The notes below the pieces were generated by a model. It did no database searches. It was not told the DNA's origin and worked only from the letters and a program-made list of their open reading frames with translations. The position numbers and the translations under genes were made by a program. A stretch of 64,000 nucleotides of DNA from Chloroflexota bacterium. GTDB lineage: Bacteria > Chloroflexota > UBA11872 > VXNJ01. Positions within the stretch are counted from its first letter, which is position 1, and the number at the start of each line of letters is the position of its first letter. Below, piece after piece: positions 1-64,000 of this stretch. Location: NCBI GenBank assembly GCA_965261345.1, contig OZ253449.1, positions 1,888,001 through 1,952,000 of the forward strand. Direction: 5' to 3'.

Positions 1-2
1 TT

Positions 3-146
3 GCGCTGCGTTGCCTGCTGGGCGGCTTCTCAGCCGAGCTGCTCGACAGCAAGAAGGTTGTACCCGAGCGATTGCTGCTCGGAGGCTGGGAATTTAGGTT
101 CCAGCAGCTGCGGCCGGCCCTAGCCGAGCTTTTGGGCACCGGATGA
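3..146 (+). CDS. Partial (3' end) TIGR01777/YfcH-like NAD-dependent epimerase, DUF1731 C-terminus
   Basis: Manual translation from base 3: ALRCLLGGFSAELLDSKKVVPERLLLGGWEFRFQQLRPALAELLGTG*, resembling the conserved C-terminus of this family; runs off the window edge. Confidence 0.7.
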   Translation, partial: ALRCLLGGFSAELLDSKKVVPERLLLGGWEFRFQQLRPALAELLGTG

Positions 147-237
147 TTCCGCTGATCGCGCTATTCGCGTATCAATTGGCAGAGCTGGTCGCACCATAGC
201 GGCAGCCCCGATCACACCCGCCACCGCAAAGGTTGCA

Positions 238-900
238 ATGTTTAACCCGTCAAATCTCAAGAGCGTCAATGCCCTAGTGGCCGTTGCCGGCTTGGTCGTG
301 TTGATTGCGGCGGTCGCAATTGGTGTCCTGGCGTGGACCGGCAACCTGGACACTTCGCGCGATGCCGGCCGCAGCGGCTCCGACGAGCCGACCGCGCCAG
401 GGGTCTCGGTTCGATTGGAAAACCGCGGCCGGGCACCGGAATTTGAGCGAATCGAAGTCTGGTTGAACGGGGAGCCGACCAGTCTGGAGGAGCTGCGAGG
501 CCAGGTTGTTCTGATTGATTTTTGGACACGCAGTTGTATCAATTGCCGCCGAACCCTTCCTTACGTGGGGCAATGGCATGACCGCTACGCCGCCTATGGC
601 CTCAAGGTGGTCGGAATCCACACCCCCGAATTTGCCCACGAGAAAGATATAGCGGCGTTGCGGGCCGCGCTGGGCGAACTGGACGTTGACTGGGCGGTTG
701 CGGTTGACAACCAAAAAGCTACCTGGCGGGCGTGGAAGAACCGCTACTGGCCGCGCAAGTACCTAATCGATGGCCGCGGCAACGTCCGCTACGACCGCAT
801 CGGTGAGGGCGCCTATGAACAGACCGAATATGCGATCCGGGCGCTGCTGCGTGAAAACGGGGCCGATCTAGAGGGCGTTCCCACAGGCGGCCACCGCTAA
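238..900 (+). CDS. Membrane-anchored TlpA/DipZ-like thiol-disulfide oxidoreductase (redoxin)
   Basis: N-terminal hydrophobic helix; DFWTRSCINC CxxC, GIHTPEF, NRYWP and GEGAY motifs typical of the DipZ thioredoxin domain. Confidence 0.85.
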   Translation: MFNPSNLKSVNALVAVAGLVVLIAAVAIGVLAWTGNLDTSRDAGRSGSDEPTAPGVSVRLENRGRAPEFERIEVWLNGEPTSLEELRGQVVLIDFWTRSCINCRRTLPYVGQWHDRYAAYGLKVVGIHTPEFAHEKDIAALRAALGELDVDWAVAVDNQKATWRAWKNRYWPRKYLIDGRGNVRYDRIGEGAYEQTEYAIRALLRENGADLEGVPTGGHR

Positions 901-933
901 GTTGGCCGGCGCGCGCGCCCGGGCCACTTCAAG

Positions 934-3414
934 CTAGCCGGCGATCACCACCGTCGGCGGACGATAGATTTGCCCCTTGGTCATCTCGGTGACGGCCAGG
1001 AAGGGCTCAAAATCGCGCCAGGACCCATTCGGAAATTGGGCGTTGCGCAGATCGTCGCCAAGTAATCGGAGCTTGACCGGTTCATCCTTGCCGGGGTGGA
1101 ATTCAAACACCGCTGCCTGAAAGAACTGGCGCACGAACCCGGGATCACCGATGCTCAACCGAGTGTCCTGGCGGCCGTCCCGGCGCGCTTCCGATTTGGG
1201 GAAACCGAACGAATCGACTCCACCCAGTTGCTCGAAAAAGTCAGCGAATCCGGTGACCGTACCGTCGACCGCCCGGTTTGCAACGCGGTTACCCCAGGGC
1301 CCAACCAACTGCCCGGGGAACGGGTTGGCGACACCGTATTCGACGCCGCGATCGATGCTATTGCCGCGGCCGCCGCCGAAATAGTCCCAGGTCAGGCGCC
1401 GTTCCACCAACCATCCGGCGCCAACGTTGTGGAAATCGACCACTCCACGCTGGTAGTACTGGGTCAGGGTCGCCGGTTCGCTGATTAACACCTCGGATGT
1501 CGGGTAGCCCCAGCGCGTCATCCCCCCGGTGCGATTGAAATGGCCGAGGAAATCGGCGGCCAGTGACTGGCCGCTGTCTAGCACGACTCTCAGGTCGGTA
1601 ATGTTATGGGCCAGGACCTCATGTCCGGGGACGGCCAGGAACTTGACGTCCTGCACGGTGATGGGTCCAAAGAATGCGCCGAGCTGGGGCGCTGGAGGCG
1701 CCGGCGGAATGTAGTTTGACGAGTCGGTCAGGCGCACACTGGCAAAGTCGATGATCGGCAGGGTTCGGCCGCTGGCACTGGCCGAGGTGTCGATCATCAG
1801 GAGGACGAAATCCTCGTCTTCGCCATCATCGATCCGCTCTTCCGGCATCGCCAGGGCCACCAGCTTGGCTTCGCCCAGCGCCAGATTGACCTCGATCGTG
1901 GTCGGCAGGTCCGACGATTCGGCGCCGCGTCCGCTTACTCGGGCGCGCAGTTGCAGCCGGGCGATGGCGCCGGCCACGGCGCGATCGTTGTGGGTGAGTC
2001 CAACCGCCAGCGGTTCACCCTCCACCGCATAGTAAATCGGGCGGTCGAACGCGGTGACGGTGGCCGGCCGGGAATCGACGAGCACCTCCACCCCGGGCCG
2101 GATTTGCGAGCGGAATATTGCCGGCAGATTGGCCAGCGTAAAGCCCGCCCCGTCCGGACCAGGATTGTTGCGCAGGTCGATCACCAGAGTCTTTTCAGTT
2201 CCGATCGCCGACAACAGGTTCTCTGGCACTTGGGACAATCCGGATTCGTCAAGATCTAGTTCCCGCAGGTGCGGGAGCTGCGAAAAATCACCAGCCCGCA
2301 GGATCGGCAAATCGTCGCGTCCGGCCAGGTCGATTGCGGTCACCCGGGCCAGATCGGCCACGCTCACCTTGGCGCAATCGGAATGATCGGGCAACCAGCG
2401 TTCAATCTGTTCCCGGACCGCCGGGCTGCGATCGCAAAGCGAAATTGTCGGCGAATCGTTGTCAAAAACGGTCAGTACCGCCTCGTCAATATCCCCATCG
2501 TCGATGGTGCTCTGCGGTCCGGAGCCGATGCACCCCGGGATAACGTCCAAGAGCAGGTCAAGTTGGTAATCGGCTTCGATCTCCTGGTTGCTCGGCAGGG
2601 CCACGACCAAGCCGTAGAGCGCCCGAATTCGGTCATCGGCGTTTATGCGAACGCGCCATTGGCGATGGTCCTCCAGGGTGATCTGCAAACAGATATCGCG
2701 CCGATCGTCGCCCGGCCGGTCGTCATCGGCCGGTGGCGGCACGCCGGCAAACTGGAATGGAAGCAACGCCCGCGAATCCTCCTCGGCGGAAATCCCGGCG
2801 GCCGAAAACCCCACCCTTGTTCCACTGCCGCCGTCAAAAATTAGCAACAGGCCGTCGGGCAGCTCGGCTACGTCCACGTCATCTGGACCCATCGGATTGC
2901 CCGAAAAACGCAAGCGGTCGATGTGACCGGCCGCGTAGTGGTAGCTGATTAAGGCCTCCAGGGCATCGTCTTCCCAGCTGAACCCGGAAAGCCCGAGATT
3001 TGAAAAGTCAAGCGTGGCGGGCCGGAAGTTGGCAACCCGCTGGAGTTCACGGTCGACCTGCGAGAGTGCCGTTCCCGCCCGCAGCGGGGGATCGCGGTCT
3101 GCATCGTAATTGACATAAAACTCATCGCAGTTGTGATACAGAAGGTCGCCGTCTGGATCGATGCCACTGGCGACCACCGGTGAAATGCGATCGAGGAACC
3201 CCTCGTAGAGCCGTTCGAAGGCCTGGAAATGGTCAGGGTTGGCAAAGTGACACAGGTTGAAGTTTCCATTGCCGCCCAATTGGGCGCTGGCGGGGCGATA
3301 ACTTAAAACCAGCAATAGGGATGCCAGTGCAACCATCGCCAGCAGACGGGCAATTGGCAGGCGCCGCCCGAGACCGCATCGAGTTAAGGTGCGGACGGAC
3401 TCGTTATCCATCAA
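934..3414 (-). CDS. Large secreted/surface protein with leucine-rich-repeat module and C-terminal twin LGFP-like (Chloroflexi-type) repeats
   Basis: Signal peptide ending ASA-Q; Cys-capped LRR (LCDRS..CAKVS..LRAGDFSQLPHLRELDLDESGLSQVP); two repeats GGMTRWGYPTSE..QYYQRG and GGVDSFGFPKSE..QFFQAA; exact start uncertain. Confidence 0.7.
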   Translation of the reverse strand: MMDNESVRTLTRCGLGRRLPIARLLAMVALASLLLVLSYRPASAQLGGNGNFNLCHFANPDHFQAFERLYEGFLDRISPVVASGIDPDGDLLYHNCDEFYVNYDADRDPPLRAGTALSQVDRELQRVANFRPATLDFSNLGLSGFSWEDDALEALISYHYAAGHIDRLRFSGNPMGPDDVDVAELPDGLLLIFDGGSGTRVGFSAAGISAEEDSRALLPFQFAGVPPPADDDRPGDDRRDICLQITLEDHRQWRVRINADDRIRALYGLVVALPSNQEIEADYQLDLLLDVIPGCIGSGPQSTIDDGDIDEAVLTVFDNDSPTISLCDRSPAVREQIERWLPDHSDCAKVSVADLARVTAIDLAGRDDLPILRAGDFSQLPHLRELDLDESGLSQVPENLLSAIGTEKTLVIDLRNNPGPDGAGFTLANLPAIFRSQIRPGVEVLVDSRPATVTAFDRPIYYAVEGEPLAVGLTHNDRAVAGAIARLQLRARVSGRGAESSDLPTTIEVNLALGEAKLVALAMPEERIDDGEDEDFVLLMIDTSASASGRTLPIIDFASVRLTDSSNYIPPAPPAPQLGAFFGPITVQDVKFLAVPGHEVLAHNITDLRVVLDSGQSLAADFLGHFNRTGGMTRWGYPTSEVLISEPATLTQYYQRGVVDFHNVGAGWLVERRLTWDYFGGGRGNSIDRGVEYGVANPFPGQLVGPWGNRVANRAVDGTVTGFADFFEQLGGVDSFGFPKSEARRDGRQDTRLSIGDPGFVRQFFQAAVFEFHPGKDEPVKLRLLGDDLRNAQFPNGSWRDFEPFLAVTEMTKGQIYRPPTVVIAG

Positions 3415-3513
3415 TTAAGGAAATCGCTCAATTCAACCTTGGCGATTTTGGCGCATATTGCCCGGAACCCGGTGGAACGGGTGCCAATCGTTGTTAGCTG
3501 AAGATCGCAGTTA

Positions 3514-4542
3514 CTAGTTGAGCGGTCCAGCAGTGACGCCGTGGGCCGCCGCGGCCTCGCAAATCGCGGCCGCGGTCGCAGCGGCGATTTCGATTCCCAC
3601 GGCGCGGTTGCGCTCACGATTGGCGCTCTCCGGCTCGCCGGGAACCAACACCTGCTCGAACCCAGCTGCCGGTGGGGTTCCCTTCATCCGGGACACCAGT
3701 TGAGTGATTCCCTGGCCAAATGCGTCCTCCCCGACCAGGCAGCCCGGATCGATCGCAATGATCGAGCCGCCCATAAGCATCCCTGAAGGCGAATTGTGGG
3801 CGGCGGTGAGACTGCCCCCAAGGGCATCGACCAAAAGCGCCAGCCCGTAACCTTTGTGGCCGGCGGGCGGGATCATCATTCCGCCATCGTAAAAATCCTG
3901 GGGATTGGTCGAAGGCCGACCGTGCTTGTCCAGGATTTGGCCAGGCGGAAGTTGAGCACCCTTGTCGCGGGCCACACGGATTTTTCCCTCGGCGGTCGAA
4001 GTGGTCGCAAAGTCGATTACGATCGGAGGGCCGTCGGGATTCGGCATTCCGGCCGAGATCGGATTGGTTGCCAGCGCGCGCGCCGCCCCGCCAAATGGCG
4101 CCCCGGCGCCTTTTCCACCGCCACCGACCGCCACGATCGCGACAAATCCGGCCGCAACCGCCATTTCTGACCATTGGCCGACCCGCCCAAGGTGATTGAC
4201 CTCGCACAGACCGACCAGCGCAATCGATTGCGAGCGCGCCTTGGCAATCGCCAATTCCATCGCAAATTTCCCGGTGAAGTGACCGAAACCTTTGTTTCCA
4301 CTAATTAGCGCGGTGCTTGGACTTTCGTTTAGGACGCTGGGCCGGGCATCGACCACGATCCTGCCTTCATCAATGTTGGCCATGTATTGGGGTATCCGAA
4401 TCACCCCGTGCGAGGGGTGCCCGGAGAGGTCGGCCAGCACCAGCGAATAGGCCATGAAATCGGCAATATCGTCGGGTGTGCCGGCCGCCTTAAAAACTGC
4501 GGCGGCGAAACCCTGGACCTGGTCGGGGTTATAGCGAGACAT
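3514..4542 (-). CDS. Ldh_2-family (type 2 malate/L-lactate/sulfolactate dehydrogenase-like) oxidoreductase
   Basis: GHPSHG, NHLGRVG, TNPIS, DFATT, GHKGYGL and VPGEPE motifs. Confidence 0.9.
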   Translation of the reverse strand: MSRYNPDQVQGFAAAVFKAAGTPDDIADFMAYSLVLADLSGHPSHGVIRIPQYMANIDEGRIVVDARPSVLNESPSTALISGNKGFGHFTGKFAMELAIAKARSQSIALVGLCEVNHLGRVGQWSEMAVAAGFVAIVAVGGGGKGAGAPFGGAARALATNPISAGMPNPDGPPIVIDFATTSTAEGKIRVARDKGAQLPPGQILDKHGRPSTNPQDFYDGGMMIPPAGHKGYGLALLVDALGGSLTAAHNSPSGMLMGGSIIAIDPGCLVGEDAFGQGITQLVSRMKGTPPAAGFEQVLVPGEPESANRERNRAVGIEIAAATAAAICEAAAAHGVTAGPLN

Positions 4543-4621
4543 GAAAGGAAAAACCCGGGTAACTTACTGGCGCCAAACTATTTGAGATGGGTCCGCCCAA
4601 TCCGGACCGCAGGCTTGTTTC

Positions 4622-4933
4622 TTAGCTGCGGCCCAGCATGAATTTGAGGTCTTCGCTCATCATATCCATGCTCCACGGCGGATCCCAGACGATTTCGATA
4701 TTTACCTCGTCGACCTGATCCATCGCCTCCACCGTGGTCTGCGTTTCCGAGATCAGTTGCGGCCCGTAGGGACACATCGGCGAGGTCAAGGTCATTTCTA
4801 TATCGACCTTGTGGTCCGCCGGCTTGACCTCGTAGATGAGGCCCAAGTTCCAAATATCGAGGTTGAGCTCGGGGTCCATTACGGTTTCAAGCACCGCGAT
4901 CACTGCGCCGCGCTCAACCGTCGCTTCAGCCAT
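4622..4933 (-). CDS. sufT: DUF59/SufT-PaaD family Fe-S cluster assembly factor
   Basis: DPELNLDIWNLGLIY, TLTSPMCP, WDPPWS motifs; ATG at 4933 preferred over TTG at 4939. Confidence 0.88.
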   Translation of the reverse strand: MAEATVERGAVIAVLETVMDPELNLDIWNLGLIYEVKPADHKVDIEMTLTSPMCPYGPQLISETQTTVEAMDQVDEVNIEIVWDPPWSMDMMSEDLKFMLGRS

Positions 4934-5043
4934 TTGCAACCTTCGTTCGACATCAAATAAGCGATGAATCGATTATGGCCGGTAGGTGACGTTCGCGGGG
5001 CTCAAATAACATCAAACAACGGGCTTACAAACCCGCCGCCAGA

Positions 5044-5049
5044 TATAAT
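5044..5049 (+). promoter_or_regulatory. Candidate sigma70 -10 box upstream of gyrB
   Basis: Perfect TATAAT in the divergent intergenic region; no well-spaced -35 seen. Confidence 0.4.
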
Positions 5050-5096
5050 CTAGCGTTGCCTATTTGACCCTCTCAGCCAACTTTGTATGAGCGTGA

Positions 5097-7136
<2,040 letters not shown>

Positions 7137-7163
7137 CAATCAATACCCCCTGAATTCACTTAC

Positions 7164-8165
7164 ATGGCCAACCAACCCGTACGGGTAGTACTGGACGTCA
7201 TGGGTGGTGATCACGGCCCCAGGCCACTGGTTGCCGGCGCGGTCACGGCCGCGCGTGAGTTCGGAGTTGCCAGCTTGCTGGTGGGCGATCTGGCCAAGAT
7301 TGAGCCGCTGCTTAAGGATTCTGGAGGAGGTATCGACCAGATCGACGCGGTTCATGCCGCCGACCTGATCGGAATGGGCGATCATGCTGCCGAAACTGTC
7401 CGCGCCAAACCGCAGTCCTCGATTGTGGTCGCAATCGAGCAGTTGCGACTGGGCCGCGGCTGCGCGGCCGTCTCAATGGGCAACAGCGGGGCGACCATGG
7501 CGGCGGCGATCTTCGGGCTGAAGCGAATCCCCGGGGTCCGTCGGCCGGTGGTCGCCTCGCGCGTTAATCTCCCGGGCGGGCCCGCGATCTGGCTTGATAT
7601 CGGCGCAAATACCGACTGTGACGCTGAGCATCTTTGCCAATTTGCCCGCATGGGCGCGGCCTACTGCAGCGCGGAGCTGGGCATTTTGCGACCCAGTGTC
7701 GGACTGCTCAATATGGGCCAGGAGGAGGGCAAGGGTCCCAAGGTCGTCAACGACGCGGCCGCCCTCTTCGCCAGTGCCGGGCTAAATTTTGTCGGCAACG
7801 TCGAGCCACAGAAGATGATGCGCGCAGAGGTTGACGTCGTGGTCGCCGACGGTTTCACGATGAACATTGCGGTCAAGACGCTCGAGGCCCTGGCCGAACT
7901 GGTCTTTGGGGCGGTTCGGCAATATGCTCATGAATCGTTGCGCGGGCGGCTGGGGGCTGCCCTGATGCTGCCGGCATTGACCAGTCTGCGGACCCAGTTC
8001 GATTACCGCGACATCGGAGCGGCGCCGCTGCTTGGCGTTAACGGCATGGTGTTAATCGGGCATGGTCGTTCGCGGGAGAAGGCGGTCGTCGGGGCCCTGC
8101 GCCAAGCTGAGCGTCTCGTCAAACTGGGGGCGGTCGAGGAAATAACCAAAGTATTTGGGAACTGA
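7164..8165 (+). CDS. plsX: Phosphate acyltransferase PlsX
   Basis: DVMGGDHGP, GNSGA, DIGAN, EEGKG, DGF, LLGVNG..IGHGRS. Confidence 0.95.
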   Translation: MANQPVRVVLDVMGGDHGPRPLVAGAVTAAREFGVASLLVGDLAKIEPLLKDSGGGIDQIDAVHAADLIGMGDHAAETVRAKPQSSIVVAIEQLRLGRGCAAVSMGNSGATMAAAIFGLKRIPGVRRPVVASRVNLPGGPAIWLDIGANTDCDAEHLCQFARMGAAYCSAELGILRPSVGLLNMGQEEGKGPKVVNDAAALFASAGLNFVGNVEPQKMMRAEVDVVVADGFTMNIAVKTLEALAELVFGAVRQYAHESLRGRLGAALMLPALTSLRTQFDYRDIGAAPLLGVNGMVLIGHGRSREKAVVGALRQAERLVKLGAVEEITKVFGN

Positions 8166-9477
8166 GTTGGCGCCCGCCCGGATCGCCGTAATCGGCAGTG
8201 GCTACGTCGGACTTGTTTCGGGAGCCTGCCTGGCAGAACTTGGCAATTTCGTAACCTGCCTCGATATCGATACGAAAAAACTTGACCAACTGCGGTCCGG
8301 CCGCATGCCGATCTATGAACCGGGTCTGCAGGAATTGGTCGAATGCAACGCCGCGGCCGGCCGGCTGGCGTTCAGTGGCTCATTTGCCGACGTGATCCCG
8401 ACCGCGGATTTTGTCCTGATCGCTGTTAACACGCCGGTCGGTCACTATGGCCGGGCGGATCTGTCGGCGATCGAGGACGTGGCGCGAAGCATCGGCGGGC
8501 ATCTGCGCGAGGGTGCAGTAATCGTCGACAAGAGCACGGTTCCGGTTGGCACCGGTGATTTGGTGGAGGCGCTGATCGGCAGTTACTCCGGATTCCCGGT
8601 CCGGGTCGTGTCCAACCCCGAGTTCTTGCGCGAAGGGACGGCGGTGCGGGACTTCCTTCGCCCTGACCGAATTGTTCTGGGGACGGCCGACGAAGCCGCC
8701 GCCGACCTGGTCGCGGGCCTGTACGAAGGGTTGGGTCGGCCGATCCTTCGCACCGATCTGCGCACTGCCGAAATGATCAAATATGCGTCCAACGCCTACC
8801 TGGCGGCCAGAATCTCGTTCATCAACGAGATCGCCGCTATCTGCGAACGGCTCGGCGCCGACGTTACCACGGTTGCGCGCGGGATGGGCCTGGACTCGCG
8901 GATCGGGTCCTCTTATCTACAGGCCGGAATCGGTTGGGGCGGGAGCTGCCTGAGCAAGGACGTGCTGGCGCTTGAACATATGGCCGCGGTGGCGGGTTCG
9001 CACCCGCAACTGCTGCGGGTGGTATTGGAAATCAACCGCGATGCCCGGTTGGGGGTGCTGCGCCGGTTGCGCGAATTGATCGGTGATCTGCGGGGCAAGA
9101 ACGTCGCAATTCTGGGACTGGCCTTCAAACCGGATACCGACGACATCCGTGACGCGCCGGCGCTGGAAATCGCCCGCTTGCTGCTGGCTGACGGCGCCCG
9201 TGTGGCTGCCTATGACCCGATGGCATCCGGACGCGCCGCGCAGGCTGAGCCGCGCGCTGACATTGCCGCCAGCGCGCTGGCGGCGGTAACCGATGCGGAC
9301 GCGTTGGTTCTCTGCACCGAATGGCCGCAATTTAGGGCCCTAGACTGGACTGCGGTCGCCGGTCTAATGCGTGGTCGAATCATCATCGACGGGCGAAACG
9401 CACTCGACTCCGGGCTGCTGCGGGAATTGGGTTTTGACTACCACGGGGTCGGTCGCCCGGCCGAAGGCGGCGGTTGA
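8155..9477 (+). CDS. ugd: UDP-glucose/GDP-mannose dehydrogenase family protein
   Basis: GSGYVG, KSTVPVGT, NPEFLREG, GGSCLSKD catalytic Cys, FKPDTDDIR, DGRN. Confidence 0.93.
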   Translation: MGTELAPARIAVIGSGYVGLVSGACLAELGNFVTCLDIDTKKLDQLRSGRMPIYEPGLQELVECNAAAGRLAFSGSFADVIPTADFVLIAVNTPVGHYGRADLSAIEDVARSIGGHLREGAVIVDKSTVPVGTGDLVEALIGSYSGFPVRVVSNPEFLREGTAVRDFLRPDRIVLGTADEAAADLVAGLYEGLGRPILRTDLRTAEMIKYASNAYLAARISFINEIAAICERLGADVTTVARGMGLDSRIGSSYLQAGIGWGGSCLSKDVLALEHMAAVAGSHPQLLRVVLEINRDARLGVLRRLRELIGDLRGKNVAILGLAFKPDTDDIRDAPALEIARLLLADGARVAAYDPMASGRAAQAEPRADIAASALAAVTDADALVLCTEWPQFRALDWTAVAGLMRGRIIIDGRNALDSGLLRELGFDYHGVGRPAEGGG

Positions 9478-11168
9478 CCGGAGTGCCCAGCAACCGGGCG
9501 ATTGCCGCTCACTTGACCCAAATTGCTGATGCCGTTGATCTGATCGAGCCCAACCCGGCGCGCGCCCGCAGTTATCGCAACGCCGCCCGTCGGATCGAAT
9601 CCTCGGCCGACGACATCGCCGCTGTCGCGCTTGCCGACGGACTGGTTGGGATGCCCGGGATTGGCAGCTCACTGGCCAAGACGATTGGTGAGTTCGTCAG
9701 CGGCGGCCAGAGCCAGCGGTTCGCCGAATTGGACCGGGCGATCCCTGATCCGATCTGGAGGCTGCTGGAAATTCGAGGATTGGGGGCCCGCACCATCGGC
9801 CGAATCTGGCGAGAACTGGGGGTGTTTGACCCGGACGGCCTGCGCCAGGCCGGAGTTGATGGACGATTGGCGGCGATGTCGGGAATCGGACCGCGCAAAG
9901 TTGCCCAGGTTCTGGTCGAACTCGACCGGATTGCCGCTGACCAGGGCCTGATCGGCCTGGGTCTGGCGCGGGCTTTGGCGACCGCGGCGGCCGAGGAAAT
10001 CGCAAAACGCGGCGACGTGATCGAGGTTCTCCAGGCTGGTCCAGCGCGCCGCGGTCTGGAAGCGGTCGATGGAATCGACCTGCTTGTGGTCAGCCATGCG
10101 CCGGATTCGTCCGAACTGACCGCGCTGACCAAGCAGCAATCGATCGAGTTTGAAAAATCCGCCCGCCAGGACCCGGTCCGACTGCGGATCAAAACCACCT
10201 CGCCCGAGCAGCTGGGAACCAGCTGGCTTCTCTCGACCAGCTCGGATCGTCACCTGCGGCGGATCGACCAAATCGCCCGGCGTCGCGGTATGCAAATCGG
10301 CTCGGAAACTGCCCAGTTTGACAGCGAGGCCGAACTTTACCGCGCCCTTGGACTCCAATTCATACCACCCGAATTGCGGGAGGACAGCGGCGAAATCGAA
10401 CTGGCGCAGGCCGGCAGATTGCCCAAACTGATTGGATCCGGCGATCTTGCCAGTGACCTTCACTGCCACAGCAACTGGAGCGATGGCCAGGCGCCGATTT
10501 TCGAAATGGGTAAGGCCGCCGCCGGGCTTGGGCTTTCGCATTTGGCGATCACCGACCATTCGCAGAGCCTGGCGGTGGCAAATGGTCTATCGGCCGAACG
10601 CTTGGCCCGACAGGCCGCCGAGATCGCCGCAGCGGATTCACAGGTTTCCGAGCTGACGCTGTTGCAGGGCACTGAAAGCGAGATCCGCATCGATGGATCG
10701 CTCGATTTTGCCCCTGAAGTGCTGGCCCGTCTGGACTGGGTGAACGCCTCTGTGCACGTTGGATTGGGTCAGTCGCGGGCCACAATGACCGAGCGCTTGC
10801 TCGCCGCCATCGACAACCCGGCGCTGTGTTCGATCGGGCATCCGACCGGGCGGATCATCCTTGGGCGGAAGGGCTTTGAATTTGACTTCGACATGGTGTT
10901 TTCCGCCGCCGCTGAGGCCGGCGTGGCACTGGAGATCAACTCGCAGCCCAGTCGCCTCGATCTTTCATCCGAACTGGCTCGCAGGGCCGCCGCGGCCGGG
11001 GCAACTCTCAGCCTCAACAGCGATGCTCACGCTCCGGATCAATTGGCGACCACTGGCCTGGGATTGGTAATTGCCCGCCGCGCTGGCCTTTCGGCCGAGC
11101 AGGTGGTTAACTGTCGGACTTGGGCCGAGATTGCCGAGGCACGGGCGCGTCGCTTGGCTCGCCACTAG
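9474..11168 (+). CDS. polX: PolX-PHP family protein with altered polymerase active site
   Basis: HhH repeats (MPGIG, IRGLG, MSGIG), IPPELRED; PHP motifs HCH, DH, E, H, H, DAH; catalytic DxD reads GID. Confidence 0.9.
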   Translation: MTGVPSNRAIAAHLTQIADAVDLIEPNPARARSYRNAARRIESSADDIAAVALADGLVGMPGIGSSLAKTIGEFVSGGQSQRFAELDRAIPDPIWRLLEIRGLGARTIGRIWRELGVFDPDGLRQAGVDGRLAAMSGIGPRKVAQVLVELDRIAADQGLIGLGLARALATAAAEEIAKRGDVIEVLQAGPARRGLEAVDGIDLLVVSHAPDSSELTALTKQQSIEFEKSARQDPVRLRIKTTSPEQLGTSWLLSTSSDRHLRRIDQIARRRGMQIGSETAQFDSEAELYRALGLQFIPPELREDSGEIELAQAGRLPKLIGSGDLASDLHCHSNWSDGQAPIFEMGKAAAGLGLSHLAITDHSQSLAVANGLSAERLARQAAEIAAADSQVSELTLLQGTESEIRIDGSLDFAPEVLARLDWVNASVHVGLGQSRATMTERLLAAIDNPALCSIGHPTGRIILGRKGFEFDFDMVFSAAAEAGVALEINSQPSRLDLSSELARRAAAAGATLSLNSDAHAPDQLATTGLGLVIARRAGLSAEQVVNCRTWAEIAEARARRLARH

Positions 11169-12114
11169 TGGGCGCGCGCGGCGCGGCTTTGGGCTTTCGA
11201 TCGGCAATCGCCTTCTCGACCGGTTCGACCAGCGAGTGCCGCAGGAAATCGGAAATCTTAGCCAGGTATTCGTCGCGCAGGAGGTGAAAACCCTCGACGT
11301 GATCGGCGTGTTCAATTACCCAAAGGTGCTTGTCCTTAGAGGAGGCCGCCTTGAAAAGCTTTTGGGTGCTCTCGGCACTCACGATCGAATCACGCCCGCT
11401 CTGGACGACCATCAGCGGAACCGATTTCATCAATCCGGCAATTTCCACCGGCCGGACGTGATCCATGCGGTGCCCAACTAAGCGCTGGCCCAGCCAAACG
11501 ACCGACCCCACGAAAAGCCATGGCGGCAAGCCGGTGATCCGCTTGAAAGCCCGGCCCACGTTTTCGCGGAGTAGCCCAAAGGGGCTGTCGGCGATGACCG
11601 CCTCCAGGCGGTCATCGAGCGCGGCGGCCATGACCGCCACCGATCCGCCCATCGAATTTCCCCAAACCGCCAGGCGTCCGAATTTGGGGCGGGCAGCGGC
11701 CCAGTCGACCACTCCCAGCAGGTCCAGCATCTCGCGATAACCCATGGTGGTCGTGTTGCCCTCGCTCTCGCCATGCCCAGAAAAATCAAACAGCACCACA
11801 CCATAGCCAAGCTTGCGCAGCTCCGTGCAGCGTGGGACCATCTCCTTGTGGTTGGTCCACACCCCGTGGCAGAGAATCACCGTCGCCGGCAGGCTGGCGG
11901 GTTCCAGCACCCAAGCGGTAAGAATCATTCCGGTCCGGCTACTTAACGCCACGCGCCGCATCCCGACCAGCGAATGGTCCGTATCGGGATTGAAATTCTT
12001 GGGCAGGTGACGGGGATTGGGGTGGGTCAGCTGCCAGGCGGTGCGGGCCACGATAAGCGCCCAGATGCCGATGCCAATTGCCGCCACTGTGGCAATGATC
12101 ACCCAAATGCTCAA
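11107..12114 (-). CDS. Membrane-anchored alpha/beta hydrolase
   Basis: N-terminal TM helix; HG oxyanion motif, GHGESEG, GNSMGG nucleophile, downstream Asp and His. Confidence 0.88.
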   Translation of the reverse strand: MSIWVIIATVAAIGIGIWALIVARTAWQLTHPNPRHLPKNFNPDTDHSLVGMRRVALSSRTGMILTAWVLEPASLPATVILCHGVWTNHKEMVPRCTELRKLGYGVVLFDFSGHGESEGNTTTMGYREMLDLLGVVDWAAARPKFGRLAVWGNSMGGSVAVMAAALDDRLEAVIADSPFGLLRENVGRAFKRITGLPPWLFVGSVVWLGQRLVGHRMDHVRPVEIAGLMKSVPLMVVQSGRDSIVSAESTQKLFKAASSKDKHLWVIEHADHVEGFHLLRDEYLAKISDFLRHSLVEPVEKAIADRKPKAAPRAPTSGEPSDAPVPRQSRPKSDS

Positions 12115-12117
12115 GGT

Positions 12118-12927
12118 CTAGCGGCTCCGGTCGGGCCGAGCGGCGTCGGCCAGCTGAGCGACAAAGCGGCGGGCCCGGTCAAGCCGCTCTGCCGGGTCGG
12201 GCAAGGAGCAAATTTGAATGAATGCGGAGCCAACAATTACGCCATCTACTTTCCCGCTTAAGTTTGCCACGTGCGCGGGCGTGGAGATTCCAAACCCCAC
12301 CGTCAGCGGCCGGTCAGTCAAGTCGCGGGCCCGGGCCAGGAACTGGTCTAGTCCTCCCTCCATGTCGGTGCGGGCTCCGGTTACCCCGGTCAATGCCACG
12401 CAGTAGATGAACCCCGATCCGTTGGCAACCACCCAGCGAGCACGCTCCGGATCGGTGGTCGGGGCCAGAAACTGGACCAGCGCCAATCCCCGTTCGGCCA
12501 GCGCACCGGCCAGCGGTCCCGATTCCTCGGCCGGCAGGTCGGCCACTATCAATCCATCCACCCCGCTGGCCTCGGCGTGCTCGGCCAGGGCATTGAATCC
12601 GTAGGCCAAAAACGGGTTGGCGTATCCCATAAGCAGAATACCGGCCTCGGACTGGGAGCGCAGTCGTGCGGCGAATATTAAGCAGTCGTGCGGCGTGACC
12701 CCGTTCTCTAAGGCCACCTGCGAGGAATGCTGGATGGTCGGGCCCTCGGCGATCGGATCGGAGAAAGGGACTCCCAATTCGAGCACGTCGGCCCCGGCGG
12801 CGAGTGCAGCTTGGGCCAGCTCGAAGGATTCAGACAGTGATGGGTAGCCGATGGTCAAAAAAATGTTGAGCACCAGGCGGCCATCGGTGCGCGCACACCG
12901 ATAGATGCGATCGAGCCGCGATGCCAT
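12118..12927 (-). CDS. trpA: Tryptophan synthase alpha chain
   Basis: ELGVPFSDPIAEGPTIQ, GVTGAR, GFGIS, VGSA. Confidence 0.97.
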   Translation of the reverse strand: MASRLDRIYRCARTDGRLVLNIFLTIGYPSLSESFELAQAALAAGADVLELGVPFSDPIAEGPTIQHSSQVALENGVTPHDCLIFAARLRSQSEAGILLMGYANPFLAYGFNALAEHAEASGVDGLIVADLPAEESGPLAGALAERGLALVQFLAPTTDPERARWVVANGSGFIYCVALTGVTGARTDMEGGLDQFLARARDLTDRPLTVGFGISTPAHVANLSGKVDGVIVGSAFIQICSLPDPAERLDRARRFVAQLADAARPDRSR

Positions 12928-12933
12928 CCCGGG

Positions 12934-14142
12934 CTACACCGCGCCGCTGGCGGCGATTGTTTCCATGTCCTTGTCGCCGCGCCCGGACAGGTTGACCACG
13001 ATCGACTGGTGCGATCCCATTCGACCGGCCAGCTGCTGGGCATAGGCAACGGCGTGGGCCGACTCGAGCGCCGGAATAATTCCTTCGGTGCGAGCCAGGT
13101 CAATTACCGCCGCGAGCGCATCCTGGTCGCCGATCGATACGTAGCGAGCCCGCCCGCTGCTGGCCAAATTGGCGTGCTCGGGACCAACTCCAGGGTAATC
13201 GAGTCCGGCCGAGATGCTATGGGCCGGCGCCACCTGGCCATTGGCGTCCTGGAGGACGTAGGTGCGGGCGCCGTGCAGTACACCCGTACGACCGAAGGAG
13301 ATCGTGGCCGCGTGTTCTCCCAGGCCGCTCCCACGGCCACCCGCCTCCACACCGAACAGCTGGACCGAGCGGGCGTCGAGGAATTCATGGAAAAGCCCCA
13401 TTGCGTTGGAACCGCCGCCGACGCAGGCCACGAGGGCGTCCGGGGTCCCGCCGACCTCGGCGGCGAACTGGACCCGGGTCTCTGCGCCGATGATCGACTG
13501 GAAGTCGCGAATCATCATCGGATAGGGATGCGGACCGGCGACCGAGCCGAGCAGGTAATAGGTATCGGCAACGTTGGTCACCCAATCGCGGATCGCCTCG
13601 TTGATGGCATCCTTTAAGGTTTTGCTGCCGGCCTCGACCGGTATGACCTTGGCCCCCAGAACCTGCATGCGGACCACGTTCAGATGTTGCCGGACCACAT
13701 CCAGCGACCCCATGTAGATCACGCATTCTTGTTCGAGCAGAGCGCAGACGGTGGCGGCCGCCACACCGTGCTGACCGGCCCCGGTCTCGGCCACGATCCG
13801 CGGCTTTCCCATTCTTCGGGCCAGCAGCCCCTGCCCTAAGGCAGCGTTGATCTTGTGGGCACCGGTATGAGCTAAGTCCTCGCGTTTTAGAAATATTCGG
13901 GCGCCGCCGGACAGGGCGCTGAGGCGGCGGGCTTCATACAGCGGGGTGGGGCGACCTACGTAGGACTTCAGATAGGCGGCCAGCTCGCCGGCGAACTCCG
14001 CGTCGCCCTGGATTTTCTGGTACGCCGCGGTCAATTCATGTACTGCCGGCATCAGCGTCTCGGGCATGAAGGTCCCTCCCCATTGGCCGAAATGGCCACC
14101 ACCGTCGGGCAGGCCGCGCAGGGGCGGATTAGCGGAGTTCAA
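12934..14142 (-). CDS. trpB: Tryptophan synthase beta chain
   Basis: [11 protein letters not shown] lysine, [31 protein letters not shown]. Confidence 0.98.
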
Positions 14143-15509
14143 CTTGATGCCGCGGCCCGTTTGGCATTGCTGATGAAGCGGGCGATCTTGGCTTGATCCT
14201 TGGACCCGTTGGTCTCCACACCGGACGAAACGTCCACGCCAAACGGCCTGAGCCGCACAACCAGGTCGCCTACGTTCTGGGGATCCAGGCCGCCGGCAAT
14301 GAGGAAATTGCGCCCGCCGGCAGCGCGTACCGCGGACGAATGATTCCAGGCCCGGCCGGACCCGCCGCCGGCGGGCGAATCGATGTGGATCAGGCCGGCC
14401 GGGAGGGGATTCGGATCGGGCTGCAATCTGCCGTCGGCAATGCTGAACGAGGGAATTACGCGCTCAAAAATCTGCGGCGGCGGGGGCGTGGACAAATCAT
14501 GCGCCTGGATGAAATCAGCCCCAGTGGCCGCCAGCGCAGCCTCCATTTCGGCTCCGCTGGGCGCAACCATTACGACTACCGACTGGGATTTCCCGGTGGC
14601 CGCAAAAATCTCCCGAGCGAGCTCTGGGCTGACCCGCCGTCGCGAGGGGGCAAGTATTGCCCCCACGTAATCGGCCCCGGCCCCGGCGGCGGCGGCGGCG
14701 GCGTCGGGATCGCTGATCCCGCATATCTTCACCCGCGGCCGCGGCGGACCGATCAGCGCCGCCATCGCGTCGATGTCGCCGCTGATGCGGGCGAGGGTCT
14801 CCCCGACCAGCGCGGCGTCCGCCCCGCAGGCTGCCAAACGGGCCAGATCGGTCCCATCCTTAACCCCGCTCTCTCCGACCACAAGGGCCCGGCCGAGCGC
14901 CAGCGGGGCCAGCTCTTCGGTGGTTGCCAGATCGGTCGCAAAGGTCGAAAGGTCGCGGTTGTTGATACCGATCAGGCCGGCGCCGACCGCCAGCGCGCGC
15001 TCCAATTCACTACGGTCATGGACCTCGACCAGAGCGTCAATCCCCACCTCGGCGGCGGCGGCAAGAAGCGGCCGGGGATCATCGATCGCCGCCATGATGA
15101 CCAGTACCGCATCAGCCCCGAGGGCGCGCGCTTCGAAGATCTGCCAAGGGTCTACCACGAAATCCTTGCGCAGCACCGGCAGGTCGCAGGCGGCCCGGGC
15201 GGAGACCAGGTCGTGGTCGCTGCCGCCGAAGAAACGCCGATCGGTTAGCACCGACAGACAGGCGGCGCCGGCGGCCTGGTAATTGGCTGCGACCAGCGCT
15301 GAGTCCAAATCGGCGATTTTTCCGGCCGACGGTGAGGCCCGCTTGAATTCGGCGATCACCGACAGTCCGGGCCGGGCCAGGGCCCTGGCAAATCCACGCG
15401 GCGGCGGTGCGGAGAGGGCGTCCTGGCGGACTTGCGCCAGCGGCCGTCTATCTGCCCGTGCCTTGACCTCGGTGCGCTTGTGGGCCAGGATTTTTGAAAG
15501 GATATTCAC
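14139..15509 (-). CDS. trpCF: Fused indole-3-glycerol-phosphate synthase / phosphoribosylanthranilate isomerase
   Basis: TrpC motifs [21 protein letters not shown], then in frame TrpF motifs VKICGI, GGSG, AGGL, DVSSGVE. Confidence 0.93.
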
Positions 15510-15545
15510 TGGGGATTAAAGGATCGTGGAGCCGGTCGAGGGTCG

Positions 15546-16555
15546 TTAGGCGGTGCGGGTGGCGGCTATGAACCGGTCCAGGGTGGACCGCGCCCGCCCG
15601 CTGTCCACCGAATCGGCGGCGATCTCGAGTGCGCCCGCCAACTCGTCGGCACGGCCGCCGGCAACCAGGGCGGCGGCGGCATTGAGGAGGACAAAGTCGC
15701 GGGCCGGACCGGCGCGTCCGGAGAGCACGCTGGTGATGATTCTGGCGTTATGGGCGGGATCCCCGCCGCCGACTGTTTCGAGCGGATGTTCGGCCAAACC
15801 GAAATCGGCCGGGCGAACCGTGCGCCGCGTTATCTGGCCGTCTTCTACCTGCAGGACCAGCGAGGGACCGGCGATCGAGATCTCGTCAAGCCCCTCTAAC
15901 CCGCAGACCACCAGCGCCCGCCGCGATCCCAACCGCAACAGCGCCCCGGCCACCAGGTCGGCCAGATCGCGCCGCGCGACCCCGAGCACCTGCCGCTTGG
16001 CGGCGGCCGGGTTGGTAAGCGGACCGAGGATGTTAAAGACGGTCCGAATGGGAAGCTGGGCGCGCAGCGGGCCGGCAAATTTCATCGCTGGATGGAACGA
16101 CTGGGCAAACATGAAGCCGATCCCGGATTGGGCAATGCAAGATTTGACCTGCTGCGGGGTGAGCGTGATACGGGCGCCGAGAGCCTCGAGCACGTCGGCC
16201 GATCCGGCGGCCGACGAGGCGGCGCGATTGCCGTGTTTGGCCACCACCACCCCGGCCCCGGCGGTCACGAAAGCGGCGGCGGTTGAGACGTTGAAGGTGT
16301 TCTTGCCGTCGCCCCCGGTGCCACAGGTGTCGACATGGTCGTCCCCCTCCAGCTCCAGGGTCAGGGCCGCGCACCGCATCGAGTCGGCCATCCCGGCCAA
16401 CTCGTCGGCGGTCTCCCCCTTGAGCGTTAAGGCAGTCATGAAGGCGCCGAACTGGGCTGGCTGACATTGTCCGGTCATGATTTGGTCCATGACCGCCCGC
16501 GCCTGGTCGAAGGTTAGATCGCGGCCTGCGAATACGCTTTCCAGCGCGGCGCCGA

Positions 16556-16559
<4 letters not shown>
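15546..16559 (-). CDS. trpD: Anthranilate phosphoribosyltransferase
   Basis: DTCGTGGDG, NVST, KHGNR, FNILGPLTNP, GLDE. Confidence 0.97.
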
Positions 16560-17136
<577 letters not shown>

Positions 17137-17140
<4 letters not shown>

Positions 17141-18636
17141 TGGTATCTGCCCTGAGCGCGAGCGATGGCCGTCAGCAGCGCCGCCGCCTTGTCCTGGGTT
17201 TCGTTGAATTCGTAGTCGGGGTCCGAATCGGCCACTACCCCGCCGCCGGCCTGCACGTAGCCCCAATCGTTATGGGCCACCATCGTGCGGATGGCGATCG
17301 CTGCATCCAGGTCGCCCGAATAGGCGATGTAGCCGACCGCACCGCCGTAAACTCCGCGCCGAGTGGGTTCGAGTTCATCGATTATTTCCATCGCCCGGAT
17401 CTTGGGGGCTCCTGACAGGGTGCCGGCCGGAAAGCAGGAGCGCAGGGCGTCGACCGGTTTCCGGCCGGGGGCCAGCTTGCCGTCTACGTGCGAGACCAAG
17501 TGCATCACGTGTGAGAAGCGGTCGACCTCCAGGAGGCGCGAGACGTGTACCGAACCGCCCTCGGCCACCCGCCCGATATCGTTACGCCCCAGATCTACCA
17601 GCATCACGTGTTCGGCAACTTCCTTAGCATCGGCCCGCAAATCGGCCGCTATCTGATCATCGCTGGCGGCATCTTTCCCGCGCCAGCGAGTGCCGGCCAC
17701 CGGCACCGAGCGGATCTGGCCGTCATTTACCCTGACCAGCATTTCCGGCGAGGCGCCGCAGATGTGAATCTGCGGTAGCTGTAGGAAATACATGTAGGGC
17801 GAGGGATTGAGTTGTCGCAGATGACGATAGACGGCAAACGGGTGCACGCCCAGGCGCTGCCTCATTCGCAGCGACGGGACCACCTGAATGATGTCGCCGG
17901 CGGCGATATATTCCTTGGCCGCCCGCACGACCCGGGTGTACCGGTCGCGCGACATATTGAATTGGATTTCGCTGTCGGGCGGGCCCGGCGGTGGATCGCC
18001 CGGCGCCCGGTAAGGCTTTTGCAGTTGAGCCGCCAGCTCGTCGATCCGACGGCCGGCCGACTGGTAGGCGATCTGCTGATCGGGTCCGGGCCGGGCTAGC
18101 GAAACCAACTTAAGGGTGCGCGCTAAGTTGTCAAAAATGACGAACGAGTCCACCATCATCAGGCCGATATCGGGCACCGCCAGGTCGTCGCGACGGGTGT
18201 GCGGAAGGACTTCAAAGCTCTCGACGGTCTCGTAGCCCAGATAGCCGACCGCCCCGCCCTGGAAGGCCGGCAACTCGGGCAGCTGAACGGCGTTGACGAC
18301 GGCGAGCTCGGCGGCTATGAATTCAAGCGGATCGCGGTAGGCGACCCGCCGCCGCTCGCCGGCGCGGTCGATTAGTTCGGCCTGGCCCTGGTGCATCGTG
18401 ATGAGCTGGTAGGGATCTGATCCGACAAAACTGTAGCGTCCGACCGAATCATCGTGCTCGGCGCTCTCGAGCAGGAACGCGGGTTTATCGCCAGCCAGCT
18501 TCAAGTAGGCCGAAACCGGCGTCTCCAGGTCGGCTAGGAATTCGCGATAGAGCGGGACCGCCCGCCCGGCCGACAGATGGGCCAATGCCGTCTGCTCACT
18601 CGGTCCGGCCGCGATCAATACGCCCGGGTTGTTCAT
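17137..18636 (-). CDS. trpE: Anthranilate synthase component I
   Basis: LLESA, NPSPYM, EHVMLVDLGRND, GAPKIRAM, AGGGVVADS; start placed at ATG 18636 after purine-rich AAGGACGAAGG (the longer ORF extends into the T-box leader). Confidence 0.95.
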
Positions 18637-18963
18637 CCTTCGTCCTTGCCGGTAATTCGGATTCATTGCCGGGACGAAAGGTTGGGCCTCGCGCGGTGCC
18701 ACCCAGCTTGGGTGGTGGGACACCACCCCGCTCTGCGTTATGTGGTACGGATCCGGGCAGCGCTCGCCGCCGGCGGGCCAATTCCGGACATATACCCTGT
18801 CCCGCTGACGGGGGACTAACCGTCGACGCCTACTTTGGCTATTGCCGGTTCGGGCCGCAGCTCCCGGGTCCATTCACCTGCACGCGCACCGCCGACATCG
18901 CACCGTCAATCGGCTCTCTCATCGCGCCCGCCAGCCAGGCTACTAGTCCCGCTCACAGCCTTT
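18637..18963 (-). ncRNA. T-box riboswitch (Trp specifier UGG) controlling the trp operon
   Basis: Minus strand shows Stem I motifs (GGCUGUGA, AGUAG, AGAGAG, GGUGCGA), specifier GAA-UGG-ACCC (UGG at 18872-18870), Stem II GAAC..AGUA, and T-box AAGCUGGGUGGCACCGCG (18709-18692) with its CGUCCC 3' partner. Confidence 0.93.
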
Positions 18964-18986
18964 GTTTGCTATTTGGTTGTCGCGAC

Positions 18987-18995
18987 ATTATCGCA
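18987..18995 (-). promoter_or_regulatory. Candidate extended -10 promoter for the T-box/trp transcript
   Basis: TGcGATAAT about 25 nt upstream of T-box Stem I. Confidence 0.5.
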
Positions 18996-19041
18996 ATCGC
19001 GCCGGGTCGCTAAAAGCGGCCGCCACCGAGTCGTTTTGCAG

Positions 19042-19680
19042 CTATTGCGATTCGTCGTCGGAAGGTATCAGGACAAACTGGCGGGGGTCGGCGGGCTGAG
19101 CCATCCGGCGCCGCAGGGTCGATATCTGCGACGACATTCCTTCCAGGTCGGTGATCGATTCGTATACGCTGGCGAACCTGACGAATGCGATCGACGAGAC
19201 CTCGCGCAACCTGGTCATGACCATCGAGCCGATTTCGACCGATTGGACCTCGCGCAGACCGCGGCGGGTGATGTCGACGACCACGTCGTCGACTAGGCGG
19301 TCGATCCGGGCCGTCGGAACCGGTAGCTTGGCGGTTGCCACCCGCACGCTGGCAACGATCTTGGACCGATCGAACCGCTCGCGCCGAAGGTCGCGTTTTA
19401 CCACCATCAGATCGCTGGTCTGGGCGTTCTCGCGGGTTTCAAAGCGCGCCCGACACCCCAGGCACTCGCGCTGCCGGATGGTAACGCCGCTCGATAGCTC
19501 GCGGGTACGGACCCGCGAATTTGGTGATTGACAGCTGGGGCAGATGAACTGTTCGACCCGCTCGAAGGTGGTAAAGCGCAAATTACAGGAATTGCAATGT
19601 CTCCGTCGCCGGGTCGTTTCGCCGGCCGGACGGCTGTCAACTACCTTCAGGTCAAGGCTTTGGCAATGTGGACACCACAC
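19042..19680 (-). CDS. nrdR: NrdR transcriptional repressor with tandem duplicated zinc ribbon
   Basis: CPHC..VVDSR..RRRRHCNSC..RFTTFE, second CPSC..IRQRECLGC..RFETRE, then ATP-cone VVKRD..FDRSK and AFVRFASVY; GTG at 19680 preceded by AAGGAG. Confidence 0.92.
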   Translation of the reverse strand: MWCPHCQSLDLKVVDSRPAGETTRRRRHCNSCNLRFTTFERVEQFICPSCQSPNSRVRTRELSSGVTIRQRECLGCRARFETRENAQTSDLMVVKRDLRRERFDRSKIVASVRVATAKLPVPTARIDRLVDDVVVDITRRGLREVQSVEIGSMVMTRLREVSSIAFVRFASVYESITDLEGMSSQISTLRRRMAQPADPRQFVLIPSDDESQ

Positions 19681-19897
19681 CCGCAGCTCCTTGCTCGGCA
19701 ATCTTTTTTTTGCAAACCTTGATTGCGAAAATGATTATTGCAGCTTGCTGGCACATTCTGTCGTGTGATTGACCACTCCGGGCGGAGGCCGACATTTCTT
19801 CCGGCAACGGTAGAGCGCGTTTGCGAGTAAGGGCATCGCGACCGCCGCGATCACCTGGGTGGTTGCGGGTTGGTGACCAACGGAATCGAATTGAGTC

Positions 19898-21139
19898 GTG
19901 ATGGCAACCACCCAAGCAGTCGAGGCCCCACTACCGCGACGAGCCGAATCGCGGCTCACCACCGGGATCCTTATTGCCCTGTCGGCATTGGCGCCGCTCT
20001 CAATCGACATGTTCCTTCCGTCGATTCCCCACATTACCGCCGAGTTTTCTGCCGATTCGGCCACGATCCGCCTTGCGGTGACCATGTTCCTGTTAATGGC
20101 AGCGGCCTCGGGATTACTGTTTGGGCCAATATCCGATCGCTTCGGCCGTCGCCCGGCGCTGATTGTTGGAATGTCCTTATACGTGCTCGGCGGGGTGCTG
20201 GCCTGGGTATCAGGGTCGGCCGAAATGCTGGTAGGAGCCCGGCTGATCCAGGGATTTGGCAGCGGTGCCAGCATGGCCATCGCGCGGGCGACGGTGATTG
20301 ACATCTACGGGCGCGACCGCGCCACCCGCATCATCGCAATCATGTCGGTCGTAATGGCGCTGGCGCCGATGCTGGCGCCAATTGCCGGGGGAATCTATCA
20401 GGAGACTCTCGGCTGGCGCTGGGTTTTTGCGACGCTGACGGTGATGGGCATCGGGCTGACCATCGCCTATTTCTTTCAGATCCCTGAAACCAATCGCCAC
20501 CCCGATCCCGACGCCCTCCGGATCCCGCAGATTGTGCGCAATTACGGCACCCTGATATCGCACCGTGCCTACGTCGTGCCGGTGGCGATCGTTTCGATCA
20601 GTTTCGCTGGCCACCTGGTGTTCATTTCGACATCGGCGTTGGTCTTGATCGACGAGGTCGGCATTTCGCCCGGGCTATACGGGCTGGCCTTCGGCCTGGT
20701 GTCGGCCGGGATCATGGTCGGCGGCGCCCTCAGCGGATTCCTGGTTGGCCGCGCCCGGCCCGAACGAGTTCTCTATTCCGGTATCTATATCGCGGTGCTG
20801 GGCTCCGTGGTCCAGGTGGTGCTCAACCTCCTGCTGGGCGTAAGCGGGCCGCTCCTCCTGGGGGCCTCAATCGTGGTTGTGCCGATGTTCATCACGGTCA
20901 TGGGCGGGGCGATCGCCCGGCCAGGGTTGACGGTGGCGGCGCTGACGCCGTTTCGCCGGATGGCTGGCCTGGCGGCCGCGGTGATGGGCTTTTCACAGAT
21001 GCTCATTTCCTCCCTATACGGAATCGCCTTTGCCGCCGTGTTCGAGCCGACCGGACTGACGATGGCCGCTGCGATCGCGTTTTCGAGCCTGTTGGTGCTG
21101 ATACTGGTAAAGGTTGCCGGGCGCGGAATTGTCCGCTAG
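19898..21139 (+). CDS. Bcr/CflA family MFS drug efflux transporter
   Basis: SIDMFLPSIP, GPISDRFGRRP motif A, about 12 hydrophobic segments, PET loop. Confidence 0.9.
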   Translation: MMATTQAVEAPLPRRAESRLTTGILIALSALAPLSIDMFLPSIPHITAEFSADSATIRLAVTMFLLMAAASGLLFGPISDRFGRRPALIVGMSLYVLGGVLAWVSGSAEMLVGARLIQGFGSGASMAIARATVIDIYGRDRATRIIAIMSVVMALAPMLAPIAGGIYQETLGWRWVFATLTVMGIGLTIAYFFQIPETNRHPDPDALRIPQIVRNYGTLISHRAYVVPVAIVSISFAGHLVFISTSALVLIDEVGISPGLYGLAFGLVSAGIMVGGALSGFLVGRARPERVLYSGIYIAVLGSVVQVVLNLLLGVSGPLLLGASIVVVPMFITVMGGAIARPGLTVAALTPFRRMAGLAAAVMGFSQMLISSLYGIAFAAVFEPTGLTMAAAIAFSSLLVLILVKVAGRGIVR

Positions 21140-21791
21140 GCCCCGACCCTGGATCGCGACCGCGCGCGCCACTCAGGAGCGATTGCGCCCCCAGCTGGAA
21201 ATTGCCCCACTGACGTCGCCACCACAGCTGGTTGCGGCCGCCGACGTTCACTTTATGCGCGGCAGCAAGCTAGCCTGCTGCGCCATCTGCGTTTTTGCGA
21301 TCGACTCGCTAGATCTGGTAGAGAGCGCCGTGGCGCGATTGGAAGTTGATGTCCCTTACCAACCGGGGTATCTCTCGTTCCGCGAGCTGGGCCCCATTGA
21401 AGCGGCATTTTCCGGTCTGGCGCGGCCCCCCGACGTTCTTTTGCTCGACGGGCACGGGCTGGCCCATCCGCGGGAATTTGGATTGGCCTGCCACGCCGGG
21501 GTGAGCCTGGATTTGCCCACGATCGGTTGCGCCAAGTCGGTCCTGTGCGGCACCAGCTGGCCGCTGGCCGACGAACACCTGGCGCAATCCGATCTCTGTA
21601 TGGGCCCCAAGGTCGTCGGGCGGGTGCTGCGTTCGCGGATTGGTGTAAAACCGCTGTACGTTTCGGTCGGCCACCGGATCACCCTGCCCGAGGCCACCGC
21701 GATCGTGGCCGGTTGTTTGGACGGCTTCCGCATACCGAAACCGCAACGGCTGGCCCACCGCATGGCCCGAGCCGCGGCCGGCCTGGGCTGA
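21114..21791 (+). CDS. nfi: Endonuclease V
   Basis: ADV, YQPGYLSFRE, DGHGLAHPR..GLACH, IGCAKS, YVSVGH. Confidence 0.93.
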   Translation: MPGAELSARPRPWIATARATQERLRPQLEIAPLTSPPQLVAAADVHFMRGSKLACCAICVFAIDSLDLVESAVARLEVDVPYQPGYLSFRELGPIEAAFSGLARPPDVLLLDGHGLAHPREFGLACHAGVSLDLPTIGCAKSVLCGTSWPLADEHLAQSDLCMGPKVVGRVLRSRIGVKPLYVSVGHRITLPEATAIVAGCLDGFRIPKPQRLAHRMARAAAGLG

Positions 21792-21795
21792 ACCG

Positions 21796-22581
21796 ATGGA
21801 CAACCGTAGGGTCTACGATGTGGTCGGTGAACAATATGACCTTGAATACCCGGGACCGCGTCCCGGCGAACTGGAGTTCTGGCTAGCGCAATTGCCAAAA
21901 CCTAACGCGCGGGTGCTGGAACTGGCCTGCGGTTCCGGCCGTCTGCTCCAACCGCTAGCCCGCGCCGGCGCCCAGATGACTGGGATCGACAGCTCGCCGG
22001 TGATGTTGGCGCGGGCGAGTGCCAACATCACCGGGGATCGATTGCTACACGCCTCGGCGGTCCGGTTGGAGCAGATTGGCATGGAGGACTTGGAGTTGGA
22101 TTGCCAGTTCGACCTGATCATGGCCGCGTTCAACGCCCTGCTGTTGGTCGCCCATGCCGATTTCCAATCCGTCCTCGAACGGATATTGACTCACCTGGCG
22201 CCGAACGGGAGGCTGGTATCGGACATGTTTGCGATGAGCGATTACGACCGCCTGCCCGATGAGGACCGTGCCTTTATCCCGGCTGGTCCGGCCGGGCGAT
22301 TACACCGCGAGCGGGTCTACCGTTACGATCCCGACCGGCGCCTGGGGCTATCCGAAGTGACCTACTCGAGCCAGGGCCGGGCAGTTGGACCGGATCGACG
22401 CTTTAGCTACGGACTTCACTTGTATGGCTGGGATGAACTGCAGTCGCGTTTTGCCGAGGCTGGATTTGAAATCGTCGGGACGTATGGCGGTTTCGACCGC
22501 CGGCCATTTAAAGATATTGAAGGGCAATTGATCGTGGTCGCCCGCCCCGCCCGGTCCGATCGCAGTACGTCACGTAGCTGA
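21796..22581 (+). CDS. Class I SAM-dependent methyltransferase
   Basis: VLELACGSGR, GIDSS..ML, FDLI, LAPNGRL. Confidence 0.88.
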   Translation: MDNRRVYDVVGEQYDLEYPGPRPGELEFWLAQLPKPNARVLELACGSGRLLQPLARAGAQMTGIDSSPVMLARASANITGDRLLHASAVRLEQIGMEDLELDCQFDLIMAAFNALLLVAHADFQSVLERILTHLAPNGRLVSDMFAMSDYDRLPDEDRAFIPAGPAGRLHRERVYRYDPDRRLGLSEVTYSSQGRAVGPDRRFSYGLHLYGWDELQSRFAEAGFEIVGTYGGFDRRPFKDIEGQLIVVARPARSDRSTSRS

Positions 22582-22683
22582 ACTAGGTGAGCGGACCATG
22601 CGGGCAGCCTGGTTGGGGAAATAAAATCGATGGGCAGGGTTTTTCCAACCGCGCTTCGCACCCCGCCGATTCTGGAGATAGCG

Positions 22684-23070
22684 ATGGCTTCGAGCGAGGC
22701 TGACCGGCGACCGCGCAGCGGCGAAAAGGTATTTGCGGTACGGTGCCGCAACGGCGACCGCCTGCCGATCCGCAAGGCGCAGCTACGTTGGACTGATAGT
22801 TTCCGCTGTTCCTGCGGCACGGTGCTCACGCTCGATGAGGTGCTCGCCCAATTACACGAACAGGGACACGACGTATTCGATCTGGCCCGGGGTCGTGGCA
22901 GTTTCCGCGAGAAGATCCCTGGTTTACCAATGCCCCAAGGTGGATCTTTTATGGCTGGGCACACCCTGCAGCGATCTGATGACGCCGAACGCAGCGGCCG
23001 GCGGCGCTGGCGCTTTCAACCGGTGGAAGAGGCCCGCCCGCACGAAAAGGGCTTTGTCGCCGAGCAGTAG
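22684..23070 (+). CDS. Hypothetical protein, possible Cys metal knuckle
   Basis: ATG at 22684 after GGAG; CRNG and CSCG motifs; fills the intergenic gap. Confidence 0.55.
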   Translation: MASSEADRRPRSGEKVFAVRCRNGDRLPIRKAQLRWTDSFRCSCGTVLTLDEVLAQLHEQGHDVFDLARGRGSFREKIPGLPMPQGGSFMAGHTLQRSDDAERSGRRRWRFQPVEEARPHEKGFVAEQ

Positions 23071-23108
23071 CCGCCCTTGGGCCGACCGGTGTTCGCTTAG
23101 TGGACCGT

Positions 23109-23600
23109 CTAGCCAATGACTAAGACCGGATCGAGCGCGACCTGGCCTTCGATGAGTTCGGGATGGTCGTTGCCCCAGGCGAGTAAATCGACAAAAGTAA
23201 CGTCTTTGGCCGGTCCTTGATCTAACGCCCGGAGTTGCCCGGAGGCGATTGCGCCCGCTACCGTATCGACCGGACAAGCCAACAATTGGGCTGCGATGCC
23301 AAGTCCCAGCGGACGACCCAGGCGGCCCTGCAACGACGCCTGCCGGGCAACCCGCGCGGACTCGGCGTAACGCTCCAGCGCGGCCCGGGCCATGCGGTCC
23401 AGATCGGCGCGTGGTCGGTTCCATTCCAGGACCCATTGGCCATCGGAAAGCTCGAGCCGGAAGAGGTCGTCGGGGTCGTGCCCTAACGCCCTCCGGGCAG
23501 CCAGGAACTGGCCGTCAATTCCTGGCAATGGTGCGGCGACCAATGCGGCAAGGCGCGCAATCATTCGCTCGCGGAGGTTGGTCGGAGGTGTGCTTCCCAT
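23109..23600 (-). CDS. Hypothetical protein with possible excisionase-like (HTH_17) C-terminal helix-turn-helix
   Basis: LGLGIAAQLLACPVDTVAGAIASGQLRA pattern; TGATG coupling to the upstream gene. Confidence 0.6.
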   Translation of the reverse strand: MGSTPPTNLRERMIARLAALVAAPLPGIDGQFLAARRALGHDPDDLFRLELSDGQWVLEWNRPRADLDRMARAALERYAESARVARQASLQGRLGRPLGLGIAAQLLACPVDTVAGAIASGQLRALDQGPAKDVTFVDLLAWGNDHPELIEGQVALDPVLVIG

Positions 23601-24391
23601 CAGTTACTCGATTCGATGATGCCCGGGATGTCGATTCCCCAGAGCCCCGACATCCCGCCGTTGGCAATTACTTGGTCGGCGTACAGCTCGGCATTGTCCT
23701 GGGGAATGAAACCCAGATCGGCCACGACGTTGGTAATGTCCCAGTAAGAACGGGCGTTGTTGGAGACGCCGTAGTAGACGCCGAAGCCGATCCCCGGGGT
23801 CTCCACCGAGCGGGTAATCAGCTGCGACATGTCGCGGTCGGAGATCCAGGTCGAGAGGATTCGCCGACCCTCCCAATCGGGCGGGGTCGCGCGGTACTTG
23901 TAGCTGCCGATGCGCAGGCATATGACCTCCAACCCGAACCGGTCGGCGTAATAGCGGCCCAGCGCTTCCCCATAAACCTTGGCTGCCCCGTAAAAGCTGT
24001 CGGGCCGATAGCCGACGTGGCGGCTGGCTTCTTCCCCGACCAACTCCTGCCAGCCGGCGGCATGGTTGGAGCTGGCGAATATGAACCGCTTGACTCCGGC
24101 CCGCCGCGCCGCCTCGTAGGCGGTGTAAAGGTCCACGATATTGGGCTGCAGGTAGGGTTCGAATTGATCGGTGTCGTGATTGGCCTTGCCGTGCATGTGA
24201 ACGACCGCATCGTTTCCGGCGAATGCCTCGGCCGCGGCCGTCAGGTCGGAAAAATCAAGCTGGACAAATCGCGGATCGGCGTTGGGGCTGCGCGAGGTGC
24301 CGGTCAATTCCCAGCGTTCGGACAGATCCTCCATGATCGTGCGACCAATCTGTCCGGTTGCGCCGGTAACTATTACCTTGAGTTTTGCCAT
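23600..24391 (-). CDS. NAD-dependent epimerase/dehydratase, uronate dehydrogenase-like
   Basis: TGATGQIG, FASSNHA, RPDSFYGAAK, LRIGS, WISDRD, GVSNN. Confidence 0.87.
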   Translation of the reverse strand: MAKLKVIVTGATGQIGRTIMEDLSERWELTGTSRSPNADPRFVQLDFSDLTAAAEAFAGNDAVVHMHGKANHDTDQFEPYLQPNIVDLYTAYEAARRAGVKRFIFASSNHAAGWQELVGEEASRHVGYRPDSFYGAAKVYGEALGRYYADRFGLEVICLRIGSYKYRATPPDWEGRRILSTWISDRDMSQLITRSVETPGIGFGVYYGVSNNARSYWDITNVVADLGFIPQDNAELYADQVIANGGMSGLWGIDIPGIIESSN

Positions 24392-24494
24392 CAATCCCCC
24401 GTGATCGTCAATGACTGGCCATTATCGTTTTAGGATGGCAGTTAACCAATTGCCGACAGTTGAGCCGGGGTGCCCCAATCCTTAAAGCGCGCCG

Positions 24495-25601
24495 ATGAGG
24501 GAGGCAAAGTTGGTGGCCAGCAGGCTTGAGGTCGGCCTATGCGCCAATTCCCAGGTGCGGGCCGAATATCTCGCGGCGGCCGATTTGGCCCGCCTCGACG
24601 AATTCGCCAATTTTTCCTATCTGCCGGCCGAACTGGAAAGCGACTGGCATCACCCGCCACCGCGCGACCGCGAAACCGAAGCCAGGCTGGCCCAGTTTGC
24701 GATCGGCTTGGATGCCCTGATCGTCTGCCACGGGTCACCGCGCGTTTCCGGTTCGCTGCTCCAGGTGGCAAAGCGGCTGCGGCTGGTCGGCGAACTGGAA
24801 GGTGATCGCCTGGCCCAGCGGATCGACGTGGCCGCCTGTAACACCCGCGGCGCAATCGCCGTCGATACCACCCATGGTTCCTCCTATCCGGTGGCGGAGT
24901 GGGCGCTGGCATTGATGATGATCGGGTTGCGCGATGCCGGGGCATTGTTTCGGCAGCTAATTGCCCACCGCGAAGTTGCCTCGGGCGATCTGCGGCCTGA
25001 TCTCCCGTTCTACCGACGGGGCGAATTGGAAGGCAAAACCGTTAGCCTGCTAGGTTGCGGGCACATCGGCCGGCGCCTGGTTGAATATCTCCGACCGTTC
25101 AATACCAAAATCCTCGTCCACGATCCCTATATCCCGATCGAGACCGCCGACGCGCTGGGATTTGAATTGGTGGAATTTGCCGATGCCTTCCGAATCGGCG
25201 ACGTGATTGTCTGTCTGCTTCCATTAACTCCCGCCACCGAACATCTGATCGGGCGGAGCGAACTGGATCTGATTCGGCCCGACTGTGTTTTCGTAAACGT
25301 CTCGCGCGGCGCGGTTGTAGATTCGCAGGCGCTCATCGAGCGCTGCCGGCGCGGTGACATCAGCGTGTGTCTGGACGTGTTCGACCCTGATACGATCCCG
25401 CTCGATAGCGAAATCCGCGACCTACCCAACGCATTTATTTCGCCGCACATTGCCGGCAACACCAAGGCTTCGCGGACGCGGTTCTTTGCCCTTATGGTTG
25501 AAGAATTGGACCGCCTGCGCCGCGGATTTGAGCCGCGCTGGCAACTGAACGCGCGCACCGTGGCCAACCGCACCGGCGCCCGCCCACCCCCGCGAGGTTG
25601 A
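24495..25601 (+). CDS. D-isomer-specific 2-hydroxyacid dehydrogenase
   Basis: VAE, GCGHIG, DPY, PLTPAT, NVSRGAVVD, LDVF, SPHIAG. Confidence 0.88.
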   Translation: MREAKLVASRLEVGLCANSQVRAEYLAAADLARLDEFANFSYLPAELESDWHHPPPRDRETEARLAQFAIGLDALIVCHGSPRVSGSLLQVAKRLRLVGELEGDRLAQRIDVAACNTRGAIAVDTTHGSSYPVAEWALALMMIGLRDAGALFRQLIAHREVASGDLRPDLPFYRRGELEGKTVSLLGCGHIGRRLVEYLRPFNTKILVHDPYIPIETADALGFELVEFADAFRIGDVIVCLLPLTPATEHLIGRSELDLIRPDCVFVNVSRGAVVDSQALIERCRRGDISVCLDVFDPDTIPLDSEIRDLPNAFISPHIAGNTKASRTRFFALMVEELDRLRRGFEPRWQLNARTVANRTGARPPPRG

Positions 25602-25606
25602 TCGCA

Positions 25607-26251
25607 ATGGCCGGAAAATATCGCGTTCTCAACGATGACCTGTTCGAATTCATGTCCGCGGTGAGCATGCCGCCCGACAGGCTGCTGCTAGACCTTATCG
25701 AAGAAACCTTCGCGCTTACTGACTGGGCGGGGATGCAGATTCAGCCGGCGCAAGGTGCGTTCATGAACCTGTTGACGCGGTTGATCGGCGCCCGCCGGGC
25801 ATTGGAAATCGGTACCTTTACCGGGTATTCGTCGATCTGCATCGCCAGGGCCCTGCCGGATGACGGCAACCTCATCTGCTGCGATGAGAGCAAGGAATGG
25901 ACCGCGGTTGCGAGCCGCTACTGGCAGCGCGCGGGACTGGCCGAAAAAATCGAACTGCGCCTGGGACCGGCCCTGCCGACGGTACGAGCCATGCCGCGCG
26001 CCGAGCAGTTCGAACTGGTCTTTATCGATGCCGACAAGAAGTCCAACTGGGACTACTACCAGGAGGTCTTGCCACGGCTGCGGACCGGCGGCGTGATCCT
26101 GATCGACAACGCGTTCTCAGGCGTGGATTCAGACGACGTCGAGCGTCGCCGATCGGCAAGGGAATTCAATCAGCGATTCAGTGAAGATAAGCGAACTCAA
26201 TCAGTGCTGCTGCCAATCGCCGACGGGTTGATTCTGGCGGTAAAGGAATAG
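25607..26251 (+). CDS. Cation-dependent O-methyltransferase (CCoAOMT-like)
   Basis: LEIGTFTGYS, FIDADK, GGVILIDN. Confidence 0.9.
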   Translation: MAGKYRVLNDDLFEFMSAVSMPPDRLLLDLIEETFALTDWAGMQIQPAQGAFMNLLTRLIGARRALEIGTFTGYSSICIARALPDDGNLICCDESKEWTAVASRYWQRAGLAEKIELRLGPALPTVRAMPRAEQFELVFIDADKKSNWDYYQEVLPRLRTGGVILIDNAFSGVDSDDVERRRSAREFNQRFSEDKRTQSVLLPIADGLILAVKE

Positions 26252-26861
26252 GCCGGCTGTTTGCTATATGAGTGCAAAAGTGTTAGATATATAACAAATA
26301 ATATTTGCAGTTCTTGAGCTAGTTGCCAGCGCCAATGGCAAATGCAGCCCGGTCGTTGCCATATGATCGGTCGGTGACCACCGACGGCCCCGAGGCGAAT
26401 GGGTTTTCGACCCTTGACCAGGCCAACCCAACACGCCAAGCGAACCGAACTAAATTGCGCCGGCACAATCCGAAATTCATACGTCGCCACCGGATTGCTT
26501 TATTCGGCCGGCGCGCGCGATCAGGTGCGACTGCACCATGGTCGGGCCAACCCACACATTCGAGCTCAAATTGCGGGTCGGGCCATTTAGGCAGCCTGAC
26601 CAGCGGTAGCTTGTTGGCATTTGCGCAAGGCCCACAGGCGGCAAGTCCAAGATTGCGGTGCAGGCTGATTCGGATGATTCAATATGGTTAAGCGGTTGAG
26701 AATCTCCGGCAATCGCCCCAATAACTGCCAACGCCAAATCCTCCGAAATCGCTCATGTGCGATCTCGCTCCGAGGCTAAAGCAGGCCCGGCCTTGTTCCA
26801 GTGGCATATTTGAATTGGCGATGCGACCCAATTGGCGCGCTCGCGTCTATTGCGGAGTGCT

Positions 26862-26884
26862 CAATTCAAAATTCGATTGAATTG
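26862..26884. promoter_or_regulatory. Inverted repeat, candidate operator upstream of GH32
   Basis: CAATTCAA-N7-TTGAATTG, 36 bp before the GH32 start. Confidence 0.45.
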
Positions 26885-26920
26885 CTACTTCAAATCTACT
26901 AAGGTTTTAGCCGCTAACCG

Positions 26921-28312
26921 ATGCCAAATCCCCGCCACCGAACCCAATTTCACTTCCAGCCCGCCGCCAATTGGATGAACGACCCCAACGGCCTGATCCA
27001 ACACAATGGCGTCCACCACATGTTCTTCCAGCACAACCCCGAAAACCCTTGGGCCGAGCGGATTCACTGGGGTCATGCCCGCTCGCACAACCTGATCGAC
27101 TGGGAGATCTTGCCCAATGCGCTCGCGCCCGGCCAGGCCGGCGCCGATCCGCTTTCGTGTTACTCGGGCTGCGCGGTCGACAACGATGGTCAACCGGTGT
27201 TCGTCTACACCGGAGTTGCTCCGCAGACAACCTGTATCGCCTACGGCAATGACGACCTTAGCCGGTTGACCAAGTACTGCGGCAACCCGGTAATCGCCGG
27301 ACCGCCCACTGGTTTGGTTACCGCCGGTTTTCGCGATCATTCGGTCTGGCGCGAAGACGGCGGCTGGCGGATGATCATCGGATCGGGCGAACGCGGGCGG
27401 GCCGGACTGGCCCTCGCCTACCGCTCAGACGATCTGGTTTCATGGGAATACGACGGGGTTTTCGCCTCCTCGGTTGGCCAGGAGAGCTCACCGATGTGGG
27501 AATGCCCCGATTTTTTCAAAGTGGGCGGCCGCGATTTCCTTATCGTTAGCATGCACCCCGACGGGCGCGTCTTTTACTACTCAGCGCCCGGCCATGGCCG
27601 GGTCTTCGAAGGAATTCCCGGCGGTCAGGTTGATCTGGGCAAATCCTTTTACGCGCCGCAGAGTTACACCGATCAACGGGGCCGCCGGATCCAGTTTGGC
27701 TGGCTGCGCGAGGAACGCCCGACCGATCTACAAATTGCTGCCGGATGGTCCGGCGTTCAGAGCCTGCCGCGGGTGCTGGATTGCGATCCTCGGGGGCGAC
27801 TTGTTTGCCAGCCGGCCGGGGAGGTCGCGAATCTGCGGACAACCGCCAGCCCGACCTGGCGATCGCCGCAGCAGGTTGCCAGCGCCGCCGTGGAAATTGA
27901 GGCCCGGTTCGCCTGGGTCGAGAACGGCGTTTGCGGATTATCGGTTCTCGACTCGGGCGATGGCCGCGAACAGACTCGCATTACGTACGAGTTTTCCAAC
28001 GACTGGTTGACTCTCGATGCCTCCCGATCCAGCCTTGAGGCCCGCAACTACCGCACGGTTTCCGGCGGGCGACTTTGCCTGCCGCAAGGTGCCGAAGTTG
28101 AGCTCCGGGTGTTTGTTGACGGTTCAGTGGTCGAGGTGTTTGCCAACGGTCGGGCCGGAGCAATCCGGGCTTATCCAGAACTTGCCGAAAGCGTCGGCGT
28201 CGGCTTGATCGGCCAACTCAATCATCCCGGGATACCCGCATATGACGCTTCCGCCGGCAATCTGATCGAGTTCTCCGCCTGGGAATTGCGACCGGCGGCC
28301 CCGAACGCCTGA
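26921..28312 (+). CDS. Glycoside hydrolase family 32 (beta-fructofuranosidase / sucrose-6-phosphate hydrolase-like), cytoplasmic
   Basis: WMNDPNG, WGHA, YSG, FRD, WECPD, FYAPQ, SVVEVF; no signal peptide. Confidence 0.93.
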   Translation: MPNPRHRTQFHFQPAANWMNDPNGLIQHNGVHHMFFQHNPENPWAERIHWGHARSHNLIDWEILPNALAPGQAGADPLSCYSGCAVDNDGQPVFVYTGVAPQTTCIAYGNDDLSRLTKYCGNPVIAGPPTGLVTAGFRDHSVWREDGGWRMIIGSGERGRAGLALAYRSDDLVSWEYDGVFASSVGQESSPMWECPDFFKVGGRDFLIVSMHPDGRVFYYSAPGHGRVFEGIPGGQVDLGKSFYAPQSYTDQRGRRIQFGWLREERPTDLQIAAGWSGVQSLPRVLDCDPRGRLVCQPAGEVANLRTTASPTWRSPQQVASAAVEIEARFAWVENGVCGLSVLDSGDGREQTRITYEFSNDWLTLDASRSSLEARNYRTVSGGRLCLPQGAEVELRVFVDGSVVEVFANGRAGAIRAYPELAESVGVGLIGQLNHPGIPAYDASAGNLIEFSAWELRPAAPNA

Positions 28313-28367
28313 ATCGAGAAATATCATCGGGCGGGACCAGCCTGCCTAACCTGGAGCTATTGGAAGC

Positions 28368-28688
28368 ATGTCAGAACTTACCGTGATTGCCCATATCACC
28401 ACCGATCCGGGACGGACCGAAGAGTTCATCGAGGTCTTTTCCGGCAATGTGATGAACGTTCACGAGGAGCCCGGGTGCCTGCATTACACCCTGCACCGCA
28501 ATCAGGCAGGACCGGAAAAGCTCGTAGTGTTCGAGCGCTGGGCTTCGGCGGAGGCGCTAGAAGAGCACCTGTCGGCACCGCATATGGGGGCAATGCGCCA
28601 AAAGGCGGCCGGTATGGTGGTCGGGACCGAAGTCCTGCGATTCGATTTGATCGAGACGCCGGGAATGCCCGAAAAATCTAACATCTGA
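28368..28688 (+). CDS. ABM-family (putative quinol) monooxygenase
   Basis: EEPGCLHY..FERWASAEALEEHL..PH. Confidence 0.85.
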   Translation: MSELTVIAHITTDPGRTEEFIEVFSGNVMNVHEEPGCLHYTLHRNQAGPEKLVVFERWASAEALEEHLSAPHMGAMRQKAAGMVVGTEVLRFDLIETPGMPEKSNI

Positions 28689-28837
28689 CCCCTTAACCGA
28701 CCGACCGGGCGGCACCGCGGCCGGGTCGGGTATTTGAATCGGCTGCGCCGCGGCTTTAAATTTCTACAATCACTTCAGTGGCCTCAAGAAACCGGGGCTT
28801 CTGCCATATGCTTGCAATCCGATAGCAGTTGTTGACA

Positions 28838-29482
28838 ATGCGCTCATGGTTGGCGGTACCCACGATTCGCCATCGGGCGGCGCTGCTCGCGTTTTCCCTG
28901 TTAGCGGCATCATTGGCCGGTTGCGGTATCTTTACCGACGGGGACGGCGAGCGGGTGCCGGAAGATTCGGTCGTTTCGCCGGTGGTTGTCACCGTCGCCC
29001 CCACGGCGACGCCATCGCCACCCCCAGCCGCTGCCGTTACCGCTGCCGTTACCGCTGCTGTGCCAACCCAATCGCCGATCCCGCCGCAGGTTCCGCCGCC
29101 GCCCGCCGCCGTCACTGCCACCCCCACCGCCGAGCCAATCCCCGATACGCCGGTGCGCGGGCGGGTCGGTGTCGTCGCCCTCACCCGGGCGGTCGACTCG
29201 TTGCAGCGTCCAGTTGATTCGACCGATGTATTTTTGTCGGCCGAGCGGGTCTACGTTGCCGTGGAATTTATCTCAGTTGGCGCAGGAGTCCAAATCGGGA
29301 TCACCTGGCTGCGCCAGGGCGAGGAGATCTTTACCTACCAGCAGCCGATTGACTCGAACTTTACGCGTGGCTATTTCGCGTTTTATCTCGATCCGGGAGA
29401 AGCGGCGCCGGGCCAATATTCGGCCCAGGTGCTAATCGATGGCCAGGTTCAGCGGGCGGTCGACTTTACGATCTCCGAATAG
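28838..29482 (+). CDS. Lipoprotein with Pro/Ala/Thr-rich linker and beta-sandwich-like C-terminal domain
   Basis: Lipobox LAGC, low-complexity linker, PGQYSAQVLIDG terminal strand; start uncertain. Confidence 0.7.
   Translation: MRSWLAVPTIRHRAALLAFSLLAASLAGCGIFTDGDGERVPEDSVVSPVVVTVAPTATPSPPPAAAVTAAVTAAVPTQSPIPPQVPPPPAAVTATPTAEPIPDTPVRGRVGVVALTRAVDSLQRPVDSTDVFLSAERVYVAVEFISVGAGVQIGITWLRQGEEIFTYQQPIDSNFTRGYFAFYLDPGEAAPGQYSAQVLIDGQVQRAVDFTISE
29028..29058 (+). repeat. 12-bp tandem repeat (ccgctgccgtta x about 2.5) in the lipoprotein linker
   Basis: Seen directly; encodes repeated TAAV-like units. Confidence 0.7.
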
Positions 29483-31938
29483 CCAAGCCGCAGCGAATTG
29501 GCCAGCACCAATAGTGTGCTAACAGCCATCGCCAGGGCCGCGAGCGCCGGATTGAATTGATAACCCAGGATCGGGTAGAAGACACCGGTTGCAAGAACGA
29601 TCAACACCACGGTGCTTGAAAACGCCAGCGCCAAGTTCACGTTTATCGTGAACCTGAGTTTGTTCACCAGGTCCATCGATCCGGCGATCCGCTCCAACCC
29701 GCCAGCGAGGATGCTAATGTCGGCGGCGTGGCTTGCCAGGTCGGATCCCGCCCCCACGGCGATGCCGAGGTCGGCCTCAGCTAGCGCCGGAGCGTCGTTG
29801 ACGCCGTCGCCGACCATTGCAACGCGCTGGCCGCTGCGGCGATATTGCCGCGCAATTTGCGCCTTTTCGGTGGGCGATTGATCGGCAAATACTTCACTGA
29901 TGCCCATCGCGGCAGCGATTGGTAGGGCCACGCTCGAACGATCGCCGGTGACTAAGACCGGTTCAATTCCCCGGCTTTTTAAATTGGCGATCTCGTGGTT
30001 GGCCTCGGGGCGAATCTCATCCTCTAGGAAAAACGTCGCCGCCAAAGCGCCGTCAACCGCCAGCATGGCCATGCCAAATTGCCCGATTTGGGTAGGGGTC
30101 GGAGCCAGAATCCCGGCTGCCGCCAAGTAAGCCGGCGAACCTGCCAAAATCGATTTGCCATCGACCGTGGCGCTTACTCCGCCGCCGAAATCGGCCGCGA
30201 AGCCTTCGGTTGGCCCGGCGGCGACCACATCTTGTTGGTGGGCGAAACGCCGGATGGCTTCACCGATTGGGTGCTCGGATTGACCCTCGACCGCACTGGC
30301 CAGCGCCAGCGCCTCGGTGCGATCGGTATCACCATGCAGCTCAATCGCCTTTACCTGCGGGCGACCGAGAGTGATGGTTCCGGTTTTGTCCAGCAAAAGA
30401 ACGTCGAATTCCCGCCCGGAGTCGATCGCCCGCCAGTTGCGCAGCAGGATTCCATTGCGAACGCCCAGCGAAACCCCCACGACGGTGGCCGATGGGATGG
30501 CCAACCCGATCGCGCAAGGGCAGGCCACGACCAGCACCGCAAACAGCGTCCTGATTGCCCCGGCCACCCCGGCGTCGGGAGCCAGGATGAGCCACGCCAG
30601 CGCCGCCAGCACGGCGATTCCGGTAACCACGGGGATGTACACTGCCGTAATCCTGGCAATCTTGGCGTCCCCGCCCACGCGCTGCGACTGGGTCAATTCG
30701 ACCTCGCGCACGATCTGGGCCAGTACCGATCGGTCGCAGGCTCGGCTGATTTTTACGCGCAGCGCACCATTGTGATTCTGACTGGAGCCGATCACTCGGT
30801 CGCCGGCCTGTTTGAGGATCGGTTGCGCCTCGCCCGTAAGCAGCGACTCGTCAACCGTAGATTGCCCGGAGACCACCTCGCCGTCCAGGGCGATCTGATC
30901 GCCGGGGCGAACGACCTGGATGTCCCCCGGGCGCAATTGGCGAACTTTAACTTCCCTGATTTGGCCATCGACTTCGACCATCGCCTGGCCCGCCCCCACC
31001 AGCTCGAGGAGCGAATCGTACTGGTTGCTGGTAATTGCCAGCGCCCGGGTTTGCAAAGCCTGGCCAGCGCTAACGATTGCAATGACTAAGGCCGCCTCGG
31101 CCAGGAAGAGCTCGCCCGGTGGGTTGCCGCTGGACCAGCTCGCGGCCAGCTCATAGAGACTCCATGCCAGCGCCGCGGTGGTGCTCAAGGAGACCAGAGC
31201 GTACATGTCCAGGCTGCGGCTGCGAAATGATCGCAGCGCCGATTCGTGAAAATCCCAGCCCAGCGCCAAGTAGACGGCCAGGGTGATTGCGGTCAAAAGC
31301 ACCAGGTCGTTGAGGGGCGCTGGGGCCGCAATCGGCAGCCACGATGATTGCCCCCAGAAGACCAGCAAACCGGCGATCAGGCCCGCCGCCGGACCGGCCC
31401 AGGCCGGCAATTGCGGGATCAAATCAACCAGCCGGTCCACGCTGTCGCTAAGTTTCTGCCAGGTCTGGCCGGCGGCCCCACCGGCTTCGCCACCACTACC
31501 GCGGGGTCGGGCTGTTACCTGCACGCTCACCGGGGCCAGGCCGGACTGGATGAGCTTGTCGGTGATTACCGCTTCGCCGGCATAGTCAGAAAACAGCTGG
31601 CATTCAATTAGCGATCCAGCCTGCCTTGCCCAATTGATTCCATCCAGGTCGAGCAGGGCATTGGTGGCGGCGCCAAGGCGGTCGGCATCAGCATCGGCAA
31701 ACTCGATCCGCGCTTCGGCGACATCGACCGCGTAGCCAAGCGAGCGGACGCGGTCGGCGATCGCGCCGGCGGTGGTAAGGGCCGGATCGATCTTGGCGAT
31801 GGCAGAGCGCGTTAGCAGCGAAACGCTGTGTTCAAGGACCCCCTCGCCGGCGATCGCGCCCTCCACCTTGGAGACACACCCCGCACAGTGCATTCCCTTC
31901 ACAGGGATCTGGATCAAGCGCTGGGTTGGCCTGGACAT
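29449..31938 (-). CDS. Heavy-metal P1B-type ATPase (CopA-like, atypical transmembrane ligands)
   Basis: GMHCAGC metal-binding domain, TGE, CPC, DKTGT, SEHP, TGD, GDGVNDAP. Confidence 0.93.
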   Translation of the reverse strand: MSRPTQRLIQIPVKGMHCAGCVSKVEGAIAGEGVLEHSVSLLTRSAIAKIDPALTTAGAIADRVRSLGYAVDVAEARIEFADADADRLGAATNALLDLDGINWARQAGSLIECQLFSDYAGEAVITDKLIQSGLAPVSVQVTARPRGSGGEAGGAAGQTWQKLSDSVDRLVDLIPQLPAWAGPAAGLIAGLLVFWGQSSWLPIAAPAPLNDLVLLTAITLAVYLALGWDFHESALRSFRSRSLDMYALVSLSTTAALAWSLYELAASWSSGNPPGELFLAEAALVIAIVSAGQALQTRALAITSNQYDSLLELVGAGQAMVEVDGQIREVKVRQLRPGDIQVVRPGDQIALDGEVVSGQSTVDESLLTGEAQPILKQAGDRVIGSSQNHNGALRVKISRACDRSVLAQIVREVELTQSQRVGGDAKIARITAVYIPVVTGIAVLAALAWLILAPDAGVAGAIRTLFAVLVVACPCAIGLAIPSATVVGVSLGVRNGILLRNWRAIDSGREFDVLLLDKTGTITLGRPQVKAIELHGDTDRTEALALASAVEGQSEHPIGEAIRRFAHQQDVVAAGPTEGFAADFGGGVSATVDGKSILAGSPAYLAAAGILAPTPTQIGQFGMAMLAVDGALAATFFLEDEIRPEANHEIANLKSRGIEPVLVTGDRSSVALPIAAAMGISEVFADQSPTEKAQIARQYRRSGQRVAMVGDGVNDAPALAEADLGIAVGAGSDLASHAADISILAGGLERIAGSMDLVNKLRFTINVNLALAFSSTVVLIVLATGVFYPILGYQFNPALAALAMAVSTLLVLANSLRLGYSEIVKSTAR

Positions 31939-32149
31939 TTGGGCCGGTCGGGTATTACCTTATGAGCACCAGGAGGATCGACGCACTGGTGGTCCGATTA
32001 TCTATCGGACGGCCGCCGACCGAATGCCGCTTCCCCGGGGTCCGGCAGGGCCCGCGGTTGAAATTCCCAAATCCCGGCTGGCCAATTAAGATTCGATATA
32101 CAGTAGCTGCCCGAAATCCTGCGGCTTCAAGGAAACACGGCAATTCCCG

Positions 32150-32548
32150 ATGGCAACCGACTTGTCAACTCCCCAGATATCACTGACGGCCTCCGCCGCC
32201 GAAGCATTTAACGGGATCGTTGCCAACAACGGCTATGACGAGGCGGCGATGAAGGTCGCGGTCGCTCCCGGCGGTTGCGGTGGCTGGGAATATCAATTGG
32301 GAATTGCCCGACGCCCTTCCGATACCGATCTGGTCAGCGAATCGCAGGGGATCAGGCTGTTTGTCGATTCGATGACGCTGCCGATGTTTGACGGGGCCGT
32401 TATTGATTTTTCCGACGGGCTCATGGGACAGGGATTCTCGGTGAGCAATCCTCTCTCTAAGGCCGATTGCTCCTGCGGGCAGTCTTTCAAGACCACCGCC
32501 GGGACGGTCGACGAAGGTGCTTGCAGCTCAAAGGTTGCCGGAAACTAA
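32150..32548 (+). CDS. A-type Fe-S carrier (HesB/IscA/ErpA family)
   Basis: GGCGG and CSCGQSF motifs. Confidence 0.92.
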   Translation: MATDLSTPQISLTASAAEAFNGIVANNGYDEAAMKVAVAPGGCGGWEYQLGIARRPSDTDLVSESQGIRLFVDSMTLPMFDGAVIDFSDGLMGQGFSVSNPLSKADCSCGQSFKTTAGTVDEGACSSKVAGN

Positions 32549-32563
32549 TCGCCAACTAGGCGG

Positions 32564-34072
32564 CTAACCCAACGCAGCCAGCGCCTTTCGGGCGGCGTTG
32601 GCTTCATCGTAGGCCTGCGGACCGGAGGTGCCGATGATGCTCTGCTCATGGCCCTTGCCAAGTAAGGCGACGAGGTCGCCCGGACCTGCCCTGGATACGG
32701 CGTAGGCAACCGCCTGCCAGCGGTCGTGAATGATCTCGAAGCGGGCGTTACGATTGCCGGACCCGATCCCCGCGGCGATTTCGGCGGCGATCTGATCGCG
32801 GTTTTCGCCGCGTGGATCCTCATCGGTAATTACGATCAGGTCGGCCAATCGGGCGGCGATCCTGCCCATCATTGGGCGTTTGCCCCGATCGCGTTCGCCG
32901 GCGCTGCCGAATACGGCGATCAGCTTTCCGGCGGTTCGTTGCCTAAGGACGGTGAGCACGGCCTGCAGACTGGCCGGCGAATGGGCGTAGTCGACGACCA
33001 AAGCAAAATCCTGGCCTAACTCTAGGAACTGCATCCGGCCGGGCGCTCCGGCGAAGGTGCCGGCCGCCGCCAGCAGATCCTCCAGGTCGAACCCAGCGAG
33101 GGCGCCGACCGCAATCGCCGCCAGCGCGTTTTCGACGTTGAAGGCGCCCTTCAGCGGAATTGACACGGTTGCCGAGCCCCAAGGGGAATCCAACTGAAAC
33201 CTGGTTCCTGAGCCGCTCGGGGATTCGTCGTGGCTTACGACATTGCCGATCCCGCGGCCGTAGGTAACCACCCGGGCGCTGCGGCCGGCCGCAAGCGACG
33301 GGGTAAACGGGTCGTGGGCGTTTAGCACCAGTGCTCCGCTCCGCTCGGGGCCGGCGGCGGATTCGACGAGGTCAGCCAGGCGGGCCTTGGCGGCACGATA
33401 GCGCTCCGCGGTCCCATGGTATTCGAGATGTTCGTGGGTGATCTGGGTATAGGCGGCAATATCGAATTGCAAGCCGTCGACGCGTTTTTGGTCGAGCCCG
33501 TGAGAGGTGGCCTCGATCACCGCCCAGGCGTTGCCGGCGTCGACCATTTCTGCCAGCAGGGCGCAGACCCGCACCGCTGAAGGGGTCGTCTGGTGCTCGG
33601 AGCGGGCGGCGAGCTCCGCGCCGACCCCGATTTGGGCGGTCGAGATTAACCCGCAAGGGGACCCCGCCATCGTTAAAAGGTGCGAAATCAGCGAGCAGGT
33701 GGTGGTCTTGCCGTCGGTCCCGGTAACCCCGATTAGGCCCATTGCCCGGTCGGGTTCACCGTAAAACCGCCGCGCCAGCTGCGCTAGGGCCAGGCGTGAG
33801 TCCTCAACCACCAGCCCGCAGACGTTGCCGGGCAGGCTAAGCGGGCGCTGTGAGACGATTGCCGCCGCGCCGCCGGCAATGGCGGCGGATACGAAGTCGT
33901 GGCCATCCACCCTAGCGCCTGGAATCGCCACGAACAATGCTCCGGGGCCGATCTGGCGCGAATCCGGGGTGATAGCCGAAATGTCGGGGTCGGGACCATG
34001 GTGGGACCTTGAGTCGGAAACCGCCCCAAGCAGCCGGGTGAGTTTCAATTGGCGGCCGGTTCGGTCCGCCAA
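32564..34072 (-). CDS. murE: MurE ligase, EDPR variant (probably not meso-DAP specific)
   Basis: DSR, DGH, GVTGTDGKTTT, EHLEYH, GRM, DYAHSP, GERD, EDPR, GKGHE; start uncertain. Confidence 0.93.
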   Translation of the reverse strand: MADRTGRQLKLTRLLGAVSDSRSHHGPDPDISAITPDSRQIGPGALFVAIPGARVDGHDFVSAAIAGGAAAIVSQRPLSLPGNVCGLVVEDSRLALAQLARRFYGEPDRAMGLIGVTGTDGKTTTCSLISHLLTMAGSPCGLISTAQIGVGAELAARSEHQTTPSAVRVCALLAEMVDAGNAWAVIEATSHGLDQKRVDGLQFDIAAYTQITHEHLEYHGTAERYRAAKARLADLVESAAGPERSGALVLNAHDPFTPSLAAGRSARVVTYGRGIGNVVSHDESPSGSGTRFQLDSPWGSATVSIPLKGAFNVENALAAIAVGALAGFDLEDLLAAAGTFAGAPGRMQFLELGQDFALVVDYAHSPASLQAVLTVLRQRTAGKLIAVFGSAGERDRGKRPMMGRIAARLADLIVITDEDPRGENRDQIAAEIAAGIGSGNRNARFEIIHDRWQAVAYAVSRAGPGDLVALLGKGHEQSIIGTSGPQAYDEANAARKALAALG

Positions 34073-35103
34073 CCCTTGGCCATGATCTGCGTGTAGAGCG
34101 GGAGAGCCGCACGGACGATGCCGCTCAGGGGTCGCGACAGGGCCAGGTCAAAGGTACCGGGATGTTCGACCGGTTGAGGGTTGAATCCGGACTTGAAACG
34201 GGCAACCCCAGCCATCGGGTCGTCCGGGTCGTCCGGATCGGTCATCCCCCACAGATCGTAGCGGGTGCAGCCGTGGGCCCGGGCCCAGCGCATGGCCGCC
34301 CACTGGACGGCGAAACTGGGCATTCGCGGTCGCTGCTGCGAGGACGACGCGCCGTACAGATACACCGCTTCGCGTCCGGTGCGGACCACCATCAGGGCGG
34401 CCAGGTCCTCGTCCCGGTAGCTGGCCATGAGCAGGGCGGCGTCATCGGGGGCGAACGCGTCGAAAACGGTTTGATAATAACCCTGATCGTGGACCCCAAA
34501 CCCGTCGCGGCGGCTGGTTTCGAGCGAGAGTCGGTAAAAACTGGCCATATCCTGGCGGCCGCCGGATCGGATCTCGACGCCGCGACGGGCCGAAAGCCGG
34601 GTGTTGTAGCGCGCCTTGGACTTGAACCCGGCCAAAATCTCCGGTTCCGGGCGCAGCAGGTCGACATGGGCTGAATGGCGGATTTGCAGGAACTGGTCAC
34701 TCCATTCAAAACCCATCTGGGCCAGCACCGGGCATATCCAGTCGGCGGAATCGGCCGGCGGTTCGGCGCGCAGCAAATTGGTCCCCGCCGCCCGCGCCTC
34801 GGCAATCGCGGCGGAGAAAAGTTGGCTGGTGATCTGGTCGTCCAGCTGTCCGATCGGGCCGCGCGGCACATAGGCCACGCCGACAATCGGCAAGACGGGC
34901 AGCAGGCGCTGCCGCTGGATCAGCATCTGCAATCCGGCAACCAGATCGGCGCCCCGATAGGCGCCAATTCGAATCGGCTTCCAGCCGTTGCGACGCTTGA
35001 CCTGACCCCATTCCCAGCGCTGCAGAAAACTGGCCATCGAATCCGGAGGGAACAGCTTTTGCCATTCCGACTGGAACATGACCGGGCGAATCGTCAGCTG
35101 CAC
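34045..35103 (-). CDS. FemABX-family peptidoglycan bridge peptidyltransferase
   Basis: FLQ..WG..K, YVPRGP, KARYN.R...RRGV, YLYGAS, YDLWG, FKSGF. Confidence 0.9.
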   Translation of the reverse strand: MQLTIRPVMFQSEWQKLFPPDSMASFLQRWEWGQVKRRNGWKPIRIGAYRGADLVAGLQMLIQRQRLLPVLPIVGVAYVPRGPIGQLDDQITSQLFSAAIAEARAAGTNLLRAEPPADSADWICPVLAQMGFEWSDQFLQIRHSAHVDLLRPEPEILAGFKSKARYNTRLSARRGVEIRSGGRQDMASFYRLSLETSRRDGFGVHDQGYYQTVFDAFAPDDAALLMASYRDEDLAALMVVRTGREAVYLYGASSSQQRPRMPSFAVQWAAMRWARAHGCTRYDLWGMTDPDDPDDPMAGVARFKSGFNPQPVEHPGTFDLALSRPLSGIVRAALPLYTQIMAKGWRTEPAAN

Positions 35104-35834
35104 GCCGGGACCGTCCCGTCCAGATCGGCAACGTGGATGGCGACGCTACCAAAGCCCAGGCGACGCCAGGCGACCCGGTCGAAACCGGCCTGTCTGAGTT
35201 CGTCGGCCAATAGTTCCGGGCCGGGAAACCGTTCGACCGATGCCGGCAGGTAGGAGTAGGCAAATGGGTGCCGACTGATCATTCGCCCCAGCCAGGGCGC
35301 CAGGACTCCGAAATGGATTCGAAAAAGCCGGGCCAGCAGCCCGGTCCCCATCGGGGTCATTTCCAAAATGACCAGCCGCCCGCCAGGTCCAAGGACTCGG
35401 GCCCATTCAAGGAACGCCCCGGCCCGGTCGGGAATGTTGCGCACCGCGAACGCGGAGACCAGGGCATCGGCGCCGCCACTGGATATTGGCAGGGCCAGCG
35501 CGTCGGCCTGCAGCAACAGCCCGCCGGCCGCGTGCACGCGGCTTTGCCCGGCCTGCAGCATCGCCGCCGAAAAATCGATCCCGGCGACTAACAGCGGATA
35601 TTGCGCCCGCCGCAAAGCCAACGCCACCAGATCGCCGGTGCCGCACCCTACGTCCAGCAGCAGCGTTGGTTTTTTGCAAAGCGCCAGATCGACCGTCGAA
35701 CGTCGCCAACCGGAATCGAGGCCCAGGCTGATCAGCCGATTGAGCCGGTCATAGGTAGGGGCGATGGCGTCGAACATGGCCTGGACCTGGGCTCCGGCCA
35801 GGCGTCCCGGATCAGTGGGCTCGGTCAACGACAA
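35094..35834 (-). CDS. menG: Demethylmenaquinone methyltransferase (UbiE/MenG)
   Basis: MFDAIAPTYDRLN..SLGLD..WR, LDVGCGTGD, FAVRN, AYSYLPAS. Confidence 0.9.
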   Translation of the reverse strand: MSLTEPTDPGRLAGAQVQAMFDAIAPTYDRLNRLISLGLDSGWRRSTVDLALCKKPTLLLDVGCGTGDLVALALRRAQYPLLVAGIDFSAAMLQAGQSRVHAAGGLLLQADALALPISSGGADALVSAFAVRNIPDRAGAFLEWARVLGPGGRLVILEMTPMGTGLLARLFRIHFGVLAPWLGRMISRHPFAYSYLPASVERFPGPELLADELRQAGFDRVAWRRLGFGSVAIHVADLDGTVPACS

Positions 35835-36789
35835 ACTCGGTCAATTCGGCAAATGCCCGGCGGCAGGGATTGTCGGGGAACCCGTCCAAGCGCGATCGCG
35901 CCTGAATTGCCAGCTCTCGGGCCACCGCCACCGCCGACGCCAGCGCCCCGCTGTCGGCGATCTCGGACAGTGCGCCGGCCAGGTTTTCGGGACCGGCTCT
36001 GCTGCTGCGGTAGAAATCGGCCACCGCGCCGGAAGGGTTATTGCCCAGATGGAGCAGGACCGGCAGCGTCAACTGAGCCTGCAGCAAATCGCTACCGACC
36101 GGCTTGCCGGTCAGTTGCGGGTCGCCGGACAGATCGAGCACGTCATCGAAGATTTGAAACGCCATGCCAAGTTCTACTCCGGCCAGCCGCATCATTTCCT
36201 GCCGGCGAGATCCCTGATCGGCCAGGTCAGCGGCGGCATTAGCGCACAGCCCGATCAACGATGCAGTTTTGCCCCTGATCTTGGCCAGATAGTCGGCCTT
36301 GGCGGCGTCTGGGCCATCGCCCAGATCGGGAGAGTTCAATTCGGCCCGGGCCATCTGCATGATCACCGCCGCAAATTTCGAAACGATGGTGGGCCGACCA
36401 AGACCGGCGATCAATTCGGCCGAGAGCGCGAACATGTAGTCACCGGACAGAATTGCAAATCCCGGCGACCAGAGGGTATGGACGGTCTCGCGGCCCCGCC
36501 GGGTGTCGGCCGAATCGACGACATCATCGTGGACCAGGGTGGCGGTGTGCAGGCATTCGACCCCGCAGGCAAGTTCGATGGCCTGGCTGTTGAGGCGGTC
36601 AAAGATCCCGACCGAAAGCAGGACCAGCAATGGCCGCAGGCGCTTGGCGGGGGCGGCAAACAGAGTTTGCAGGACGGCGGCGATCATGGGCGAGGGTTCT
36701 GAGTCGCAAATCTGATCGAGGCGCGCATCCACCGCGCTCAGCCAGTCCCCGACCGGACCGGCGATCTGGTCAAGGTCGCGGGTCGCCAT
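35812..36789 (-). CDS. Long-chain polyprenyl diphosphate synthase (HepT/IspB-like)
   Basis: KRLRP, LVHDDVVD..RRG, KTA, FQIFDDVLD, GKPVGSD. Confidence 0.92.
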   Translation of the reverse strand: MATRDLDQIAGPVGDWLSAVDARLDQICDSEPSPMIAAVLQTLFAAPAKRLRPLLVLLSVGIFDRLNSQAIELACGVECLHTATLVHDDVVDSADTRRGRETVHTLWSPGFAILSGDYMFALSAELIAGLGRPTIVSKFAAVIMQMARAELNSPDLGDGPDAAKADYLAKIRGKTASLIGLCANAAADLADQGSRRQEMMRLAGVELGMAFQIFDDVLDLSGDPQLTGKPVGSDLLQAQLTLPVLLHLGNNPSGAVADFYRSSRAGPENLAGALSEIADSGALASAVAVARELAIQARSRLDGFPDNPCRRAFAELTEFVVDRAH

Positions 36790-37560
36790 CTAGGTCGAAC
36801 CAGCGCCGAACAGGGTGGTGGCGTTCTCGGTCGTTTGACGCGCCAGTTCAGTAGTGTCGATCTCCCGCAGTCCCGCCAACAGGGTCGCGGTATAGGTGAT
36901 GTTGGACGGCTGGTTGCGGCGCCCGGTCTTGGCCCGGCGCGGCACCATGTAGGGCGAGTCGGTTTCGATCAATAGCCTCTCGATCGGGACCGCTTGGGCG
37001 GCCGCGCGGGTTTGCGGCGCCGACCGGTAGGTTAAAAGGCCGGCGAACGACACATGCAGGCCGGCGTCAAGGAAACGGGCCAAATCGGCTTCCCCGAGGC
37101 TCCAGCAGTGCATTACCCCTCGCAGGCGCCGGCCGGCGAGCTGTTCGGCGATCGCTCCAGCCGATTCGCGCTGGTGGATGATGACCGGCAGGTCGCAGCG
37201 CTCGGCCTGATCCAGGTGCCAGCTGAGGCATTCAGCCTGGATGGGCAGCGCCGGATAGCCTCGACCGGAAAAATCGAGGCCGATCTCACCGACCGCGAGG
37301 ACCTTTTTTTGGCGATAAAGGTTGGACAGGTCGGCCCTGGTCTGATCGTCAAGTTGATCGGCCGCATAGGGATGGATGCCGGCCGCGGCGAATATCTTGG
37401 GGCTGTCCTGGCTCAGGCGGATTGCCCGCTGCGATGACGACCAGTCGTAGCCGGGGACCATGTAACCGGTAACGCCGGCGGCGCTCGCGCGGACCAGGAC
37501 ATCGGCAAGGTCGTCCTCAAAGGCCGGGTGGTTCAGATGACAGTGCGAATCAAAATACAC
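36790..37560 (-). CDS. tatD: TatD family DNase
   Basis: DSHCHL, GIHP, GEIGLD, IIH.RE, MHC, ETDSPY; GTG at 37560 preferred. Confidence 0.92.
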   Translation of the reverse strand: MYFDSHCHLNHPAFEDDLADVLVRASAAGVTGYMVPGYDWSSSQRAIRLSQDSPKIFAAAGIHPYAADQLDDQTRADLSNLYRQKKVLAVGEIGLDFSGRGYPALPIQAECLSWHLDQAERCDLPVIIHQRESAGAIAEQLAGRRLRGVMHCWSLGEADLARFLDAGLHVSFAGLLTYRSAPQTRAAAQAVPIERLLIETDSPYMVPRRAKTGRRNQPSNITYTATLLAGLREIDTTELARQTTENATTLFGAGST

Positions 37561-37574
37561 CGAGCTGCCGGCCG

Positions 37575-39107
37575 CTACTGGAGCATCTCGAGACGTGGAA
37601 ACAGGGGCGAACCGCCCGGAACCGCTTGGCCTGGAGTTAGCTGCGACCATTGCGAAGCGCTTGCCCACTGGCCGTCGGAAGGTTCCCGACAGCCTAATTG
37701 CAACGCCATCGCCGCGCCGACCGCGGGCATGGCCGGAGTGATAAGAACCGCGATCTGGCGCAGGCAGTCAGCTAGCAGGTAGAGGATAGTGTCGACCCGC
37801 CCGGCCGCCGCCGGGTCGGCCGCAATTCGAAAAGGTTGGGCCTTATCGACGTACCGATTGGCGGCCGCCACCAATCGCCAGATGGCCTCGAGTCCTTCCG
37901 AAAACTCCCAGGCGCCGAAACGTTCGGTGGTCGCATGCCATGCCATCTTGGCGGCCTCCCGCAACTCATCGTCGATTGGGTCGTGCTGGCTCGGGGCCGG
38001 CAACATTCCATCGCGATAGCGGGCGATCATCTTCACGCAGCGGTTGAGCAGGTTGCCCAGGTCATTGCCCAGGTCGTGGTGGTAACGCGAATTCAGAGTT
38101 TCGCGCCGAAAACTTCCATCAAGGAGGAATCGCATTTCGCGCAAAAGGTAGTAGCGCAGCGGGTCGACGCCGTAATGCTCGGTAATTGCGTAGGGGTCGA
38201 TTATGTTGCCCCGAGTTTTGCTGAGTTTCTCGCCGGCCATATCGATGAATCCGTGCGAGACGATCTTGGCCGGCGGTTCCAGGCCGCACGACCAGAGCAT
38301 GGCTGGCCAGTAGATGGCATGGAAGCGAAGGATGTCCTTGCCGATCACCTGGGCATCGCAGGGCCACCAGCGGGCAAATGAGTCCGGGTCGCCATCGAAG
38401 CCAACCACCGTGGCGTAGTTGATCAGGGCGTCGAACCAGACGTAGATGACGTGCTGGGAATCATTCGGCGTCGGAATTCCCCAGTCGGCCCGATGCCGTG
38501 ATACCGAGAAGTCCTTCAATCCGCTCTCGATAAGGGAGAGCATCTCGTTGTAGCGCGAACGCGGAATCACGAATTCAGGGTTGTCCAGGAAGTGTTGCCG
38601 CAGCCGATCGCGATATCGGCTGAGCCGGAAAAAGTAGTTCTCTTCGGCCAACCACTCCGGCGCCGCCTGGTGGATGGGGCACAGGCCCGCGGCCAGTTCG
38701 GCTTCGGCGTAATAGTGCTCACAGGAAAGGCAATACCAGCCCTCATAGCGGTCCAGGTAGATATCGCCTTTTGCCTGCGCTCGGCGGAAAAACTCCTGCG
38801 AGGCGGCGGTGTGCCGATCTTCGGTGGTCCGGATGAAGGCGCTGGCCGAGATTTCAAGATGCTCCCAAAGGCGGGCAAATTTCGGCGACATCGAATCCAC
38901 AAAATCCCGGGTTGACTGCCCCCCGGCCAGAGCGGTACGGGCGACGTTGAGGCTGTTTTCATCAACCCCGGTCGAAAAAAACACGTCGTTGCCCAGCAAT
39001 CGCTGAAAGCGTGCTTGGCAATCGGCGCCGATTTTTTCAAAGGCATGGCCCAGATGTGGCTCGCCGTTGGGGTAATCGATCGCGCAGGCTTGGTAGTACT
39101 TGGGCAT
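37575..39107 (-). CDS. metG: Methionine--tRNA ligase (no C-terminal dimerisation domain)
   Basis: YPNGEPHLGH, CLSC..CPIH knuckle, YVWFDAL, GKDILRFH, KLSKT, GNLLNR; ATG at 39107. Confidence 0.96.
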   Translation of the reverse strand: MPKYYQACAIDYPNGEPHLGHAFEKIGADCQARFQRLLGNDVFFSTGVDENSLNVARTALAGGQSTRDFVDSMSPKFARLWEHLEISASAFIRTTEDRHTAASQEFFRRAQAKGDIYLDRYEGWYCLSCEHYYAEAELAAGLCPIHQAAPEWLAEENYFFRLSRYRDRLRQHFLDNPEFVIPRSRYNEMLSLIESGLKDFSVSRHRADWGIPTPNDSQHVIYVWFDALINYATVVGFDGDPDSFARWWPCDAQVIGKDILRFHAIYWPAMLWSCGLEPPAKIVSHGFIDMAGEKLSKTRGNIIDPYAITEHYGVDPLRYYLLREMRFLLDGSFRRETLNSRYHHDLGNDLGNLLNRCVKMIARYRDGMLPAPSQHDPIDDELREAAKMAWHATTERFGAWEFSEGLEAIWRLVAAANRYVDKAQPFRIAADPAAAGRVDTILYLLADCLRQIAVLITPAMPAVGAAMALQLGCREPSDGQWASASQWSQLTPGQAVPGGSPLFPRLEMLQ

Positions 39108-39251
39108 TATTTCCCGGGGCCGCAAGATGGGCGCATCCGACGCAATTATCCCAGCGGGGCGGCAAAATCAATTTGCGTGGGCGAAATTTATGCCCGGCAC
39201 CGGATTGTTCGGGCGACTCCATGGGACCGCCTAGCCACCAAAGGTCGTTGT

Positions 39252-41066
39252 ATGACGCAAGCCGCCACCCCGACCAGCAGCGCCGACGGCGTAGCCTGGG
39301 ATCTCTCCGACCTCTACGCTGGCGCCGGGGACAAGCAGATCGAAGATGACCTGACCAGCGCCCAAAAACAGGCCGAGGCGTTCCGAGTCCGCTACGAGGG
39401 CCGGGTCGGCGAATTGGACGCGGCCGAAATACACGCGGCGATGCGGCAGCTCGAGGACCTGGCCGAACTCTCTGATCGCCCCCTGATCTTTGCCCACTTG
39501 GCCCATGCCGCCGACAGTTCCGACCCGGCCAACGGTGCCCTAGTGGCCCGGACCGCTGAGGCCAATTCACAGGTCCGTACCCAGCTGCTGTTCTTCGAGC
39601 TCGAATGGCTTGCCTTGCCCGACCGCCAGACTGACCAGATCATCGCTGACCGGCGGGTGGGGCGTTACGCCCATTACCTCGAAAAAGGCCTGCTGTACCG
39701 GCCGCACGTACTGGACCAGCCGGTCGAGGAGGCCTTGGAGCAGAAATCCAATACTGGCGCGCGCGCGTTCTCCCGCCTGTTTGACGAGATAACCAGCTCA
39801 CTGGAATGCGACGTCGACATGCCCGGCGGCCGGCAGCGACTCAACGAGTCGGCGACCCTTGCGCTACTGCATGATCAAGACCGGCCGACTCGCATGGCCG
39901 CCGCCGCCGGACTGACCGCGACCCTACGGTCCAATTCGCGGGTTCTCACATACATCTTCAACACCCTGTTGCAGGATCACAGCATCGAGGACCAGCTCCG
40001 CGATCGCCCCCACCCGATGCTGGCCCGCAATCTGGCCAATGAGATTTCGCTGCCCGCGGTGGAATCCTTAATCAGCGCCTGCGTCAATTCGTACCCGCTG
40101 GTCGAGCGCTACTACCGGTTAAAGGCCGGCATGCTTGGATTAGAGCAACTCTACGACTACGATCGCTACGCACCGCTGGCCCAAGCGCAGAGCACTTGGC
40201 CTTGGGGCCAGGCGCGGCAGATCGTCACCGAGAGCTATGCTCAGTTTTCCCCGCAGGCAGGGTCGATCGTCGAGCGGTTTTTTGACTCGGACTGGATCGA
40301 TGCCGAATTGCGCAACGGCAAACGTGGCGGCGCGTTTTCGGCCGGCGGGCCGAGCAATGCGCATCCCTACATCCTGTGCAACTACACCGACCGGCCGCGC
40401 GACGTCATGACGGTCGCCCATGAGTTGGGACACGGCATTCACCAGTACTTGGCGCGCGGCGTCGGATATCTGCAATCGCACACCCCGCTGACGATGGCCG
40501 AAACCGCATCGGTATTCGGCGAAATGATCGTCTTCAACCGACTGGTTGAGACCTGCACCGATCCCGCCGAACGCCTCCTATTGCTCTCCGGCAAGATCGA
40601 GGACACCTTCGCCACCGTTTTTCGGCAGATCGTGTTGACTTCCTTTGAACAGGCCGCGCATGCGGCCCGGCGCAGCGAGGGTGAACTTTCCAGCGGACGA
40701 ATCGGCGAACTTTGGATGGAGGCAAACGCGCCGATGCACGGTGACGTAGTCAAGCTGACCGCGGACTACGAGTGCTGGTGGAGCTACATTCCGCACTTTA
40801 TCCACACCCCTTTCTACACCTATGCCTACAGCTTTGGCCATCTGCTGGTGTTGGCCCTATTTGACATCTACCGCCGCGAGGGCGATGCGTTCGTTCCCGG
40901 CTATTTGGAAATGCTCTCCCGCGGCGGATCGGCCTCGCCGGGTGAGCTGGTTGCCCCGCTGGGGGTTGATCTGGATGACCCCGAGCTCTGGGGGCGTGGG
41001 CTGGCAGTCATCGCCGAGATGATCGCCGAAGCCGAAGTCTTAGCTGGGGCTCAGGCCGAGCGATGA
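39252..41066 (+). CDS. pepF: M3B oligoendopeptidase F
   Basis: WDLSDLY, GKRGGAF, HELGH, AETAS, HF..PFYTYAY; ATG at 39252. Confidence 0.93.
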   Translation: MTQAATPTSSADGVAWDLSDLYAGAGDKQIEDDLTSAQKQAEAFRVRYEGRVGELDAAEIHAAMRQLEDLAELSDRPLIFAHLAHAADSSDPANGALVARTAEANSQVRTQLLFFELEWLALPDRQTDQIIADRRVGRYAHYLEKGLLYRPHVLDQPVEEALEQKSNTGARAFSRLFDEITSSLECDVDMPGGRQRLNESATLALLHDQDRPTRMAAAAGLTATLRSNSRVLTYIFNTLLQDHSIEDQLRDRPHPMLARNLANEISLPAVESLISACVNSYPLVERYYRLKAGMLGLEQLYDYDRYAPLAQAQSTWPWGQARQIVTESYAQFSPQAGSIVERFFDSDWIDAELRNGKRGGAFSAGGPSNAHPYILCNYTDRPRDVMTVAHELGHGIHQYLARGVGYLQSHTPLTMAETASVFGEMIVFNRLVETCTDPAERLLLLSGKIEDTFATVFRQIVLTSFEQAAHAARRSEGELSSGRIGELWMEANAPMHGDVVKLTADYECWWSYIPHFIHTPFYTYAYSFGHLLVLALFDIYRREGDAFVPGYLEMLSRGGSASPGELVAPLGVDLDDPELWGRGLAVIAEMIAEAEVLAGAQAER

Positions 41067-41085
41067 CGATTGGCCACTTCCGAGC

Positions 41086-42453
41086 ATGCGTTCAGCGCTA
41101 GCTGCCAGCGCCGCCAGGCTGGCTCGGGCGCTGGCGCGCCGCCTGGGGCGCGGCGGATCGGCCTTGCCGGGCCTGGTTGCTCACTCCTTGGCCCCGGACC
41201 TGCTTTATGATTTGGCCGCAGGTTTGCCGCGTGGCTGCGTGCTAATTAGCGGCACCAACGGCAAGACCACGACCGCAGGCCTTAGCGCTTCGGTAATTGG
41301 CCGCTGTGGATTCGAGCCGATCAGCAACCCCTCGGGGTCCAACTTGGCGCGTGGTGTGCTGGCCCACCTGCTTGAGCATGCCGACTGGGCCGGGCGCCCG
41401 CGTTGGGGTCAATCGGCGATCGGTGTATTCGAACTGGACGAGGCCCAGTTGATTGCTTCGCTGGTCCGCCTGCGTCCGCGGGTTCTGGCGCTCACCAACC
41501 TATTTCGTGACCAGTTAGATCGCTACGGCGAGCTGGATTCACTCAGCGCCGGCATAACCGCATCGCTGGGGCAATGCACGACCGCCCCGGTCCTGGTTGT
41601 AAATGTCGATGATCCGGTGCTCTGCCACATCGCCAGCGGCCACCACGGGATGGTGATCGGCTACGGCCTGGAACCGCCGCGGGATGGCCGCCAGCCCGAC
41701 GAATGGGCCGACTCGACGCTCTGCCCGCGTTGTGGTGGGGATCTTGGCTACGACGGTGTGGTCTTCTCCCACCTGGGCCGGTGGGCCTGTCCGGCCTGCG
41801 GGTTCGCCCGCCCCGAACCTCACGTCCGGGCCCGCAGCGACCAGGCCGGCGGCGACCTGGTTGATCTAAAGGTCAGCCTGGGCCAGGGGACCGTGACCCT
41901 CCAGAGCCAGCTGAGCGGGACGTACAACGCCTACAACCTGCTCTGTGCGCTGGCGGTTGCCAGTGCCCTCTCGCTCGCCCCGGGTGCGGCCGCGCGGGCG
42001 CTAAGTCAATCGGCTCCGAGTTTTGGACGCTCCGAACGGATAGCCCTAGGGACCAGGGAAGTGACCCTGATGCTGATGAAGAACCCGACCGGGGCCAACG
42101 AGCTGGCTCGCATGCTGGCCGACCGGCGCGAGGATTTTCTGATCCTGCTAAACGACCAGGCCGCCGACGGGGAGGATGTCTCCTGGATCTGGGACGTTAA
42201 TTTTTCAGTGCTTGATCCGAAGCGACTCTTCGTCGGCGGGCGACGAGCGGCCGACATGGCGCTGAGGCTCAAATACGCCGGGTTGCAAACTGACCTTGCG
42301 GTGGAGGGTCCGGTGGCAAAATCACTCGATGCCGCCTTGGATGCGGGCGGCGATCGTCTGCTGATATTGGCAACCTATACCGCAATGCTGCAAATCCGGA
42401 GAGAGCTGGTCAAACGCGGCGCCGCCAGAGAGTATTGGCAGGCGACCGAATGA
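41086..42453 (+). CDS. murT: Lipid II isoglutaminyl synthase subunit MurT
   Basis: GTNGKTTT, NLFRDQLDRYGE, CPRC..CPAC, KNP, DVSWIWD, TYTAML. Confidence 0.93.
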   Translation: MRSALAASAARLARALARRLGRGGSALPGLVAHSLAPDLLYDLAAGLPRGCVLISGTNGKTTTAGLSASVIGRCGFEPISNPSGSNLARGVLAHLLEHADWAGRPRWGQSAIGVFELDEAQLIASLVRLRPRVLALTNLFRDQLDRYGELDSLSAGITASLGQCTTAPVLVVNVDDPVLCHIASGHHGMVIGYGLEPPRDGRQPDEWADSTLCPRCGGDLGYDGVVFSHLGRWACPACGFARPEPHVRARSDQAGGDLVDLKVSLGQGTVTLQSQLSGTYNAYNLLCALAVASALSLAPGAAARALSQSAPSFGRSERIALGTREVTLMLMKNPTGANELARMLADRREDFLILLNDQAADGEDVSWIWDVNFSVLDPKRLFVGGRRAADMALRLKYAGLQTDLAVEGPVAKSLDAALDAGGDRLLILATYTAMLQIRRELVKRGAAREYWQATE

Positions 42454-43205
42454 TCCGTATCGGCCACCTTTTACCCGAACTGATGAACATTTACGCCGAT
42501 CGCGGCAACGTCGAATGCCTGCTAAAACGGTGCCAATGGCGCTCAATACCTGCCCAAAAAGTCGCGCTGCGGGCGGGGTGCCGCTTTGGTCCGGCCGATG
42601 TTGATATCGTATTGATCGGCGGCGGCCAGGATCGCCAGCAGCAGTTGGCCAGCCGGGCGCTGGCCGGACCGACCGGGGCAAGCCTGCGAGCCTGCGTCGC
42701 GGACGGGGTGGTGCTGTTGGCGGTCTGCGGCGGGTATCAGCTGATGGGCCACAGCTACCGTGATTTCGACGGCCGGGTCATCGCCGGGATGGGGCTGCTT
42801 GAACTTGAAACGGTCCATCCCGGGCCCGGCACCGACCGCTGTATCGGAAACGTTGCGGTCGATTGGATCGGGCAGTCGCTGATCGGGTTTGAAAATCACG
42901 GCGGGCGCACCTACCTGGCCGCCGGGCAAGCACCGCTCGGTCGGGTCCAATATGGGCACGGCAACAATTCCGAAGATGGCACCGAAGGCGCCCGCAGCGG
43001 GAACGTGTTCGGAACCTACCTGCACGGATCGTTGCTGCCCAAGAATCCCCGGTTTGCCGACCACCTGCTCGGATTGGCGCTGGCCCGCAACGGTTGCCGA
43101 TCCGAATTGACGCCGCTCGACGACCGCGCGGAGTGGGCCGCCCATGCCTCGGCCCAGGCTTTAATCAGCTGGCAGCAACCGGCCAAACAGCGGCGCAGCA
43201 ATTGA
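42450..43205 (+). CDS. gatD: Glutamine amidotransferase GatD
   Basis: GGGQD, VCGGYQ, GFENHGG, YLHGSLLPKNP; ATGA overlap with murT. Confidence 0.93.
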   Translation: MIRIGHLLPELMNIYADRGNVECLLKRCQWRSIPAQKVALRAGCRFGPADVDIVLIGGGQDRQQQLASRALAGPTGASLRACVADGVVLLAVCGGYQLMGHSYRDFDGRVIAGMGLLELETVHPGPGTDRCIGNVAVDWIGQSLIGFENHGGRTYLAAGQAPLGRVQYGHGNNSEDGTEGARSGNVFGTYLHGSLLPKNPRFADHLLGLALARNGCRSELTPLDDRAEWAAHASAQALISWQQPAKQRRSN

Positions 43206-43229
43206 CGTGAGGCATAGCCAAGATAAAAT
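43202..43229 (+). promoter_or_regulatory. Candidate sigma70 promoter for the flavoprotein-Rieske/cyt b operon
   Basis: TTGACG-N16-TAAAAT, ending 41 bp before the ATG at 43271. Confidence 0.6.
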
Positions 43230-43270
43230 CCGCAGGTTAGCCTGCCCGACGACGGATTTGCCCTTCACCT

Positions 43271-45049
43271 ATGGCGCGATCTGATAGCGCCGGCGCCGTT
43301 GGCGCTGTCACCGAGACCGGCCTGCGGGTAACCCTGCCCGGACTCGATTACTACCGCGAAAACATCGCCTGCCAGGCCGCATGTCCGGCCGGCACCGACG
43401 CGCGTGGTTTAGTTACCGCAATTGCCCGTGGCGAGTACGCGGCGGCCTGGGACATTGCCCGTCAGGCCAATCCCTTCGCAGCGGTTTGCGGAAGCGCCTG
43501 TTCAGCACCGTGTGAGGCCAGTTGTCGTCGCGGAGCGATCGATTCGCCGATCGCCATCGCCGCGCTGCAGCGATTTGCCGCCGGGGCCGCCGCCGCCGCG
43601 CGTCCGGCCGACTTGGCATCGCCGGCGCGGGCGCCGGAAAACTCGCGCACCGCCGGATCGATCTTTGCGCTGAGCCAGTATCGCCGCCGCTTAGCGGATC
43701 AGCGTAAGGAAGGGGCCCGAGTTGCGGTCATCGGATCAGGACCGGCCGGACTGACCGCGGCTCACGACCTTTCGCTGCTCGGACACGCGGTTGACATATT
43801 TGAAGCATCCGATCGCCCGGGCGGAATGATGCTGCGCGGAATACCCGAGTACGTTCTGCCGCGCTCGGAGGTTGCGGCCGAAATCGCCGCCGTCCTCGAA
43901 ATGCCGGGGTTGCGGATCGAATACGGCCGCGAACTGGGCGCCGGTCTAGACCTGGACGAATTGTGCCGGTCCTATGATTTAGTGATCCTGGCGATTGGCG
44001 ATCCCGACCAGTGGCGCACCGGCAATGGATCCAACCTGCTTTCGGTCCCCGAATTGGTCGATGGTTTCCGGCCGGGATCGGCGGTTGAGCTGGTTGGTCA
44101 AATGGTGGTAGTCGCCGGCGGCTGCGACCGCTCGATAGCCGCCGCCCGGACCGCCGCCCGGATCCAGCGCAATGCTGGCCAACCGGCGATGGTAACCATG
44201 GTGGCCGAAAGGGTTTTCGGTTCGTCGGCCGCCGCCAGCGAGGCTGCACGCGAGGGCGTCCGTATTGAAACCGGGTTCTTGCCCGAGCCGATCGTTGAAC
44301 GCGGCGACGGCTTTTTAGTCCCTCTCGGCCTCGGTCGGGAGAGCATTCTGGCCGATGTCGTGGTGTTGCCGATGGGCAGCCCGCAGTTGTCGGCCCGTCC
44401 CTCAATCGACCTTTTGTCCCTGCCCGCCAACGTGTTCATCGCCGCATCGCCATCGGCCGATGAGGGCATCGTGTATGCGGTAAAGGCAGGGCACGACGCG
44501 GCCCTTGCGGCCGAGTCGCATATCCAGGGCGCAATGGTCGCGATGCGGCGGTCAGGAAATATGCATTCGTTGGCCGCGAGTGATTTTCAGGTGCCCGGTT
44601 ACCTGCAGCTACCGCCTCAGGAATCAGTCCAGCGGCCGCCCGCGCGGCGCGGTCCGTTCGAACAACCCGACCTGGGTTTCAGCGAAGCCGAGGCCCGGGC
44701 CGAGGCCCAGCGGTGCCTCAAATGCAACGTAAATACGGTATTTGAAAGCCCGCGCTGCATTACCTGCGGTGATTGTGTGGATGTCTGTCCGCACCAATGC
44801 CTGGACCTAGTTGCCCCGGCCGCCGTTTCGGGCCACGGGCTAGACGCGGTGCTGGCCGGCGAATTTGGCGCCGGATTGGATTTTCTGCGGCGTGCGGACG
44901 GGGCCTCCGACGCGGTGTTGATCGTCAAGGACGAGTCGACCTGCACCAATTGCGGGCTGTGCGTAGAGGTTTGTCCGACCGACGTAATCGGGTTCGAGTG
45001 GTTCGGGTTTTCTGAAGAACTCGAATTGCTGCCGGGTCCGGTTGCCTGA
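43271..45049 (+). CDS. GltD/NfnB/DsrL-like Fe-S flavoprotein with C-terminal 2[4Fe-4S] ferredoxin
   Basis: CQAACP, CGSACSAPCEASC, GSGPAG, GIPEY, EAQRCLKC, CITCGDCVDVCP, CTNCGLCVEVCP. Confidence 0.88.
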   Translation: MARSDSAGAVGAVTETGLRVTLPGLDYYRENIACQAACPAGTDARGLVTAIARGEYAAAWDIARQANPFAAVCGSACSAPCEASCRRGAIDSPIAIAALQRFAAGAAAAARPADLASPARAPENSRTAGSIFALSQYRRRLADQRKEGARVAVIGSGPAGLTAAHDLSLLGHAVDIFEASDRPGGMMLRGIPEYVLPRSEVAAEIAAVLEMPGLRIEYGRELGAGLDLDELCRSYDLVILAIGDPDQWRTGNGSNLLSVPELVDGFRPGSAVELVGQMVVVAGGCDRSIAAARTAARIQRNAGQPAMVTMVAERVFGSSAAASEAAREGVRIETGFLPEPIVERGDGFLVPLGLGRESILADVVVLPMGSPQLSARPSIDLLSLPANVFIAASPSADEGIVYAVKAGHDAALAAESHIQGAMVAMRRSGNMHSLAASDFQVPGYLQLPPQESVQRPPARRGPFEQPDLGFSEAEARAEAQRCLKCNVNTVFESPRCITCGDCVDVCPHQCLDLVAPAAVSGHGLDAVLAGEFGAGLDFLRRADGASDAVLIVKDESTCTNCGLCVEVCPTDVIGFEWFGFSEELELLPGPVA

Positions 45050-45169
45050 TGCCGCTTCCGCCAACCCCCGCGCCGTCCTCCGCTTTGAGAAAATGGTGGC
45101 GGAACTAGGCATGGTAACTCCACAATTTGAACCCCGTACCTTTAGCAAGCTAAGGACTCGATCGCGCTG

Positions 45170-45871
45170 ATGGATTCGCACGGAACCGCTTCGGCGCAAT
45201 CTAACGATTCGCTAAGCGATGGATACACTGCCCGCTCGCGGGCGGTGTCGCAAAACTTCTTCCTGGCGCTGCACCCGGTGCAGGTTCGGCGCGCGAGCAT
45301 TCGCCCGTTCTACTCGCTCGGCCTGGGCTTGCTCTCGGCCTACAGCTTGGTGATCATGTTCGCTACCGGAATCCTGCTGATGTTCCATTACGTCCCGCAG
45401 GTGGATGCCGCCTACGCGAGCATGGTCCGGCTCGAAACCGACGTATTCCTCGGTGGCCTGATCAAAAACCTGCATTTTGTTTCCGGTCACGCCCTGCTCG
45501 TGTTCTCGCTCGCCCACCTATTTAGGGCCTTTTTCACCGGGGCCTATGCCGGGCGATCCGGCAACTGGGTGGTGGGAGTGATCATGTTGCTGATCGCGCT
45601 GCTAACTGTCGCAACCGGTTACGTGTTGCCCTGGGATCAGGGTGCCTACTGGGTGACCGTCGGAGCATCCGAAATTGTTGCCCAGGGTCCGATCCTGGGC
45701 GAATGGGTGCAACTTATAGTTTTCGGTGGCGACGATGTCGGACAGGCCACGCTAACCCGTTTCTACACCCTGCATTTCCTGGTCGGGCCGCTGCTCTTGC
45801 TGGCTTTGTCGGGCCTTCATGTTTTCCTGATTCGAAGCGCCGGCGGCCTGGCCGCCGGCGGCGACCAATAA
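45170..45871 (+). CDS. petB: Cytochrome b, N-terminal (b6-like split type)
   Basis: ATGILLMFHY, NLH and AHLFR heme ligands, NWVVG, TGYVLPWDQ, TLTRFYTLH-x14-H. Confidence 0.92.
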   Translation: MDSHGTASAQSNDSLSDGYTARSRAVSQNFFLALHPVQVRRASIRPFYSLGLGLLSAYSLVIMFATGILLMFHYVPQVDAAYASMVRLETDVFLGGLIKNLHFVSGHALLVFSLAHLFRAFFTGAYAGRSGNWVVGVIMLLIALLTVATGYVLPWDQGAYWVTVGASEIVAQGPILGEWVQLIVFGGDDVGQATLTRFYTLHFLVGPLLLLALSGLHVFLIRSAGGLAAGGDQ

Positions 45872-45890
45872 CTAAAGCATTGGAGCTCCT

Positions 45891-46727
45891 TTGAACGTTA
45901 GCCAGGTGGACGCCTCGGGCAAGACCTACGGCCTGATGGGTTTGGCCCGCGGCCAGACGCGCCGAACGCAACCGGCCGCCGGCAAAGTTCTTTCCTACCC
46001 TTCGGTGCTGTTGTCTGAATTGCTGCTGTTTTTGGGCTTGTTGCTGGTGCTATTGGTCATCGCCGCGTTCGCTTCCCCGCAGTTGGGTGCCCCGATCAAC
46101 GTTGCCGCCCCCGACAATCCGGCTCCGGTCCCCTGGTTTACGGCCGATATTTCCGAACTCAACCTGCGGTTCAATCCAGTTTTTGCCGGAATAATCATCC
46201 CGTCGCTGTGGGTGGTTGGATTGCTGGCGGTACCGTTCATCGCCCCCGACCCGGCCGCCCCCGGCACCTGGTTCGGCGGTCGGAGTCTCAGATTCGCGCT
46301 AGCAGGTGCCGTCTGCTTCGGCGGATTGCTGGCCCTCTACGTGATATTTGATCCGGCCGGCCGTCTTTTCCATGAAATAAATTCAAGCCTGAATCTGACC
46401 CAATTGGCGGACGGACAGTCGCCGAGCTGGTGGCCGACCGATATCCTGTTCTTCGGATTCCCCGATCTGACCGAATTCTCCTCGCTGCTCTGGGCCGGCC
46501 TGCTGCCGTTTGTCATTCTGGTTGCAGTCGGGTTCGCGGCGATCCTGGTGGCGCGCCTGGGGGTCAATGCCAATCGTCACGAATTGACGGTTCTGATATT
46601 TAGCGGCGTCTGGGCCGGGGCCTTCGCGCTCATGTTCATCTACGGCGCGATGCGCGGGCCGGACCTGGTCCTCTATGCTCCCTGGGACGTTCCGGCGACC
46701 CTCCCGGCCACCTTCGGCGCCGGTTGA
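45891..46727 (+). CDS. Subunit IV-like (C-terminal cytochrome b) membrane protein, extended
   Basis: DNPAPVPWF at the PEWY-equivalent position, AGIIIP..AVPFI, multiple TM helices, operon position. Confidence 0.78.
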   Translation: MNVSQVDASGKTYGLMGLARGQTRRTQPAAGKVLSYPSVLLSELLLFLGLLLVLLVIAAFASPQLGAPINVAAPDNPAPVPWFTADISELNLRFNPVFAGIIIPSLWVVGLLAVPFIAPDPAAPGTWFGGRSLRFALAGAVCFGGLLALYVIFDPAGRLFHEINSSLNLTQLADGQSPSWWPTDILFFGFPDLTEFSSLLWAGLLPFVILVAVGFAAILVARLGVNANRHELTVLIFSGVWAGAFALMFIYGAMRGPDLVLYAPWDVPATLPATFGAG

Positions 46728-46784
46728 ACCGGCCGAATTTTGTTCCGATGATCAAACCTGCACCGGCATATATTTAGCACCGCA

Positions 46785-47273
46785 ATGCCCGCCCGCCAAC
46801 CAGGACATTTGGAAATTGCCCGCCGTGGCCTGCTCAAGGGAGCCTTCGGTTCCGTGGTCGGGGTCCTGGCGCCGCTGGCATCGGTCGCTGCCGGGGTCGC
46901 TTACCTCCTGCCGGCGCGCGCGACCGAGGAGTTATGGATCGATGCCGGACAGCCGGGCGAATTCGCCGAAGGCGAGGTCAAATTCATCCCTTCGGCTGGA
47001 ATATTCGTCTCGCGCAGCGACCGTGGGTTCATCGCCCTCAGTCAGGACTGCACCCATCTTGGTTGCAGGGTGCCGTTCGATCCACAGGAGCGCCAATTCC
47101 GCTGCCCTTGCCACGGGTCGGTCTATGACGAATATGGCGACAATCTGACCGGCCCGGCGCCGCGACCGCTGGCGATCCATCCGTTGCGCCTCGAGGGCGG
47201 TCACGTTCTGGTTTCAACCCTTGCTCGTCCGCGCGAGCAGGTTAGCGAGGTTCAATTTAAGCCCTATGCCTAA
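46785..47273 (+). CDS. petC: Rieske [2Fe-2S] protein
   Basis: Tat-like ARRGLLK plus TM helix, CTHLGC and [15 protein letters not shown]. Confidence 0.93.
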
Positions 47274-47760
47274 CCGAACCGAATTCCAAGTTGCCGCTGC
47301 GGCATCGCTTGCGGCCCTCATCGTGTTGGTGCTGGCTGCGGTATTGGTAACTGAGGGTCTGCGTCACGATTCGGCGCGCGACCACTATCGCACCTATCTG
47401 GAAGCTCCCGAATTGAGCGAATTCGGGATTTTTTCAATAACCGCCGCCGCGCCGATTGAGGAAGTGATCGTTGAGCGTTCGCCCGAGTTGGAGGCGATAT
47501 ACGACCTGTTTATTGAAAAGGGCTGCACCGGCTGCCACATGGTTGACGGAATCCCCGAGGCGATCGGTGACACCGGGCCCGGCCTGAACGGATTCGCCAC
47601 CCGTGCAATGATCGGCGAAACGCTGGAAATGGGACGCGATAACCTGGCCCTCTGGCTCACCGACCCGCCTTCACACAAGCCCGACACGTTGATGCCGGCC
47701 TTGGGGCTGTCAGCGGAAGACATCGATCTGCTAATCGATTGGCTCTTTACTCTCACCTGA
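47266..47760 (+). CDS. Membrane-anchored monoheme cytochrome c
   Basis: N-terminal TM helix, CTGCH, GPGL, KPDTLMP (Met ligand); ATG at 47266. Confidence 0.88.
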
Positions 47761-49068
47761 TTCCGGGAAGAGCCCTAAAAGGTCATCATAGGTCTCGCGC
47801 CGGCGGGTGATCCGGGCCGCTCCATCGGCCACAAATACCACCGCCGGGCGCAGCGCCAGGTTGTAGTTGGAGGACATGGCCATCCCGTAGGCGCCCGATG
47901 TTGCCGCCGCCAGGATGTCGCCGCGTCGCAGCTGGGGAAGCTCAAGGTCCTTAAAGAGGATGTCGCCGGACTCACAGTAGCGCCCGGCAACGGTCACCGT
48001 CGAGCGGACGGAGGTCCCGCGGCGATTGGCCAGGACGGCGGTGTAGCGGGCCCCGTAGAGCGCCGGGCGGATGTTGTCGGCCATGCCGCCGTCGACCGCC
48101 GCGTAGGTGCGCACACCGGGGATCGACTTGATGGATCCCACCGTGTAGAGTGCGATCCCGGAGCGGGCGATGATCGATCGTCCCGGTTCGACCACCAGCA
48201 GCGGGCGGCGACCATCCGGCAACGCCGACCTGACCACCTTGCCCAGGGCGCCCATCAACGCCCCGGGATCCAGACCGGCATCGTCTTCGGTGTAGCGCAC
48301 GCCGGCGCCCCCACCGGGTGAGATCACGCTGGGAAAAAAGCCGGTCCGTTGCTCCATCGCCAGGGCAAAGTCGATCAGCTTGCGGGCGTTGTCCTCAAGC
48401 GGCTGCGCATCAAAAATCTGTGAACCAATGTGGGCGTGATAGCCGAGCAGCTCGATTCCCCGGTTGGCAAGTGCCGCAATGACGGCTTCCTGGGCCTGCC
48501 CGGTTGCGATCGCGATTCCAAATTTGGAATCAATTTCACCGGTGCGGATGTATTCATGGGTGTGGGCCGAAATTCCTGGAGTTAGCCGCAACAGGGTCTT
48601 GGCCCGACGCCCTCCGGCGGCAGCGATTTCTCCGATCAACTCCAAGTCGTCGCGGCCGTCGGCCACGAAATGGCCGATACCGGCCGCCAGCGCCAGCTCA
48701 ATTTCGCCGCGCAGCTTGTTATTGCCGTGAAAAGTTATTAGCTCGGGATCAACGCCGGCCGCCAGGGCCGCTTTGATCTCACCGCCGCTGACGCAATCGA
48801 CGCCCAGGCCGGCGGCGGCGGCGACTCCCAGCAGGTGCAGATCTACGTAGGCCTTGGCCGCGTAGATCACCCGCGAATTTGGATAGGCGGCCGCTAGCGG
48901 ATCTACGTAGGACCGACAGTCGGAAACCACCTGAGCCTCGTCGTAAACATAGAGTGGGCTGCCAAAGCGCGCCAACAGTTCCCCGACGCGGCAACCGCCG
49001 ATCTCGAGATGACCGTCCCGGTCACGCAGGCATGAACCGGGAAAGAGTGCCAATTCGCGATCGTCCAT
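47731..49068 (-). CDS. lysA: Diaminopimelate decarboxylase
   Basis: GSPLYVYD, YAAKA, SGGE, HGNNK, SKFG, HIGSQI, EPGRS, CESGD, GAYG..MSSNYN. Confidence 0.95.
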   Translation of the reverse strand: MDDRELALFPGSCLRDRDGHLEIGGCRVGELLARFGSPLYVYDEAQVVSDCRSYVDPLAAAYPNSRVIYAAKAYVDLHLLGVAAAAGLGVDCVSGGEIKAALAAGVDPELITFHGNNKLRGEIELALAAGIGHFVADGRDDLELIGEIAAAGGRRAKTLLRLTPGISAHTHEYIRTGEIDSKFGIAIATGQAQEAVIAALANRGIELLGYHAHIGSQIFDAQPLEDNARKLIDFALAMEQRTGFFPSVISPGGGAGVRYTEDDAGLDPGALMGALGKVVRSALPDGRRPLLVVEPGRSIIARSGIALYTVGSIKSIPGVRTYAAVDGGMADNIRPALYGARYTAVLANRRGTSVRSTVTVAGRYCESGDILFKDLELPQLRRGDILAAATSGAYGMAMSSNYNLALRPAVVFVADGAARITRRRETYDDLLGLFPESGESKEPID

Positions 49069-49228
49069 CAATGCCTCGATGTTGCTAATCGCTAATTTTC
49101 CGGCGCGGCGGATGAGCAATTGTTACGAGCGAACCGGTTGCGTCGTAATCTTTCCGAGACCGGCCGGAGGCCCAATCTGCGCTTGGTTGCCGCCGACCGG
49201 CGCGGGCTATTGCTGCAAGCCGGAAGCC

Positions 49229-50281
49229 TTATCCAGTGCCGCCGCCGCCCCATTCATTTATGAAGGTTCCGTCGGCGTCAAAATGCTGGATTCGATTGTT
49301 GCCGGTATCGGCCACGTAGACGCCCTCGACCCCGGCCTGCAGGCCCTGGGCGCCGGAAAACTGGCCGGGACCCGAGCCGGTTCCGCCAAAAGTTGCGCTA
49401 CGCGAACCGTCGAGCTCGTAGCGGTGGATCTCGTCGGTGGCCGGGTCAATTACGTAAAACTGGTCCTCGCGATTGAGCGACACCGCTCCCGGGTCGGTCA
49501 GATCGGCCAGATCGGTCAGGAATTCGATCTCATAGTCCAGACCGACGCGGGTGATCAGAAAGAGCTTGGACACGCCCGCATCCGGCAACCACAGCAGCCC
49601 GAAGACCTCGCCGCTGATCGGCGTTACGGTAATGCCGCGCCACACCCCGCCGGCATCGGGCGGATCGATTACGGTCTTGTCCTGCCCGTGGGCCCCATAA
49701 CGCAGCAGGCGTTCGTCGGCCGTGAGGATGTAGGGGAACCCGAATCCGCTCGAGCGCAGCTGCGTGGCCCCTTGCAGATCGGGATCGCCCCAGATCTCGG
49801 GGATTGGCAGGTGGCCGGCCGGCCGGCCCTGGTAGAGCCCGTACTTTTGCACCTGGGCGTTGCCGGAGTCCAGCACCCAGAGCACCCGGGTCCGATCGTA
49901 GGTGGCGTCTTCCGGGCTAGAGTACGGGTGCTCGCGATCCGTTACTGCTTCTCCACCATCCGACCAGAAGGTGACGACGCCATCTTCCGTAAATTCAAAC
50001 AGTTTGTTATCGGCGGTAACAACGTAGATGTCCTTGCGTTCGTCGTTCTGACCAATACCGACCGGGCCGACCATCTCGGTGGGGTCGGTCAGCGTCCTTG
50101 GGCCACCGTCAAGCTCGGCCGAGGGACCGCCGCCAGCGCGCGCCGAGCCTGCGATACCTTCGCTTTCGACCAGTTTGGCGTCATCAGTGGAATCGCCGCA
50201 GGCGGCCAGAACAAGGGCGGCGGCGCCAGTTGACCCTGCGGCCAGAAAACGCCGGCGACTGATGGCTAAGTAATTTTTCAC
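49229..50281 (-). CDS. Tat-exported lipoprotein with NHL-repeat beta-propeller
   Basis: SRRRFL, LAAC lipobox; WVLDSGN..VQKY and GSGPGQF..VYVADTGNNRIQHF NHL blades. Confidence 0.8.
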   Translation of the reverse strand: MKNYLAISRRRFLAAGSTGAAALVLAACGDSTDDAKLVESEGIAGSARAGGGPSAELDGGPRTLTDPTEMVGPVGIGQNDERKDIYVVTADNKLFEFTEDGVVTFWSDGGEAVTDREHPYSSPEDATYDRTRVLWVLDSGNAQVQKYGLYQGRPAGHLPIPEIWGDPDLQGATQLRSSGFGFPYILTADERLLRYGAHGQDKTVIDPPDAGGVWRGITVTPISGEVFGLLWLPDAGVSKLFLITRVGLDYEIEFLTDLADLTDPGAVSLNREDQFYVIDPATDEIHRYELDGSRSATFGGTGSGPGQFSGAQGLQAGVEGVYVADTGNNRIQHFDADGTFINEWGGGGTG

Positions 50282-50492
50282 CGCGTCTGCCTCTCAACTT
50301 CAGTCGGGACCAACATGCAATATCGACATGCGAGGGGTTCGGCCGTAGCGCGTTTGACCACAACTTGCGTGCGTGGGCAATTTCCCATCGCAGCCGAACC
50401 GAAAACAATTGATAACGATTTTATGAGCCCCAAGTCGGACTGGGGAATTGCGACGGATTTGCGCGGGTTTTAAGTTTTTAAGGTAAAGTCAT

Positions 50493-50529
50493 TTGACATC
50501 GGTATTCGATGTGCGCAAAATTCGCGCAA
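50493..50529 (+). promoter_or_regulatory. Candidate promoter with overlapping inverted repeats upstream of the ABC operon
   Basis: TTGACA-N17-CAAAAT; inverted repeats ACATCG-N5-CGATGT and TGCGC..GCGCA. Confidence 0.5.
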
Positions 50530-50637
50530 TTGATTGCCCTAGTATTTGCCGCGACCTGCGCTTCGGCGCGCGTTGTGGGTTGTGCTGATCCGTATTATGC
50601 GGAAGGGCGTCAAATCTTAAAAGTAGGAGGCATACTC

Positions 50638-51999
50638 TTGCGTATTACCCGAAGACGCGCTCTGACCGGAATGGCTGGGGCAGCGGGTCTGGCAGTCTTG
50701 GCTGCCTGTGGCGAAGAAGAAGCGGCAGCTCCGGCTCCCGCTCCGGTGGTAGCACCGTCCGATGACGTCGCGGCGCCCGCCGACGACGCCATGGTCGACA
50801 AAGGCGCCATGATGTACGAGGACGTTGAGATCGAATTTCGATTCAACGGACTCAACCCGGCTGGCCAGGAAGCCGCCCGTGGCGAGATCGATAACTTCAA
50901 GGCGCTGACCGGCATTACGGTCAAGCCTGACTTTTCCGACTGGGCCAGTTCTTTCCAGAAGATCACCACCGGTTTTGCCGCGCAATCTGCGCCGGACATC
51001 TGGTACGGTGGCGGCCTGTGGACGCCGGTATTGGCGGCCAAGGGCCAGGTTCTCGAGATTGACGAGTACGTGGCTGGATGGGACGAGTGGAGCGACTTTT
51101 ACCCGCGGGGCATTGAGGATGTAACTTATGAAGGTCACATCCAGGGCGTTCCGTATCGCTTCAACTACCGTGCTTCGCCGGTCATCCGACCGTCGGCTTT
51201 CACCGCCGCCGGCCTGGAAGTTGTCGTCCCGACCACTTGGGAAGAGCTAAATGCGGTCACCCAACAGCTGACCATCAAGGACGGCGATCGCTACGAGCAG
51301 GCTGGAGTCAACCTCCAGCATCACACCCAGGTGTACGAGGACTGGCTGTATCAGGCGGGCGGGAACTATTTCTCGGAAGACCGCACGATGCCGCTAAACC
51401 TGACTCCGGAAGGCATTACGGCGCTTAGCCAGCACGTGCGCGCCGGTCTAGTTGACGGCACCATGCCCAAAGAGGGCATGGACTCCGGTGTTCCGAACCT
51501 GCACGCGTTCTGCGCCGGCCGGGTTGCTTACCAGCAGCTGTGGCCTGGTGACGTAGGCAACTGCGAAACCAACGCGCCTGACGTATTTGCCGACATCCTC
51601 GCTGGTGAGCCCCTCAAGGGCCCCAAAGAGCAGATCATGCAGATCTACGTTGACAAATACATGCCGTGGAAGTTCACTAAGAACCCCGACGCGACTTTTG
51701 AGACGATGAAATACTTCGCCTCGCCGCTTCCCAACCACGACATCAATGTGGTCGGCGACCGCTCTATGCCGTGCCGAGTGGCTATGGAAGCCTACGAGCT
51801 CTACAAGTCGGAGCCGTGGAAGACCTACTCCACCAATGGCAACAAGTTCGGTAAGGGACGCCAGATCGTTCCGGAGCACTTTGACGTTCAGCCGGCCATG
51901 AGCCGCTGGGTTGAGAAGGCCGGCCTGGGCGAACTCACCGTCGAGGAAACCCTTGAGGGTATGGACGACGAAATTTTCGACATCATCTCGGGCAACTAG
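50638..51999 (+). CDS. Carbohydrate ABC transporter substrate-binding lipoprotein (Tat signal)
   Basis: AGGAGG RBS plus TTG at 50638, TRRRAL, LAAC, APDI, YEG..GVP, PTTWEEL. Confidence 0.88.
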   Translation: MRITRRRALTGMAGAAGLAVLAACGEEEAAAPAPAPVVAPSDDVAAPADDAMVDKGAMMYEDVEIEFRFNGLNPAGQEAARGEIDNFKALTGITVKPDFSDWASSFQKITTGFAAQSAPDIWYGGGLWTPVLAAKGQVLEIDEYVAGWDEWSDFYPRGIEDVTYEGHIQGVPYRFNYRASPVIRPSAFTAAGLEVVVPTTWEELNAVTQQLTIKDGDRYEQAGVNLQHHTQVYEDWLYQAGGNYFSEDRTMPLNLTPEGITALSQHVRAGLVDGTMPKEGMDSGVPNLHAFCAGRVAYQQLWPGDVGNCETNAPDVFADILAGEPLKGPKEQIMQIYVDKYMPWKFTKNPDATFETMKYFASPLPNHDINVVGDRSMPCRVAMEAYELYKSEPWKTYSTNGNKFGKGRQIVPEHFDVQPAMSRWVEKAGLGELTVEETLEGMDDEIFDIISGN

Positions 52000-52042
52000 A
52001 GCGTCCAATCGGTAGCTTTTTAGAGCTTTAAAAAGCACCAAT

Positions 52043-52094
52043 AGTGGGGAGGGCGCAGAGACCATGCAGATGGAATCGGCCCTCCCCACTTCTT
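52043..52094 (+). terminator. Stem-loop after the SBP gene (terminator or mRNA stabiliser)
   Basis: AGTGGGGAGGGC / GCCCTCCCCACT 12-bp stem, weak U tail. Confidence 0.55.
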
Positions 52095-52259
52095 GTAAGG
52101 TTCGCGGGGTCCGCGTCGCGAACGTGCGTTTGACATTGTTTAAATTGAATTGCGAACGCTGCAAGCTGCAAGTTGGGTAATATGAGAGTCTTACAGCCGG
52201 GCGCGAGGGTGCGTCTTGTGCTGGGACCGCGGAAGCATTCGTTGTAAGGATTAGTTCCC

Positions 52260-53183
52260 ATGGCCGTTGCGCAAACTCAAACCGCGGCTACGCTGCGCAC
52301 CCAAGGCCGTACCTGGCCGACCGTGCGGCGAACGCTGCTTTACATCCTTATGTCGGCTATCGCCTTTGTGGCGGTGTTCCCATTCCTCTGGTCTCTGTTG
52401 GGGTCATTTAAGACCGCCGAAGACCTGTTTGACTTTGCAATCGCCGATCCCGGCACCTACCTGCCGTATTCGTGGCAGTTTGAAAACTACACCGTGGTCT
52501 GGGGCCTCAATTTCGGCCGCTTTTTCTTCAACAGCGCATTTGTTGCCACGATCATCACAATGGCGCATCTGCTGTTGGCTTCGACCGCCGGATACGCGTT
52601 TGCCCGCCTGGACTTTCCCGGCCGCGACGTTCTGTTCGTGGCGGTGGTGGCAACCCTGATGGTTCCGTTCCAGGTAACCATGGTTCCGCTTTTCATCATG
52701 ATCAAGAACTGGCCGCTGGTGGGCGGTAACGATTTGACTGGGCAAGGTGGCCGCGGGCTGCTGGACTCCTACGCCGGTCTTACCATCCCGATGTTCCCGA
52801 CCGCCTACGGTACCTTCCTGTTGCGCCAGTTTTTCCAGACCCTGCCGCGCGAACTGGAAGACGCCGCCCGCATCGACGGGGCCTCCGAGTTCAGGATTTA
52901 CTGGAACGTGATCTTGCCGCTTTCGGGCGCCGCCCTGGCGGTCCTCACCGTTTTCTCCTTCCAACAGACCTGGAACGACTTCGTCTGGCCGTTCATCATC
53001 ACGCGCGATGAGGACATCAAGACCCTGCAGGTGGCACTGGCCAATTTCCGGCAGGAGTACAACACCGACTGGGGTCTGTTGATGGCCGCGACGATGGTGG
53101 CAACGGTCCCGATCCTAATCCTGTTCCTGATGACCCAGCGTTACTTCGTACAAGGGATTGCCCTCTCCGGAATCAAGGGCTAG
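52260..53183 (+). CDS. Carbohydrate ABC transporter permease (MalG-like)
   Basis: AGYAFARL.FPGR, LEDAARIDGA EAA loop, WNDFVWP, QRYFVQGI. Confidence 0.93.
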   Translation: MAVAQTQTAATLRTQGRTWPTVRRTLLYILMSAIAFVAVFPFLWSLLGSFKTAEDLFDFAIADPGTYLPYSWQFENYTVVWGLNFGRFFFNSAFVATIITMAHLLLASTAGYAFARLDFPGRDVLFVAVVATLMVPFQVTMVPLFIMIKNWPLVGGNDLTGQGGRGLLDSYAGLTIPMFPTAYGTFLLRQFFQTLPRELEDAARIDGASEFRIYWNVILPLSGAALAVLTVFSFQQTWNDFVWPFIITRDEDIKTLQVALANFRQEYNTDWGLLMAATMVATVPILILFLMTQRYFVQGIALSGIKG

Positions 53184-53189
53184 TTGCCA

Positions 53190-54137
53190 ATGGCAGTAAA
53201 TGCCGCCATGCCGGCGGTGGGGGCGCACCGTCGTTTCGGAGTGTATTTCCGGCGCAATATTGCCGGGTACGTATTCGTGCTCCCGCAGATTGCTTTCATC
53301 TCGATATTTATCCTGATACCGATCATGGGCGCCCTGTACTACTCGATCACCAACTACAACCTTTTGACACCGCCGTCGCTCGCCGATCCGCTCTGGAAGA
53401 ACTTCGCCAGCCTCAGAACGGATGACCGCTACCCTGGATCAGTCGTAAATACCCTCATGTTCGCCTTTCTGACGGTTCCGTTCGGAGTGGTCACCTCGCT
53501 GTTGCTGGCGGTCCTGATCAACCGCGCGATTCGCGGCATTTACTTTTTCCGGGCGATGTTCTACATGCCGGTGGTCTCATCCTTTGTGGCAGTGTCACTA
53601 ATTTGGCTCTGGTTCTACGAACCGCAGTTCGGCCTGTTTAATGATTTCCTCATTTGGGTCGGCCTGCCCACCTCCAAATGGCTCAAGGGTAAGGAAACGG
53701 CGCTGCTGGCGATCGTCCTCATGAGCGTTTGGAAGAACATGGGCTTGAACATGGTCATTTATCTGGCTGGCCTTCAAGGCATCCCGCCGACGATCATTGA
53801 GGCGGCCGACATTGACGGAGCTGGGCGAGCCTCAAAATTCACCCGCATTCTGCTGCCATTGCTTGCCCCCACGACCTATTTCGTAGTGATCGTTTATTTC
53901 ATCGGCGCCCTGCAGATGTTTGTGCAGGTCTGGATCATGACCCAACAGGCCGGGAACGGAGTGTTGACCGGTGGTCCGCTAAATAGCACCTCTACGGTGG
54001 TGCTGCTCATCTATTCGAACGCCTTTGAATATCTCAAGATGGGTTATGCTGCGGCAATGTCGGTGGTCCTGTTCATGGTGATCGCGGTCATCACCTATAT
54101 AAATTCGCGCTTGCTCAAATACGAGGTGGGCTGGTAA
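53190..54137 (+). CDS. Carbohydrate ABC transporter permease (MalF-like)
   Basis: FRAMFYMP, YLAGLQGIP, EAADIDGA, GGP..ST, MGYAAA. Confidence 0.93.
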   Translation: MAVNAAMPAVGAHRRFGVYFRRNIAGYVFVLPQIAFISIFILIPIMGALYYSITNYNLLTPPSLADPLWKNFASLRTDDRYPGSVVNTLMFAFLTVPFGVVTSLLLAVLINRAIRGIYFFRAMFYMPVVSSFVAVSLIWLWFYEPQFGLFNDFLIWVGLPTSKWLKGKETALLAIVLMSVWKNMGLNMVIYLAGLQGIPPTIIEAADIDGAGRASKFTRILLPLLAPTTYFVVIVYFIGALQMFVQVWIMTQQAGNGVLTGGPLNSTSTVVLLIYSNAFEYLKMGYAAAMSVVLFMVIAVITYINSRLLKYEVGW

Positions 54138-54175
54138 AGATCTCCCAGCCGGTCGACCTTGAGTTGGAACTGAAG

Positions 54176-54211
54176 GCGCTGCGGCCCTTGGAAGGGCCGC
54201 AGCGTTTTTTT
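54176..54211 (+). terminator. Rho-independent terminator
   Basis: GCGCTGCGGCCCT-TGGA-AGGGCCGCAGCGT stem followed by a T-tract. Confidence 0.9.
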
Positions 54212-54269
54212 AAATTCGTGGACAACAGATTGCAGCTAGCGAGGGATCATTGATCGGCTCGATTTGCGG

Positions 54270-55214
54270 CTAACCTGCCTTCACCCAGACTGGTTGGAAT
54301 TCTGATCCGGCGGTGGCGATAAGGCGGTTGGCGGCAGACCCGTCGGCGGCCATTAACCAGATGTTGGCGTGCCCATTGATCTGCCGCGAAAAGACGATCT
54401 GGGATCCGCCGGGTGACCAATCTGGGTCGCGATCGTGACCGTGAAATTCGGTCAGACGCACCAGTTGCCCGGAGGCGATGTTGACGCGGTAGAGATCCCA
54501 GTCGCCGGCGGCAAAGGCCTCAAAGCAGATCCATTGTCCGGTCGGGTCGAAGTCGGGAAACTGGGCGAACGCTTCAGTGTTGGCAAGTTTGTTCACTCGC
54601 CCTCCGGTGGCGGGGATCGAAAAAATGTCGAAATCGCCGTCGCGATTGGCAAAGTAGGAAATTGTTGTGCCGTCGGGGCTCCAATCCGGAGCGTAGCTGT
54701 GCCAGGGGTCGGCGGTGAGCTGCCGCTCGGTTCCCGCGACCAGGTCGGCTTGGAATAACTGGAAATAGTCGACGTCGCGCTCAAACGCTATCGAAAGCCC
54801 ATCCGGGGCAAAAGCGGGCGAATAGTCTTCGAGGTCGTTGGCGGTAAGTTGGATTACTTCGGAACCGTCGATGGCGGTTAGAAATAGGTCAAAATCGCCC
54901 CCGTCAGCATTCGAGGCGTAGACGACCTGGCGGCCGTCGGGGGATGGATCGGCGTAACGGTTGTGGTGCCGGTCGGCGGTAACCCGCCGCAGTCGATCGG
55001 TCAGGCCGTCGGCCAAGTAAATGTCCCAGTCGCCGTCTACGTTGGAGCGGAACAGCAGCTGACGGTCTTCGAGCAAAGTCCAGTTAACATAATGGTCAAA
55101 CTGGACCGGTGCCCCGGCGACGGCACCGCTTTCCTGGTTGCTGCATCCGCACAGCAGCAGTGCAAGCACCGGGACAATCCACGATCGTGCGGAGCCGATT
55201 GCTAGGCTCCGCAA
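54270..55214 (-). CDS. TolB-like PD40 beta-propeller lipoprotein
   Basis: Lipobox LCGC; repeated SPDG, APDG, WSPDG, DPTG, WSPGG blades with GD.DIY. Confidence 0.85.
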   Translation of the reverse strand: MRSLAIGSARSWIVPVLALLLCGCSNQESGAVAGAPVQFDHYVNWTLLEDRQLLFRSNVDGDWDIYLADGLTDRLRRVTADRHHNRYADPSPDGRQVVYASNADGGDFDLFLTAIDGSEVIQLTANDLEDYSPAFAPDGLSIAFERDVDYFQLFQADLVAGTERQLTADPWHSYAPDWSPDGTTISYFANRDGDFDIFSIPATGGRVNKLANTEAFAQFPDFDPTGQWICFEAFAAGDWDLYRVNIASGQLVRLTEFHGHDRDPDWSPGGSQIVFSRQINGHANIWLMAADGSAANRLIATAGSEFQPVWVKAG

Positions 55215-55294
55215 TTTAGGCTTGATGGGCGAGCATCGGTTCGACCCGGCCGAATCGTTTCAATTGAATTCTCCCTTTTGCAGGCGGGCAGCGC

Positions 55295-56716
55295 GTGACC
55301 CAACAACCCAACATCGTCATATTCATGCCTGATGAGATGCGCTGGGACTGCGTTGGTTACGCTGGCAACCGGCAAATAAATACGCCGAATTTTGACCGGT
55401 TCGCCGACGAAAACGCCCCCTTTTCCCACTTCTTCGTAAATCACACCGTTTGCACTCCTTCGCGGATATGCATGTTCACCGGCTGGCCGCCGCACGTGGC
55501 TGGGCATCGAACGCTCTGGCACATGCTGCGCCCCCATCAACCCAATGTCTTCCGCTACCTCAAACAGGCCGGATATCACGTGGAAATGTGGGGTAAGAAC
55601 GACCTTTTGGCCCAGGAATCATTTCCAGAGAGCATTTCCCATGTTGGCGAAATAGATTTCGACTACAAAAGTTTCACCGCCAACCCTTGGGACCGGGAAG
55701 ATTACCGATTCCGGAGTTATTATTTCGGCCGCCGCGGCGATTTGGCATCCCGCGACAGCGACCGCCAGTGGATCGAGGGGGCGCTGGAGTTCCTGGCGTC
55801 GGATCCGCCCGAACCCTTCTGCCTGTACCTCCCGCTGATCTTTCCACACTGTCCCTATTGGTGTGAGGAACCGTACTTTTCGCTCCACGACCGCGATCTG
55901 GTGCCCGATCCGATGCCCCCGCGTCGCGACGGTCCGATCCATCATCGCGAGATGCATCATTCCTATGGCCTAGATCAATTCGATGCCGCCGATTGGCGCG
56001 AATTGATCGCAACCTACTGGGGAATGTGTACACGGTTGGACGATCAGTTCGGGCAGATCCGGCAAGCGATGGAAGATGGCGGCTTCTGGGATGACGCCGC
56101 GGTCCTCTTCTTCTCCGATCACGGCGATTATGCCGGTGACTACGGTTTGGTGGAGAAATGGCCCAGTGGATTCGAGGACGTTCTAATGCGGGTCCCACTT
56201 ACGATCAAGCTCCCCAGCAACGAGCGGACCGCAATGATCCCGGCGCTGTGCGAGACGTTCGACCTGACGCCGACGATTCTCGATATTGCCGGCGTCGATC
56301 TGGCCCACGATCAATACGGCAAAAGCCTGCTGCCGCTTATCCGCGGGGAGGCCCTCAGTCACAAGGAAGCCGTTTTCGTCGAAGGTGGGCACCATCACTT
56401 TGAACGCCAGGCGGTCGAGCTCAAATGGGACAATCCCGCCGGACCGGACCACGTCTATTACCAGAAGGGCCGCATCCAGACCGATAACCCCGATTCGGTC
56501 GGCAAAGCGGCCGCGGTGCGGACCCGGGACCACAAGTATGTGCGGCGCCTGCGAGACCGTGATGAGCTCTACGATTTGAACTGCGACCCGGGAGAGCAGG
56601 TCAATTTGATCGACTCGCCCGATCACCAGGCGATCCGGCTGCATCTGATTGAACTTCTCACCGATTGGTTCCTGGCCACCGGCGATGTGGTTCCGCGCGA
56701 CAAAGACCGACGTTAG
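55295..56716 (+). CDS. Cys-type sulfatase family protein
   Basis: PNIV..PDEMR, TPNFD, CTPSR, GK, PH, SDHG..GL.EK, ELYDL..DP. Confidence 0.92.
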   Translation: MTQQPNIVIFMPDEMRWDCVGYAGNRQINTPNFDRFADENAPFSHFFVNHTVCTPSRICMFTGWPPHVAGHRTLWHMLRPHQPNVFRYLKQAGYHVEMWGKNDLLAQESFPESISHVGEIDFDYKSFTANPWDREDYRFRSYYFGRRGDLASRDSDRQWIEGALEFLASDPPEPFCLYLPLIFPHCPYWCEEPYFSLHDRDLVPDPMPPRRDGPIHHREMHHSYGLDQFDAADWRELIATYWGMCTRLDDQFGQIRQAMEDGGFWDDAAVLFFSDHGDYAGDYGLVEKWPSGFEDVLMRVPLTIKLPSNERTAMIPALCETFDLTPTILDIAGVDLAHDQYGKSLLPLIRGEALSHKEAVFVEGGHHHFERQAVELKWDNPAGPDHVYYQKGRIQTDNPDSVGKAAAVRTRDHKYVRRLRDRDELYDLNCDPGEQVNLIDSPDHQAIRLHLIELLTDWFLATGDVVPRDKDRR

Positions 56717-56730
56717 GGAGACCTGATTCA

Positions 56731-58206
56731 ATGCGAGTCCTGCTAATTGACATCGATTCCCAGCGGCCCGACCACCTGGGCTGCTACGGGTATCACCGCT
56801 CCACCTCCCCCAATATCGACTCGATCGCCGCCCGGGGCACCCGCTTTGATCGCTGCTACGTGTCCGATTCCCCCTGCGTCCCGGGGCGCGCTTCGATGTT
56901 CGGCGGGATGTTTGGGATAAACAGCGGCGTGGCGACCCACTGGGGACCCGGCTCCAGCTATCGCCTGCCGGCCGACATCCACGTCGAGCGCGAAGGCGGA
57001 CTTACCCTGACGATGGCCCGCAATTTCCTAGCCAACGGCTACCACACCGCCTCGGTGTCCTCATTTGCCGATCGCCACCACGCTTTCTGGCACACATCCG
57101 GTTTTCGTGAATACCATCACCACACCTTAAAGCGCGGCAACGAGACCGCCGATGAGGTCAATGCCGCCGCCCTGCCGGTGCTTGAGCGAATATGCCAGCA
57201 GACCGACTGGCTCATGCACGTTAACTACTGGGACCCCCACCGGATGTATCGGGTCCCGGACGAGTGGATGAATAAATTCGCCGGCGAGCGGCCGCCGGAT
57301 TGGCCGACCCAGGCGGTGCTGGATTCCCAGCAGGAGTTGACCGGCCCGTTTACTCCGCCGGCGCTGGTTCCCTATCCCGACCGCGAAAGCGGTGAGATGG
57401 TCCACTGGCCGTTCGATAAGACCGCCCACTTTGAGGAGTGGATCAACGGCTACGATGGCTCGATTGCCTACGTTGATTTCCACATCGGTCAGCTGCTGGA
57501 GGTGTTGGGCCGGCACGGCGTCCTTGACGACACCTGCATCATCGTTACCGCCGATCACGGCGAGGGCCAGGGTGAGCATGGAATCTACGGCGACCACTGC
57601 AACGGCTACGAGGCTCCACACCACATTCCGCTCATCGTTTCCTACCCCGGGAGGGTTGCCGAGGGTCAGGCTTGCGACGAATTCGTCTACAGCCTAGATA
57701 TCGCCCCAACCCTTTGTGAATTGGCTGGAGTCGAGCCCCAGCCCGGTTGGGATGGGCAGAGCCTGGCGCCGCTGCTCGCCCAACCGGCCGGATCCGAATT
57801 TGACGGCCGCGATCATTTGGTGCTCTCGCACGGTCTGTATGCCTGCCAGCGGTCGGTGCGCACCAGTCGCTGGTTGCTAACTCGAACCTTCCACCCCGGA
57901 TTGTTTGACTACCCGCTGCTGAGTCTTTACGACATGATTGCCGATCCGCGCCAGGAATCCAACGTCGCCGCCGACAATCCTTCGGCGGTTGCCGAGCTTG
58001 ATCACCTATTGCTTGAATGGACCCACCATCACGCCGGGCGACCCAATCATCCCGGTGACCCGATGGCCGAGGTGATCGCTAGCGGTCCCTTCAAGTACGT
58101 CGAATATCAATATTGGTTGGATTTTCTGTCGGCCCAGGGTCGCCCAGCGGCGGCTGAACGGATCCGCCGAAGATTGCGGCACTGGCCCCTGGAGGCGCCA
58201 ATATGA
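56731..58206 (+). CDS. Cys-type sulfatase family protein
   Basis: DIDSQRPDHLGCYG, CVPGR, WDPH, YDG, ADHGE; ATG at 56731. Confidence 0.92.
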   Translation: MRVLLIDIDSQRPDHLGCYGYHRSTSPNIDSIAARGTRFDRCYVSDSPCVPGRASMFGGMFGINSGVATHWGPGSSYRLPADIHVEREGGLTLTMARNFLANGYHTASVSSFADRHHAFWHTSGFREYHHHTLKRGNETADEVNAAALPVLERICQQTDWLMHVNYWDPHRMYRVPDEWMNKFAGERPPDWPTQAVLDSQQELTGPFTPPALVPYPDRESGEMVHWPFDKTAHFEEWINGYDGSIAYVDFHIGQLLEVLGRHGVLDDTCIIVTADHGEGQGEHGIYGDHCNGYEAPHHIPLIVSYPGRVAEGQACDEFVYSLDIAPTLCELAGVEPQPGWDGQSLAPLLAQPAGSEFDGRDHLVLSHGLYACQRSVRTSRWLLTRTFHPGLFDYPLLSLYDMIADPRQESNVAADNPSAVAELDHLLLEWTHHHAGRPNHPGDPMAEVIASGPFKYVEYQYWLDFLSAQGRPAAAERIRRRLRHWPLEAPI

Positions 58207-58976
58207 GCGAGCAGAAACTATTCGGGCAGGTTTCCGCGATCACCGGCGGCGGCGATGGATTCGGCAAGGCAATCGCCCTCAAATTTGCCGGGCACGGCGC
58301 CATGGTCGCGATCTGCGACATCGACCTCCCGGCGGCCGAGGCGGTGGCCGGACAAATAGATAGCGCCGGCGGCCAGGCCCTGGCGGTTGAGGCTGACGTT
58401 ACCGACAACGCCGCTCTGGCGCGATTCGTTGGGGCGGTCACCGACCGCTTTGGCGGTCTCGACGTGTGGGTTGGCAACGCCGGCATCGGCGGCGGCAGCG
58501 AGAGCGAGGATGTGATCGAGGCCGATTACCGCCGAATGATCGACATAAACCTCTCGGCGGTTTTCTTCGGCGCTCAGCTGGCCGGTCAGGTCATGATCGC
58601 CCAGGGGCGTGGTGGTCGAATCATCAACATGGCCTCGGTTGCCGGATATCGCGCGATTCCCGAGCGGGCCGCTTACTGCGCCGCGAAGGCCGGTGTGGTC
58701 ATGACAACGTGCGTGTTGGCCGAAGAATGGGCCAAACACCAGATCAGAGTCAATTCGATCTCACCCGGTTACGCTGACACATCCCTGTTCTGGAGTGCTG
58801 CCGGCTCGGGCCAGCGCAAGCCGTTCGACCAGCTTATGGCGCGGGTCCCGTCGGGCAAACTCATCACCGTCGACCAGGTGGCGGCTGCCGCCCTCTACCT
58901 GGCAAGCGACGATTCCGATGCCGTCTCCGGGCTTGACCTGCGGGTCGATTCGGCGCTGTCAGTCGGCAACATCTAG
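58203..58976 (+). CDS. Classical short-chain dehydrogenase/reductase
   Basis: TGGGDGFG, NAG, Ser, YCAAK, IRVNSISPG; ATGA overlap with the sulfatase. Confidence 0.92.
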   Translation: MSEQKLFGQVSAITGGGDGFGKAIALKFAGHGAMVAICDIDLPAAEAVAGQIDSAGGQALAVEADVTDNAALARFVGAVTDRFGGLDVWVGNAGIGGGSESEDVIEADYRRMIDINLSAVFFGAQLAGQVMIAQGRGGRIINMASVAGYRAIPERAAYCAAKAGVVMTTCVLAEEWAKHQIRVNSISPGYADTSLFWSAAGSGQRKPFDQLMARVPSGKLITVDQVAAAALYLASDDSDAVSGLDLRVDSALSVGNI

Positions 58977-59037
58977 GCGGGCAATCGGTCCTCACGCGCA
59001 AGCGGCCCAGCCCAATCAACCGATGTTCGGTCGGATG

Positions 59038-59490
59038 CTAGGTCCGCGGGTCCGAGCTTGATATCGCCTTGACCAGGGTCAGTCCGAAAAGGACCGTCAT
59101 CAGCAGCAGCGAACTGACGCACCAGATGCAGAAGGTGGCAAGCTGGGTGATCGAGATCACGGTCAGGTAAACCGAAAAGGTCAGGCCGGCGGCGGTCAGT
59201 AGCACCAAGGCCAGCGCCGAATCGGGAAACGCCTGCTCGTGCCAATACATCTCGGCCGCCGCCGCCAGGGCGATCAGTAGATAGGCTGCCGCCCCAAACA
59301 GGGCCACCGGGGCGCCGAACATCTCACCCCAGGCGCTCGACGTTACCGCGTCGCAACCCCCGCCTTCAAGGCAAACTGCCGATTCACCGGCCAGGCCGGT
59401 GATCGTCAGGTAGATGGCGATCACCAGACCAAGGAGTGAAAAGGCCAGCGTGAGGCCGCGGTACGAGACCGAGCCGACAATCTTGCTCAT
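59038..59490 (-). CDS. Vitamin K epoxide reductase (VKOR) family protein
   Basis: C..GGGC..V..S.W...FG.PVA and CIWC, four TM helices. Confidence 0.9.
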   Translation of the reverse strand: MSKIVGSVSYRGLTLAFSLLGLVIAIYLTITGLAGESAVCLEGGGCDAVTSSAWGEMFGAPVALFGAAAYLLIALAAAAEMYWHEQAFPDSALALVLLTAAGLTFSVYLTVISITQLATFCIWCVSSLLLMTVLFGLTLVKAISSSDPRT

Positions 59491-60410
59491 AGTGCGCCCA
59501 GGGCCTGGTTGATCGCATCCAGAAATTCGTTCAGGCTCCCTGACCCGACCCGGCGCTCACCGTTGAGGAAGAAGGTGGGAGTGCCGTCGACCGCCAGCTT
59601 GGAGGCCTCGGAGATGTTGGACTGCAGCAGATTGCTGGCATAGTCGGATTGGGCATCCTCGATCAACAGGTCAGCATCCAGGGCCAGTTCATCGGCCAAC
59701 GGTTTAAAGTCATCCCAGTCGTAGCCGTTGTCAGCCATCGCCAGGATGGTCGGGAACAGCTTGGCGTGGGCCGGCCAGAACGCGGCCGGATCCTGTTTGG
59801 CGGCGGCTATCGAAATCCGCGAGGCGTTGATCGCGTCGCTGCCGAACGGGCGATGTCGGGCCACGAACAGCACCTGGCCGGTATCGACATACGATTCGAC
59901 CACCTGCGGCTCAATTAGGGCTGAAAAGGTCGCACAGTGCTGACAGGTGTAGGAGAAGTATTCGACCAGGAGCAGTGGGGCTGCGGGATCGCCGAGGCGG
60001 TGGCTAAGCCGGGCGGTGCGATGTCCCTCAAGTTCTGCCAGGGTCTGCGCGCTCAGCACCTCGGTGACCACCGGATCGGTCGGCACTGCAATTTGCGGGG
60101 TTGGGGCCGCGGGAGTGACCGGCGATTCGTCGGGCTTGTTAATCGTTGCAACCTCGGCCGGCGCGGCACTGTCGAGGTCGTCGGCAGTTGCGTCGAACCA
60201 ATTTAGACCCGAAAGCAGGCCGCCGACGGCAACTCCCGCACCAACCCCAACTAGCACGTCGCGGCGGCGCAGGCGGCGGCCGATCCTGGGATCCTGGGTC
60301 TCCGGCGGTACGGCGTCGCCGAGCTGTTCGGGGGCCGAACTGAAGGCCGAGCGCATTTCGGCCAGCCGCCGCCGCCGCCGGGCGTTGCTATCGGACCGTC
60401 GTCGGGCCAT
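59487..60410 (-). CDS. DsbA/BdbD-family thioredoxin-fold protein
   Basis: LGDPAAP..VEYFSYTCQHC, GTPTFFLNG; Arg-rich N-terminus with RRRDVL plus hydrophobic helix. Confidence 0.88.
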   Translation of the reverse strand: MARRRSDSNARRRRRLAEMRSAFSSAPEQLGDAVPPETQDPRIGRRLRRRDVLVGVGAGVAVGGLLSGLNWFDATADDLDSAAPAEVATINKPDESPVTPAAPTPQIAVPTDPVVTEVLSAQTLAELEGHRTARLSHRLGDPAAPLLLVEYFSYTCQHCATFSALIEPQVVESYVDTGQVLFVARHRPFGSDAINASRISIAAAKQDPAAFWPAHAKLFPTILAMADNGYDWDDFKPLADELALDADLLIEDAQSDYASNLLQSNISEASKLAVDGTPTFFLNGERRVGSGSLNEFLDAINQALGAL

Positions 60411-61903
60411 TAGGCCGGCCCGCCCGGCAGGGGAAGCCGCCGCCGCCGCCGCAGGTCGTTGGCCTGTTCGGTGCGACCTTGTCCATCGAGGTAGTCAAGC
60501 ACCTTGGCAATTGGGACGTAGGTGTCGGCCGATACCTCCATCATTGCCTGGAAGGGGTCGCGCACGCTGCCGGGTCCGGTGCAGTGGTCCGACCACCAGT
60601 TGGCCATTAGGTGGTCGAGCAGGGCGGTCGTTTCAAGATCCTTGGTTGCCAAATTGTCAAGCTGATGTGGATCATTTTGCATATCGAACAGGCTGATCCC
60701 GTCAACCGGAAAGCAGCCCGAATGCAGGGTGCGGATGAACAGGTGGGAGCGGGTCCGCACCGCGCGTTGGAAGGTGAAAATTCCAGTCCCCCATACCAGG
60801 TGATCGCGGCCGGACCAGGCCTGACCGCGCAATGCCGCGGAAAAGCTCTCGCCGCTCCAGCCGCTGGGGATGTCCAGCTCTAGCAATTCGGCGACCGTTG
60901 GGACCAGGTCCAGCTGGTAGAGCAGGCCGTCGTAGCTCTGCCCTTGAGCCTGGTCGGTGACCCCGGGCCAGGAGATTACCAGTGGCTGGTGGGCGGTGCC
61001 TTCGGAGGCATTGCCGTGCTCGAAATACATTCCCTGCTCGGCCACCGATTCGCCGTGATCGGAGGAAATTATGATTGCGGTCTCGTCGGCGATCCCCATA
61101 TCGTCCAGCAGCTCGATGATGCGGGCGATGGCCTCGTCGACGTAGGCCATGCCGGCATCGTGGCCATCGACGAACGCTTGTAGGTCGGTCCGGTCGCAAA
61201 TTGCAGGCAGCATCCGCGGGAAGCGTTCGTAGAAGGCCTGCCCGCCCGGATATATTTCGGGCGGACCCCAGTCGCGGGCCGAGCGCGGGCCGTAATAGCG
61301 TTGGTAGTCGGCTCTGATCTTGTCATCATCTGGCCAATCCAGCCCGGGGCCGGCCGCCTGAACCCGATCCCAATAGCGGTCGGGCGCGCGATAGGGGTGA
61401 TGGACGTCCCAGTAGTTAACGTGCAGGAACCAATCGTCGTGCAGGGCGTTGTTCCTTAGCCAGGGTTCCACATGGGCATTAACGTCATCGGCCGTTTCCA
61501 GTCCGCCGGGCAATTTGTTGCCGTGGAATTCGGTGAATCCGGCGGTAAACCACCAGGACAGATGGCGCTGCGCAAACCCGGAAAATGAGACCGTGTTGTA
61601 ACCGGCCGCCTGCAGATGGCGCATGAACATCGGCCGGTCGGGGTCGTGGCGGTGACCGTCGCCCGGGTAGCGCATGTGCTGGCTGCTGGCGTTGTGGCCG
61701 ACAACGCCGTTTAGGATTCCGAAGCGACCGGAAAATAGTGCGGCGCGCGATGGGTTGCACGGCAGGTCGGATCCATAGCAACCATCAAATCGAACTCCCC
61801 GGGCGGCCACTGCATCGACCGTCGGCGAGGTCGGGCGCGGATAGCCGTAACAACCAAGGTGCGCCGGCCGCAACGAATCGATGTCGAAATAGATGATCCG
61901 CAT
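60410..61903 (-). CDS. Cys-type sulfatase family protein
   Basis: DIDSLRPAHLGCYG, CNPSR, WDVH, SDHGE. Confidence 0.92.
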   Translation of the reverse strand: MRIIYFDIDSLRPAHLGCYGYPRPTSPTVDAVAARGVRFDGCYGSDLPCNPSRAALFSGRFGILNGVVGHNASSQHMRYPGDGHRHDPDRPMFMRHLQAAGYNTVSFSGFAQRHLSWWFTAGFTEFHGNKLPGGLETADDVNAHVEPWLRNNALHDDWFLHVNYWDVHHPYRAPDRYWDRVQAAGPGLDWPDDDKIRADYQRYYGPRSARDWGPPEIYPGGQAFYERFPRMLPAICDRTDLQAFVDGHDAGMAYVDEAIARIIELLDDMGIADETAIIISSDHGESVAEQGMYFEHGNASEGTAHQPLVISWPGVTDQAQGQSYDGLLYQLDLVPTVAELLELDIPSGWSGESFSAALRGQAWSGRDHLVWGTGIFTFQRAVRTRSHLFIRTLHSGCFPVDGISLFDMQNDPHQLDNLATKDLETTALLDHLMANWWSDHCTGPGSVRDPFQAMMEVSADTYVPIAKVLDYLDGQGRTEQANDLRRRRRLPLPGGPA

Positions 61904-61952
61904 TGCGACCTGCTTTCCTAAGGGTAAATACGTCGAACCGAGGGCGGCCGGA

Positions 61953-63430
61953 TCAGCCGCCGCGGATGATGTTTCCGGCGCGTACCGTGTTCATCGGGAA
62001 TCCGTCGGGTACGATCACGGGGTCAAACATCGGGGCACTGAGATTTGTGTCGATGCCCTCGGGCCCATCCGACCATAGCTTGAGTGCCCACTCGGGGGTG
62101 CCCGAACGCTCTAGGAAATTGAGCAGTTGGCCGTGCAACCGATCATATTGGAGCGATTGGCTCGGGTAGAGGTTTACCTGGGTGAGCGGGTCGGCGGCGG
62201 TGTCGTAGAGTTCGCGCAGGTCGGGGTTGACGTTGTCGCAAAGCCACCAGCGTCCATCGGTTACCTGCAGCGGCTGCCAGCCGCCAAAGCGCCCGGCCAG
62301 GGCCTTGGCAACGGGTTCGCCGCCGCCAGGTAGTACGGACCGTTGCCAGATACCGTTACCGCGCGCCCTTGGTATTCCTCGCCGCGAAGCAGCGGGACCC
62401 AGGAGCGGCCCTGGATGTCCATCGCCGCCGGCGCCGGAACGCCGGTCAGCTCAAGCACCGAGGGCGCAAAGTCGGGATGTTGGGTCAACTGCGAGACCCG
62501 CTGACCCGCCCCCTGGCCGTCTGGCAGGCGCACCATCTGCACGGTCCGGATCACCTCTGGATAGAGGGCGCGTTTGCCGATGTAGCCGTGCTCGAAAAAG
62601 TCGAATCCGTGATCGGACATGATGATTACCGCGGTGTTTTCGCGCAATCCCAGATCATCGATTTTTTCCAGCACCCGGCCAATCCAGCGGTCCACCATCG
62701 TCACTTCGCCGGCGTAGAGAGCCTTGACGTTGTTCTGCTCGTCCTCGCTGAACTGGTCGGCGATGTCACCAAAAGCCGGCCAGGTGATCTTGCGGCCGGA
62801 ATACCCAGGGTCGTACATGTCAACGTAGTGCTGCGGCGGATCCCAGGGTTCGTGTGGGTCGAACGAGTCGACCCACAGAAAGAATTTTTCATGTCCGGCA
62901 TTGTGGGTGAGCCATTCGCAGGCCGCGCCCATAACCCGGGCCACGCACTGATCCTCCTCATGGTGCATGTGCCGGTAATTGCGGTATTCGTGGGTGAGCA
63001 TCGGGTCCATCGCGTACTGACGGTCGCCGGGGATCTGCAACTCCGAGAAATGGTCGGTCCGCCAGCGGTCGGCCTCGTTGCCGCGGATGAAATCCCAACC
63101 CGAAAACGGGCGGTCGAATCCGAAACCGAAATTGGCCATGTGCGGGGTGTCGTGAATGAGCATCGTCTCATAACCTGCCTGCCGCAGAACCTTGGGCAAG
63201 GTCAGCGGGCCCCATTCGAGCGGGCGCCAGGCTTGGAAAGGGTTGCCGTGGCGGCCCTTGAGCATCTCGTGGCGGTTCGGAATGGTCGGAAACGAGCAGA
63301 GGTGGTTGTGGTCAAACACCGTTGCCTCGGCGGCGAACGCATCGAGGTTGGGGGTCGATATCCAGGGGTTACCGTTGGCCCCAACATGGTCGTAGCGGAG
63401 GGTGTCGTTCATGATCAGGACGACGTTCAT
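61953..63430 (-). pseudogene. Sulfatase-like hydrolase (TIPNR motif) split by a 1-nt frameshift near 62285-62330
   Basis: First frame stops at 62261; another frame continues GWQPLQVTDG..RELYDTAADP..QLLNFL to the stop at 61953, matching the neighbouring paralog; total 1478 nt is one base short of 493 codons. Confidence 0.8.
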
Positions 63431-63514
63431 TGGGTTTCCTTTAATTTGCGATGGTTACCAGGGTTGGCGCGATCGCCCGGAACGGGCGCGTGTGAATAGG
63501 GATGCGGGGACGGT

Positions 63515-64000
63515 TCAGAGTACGTTGCCGTCAAGCGTTACGGTAAACGGCAGGCCTCGCTGGCGGACCAATTTGAGGTGGTCGTCGACCTCCGGCGCCT
63601 CGGCCGCGTCCGGTCCGTCGGCGTATATGCGGGTCAGCCACTCCGGGCTCTCGTGGGAATCGAGAAATGCCAGCAGTTCGCGCTGCAGCTGTCCTTCCTG
63701 GTCCCGGTTCCGGGCAATTATGTTATTCGTCATTCCGGGATCGCTCGGCAGGTGGTAGAGCTCGTTGCGGTTCTTCTCAGGGTGCGCGATCAGCGAGTAC
63801 TCCGGTCCGGTCACGGTCAGTGGGGTCCAGCCGGGGTCCAGAGCCGGAGCGACCGCCCGGCGTCCCGACCGATAACCGGGGTCGCCGCTGGGCTTGACTT
63901 CGTAGGGATAAGTGCCGGAAACCGCCACCGGCCGCAGGAGCTCGCTTGAACCAGACATCTGCGGCAGCAGTGATTTGCCCTGTATCCCCATATCGGCCGG
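63515..64000 (-). CDS. Partial (3' end) sulfatase-like hydrolase
   Basis: GIQGKSLLP, ELYHLPSDP, similarity to the C-terminus of the adjacent gene; runs off the window edge. Confidence 0.8.
   Translation of the reverse strand, partial: PADMGIQGKSLLPQMSGSSELLRPVAVSGTYPYEVKPSGDPGYRSGRRAVAPALDPGWTPLTVTGPEYSLIAHPEKNRNELYHLPSDPGMTNNIIARNRDQEGQLQRELLAFLDSHESPEWLTRIYADGPDAAEAPEVDDHLKLVRQRGLPFTVTLDGNVL

Follow-up and report, generated by a model that had tools for sequence, protein, structure and literature searches.

The role of Rieske/cytochrome b complexes that carry a flavoprotein is an open question in bioenergetics, and the leading proposal, that they produce NAD(P)H by quinol-driven electron bifurcation, is based on models and on the redox potentials of isolated soluble anammox Rieske domains. 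A five-gene cluster in a 64,000-nucleotide stretch of Chloroflexota DNA (the window) raises the question for a stripped-down version of such a system, having a monoheme cytochrome c and lacking the heme cN cysteine. What might the flavoprotein of this cluster do beside a cytochrome b, and with which partner and in which direction would it exchange electrons? The five genes of the original prediction were all recovered at their places on the + strand by ORF calls and by Pfam and NCBIfam profile searches. The features of the cluster are as follows.

43202-43229, + strand: promoter-like pattern TTGACG-N16-TAAAAT (10/12 matches), within a 65-nt gap that follows gatD.
43222-43260, + strand: leader block ATAAAATCCGC[A/T]GGTTA with the inverted repeat AAATCCG...CGGATTT, invariant in 6/6 genomes of the genus.
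43271-45049, + strand: Fe-S flavoprotein of 592 aa (Pfam Fer4_20, 60.6 bits), beginning with a GltD/DPD-type Fe-S domain, continuing with a FAD Rossmann domain and an NAD(P)H domain that is shortened and degenerate, and ending in a 2x[4Fe-4S] ferredoxin domain.
45085-45096, + strand: spacer motif TTG[A/G]GAAAATGG, similar to an extended -10 and lying in the 120 nt that separate the flavoprotein and cytochrome b genes.
45170-45871, + strand: four-helix cytochrome b6-type subunit of 233 aa (PF00033, 126.5 bits, cut-off 27.2).
45891-46727, + strand: extended subunit IV-like protein (C-terminal half of cytochrome b) of 278 aa, with five predicted TM helices.
46785-47273, + strand: Rieske [2Fe-2S] protein of 162 aa, Tat-exported by motif, with boxes CTHLGC and CPCHGSVY (PF00355, 43.4 bits).
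47221 (TTG) or 47266 (ATG) to 47760, + strand: monoheme cytochrome c, predicted to be membrane-anchored (PF00034, 31.2 bits).

The cluster joins a split cytochrome b6, subunit IV, Rieske protein and cytochrome c to a cytoplasmic GltD/NfnB-like Fe-S flavoprotein. The flavoprotein has both the Fer4_20 domain and the FAD-binding GxGxxG fold that define the GltD/NfnB/DPD N-terminal family, and its C-terminal ferredoxin (4Fe-4S dicluster) domain holds three extra invariant cysteines. No curated NCBIfam cut-off was reached by this protein, the best match being NF009410 (PRK12771) at 233 bits against 516, with the others further below. The nearest fold to its structural model is NfnABC, as has likewise been reported for Kuste4570 (PMC12954380). 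Identity to the large subunit of the Bfu-type NfnABC/StnABC enzymes (9bov_A, 8oh5_C), to NfnB, to GltD and to the DPD N-terminal region is only 22-30%, however, and Nfn-type partners are soluble bifurcating subunits, whereas the partner genes here encode a membrane bc complex. At the other end of the cluster, the cytochrome c has a single CTGCH and one N-terminal TM helix (ORF, Pfam and hydropathy), and the 3' end of its gene overlaps the convergent lysA by 30 nt.

The genome (2.4 Mb) also encodes ACIII, a complete complex I, one heme-copper oxidase and a 2-oxoacid:ferredoxin oxidoreductase, and futalosine-type genes indicate the use of menaquinone. The organism thus looks like a menaquinone user, as had been predicted, and like an aerobe. 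Since ACIII, complex I and the 2-oxoacid:ferredoxin oxidoreductase are encoded elsewhere in the genome, a specialised role for the cluster is possible. On the other side, it is hard to see why a heterotroph possessing complex I would need quinol to drive the reduction of low-potential carriers.

The arrangement itself is known, having been described in anammox bacteria and in other phyla. Although it had been put forward as a candidate for a new system, the anammox complexes are modelled in PMC12954380 and the pairing of cytochrome b with an oxidoreductase is in print in PMC5600118. According to the latter (Dibrova 2017, citing 2013), large NAD(P)-binding Fe-S oxidoreductases accompany cytochrome b of subfamily G "in many other cases". 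The analogy drawn with the anammox Rieske/cytochrome b clusters was borne out by gene content and by the Rieske protein, which is nearest to Kuste4569 and Kustd1480; its best solved relatives are 9rk4 (Kuste4569) at 74 bits and 9rk3 (Kustd1480) at 59 bits, with b6f Rieske proteins at 58 bits or less. The Kuenenia stuttgartiensis complexes (Kuste4569-4574 and Kustd1480-1485) likewise have a b6-like four-helix cytochrome b, a subunit IV reported to have five helices (PMC12954380), the Rieske CHGS(x)Y/F signature, a cytoplasmic GltD-like Fe-S flavoprotein of NfnABC-like fold, and a menaquinone background, the flavoprotein and cytochrome b being compared here by description. Their subunits have been reported to co-migrate (PMC12954380; PMC5600118). 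Unlike the window, with its monoheme cytochrome c, they have cytochromes with six or eight hemes, together with an HAO-like protein, and they belong to an anammox autotroph, whereas the window host appears to be an aerobe.

The membrane subunits can be placed more closely. The cytochrome b6-type heme ligands, which form two bis-His sites in helices B and D, are conserved among 22 sequences, with H102 and H116 invariant and H202 and H217 nearly so, and the best PDB match is cyanobacterial b6 at 119 bits. With b6f and Firmicute-type b6c complexes the window shares the split into cytochrome b6 and subunit IV and the H-x14-H spacing of helix D; those complexes differ in having the heme cN cysteine, a three-helix subunit IV and a PEWY or PDWY motif, and the window has no cytochrome f and has the extra flavoprotein. 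The segment FYSLG of the window cytochrome b aligns with FYCLG of b6, such that serine replaces the heme cN cysteine; of 15 flavoprotein-linked loci inspected, only three have this cysteine. In the tree, the window cytochrome b clusters with APWY-clade sequences (support 100/99), and on this placement the complex appears to belong to the "APWY" clade described by Kao & Hunte 2014 (PMC4122944) and its cytochrome b probably to Dibrova subfamily G, although the window's family has a derived VPWF in place of APWY. The absence of the heme cN cysteine and the VPWF motif, both departures from the anammox type, are new, as is the presence of ACIII, complex I and one heme-copper oxidase in the same genome. 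Geobacter-type ExtP/ExtQ/ExtS (NF040969-71) provided the best NCBIfam matches for cytochrome b and weak ones for subunit IV and cytochrome c, all below their cut-offs (ExtP 184 bits against 290, ExtQ 22.5 against 150, ExtS 21 against 100), and the same NCBIfam search gave no Ext-type match for the flavoprotein.

Subunit IV has no Pfam match and no PDB match by profile search. Its relatives among Atlas neighbours carry PF00032 (scores 0.97, 0.94 and 0.92), and by tblastn it matches subunit IV or fused cytochrome b in five distant loci. It has five hydropathy peaks and five long helices in a low-confidence AF2 model (pLDDT 39), and its candidate Qo motif, VPWF (residues 80-83), falls between the helices at 36-61 and 96-117. 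In the Rieske protein, residues 13-19 form the Tat motif RRGLLKG, with a hydrophobic stretch directly after it. Its box II has CHGS in 10/10 linked Rieske proteins, with Tyr in seven and Phe in three; this Ser/Tyr signature has been tied to high Rieske potential (PMC12954380), and the CPCHGSVY of the window suggests a high potential there also. In Kuenenia an N-terminal histidine of cytochrome b (Kuste4571 His43) has been proposed as the ligand of an additional heme b between monomers. Its candidate counterpart in the window, H35, lies in the motif NFFLALHPVQV, which is kept in relatives. Across 15 loci, however, two alternative positions two residues apart were seen with one or both occupied, the window having only the second, and a position so unfixed within the clade would count against a shared feature.

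On these comparisons it is fairly probable that the five genes specify a Rieske/cytochrome b complex that oxidises menaquinol and has an associated flavoprotein, of the same kind as Kuste4569-4574 and Kustd1480-1485, in which electrons could be exchanged through the flavoprotein on the n-side. Quinol would be oxidised at Qo, with one electron passing to the Rieske protein, cytochrome c and the heme-copper oxidase, and the second crossing the membrane by hemes bL and bH, to leave, or be met, by way of some four Fe-S clusters in a flavoprotein docked on the n-side. Gene content, conserved linkage, clade membership and motif loss are observed; that the flavoprotein docks, which route the electrons take, in which direction and to or from which partner, we infer. 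The outward direction, whereby quinol bifurcation would drive a reductive output, is quite possible, and is preferred here with hesitation.

The inward direction appears somewhat unlikely, as does the input mode built upon it, in which the flavoprotein would be a dehydrogenase head anchored by cytochrome b and electrons would run from a donor through Fe-S clusters and heme bH to menaquinone at an n-side site. Either ferredoxin or NAD(P)H would pass electrons downhill to menaquinone, and a four-helix cytochrome b anchoring a protruding oxidoreductase is the ancestral role proposed by Dibrova et al. (PMC5600118). The donor here could be reduced ferredoxin, which the 2-oxoacid:ferredoxin oxidoreductase could supply; lineages whose site is intact would use NAD(P)H. 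Beside a complete NADH-oxidising complex I this would nevertheless be a wasteful parallel route, an argument also used against an input mode in Kuenenia (PMC12954380), and the Ser/Tyr Rieske signature is more in keeping with a b chain of very low potential than with one that reduces quinone.

The flavoprotein sequences bear on the partner. Across 103 flavoprotein sequences, six N-terminal and 11 C-terminal cysteines are invariant or nearly so, and the FAD GxGxxG is intact in 21/21 sequences. The second Rossmann motif, GGGxxA, is canonical in 9/9 outsiders and degenerate in 12/12 members of the window's family, reading AGGCDRS in the window (one genus member, L004, keeps GGG). The NAD(P)H-domain segment of the window's genus measures 128 aa, against a range of 164-210 aa among outsiders, and has lost the GD motif. 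The degenerate motif in the family, with the domain shortened and without GD in the genus and the cysteines kept, is likewise new. Canonical NAD(P)H binding has, we infer, been lost in the family, and with motif and domain both degenerate the flavoprotein of this lineage is, as read from its sequence, not a plausible NAD(P) oxidoreductase, the type of subunit that the original prediction cited from the anammox clusters. Because the site is degenerate, conventionally bound NAD(P)(H) is probably not the cytoplasmic partner here; a carrier of single electrons, ferredoxin for instance, may interact with the flavin or the Fe-S clusters instead.

The same degeneration could be read as decay, the flavoprotein being catalytically dead in the genus and kept for assembly or stability, with an ordinary Q cycle operating beside ACIII. 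The degenerate motif, the shortened domain, the loss of GD and long stem branches (0.65 and 0.85 for family and genus in the flavoprotein tree, versus 0.33 and 0.52 for cytochrome b) are in keeping with such a relic. The 17 Fe-S cysteines and the FAD GxGxxG are retained, however, and among members of the genus identity is highest in the Fe-S domains (80% and 77%), with even the remnant NAD(P)H domain at 65%. From the cysteines, the GxGxxG and the Fe-S domain identity, the conservation pattern is that of a working redox protein rather than a decaying one, and a relic is accordingly quite unlikely. Across the family a natural series can be followed, along which the NAD(P)H domain disappears step by step and every Fe-S ligand stays, suggesting that selection preserved the wire and the flavin site but not the NAD(P)H site. 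A more specific form of the preferred bifurcating complex, unlikely but worth stating, is that its flavoprotein gave up NAD(P)H and now serves as a flavin/Fe-S wire from the very low-potential b-heme branch to a cytoplasmic carrier of single electrons, for example ferredoxin. If true, the wire would be an oxygen-driven, quinol-based route to low-potential reductant in an aerobic heterotroph, beside an ACIII handling bulk quinol oxidation. The family also offers simpler material for study of docking, electron path and partner.

The leader and the spacer bear on whether the five genes would be transcribed together. The candidate promoter ahead of the flavoprotein gene stood in part. Its pattern is present and the -10-like TAAAAT block is identical in 6/6 genomes of the window's genus, but the -35 TTGACG is kept in 0/5 relatives of that genus, and with one such site in 6 kb compared to 1.6 +/- 1.2 in shuffles, the pattern is not above chance. 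In the overlapping leader block the stem pairs are invariant, which leaves no covariation by which to tell an RNA hairpin from a DNA operator. A hairpin placed at about 45050-45110 did not hold up, with a fold z of -0.71 and 48/200 shuffles equally good; it has no T-run, and a terminator scan of the region did not flag it. The spacer motif TTG[A/G]GAAAATGG is invariant in 6/6 genus genomes while the rest of the spacer is poorly conserved, and it looks like a separate -10 element, which would count against one shared unit. Three copies of this motif are found in the genome, the other two in unrelated contexts.

Conservation of the flavoprotein gene beside cytochrome b had been given as one point on which the original prediction might fail, and here it held. 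The flavoprotein gene is directly upstream of cytochrome b on one strand, 86-143 nt apart, in 13/13 flavoprotein-bearing relatives (genera g1, 6 genomes; g2, 1; g3, 5; g4, 1), and the full five-gene cluster with convergent lysA was found in 5/5 relatives checked further. In a species-genome collection, Rieske and cytochrome b genes lie directly downstream in 9 of 80 flavoprotein-like loci, these nine distant loci, counted as five other phyla, being from Acidobacteriota, Planctomycetota, Actinomycetota, Eisenbacteria and Limnocylindria/Chloroflexia, and the pair was also present in three of five further genomes of the window's phylum. Two genomes (G231 and G261) have flavoprotein-like genes with cytochrome b absent, which counts against a fixed pairing. 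As at least eight loci (L020, L028, L030, L033, L054, L057, L058 and L060) have the GltD-plus-ferredoxin architecture, scored by matches that extend at least to residue 569, yet lack cytochrome b in their flanks, this architecture is not exclusive to cytochrome b clusters.

Such fusion proteins apart from cytochrome b, the 120-nt spacer with its conserved -10-like motif, and the generally stable gene order indicated by the synteny of murT-gatD and lysA across the window's family would each suit a soluble enzyme with its own substrate that adjoins the complex through inherited gene order, but this is very improbable, given that flavoprotein adjacency persists across six phyla despite rearranged Rieske/cytochrome b order and differing cytochrome c partners, that the two trees are congruent, and that the homologous Kuenenia subunits are reported to co-migrate. 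The cytochrome c partners vary also in heme number, with one CxxCH in 5/5 relatives and 1, 2, 5, 7 or 8 in other phyla. In the cytochrome b tree all 16 flavoprotein-linked rows fall inside one 28-row clade (support 100/99), and the flavoprotein tree has the same major clades; as judged from these phylogenies, the flavoprotein is inherited as a unit with cytochrome b.

The Rieske/cytochrome b cluster of the window is genuine and conserved, and is of a known kind rather than a new system. Its genes and their immediate neighbours are as follows.

Genes of the cluster and its flanks in the window
41086-43205, + strand: murT-gatD (peptidoglycan amidation), upstream of the cluster
43271-45049, + strand: flavoprotein, 592 aa
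45170-45871, + strand: cytochrome b6-type protein, 233 aa, PF00033 at 126.5 bits
45891-46727, + strand: subunit IV-like membrane protein, 278 aa, five hydropathy peaks
46785-47273, + strand: Rieske protein, RRGLLKG Tat motif, boxes CTHLGC and CPCHGSVY
47221 or 47266 to 47760, + strand: monoheme cytochrome c, one CTGCH motif, one N-terminal TM helix
47731-49119, - strand: lysA, convergent and downstream, overlapping the cytochrome c 3' end by 30 nt

The flavoprotein carries an N-terminal DPD/GltD-type Fe-S domain (PF14691, 60.6 bits), an FAD Rossmann fold (GSGPAG) and a terminal 4Fe-4S dicluster ferredoxin domain; having no hydrophobic segment, it is predicted to be cytoplasmic. The best NCBIfam matches of the flavoprotein and of cytochrome b, PRK12771 (233 bits vs a cut-off of 516) and ExtP (184 bits vs 290), both fall below threshold. 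The subunit IV-like protein gave no matches in a Pfam search of its 278 aa and no hits in a PDB profile search, and its AF2 model was of low quality (pLDDT 39); PF00032 is carried by its Atlas neighbours.

Conservation of the flavoprotein gene beside cytochrome b was borne out by a neighbourhood survey, in 13 of 13 ortholog-bearing relatives, nine distant loci and three of five further genomes. Flavoprotein orthologs were found in 13 of 40 relatives searched, comprising all members of the window's genus (g1, 6/6) and of three other genera of the family (g2, 1/1; g3, 5/5; g4, 1/1), with none in a further genus of the family, g5 (0/5), or in the sister family (0/22). In each of the 13, the cytochrome b match follows the flavoprotein match on the same strand after 86-143 nt. 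Full-length subunit IV, Rieske and monoheme cytochrome c genes, followed by convergent lysA, were present in all five relatives inspected downstream (G003, G002, G007, G013 and G009), and gatD lies upstream in 11/11 relative loci examined. Separate genes encode cytochrome b and subunit IV in g1, g2 and g4, but four of five g3 genomes (G008, G011, G013, G017) have a single open frame of ~532 aa for both, suggestive of gene fusion or fission inside the family. The cytochrome b of g5 was considered as a bc complex and rejected, being an orphan 181-aa b6-like gene adjoining a chromate transporter (L099:4666-5211 in G010; L100 in G018), with neither a Rieske gene nor a flavoprotein ortholog at either locus.

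Beyond the family, a pattern scan using one genome per species yielded 80 flavoprotein-like loci, nine of them with Rieske and cytochrome b genes directly downstream. These linked loci belong to Acidobacteriota (L014, L015), Planctomycetota (L016), Actinomycetota (L022), Eisenbacteria (L045), Limnocylindria (L019, L029, L052) and Chloroflexia (L038); they differ in gene order and in the cytochrome c partner, which has 1, 2, 5, 7 or 8 CxxCH motifs. The flavoprotein architecture is not exclusive to cytochrome b clusters, since eight loci that match to residue 569 or beyond have no cytochrome b in their flanks (L020, L028, L030, L033, L054, L057, L058, L060); L047 and L048, where the sequence ends too early to judge, were left out of this count. 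A flavoprotein hit at E <= 1e-30 was obtained in 32 of 301 sampled genomes of the window's phylum. Five of these, chosen with frames of 657-731 aa, were examined further; cytochrome b lies just downstream of the flavoprotein in three (G163, G094, G114) and is absent there in two (G231, G261).

A phylogeny of cytochrome b gave a concordant result. The tree held 49 rows, namely 16 flavoprotein-linked proteins, two g5 orphans and 31 database proteins of unknown context, with L006, L007, L009, L010 and L012 left out as near-duplicate or truncated. The 16 linked rows all group inside one 28-row clade (support 100/99), separate from the b6-like, long cytochrome b and orphan rows. A flavoprotein tree of 16 rows gives the same major clades: (g3,(g2,g1)), the Limnocylindria/Chloroflexia group, divided internally in the same way, and the Acidobacteriota pair. 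At the level of sequence, the five genes have been shown to travel as one inherited unit of the anammox/APWY type.

The closest known kind is represented by the R/b complexes of anammox Kuenenia, Kuste4569-4574 and Kustd1480-1485. By sequence, the solved structures nearest to the window Rieske protein are those of Kuste4569 (9rk4, 74 bits) and Kustd1480 (9rk3, 59 bits), and among all solved structures every b6f Rieske protein scores 58 bits or less. Subunit IV of Kuenenia has "five instead of three" helices, and that of the window likewise shows five hydropathy peaks. The putative Qo motif is VPWF in the window's family and APWY in the eight distant linked loci where the motif was found, which agrees with the "APWY clade" of Kao & Hunte, described as spanning delta-Proteobacteria, Chloroflexi, Nitrospirales, Planctomycetes and Actinobacteria (PMC4122944). 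In b6, the Cys that binds heme cN lies in FYCLG, whereas the window cytochrome b has Ser there (FYSLG); the Cys occurs in only 3 of 15 linked loci read. An N-terminal motif of the clade, NxFL[H/x]x[H/F/Y][P/S/V], has His in the second position alone in the window, in the first alone in Acidobacteriota and Actinomycetota, and in both in the others of the 15 loci; the two positions are candidate counterparts of His43/His62, for which a role in binding an additional heme has been proposed in Kuenenia. Rieske box II reads CHGS in 10/10 linked proteins, followed by Tyr (7) or Phe (3), and its Ser/Tyr pair has been linked to high potential (PMC12954380).

The flavoprotein-cytochrome b association must itself be regarded as already known, because it was reported by Dibrova et al. 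(PMC5600118), who place it in the bc operons of planctomycetes and "in many other cases". A literature search for such complexes outside anammox found only PMC12954380; the available portions of the Nitrospina genome paper (PMC3578206) and of a 2026 review (PMC13053071) hold nothing on such a flavoprotein. The original prediction of a new system has thus to be given up: the cluster is a variant of a known, biochemically unsolved kind, with its central association in print.

The flavoprotein of the window's family has a distinctive pattern of loss. In 21/21 linked flavoproteins the GxGxxG motif for FAD is intact, together with its Glu, which is Asp in three Limnocylindria/Chloroflexia loci. Out-of-family orthologs (9/9) keep a canonical second (NAD(P)H) motif, GGGxxA, with YRR following it in the Limnocylindria/Chloroflexia loci; in the family it is degenerate in 12/12 members, reading G[D/G]DDSA in g3, GGAQDA in g2 and GG[C/G][D/N]RS in g1. 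The segment that starts at this motif and runs to the C-terminal FAD helix measures 128 aa in g1, 147 aa in g2, 168-169 aa in g3 and, elsewhere, 164-210 aa; g3 retains the GD motif, which reads AGQ in g2 and is deleted in g1. Across 103 sequences, C73, C77, C81 and C85 are invariant and C34 and C38 nearly so; equally invariant are eleven C-terminal Cys (482, 485, 496, 499, 502, 506, 510, 558, 561, 564, 568), three of which (482, 485, 510) are surplus to a standard two-cluster ferredoxin. Within g1, identity is 80% in the N-terminal Fe-S domain, 77% in the ferredoxin domain, 70% in the FAD part and 65% in the remnant NAD(P)H domain. These alignments show the Fe-S wire to be constrained, unlike the NAD(P)H site.

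The window's own genome (2.39 Mb, one contig) encodes one cytochrome b and one heme-copper oxidase; a search for cytochrome bd found none. Going by what its nearest named homologs are called, the phylum is probably Chloroflexota. Other respiratory loci lie outside the cluster.

Alternative complex III (ACIII) and complex I loci in the window's own genome
L098:1620-9116 (G000:C1:1042620-1050116, outside the window): ACIII operon ActA-B1-B2-C/F-D-E
L107:6258-17328: NuoCD-G-H-I-J-L-M-N, with a 114-aa ORF without Pfam hit at the NuoK place
L108:4182-5945: NuoE-F

The ACIII operon encodes multiheme ActA, a split molybdopterin-like subunit with Fe-S ActB, two NrfD-type membrane subunits, ActD (PF11821) and monoheme ActE, and is followed by a gene for a thioredoxin-reductase-like flavoprotein. 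Its presence led to rejection of the cluster as the sole complex III, a reading suggested by the single cytochrome b. Complex I is complete, in two loci ~430 kb apart, and a 2-oxoacid:ferredoxin oxidoreductase and two futalosine-pathway (MqnA/D-type) genes were also found. This inventory indicates an aerobic, menaquinone-type chain in which the Rieske/cytochrome b complex is not the sole quinol-to-cytochrome c route.

In the proposed mechanism, the flavoprotein would dock on the n-side of the cytochrome b dimer and exchange electrons with heme bH. Complex prediction with two cytochrome b, two subunit IV (1-160) and flavoprotein residues 420-592, run without controls, gave scores of 0.02 and 0.08 vs a mark of 0.32, which count neither for nor against docking. 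Following the reasoning of PMC12954380, a Rieske protein of high potential that acts on menaquinol would imply a very low-potential b branch, which would favour electrons flowing outward to an acceptor of low potential. Given the degenerate NAD(P)H site, the more likely partner would be a one-electron carrier, for instance ferredoxin. The same carrier figures in the main rival, inward flow from ferredoxin to menaquinone, against which the b-branch argument weighs. A relic subunit would fit the decayed NAD(P)H site and less readily the constrained Fe-S ligands. That the flavoprotein is an unrelated neighbour of the bc genes would suit the eight loci lacking cytochrome b, and runs counter to the matching trees. 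The window cluster is of value as a minimal and aerobic form of the complex whose NAD(P)H site has degenerated naturally.

Regulatory signals proposed for the cluster fared less well. The promoter-like pattern TTGACG-N16-TAAAAT is present at 43202-43229, but one occurrence vs 1.6 +/- 1.2 in shuffles is chance level, and the hairpin suggested at 45050-45110, in the 120-nt spacer, was rejected as a terminator because its fold is not significant (z -0.71). A leader block at 43222-43260, holding TAAAAT and the inverted repeat AAATCCG...CGGATTT, is invariant in the six g1 genomes; as there is no covariation, the repeat may act either as a hairpin in RNA or as an operator in DNA. Between flavoprotein and cytochrome b, the motif TTG[A/G]GAAAATGG at 45085-45096, invariant in 6/6 g1 genomes, resembles an extended -10. 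It was rejected as a respiratory regulon signal, having only three copies in the genome, the other two in unrelated contexts (one where an NhaA gene begins, one next to an integrase/protease pair). Leader block and spacer motif both being -10-like, the bc genes may be served by a promoter of their own in addition to read-through; a separate promoter has no bearing on whether the proteins work together. Terminator-like hairpins were also seen on the + strand at 47406-47428 (9-bp stem and T6), inside the cytochrome c coding region, and, weaker, at 46719-46733, where subunit IV ends ahead of the Rieske gene; the scan counted 11 such sites in 6 kb vs 5.8 +/- 2.8 in shuffles.
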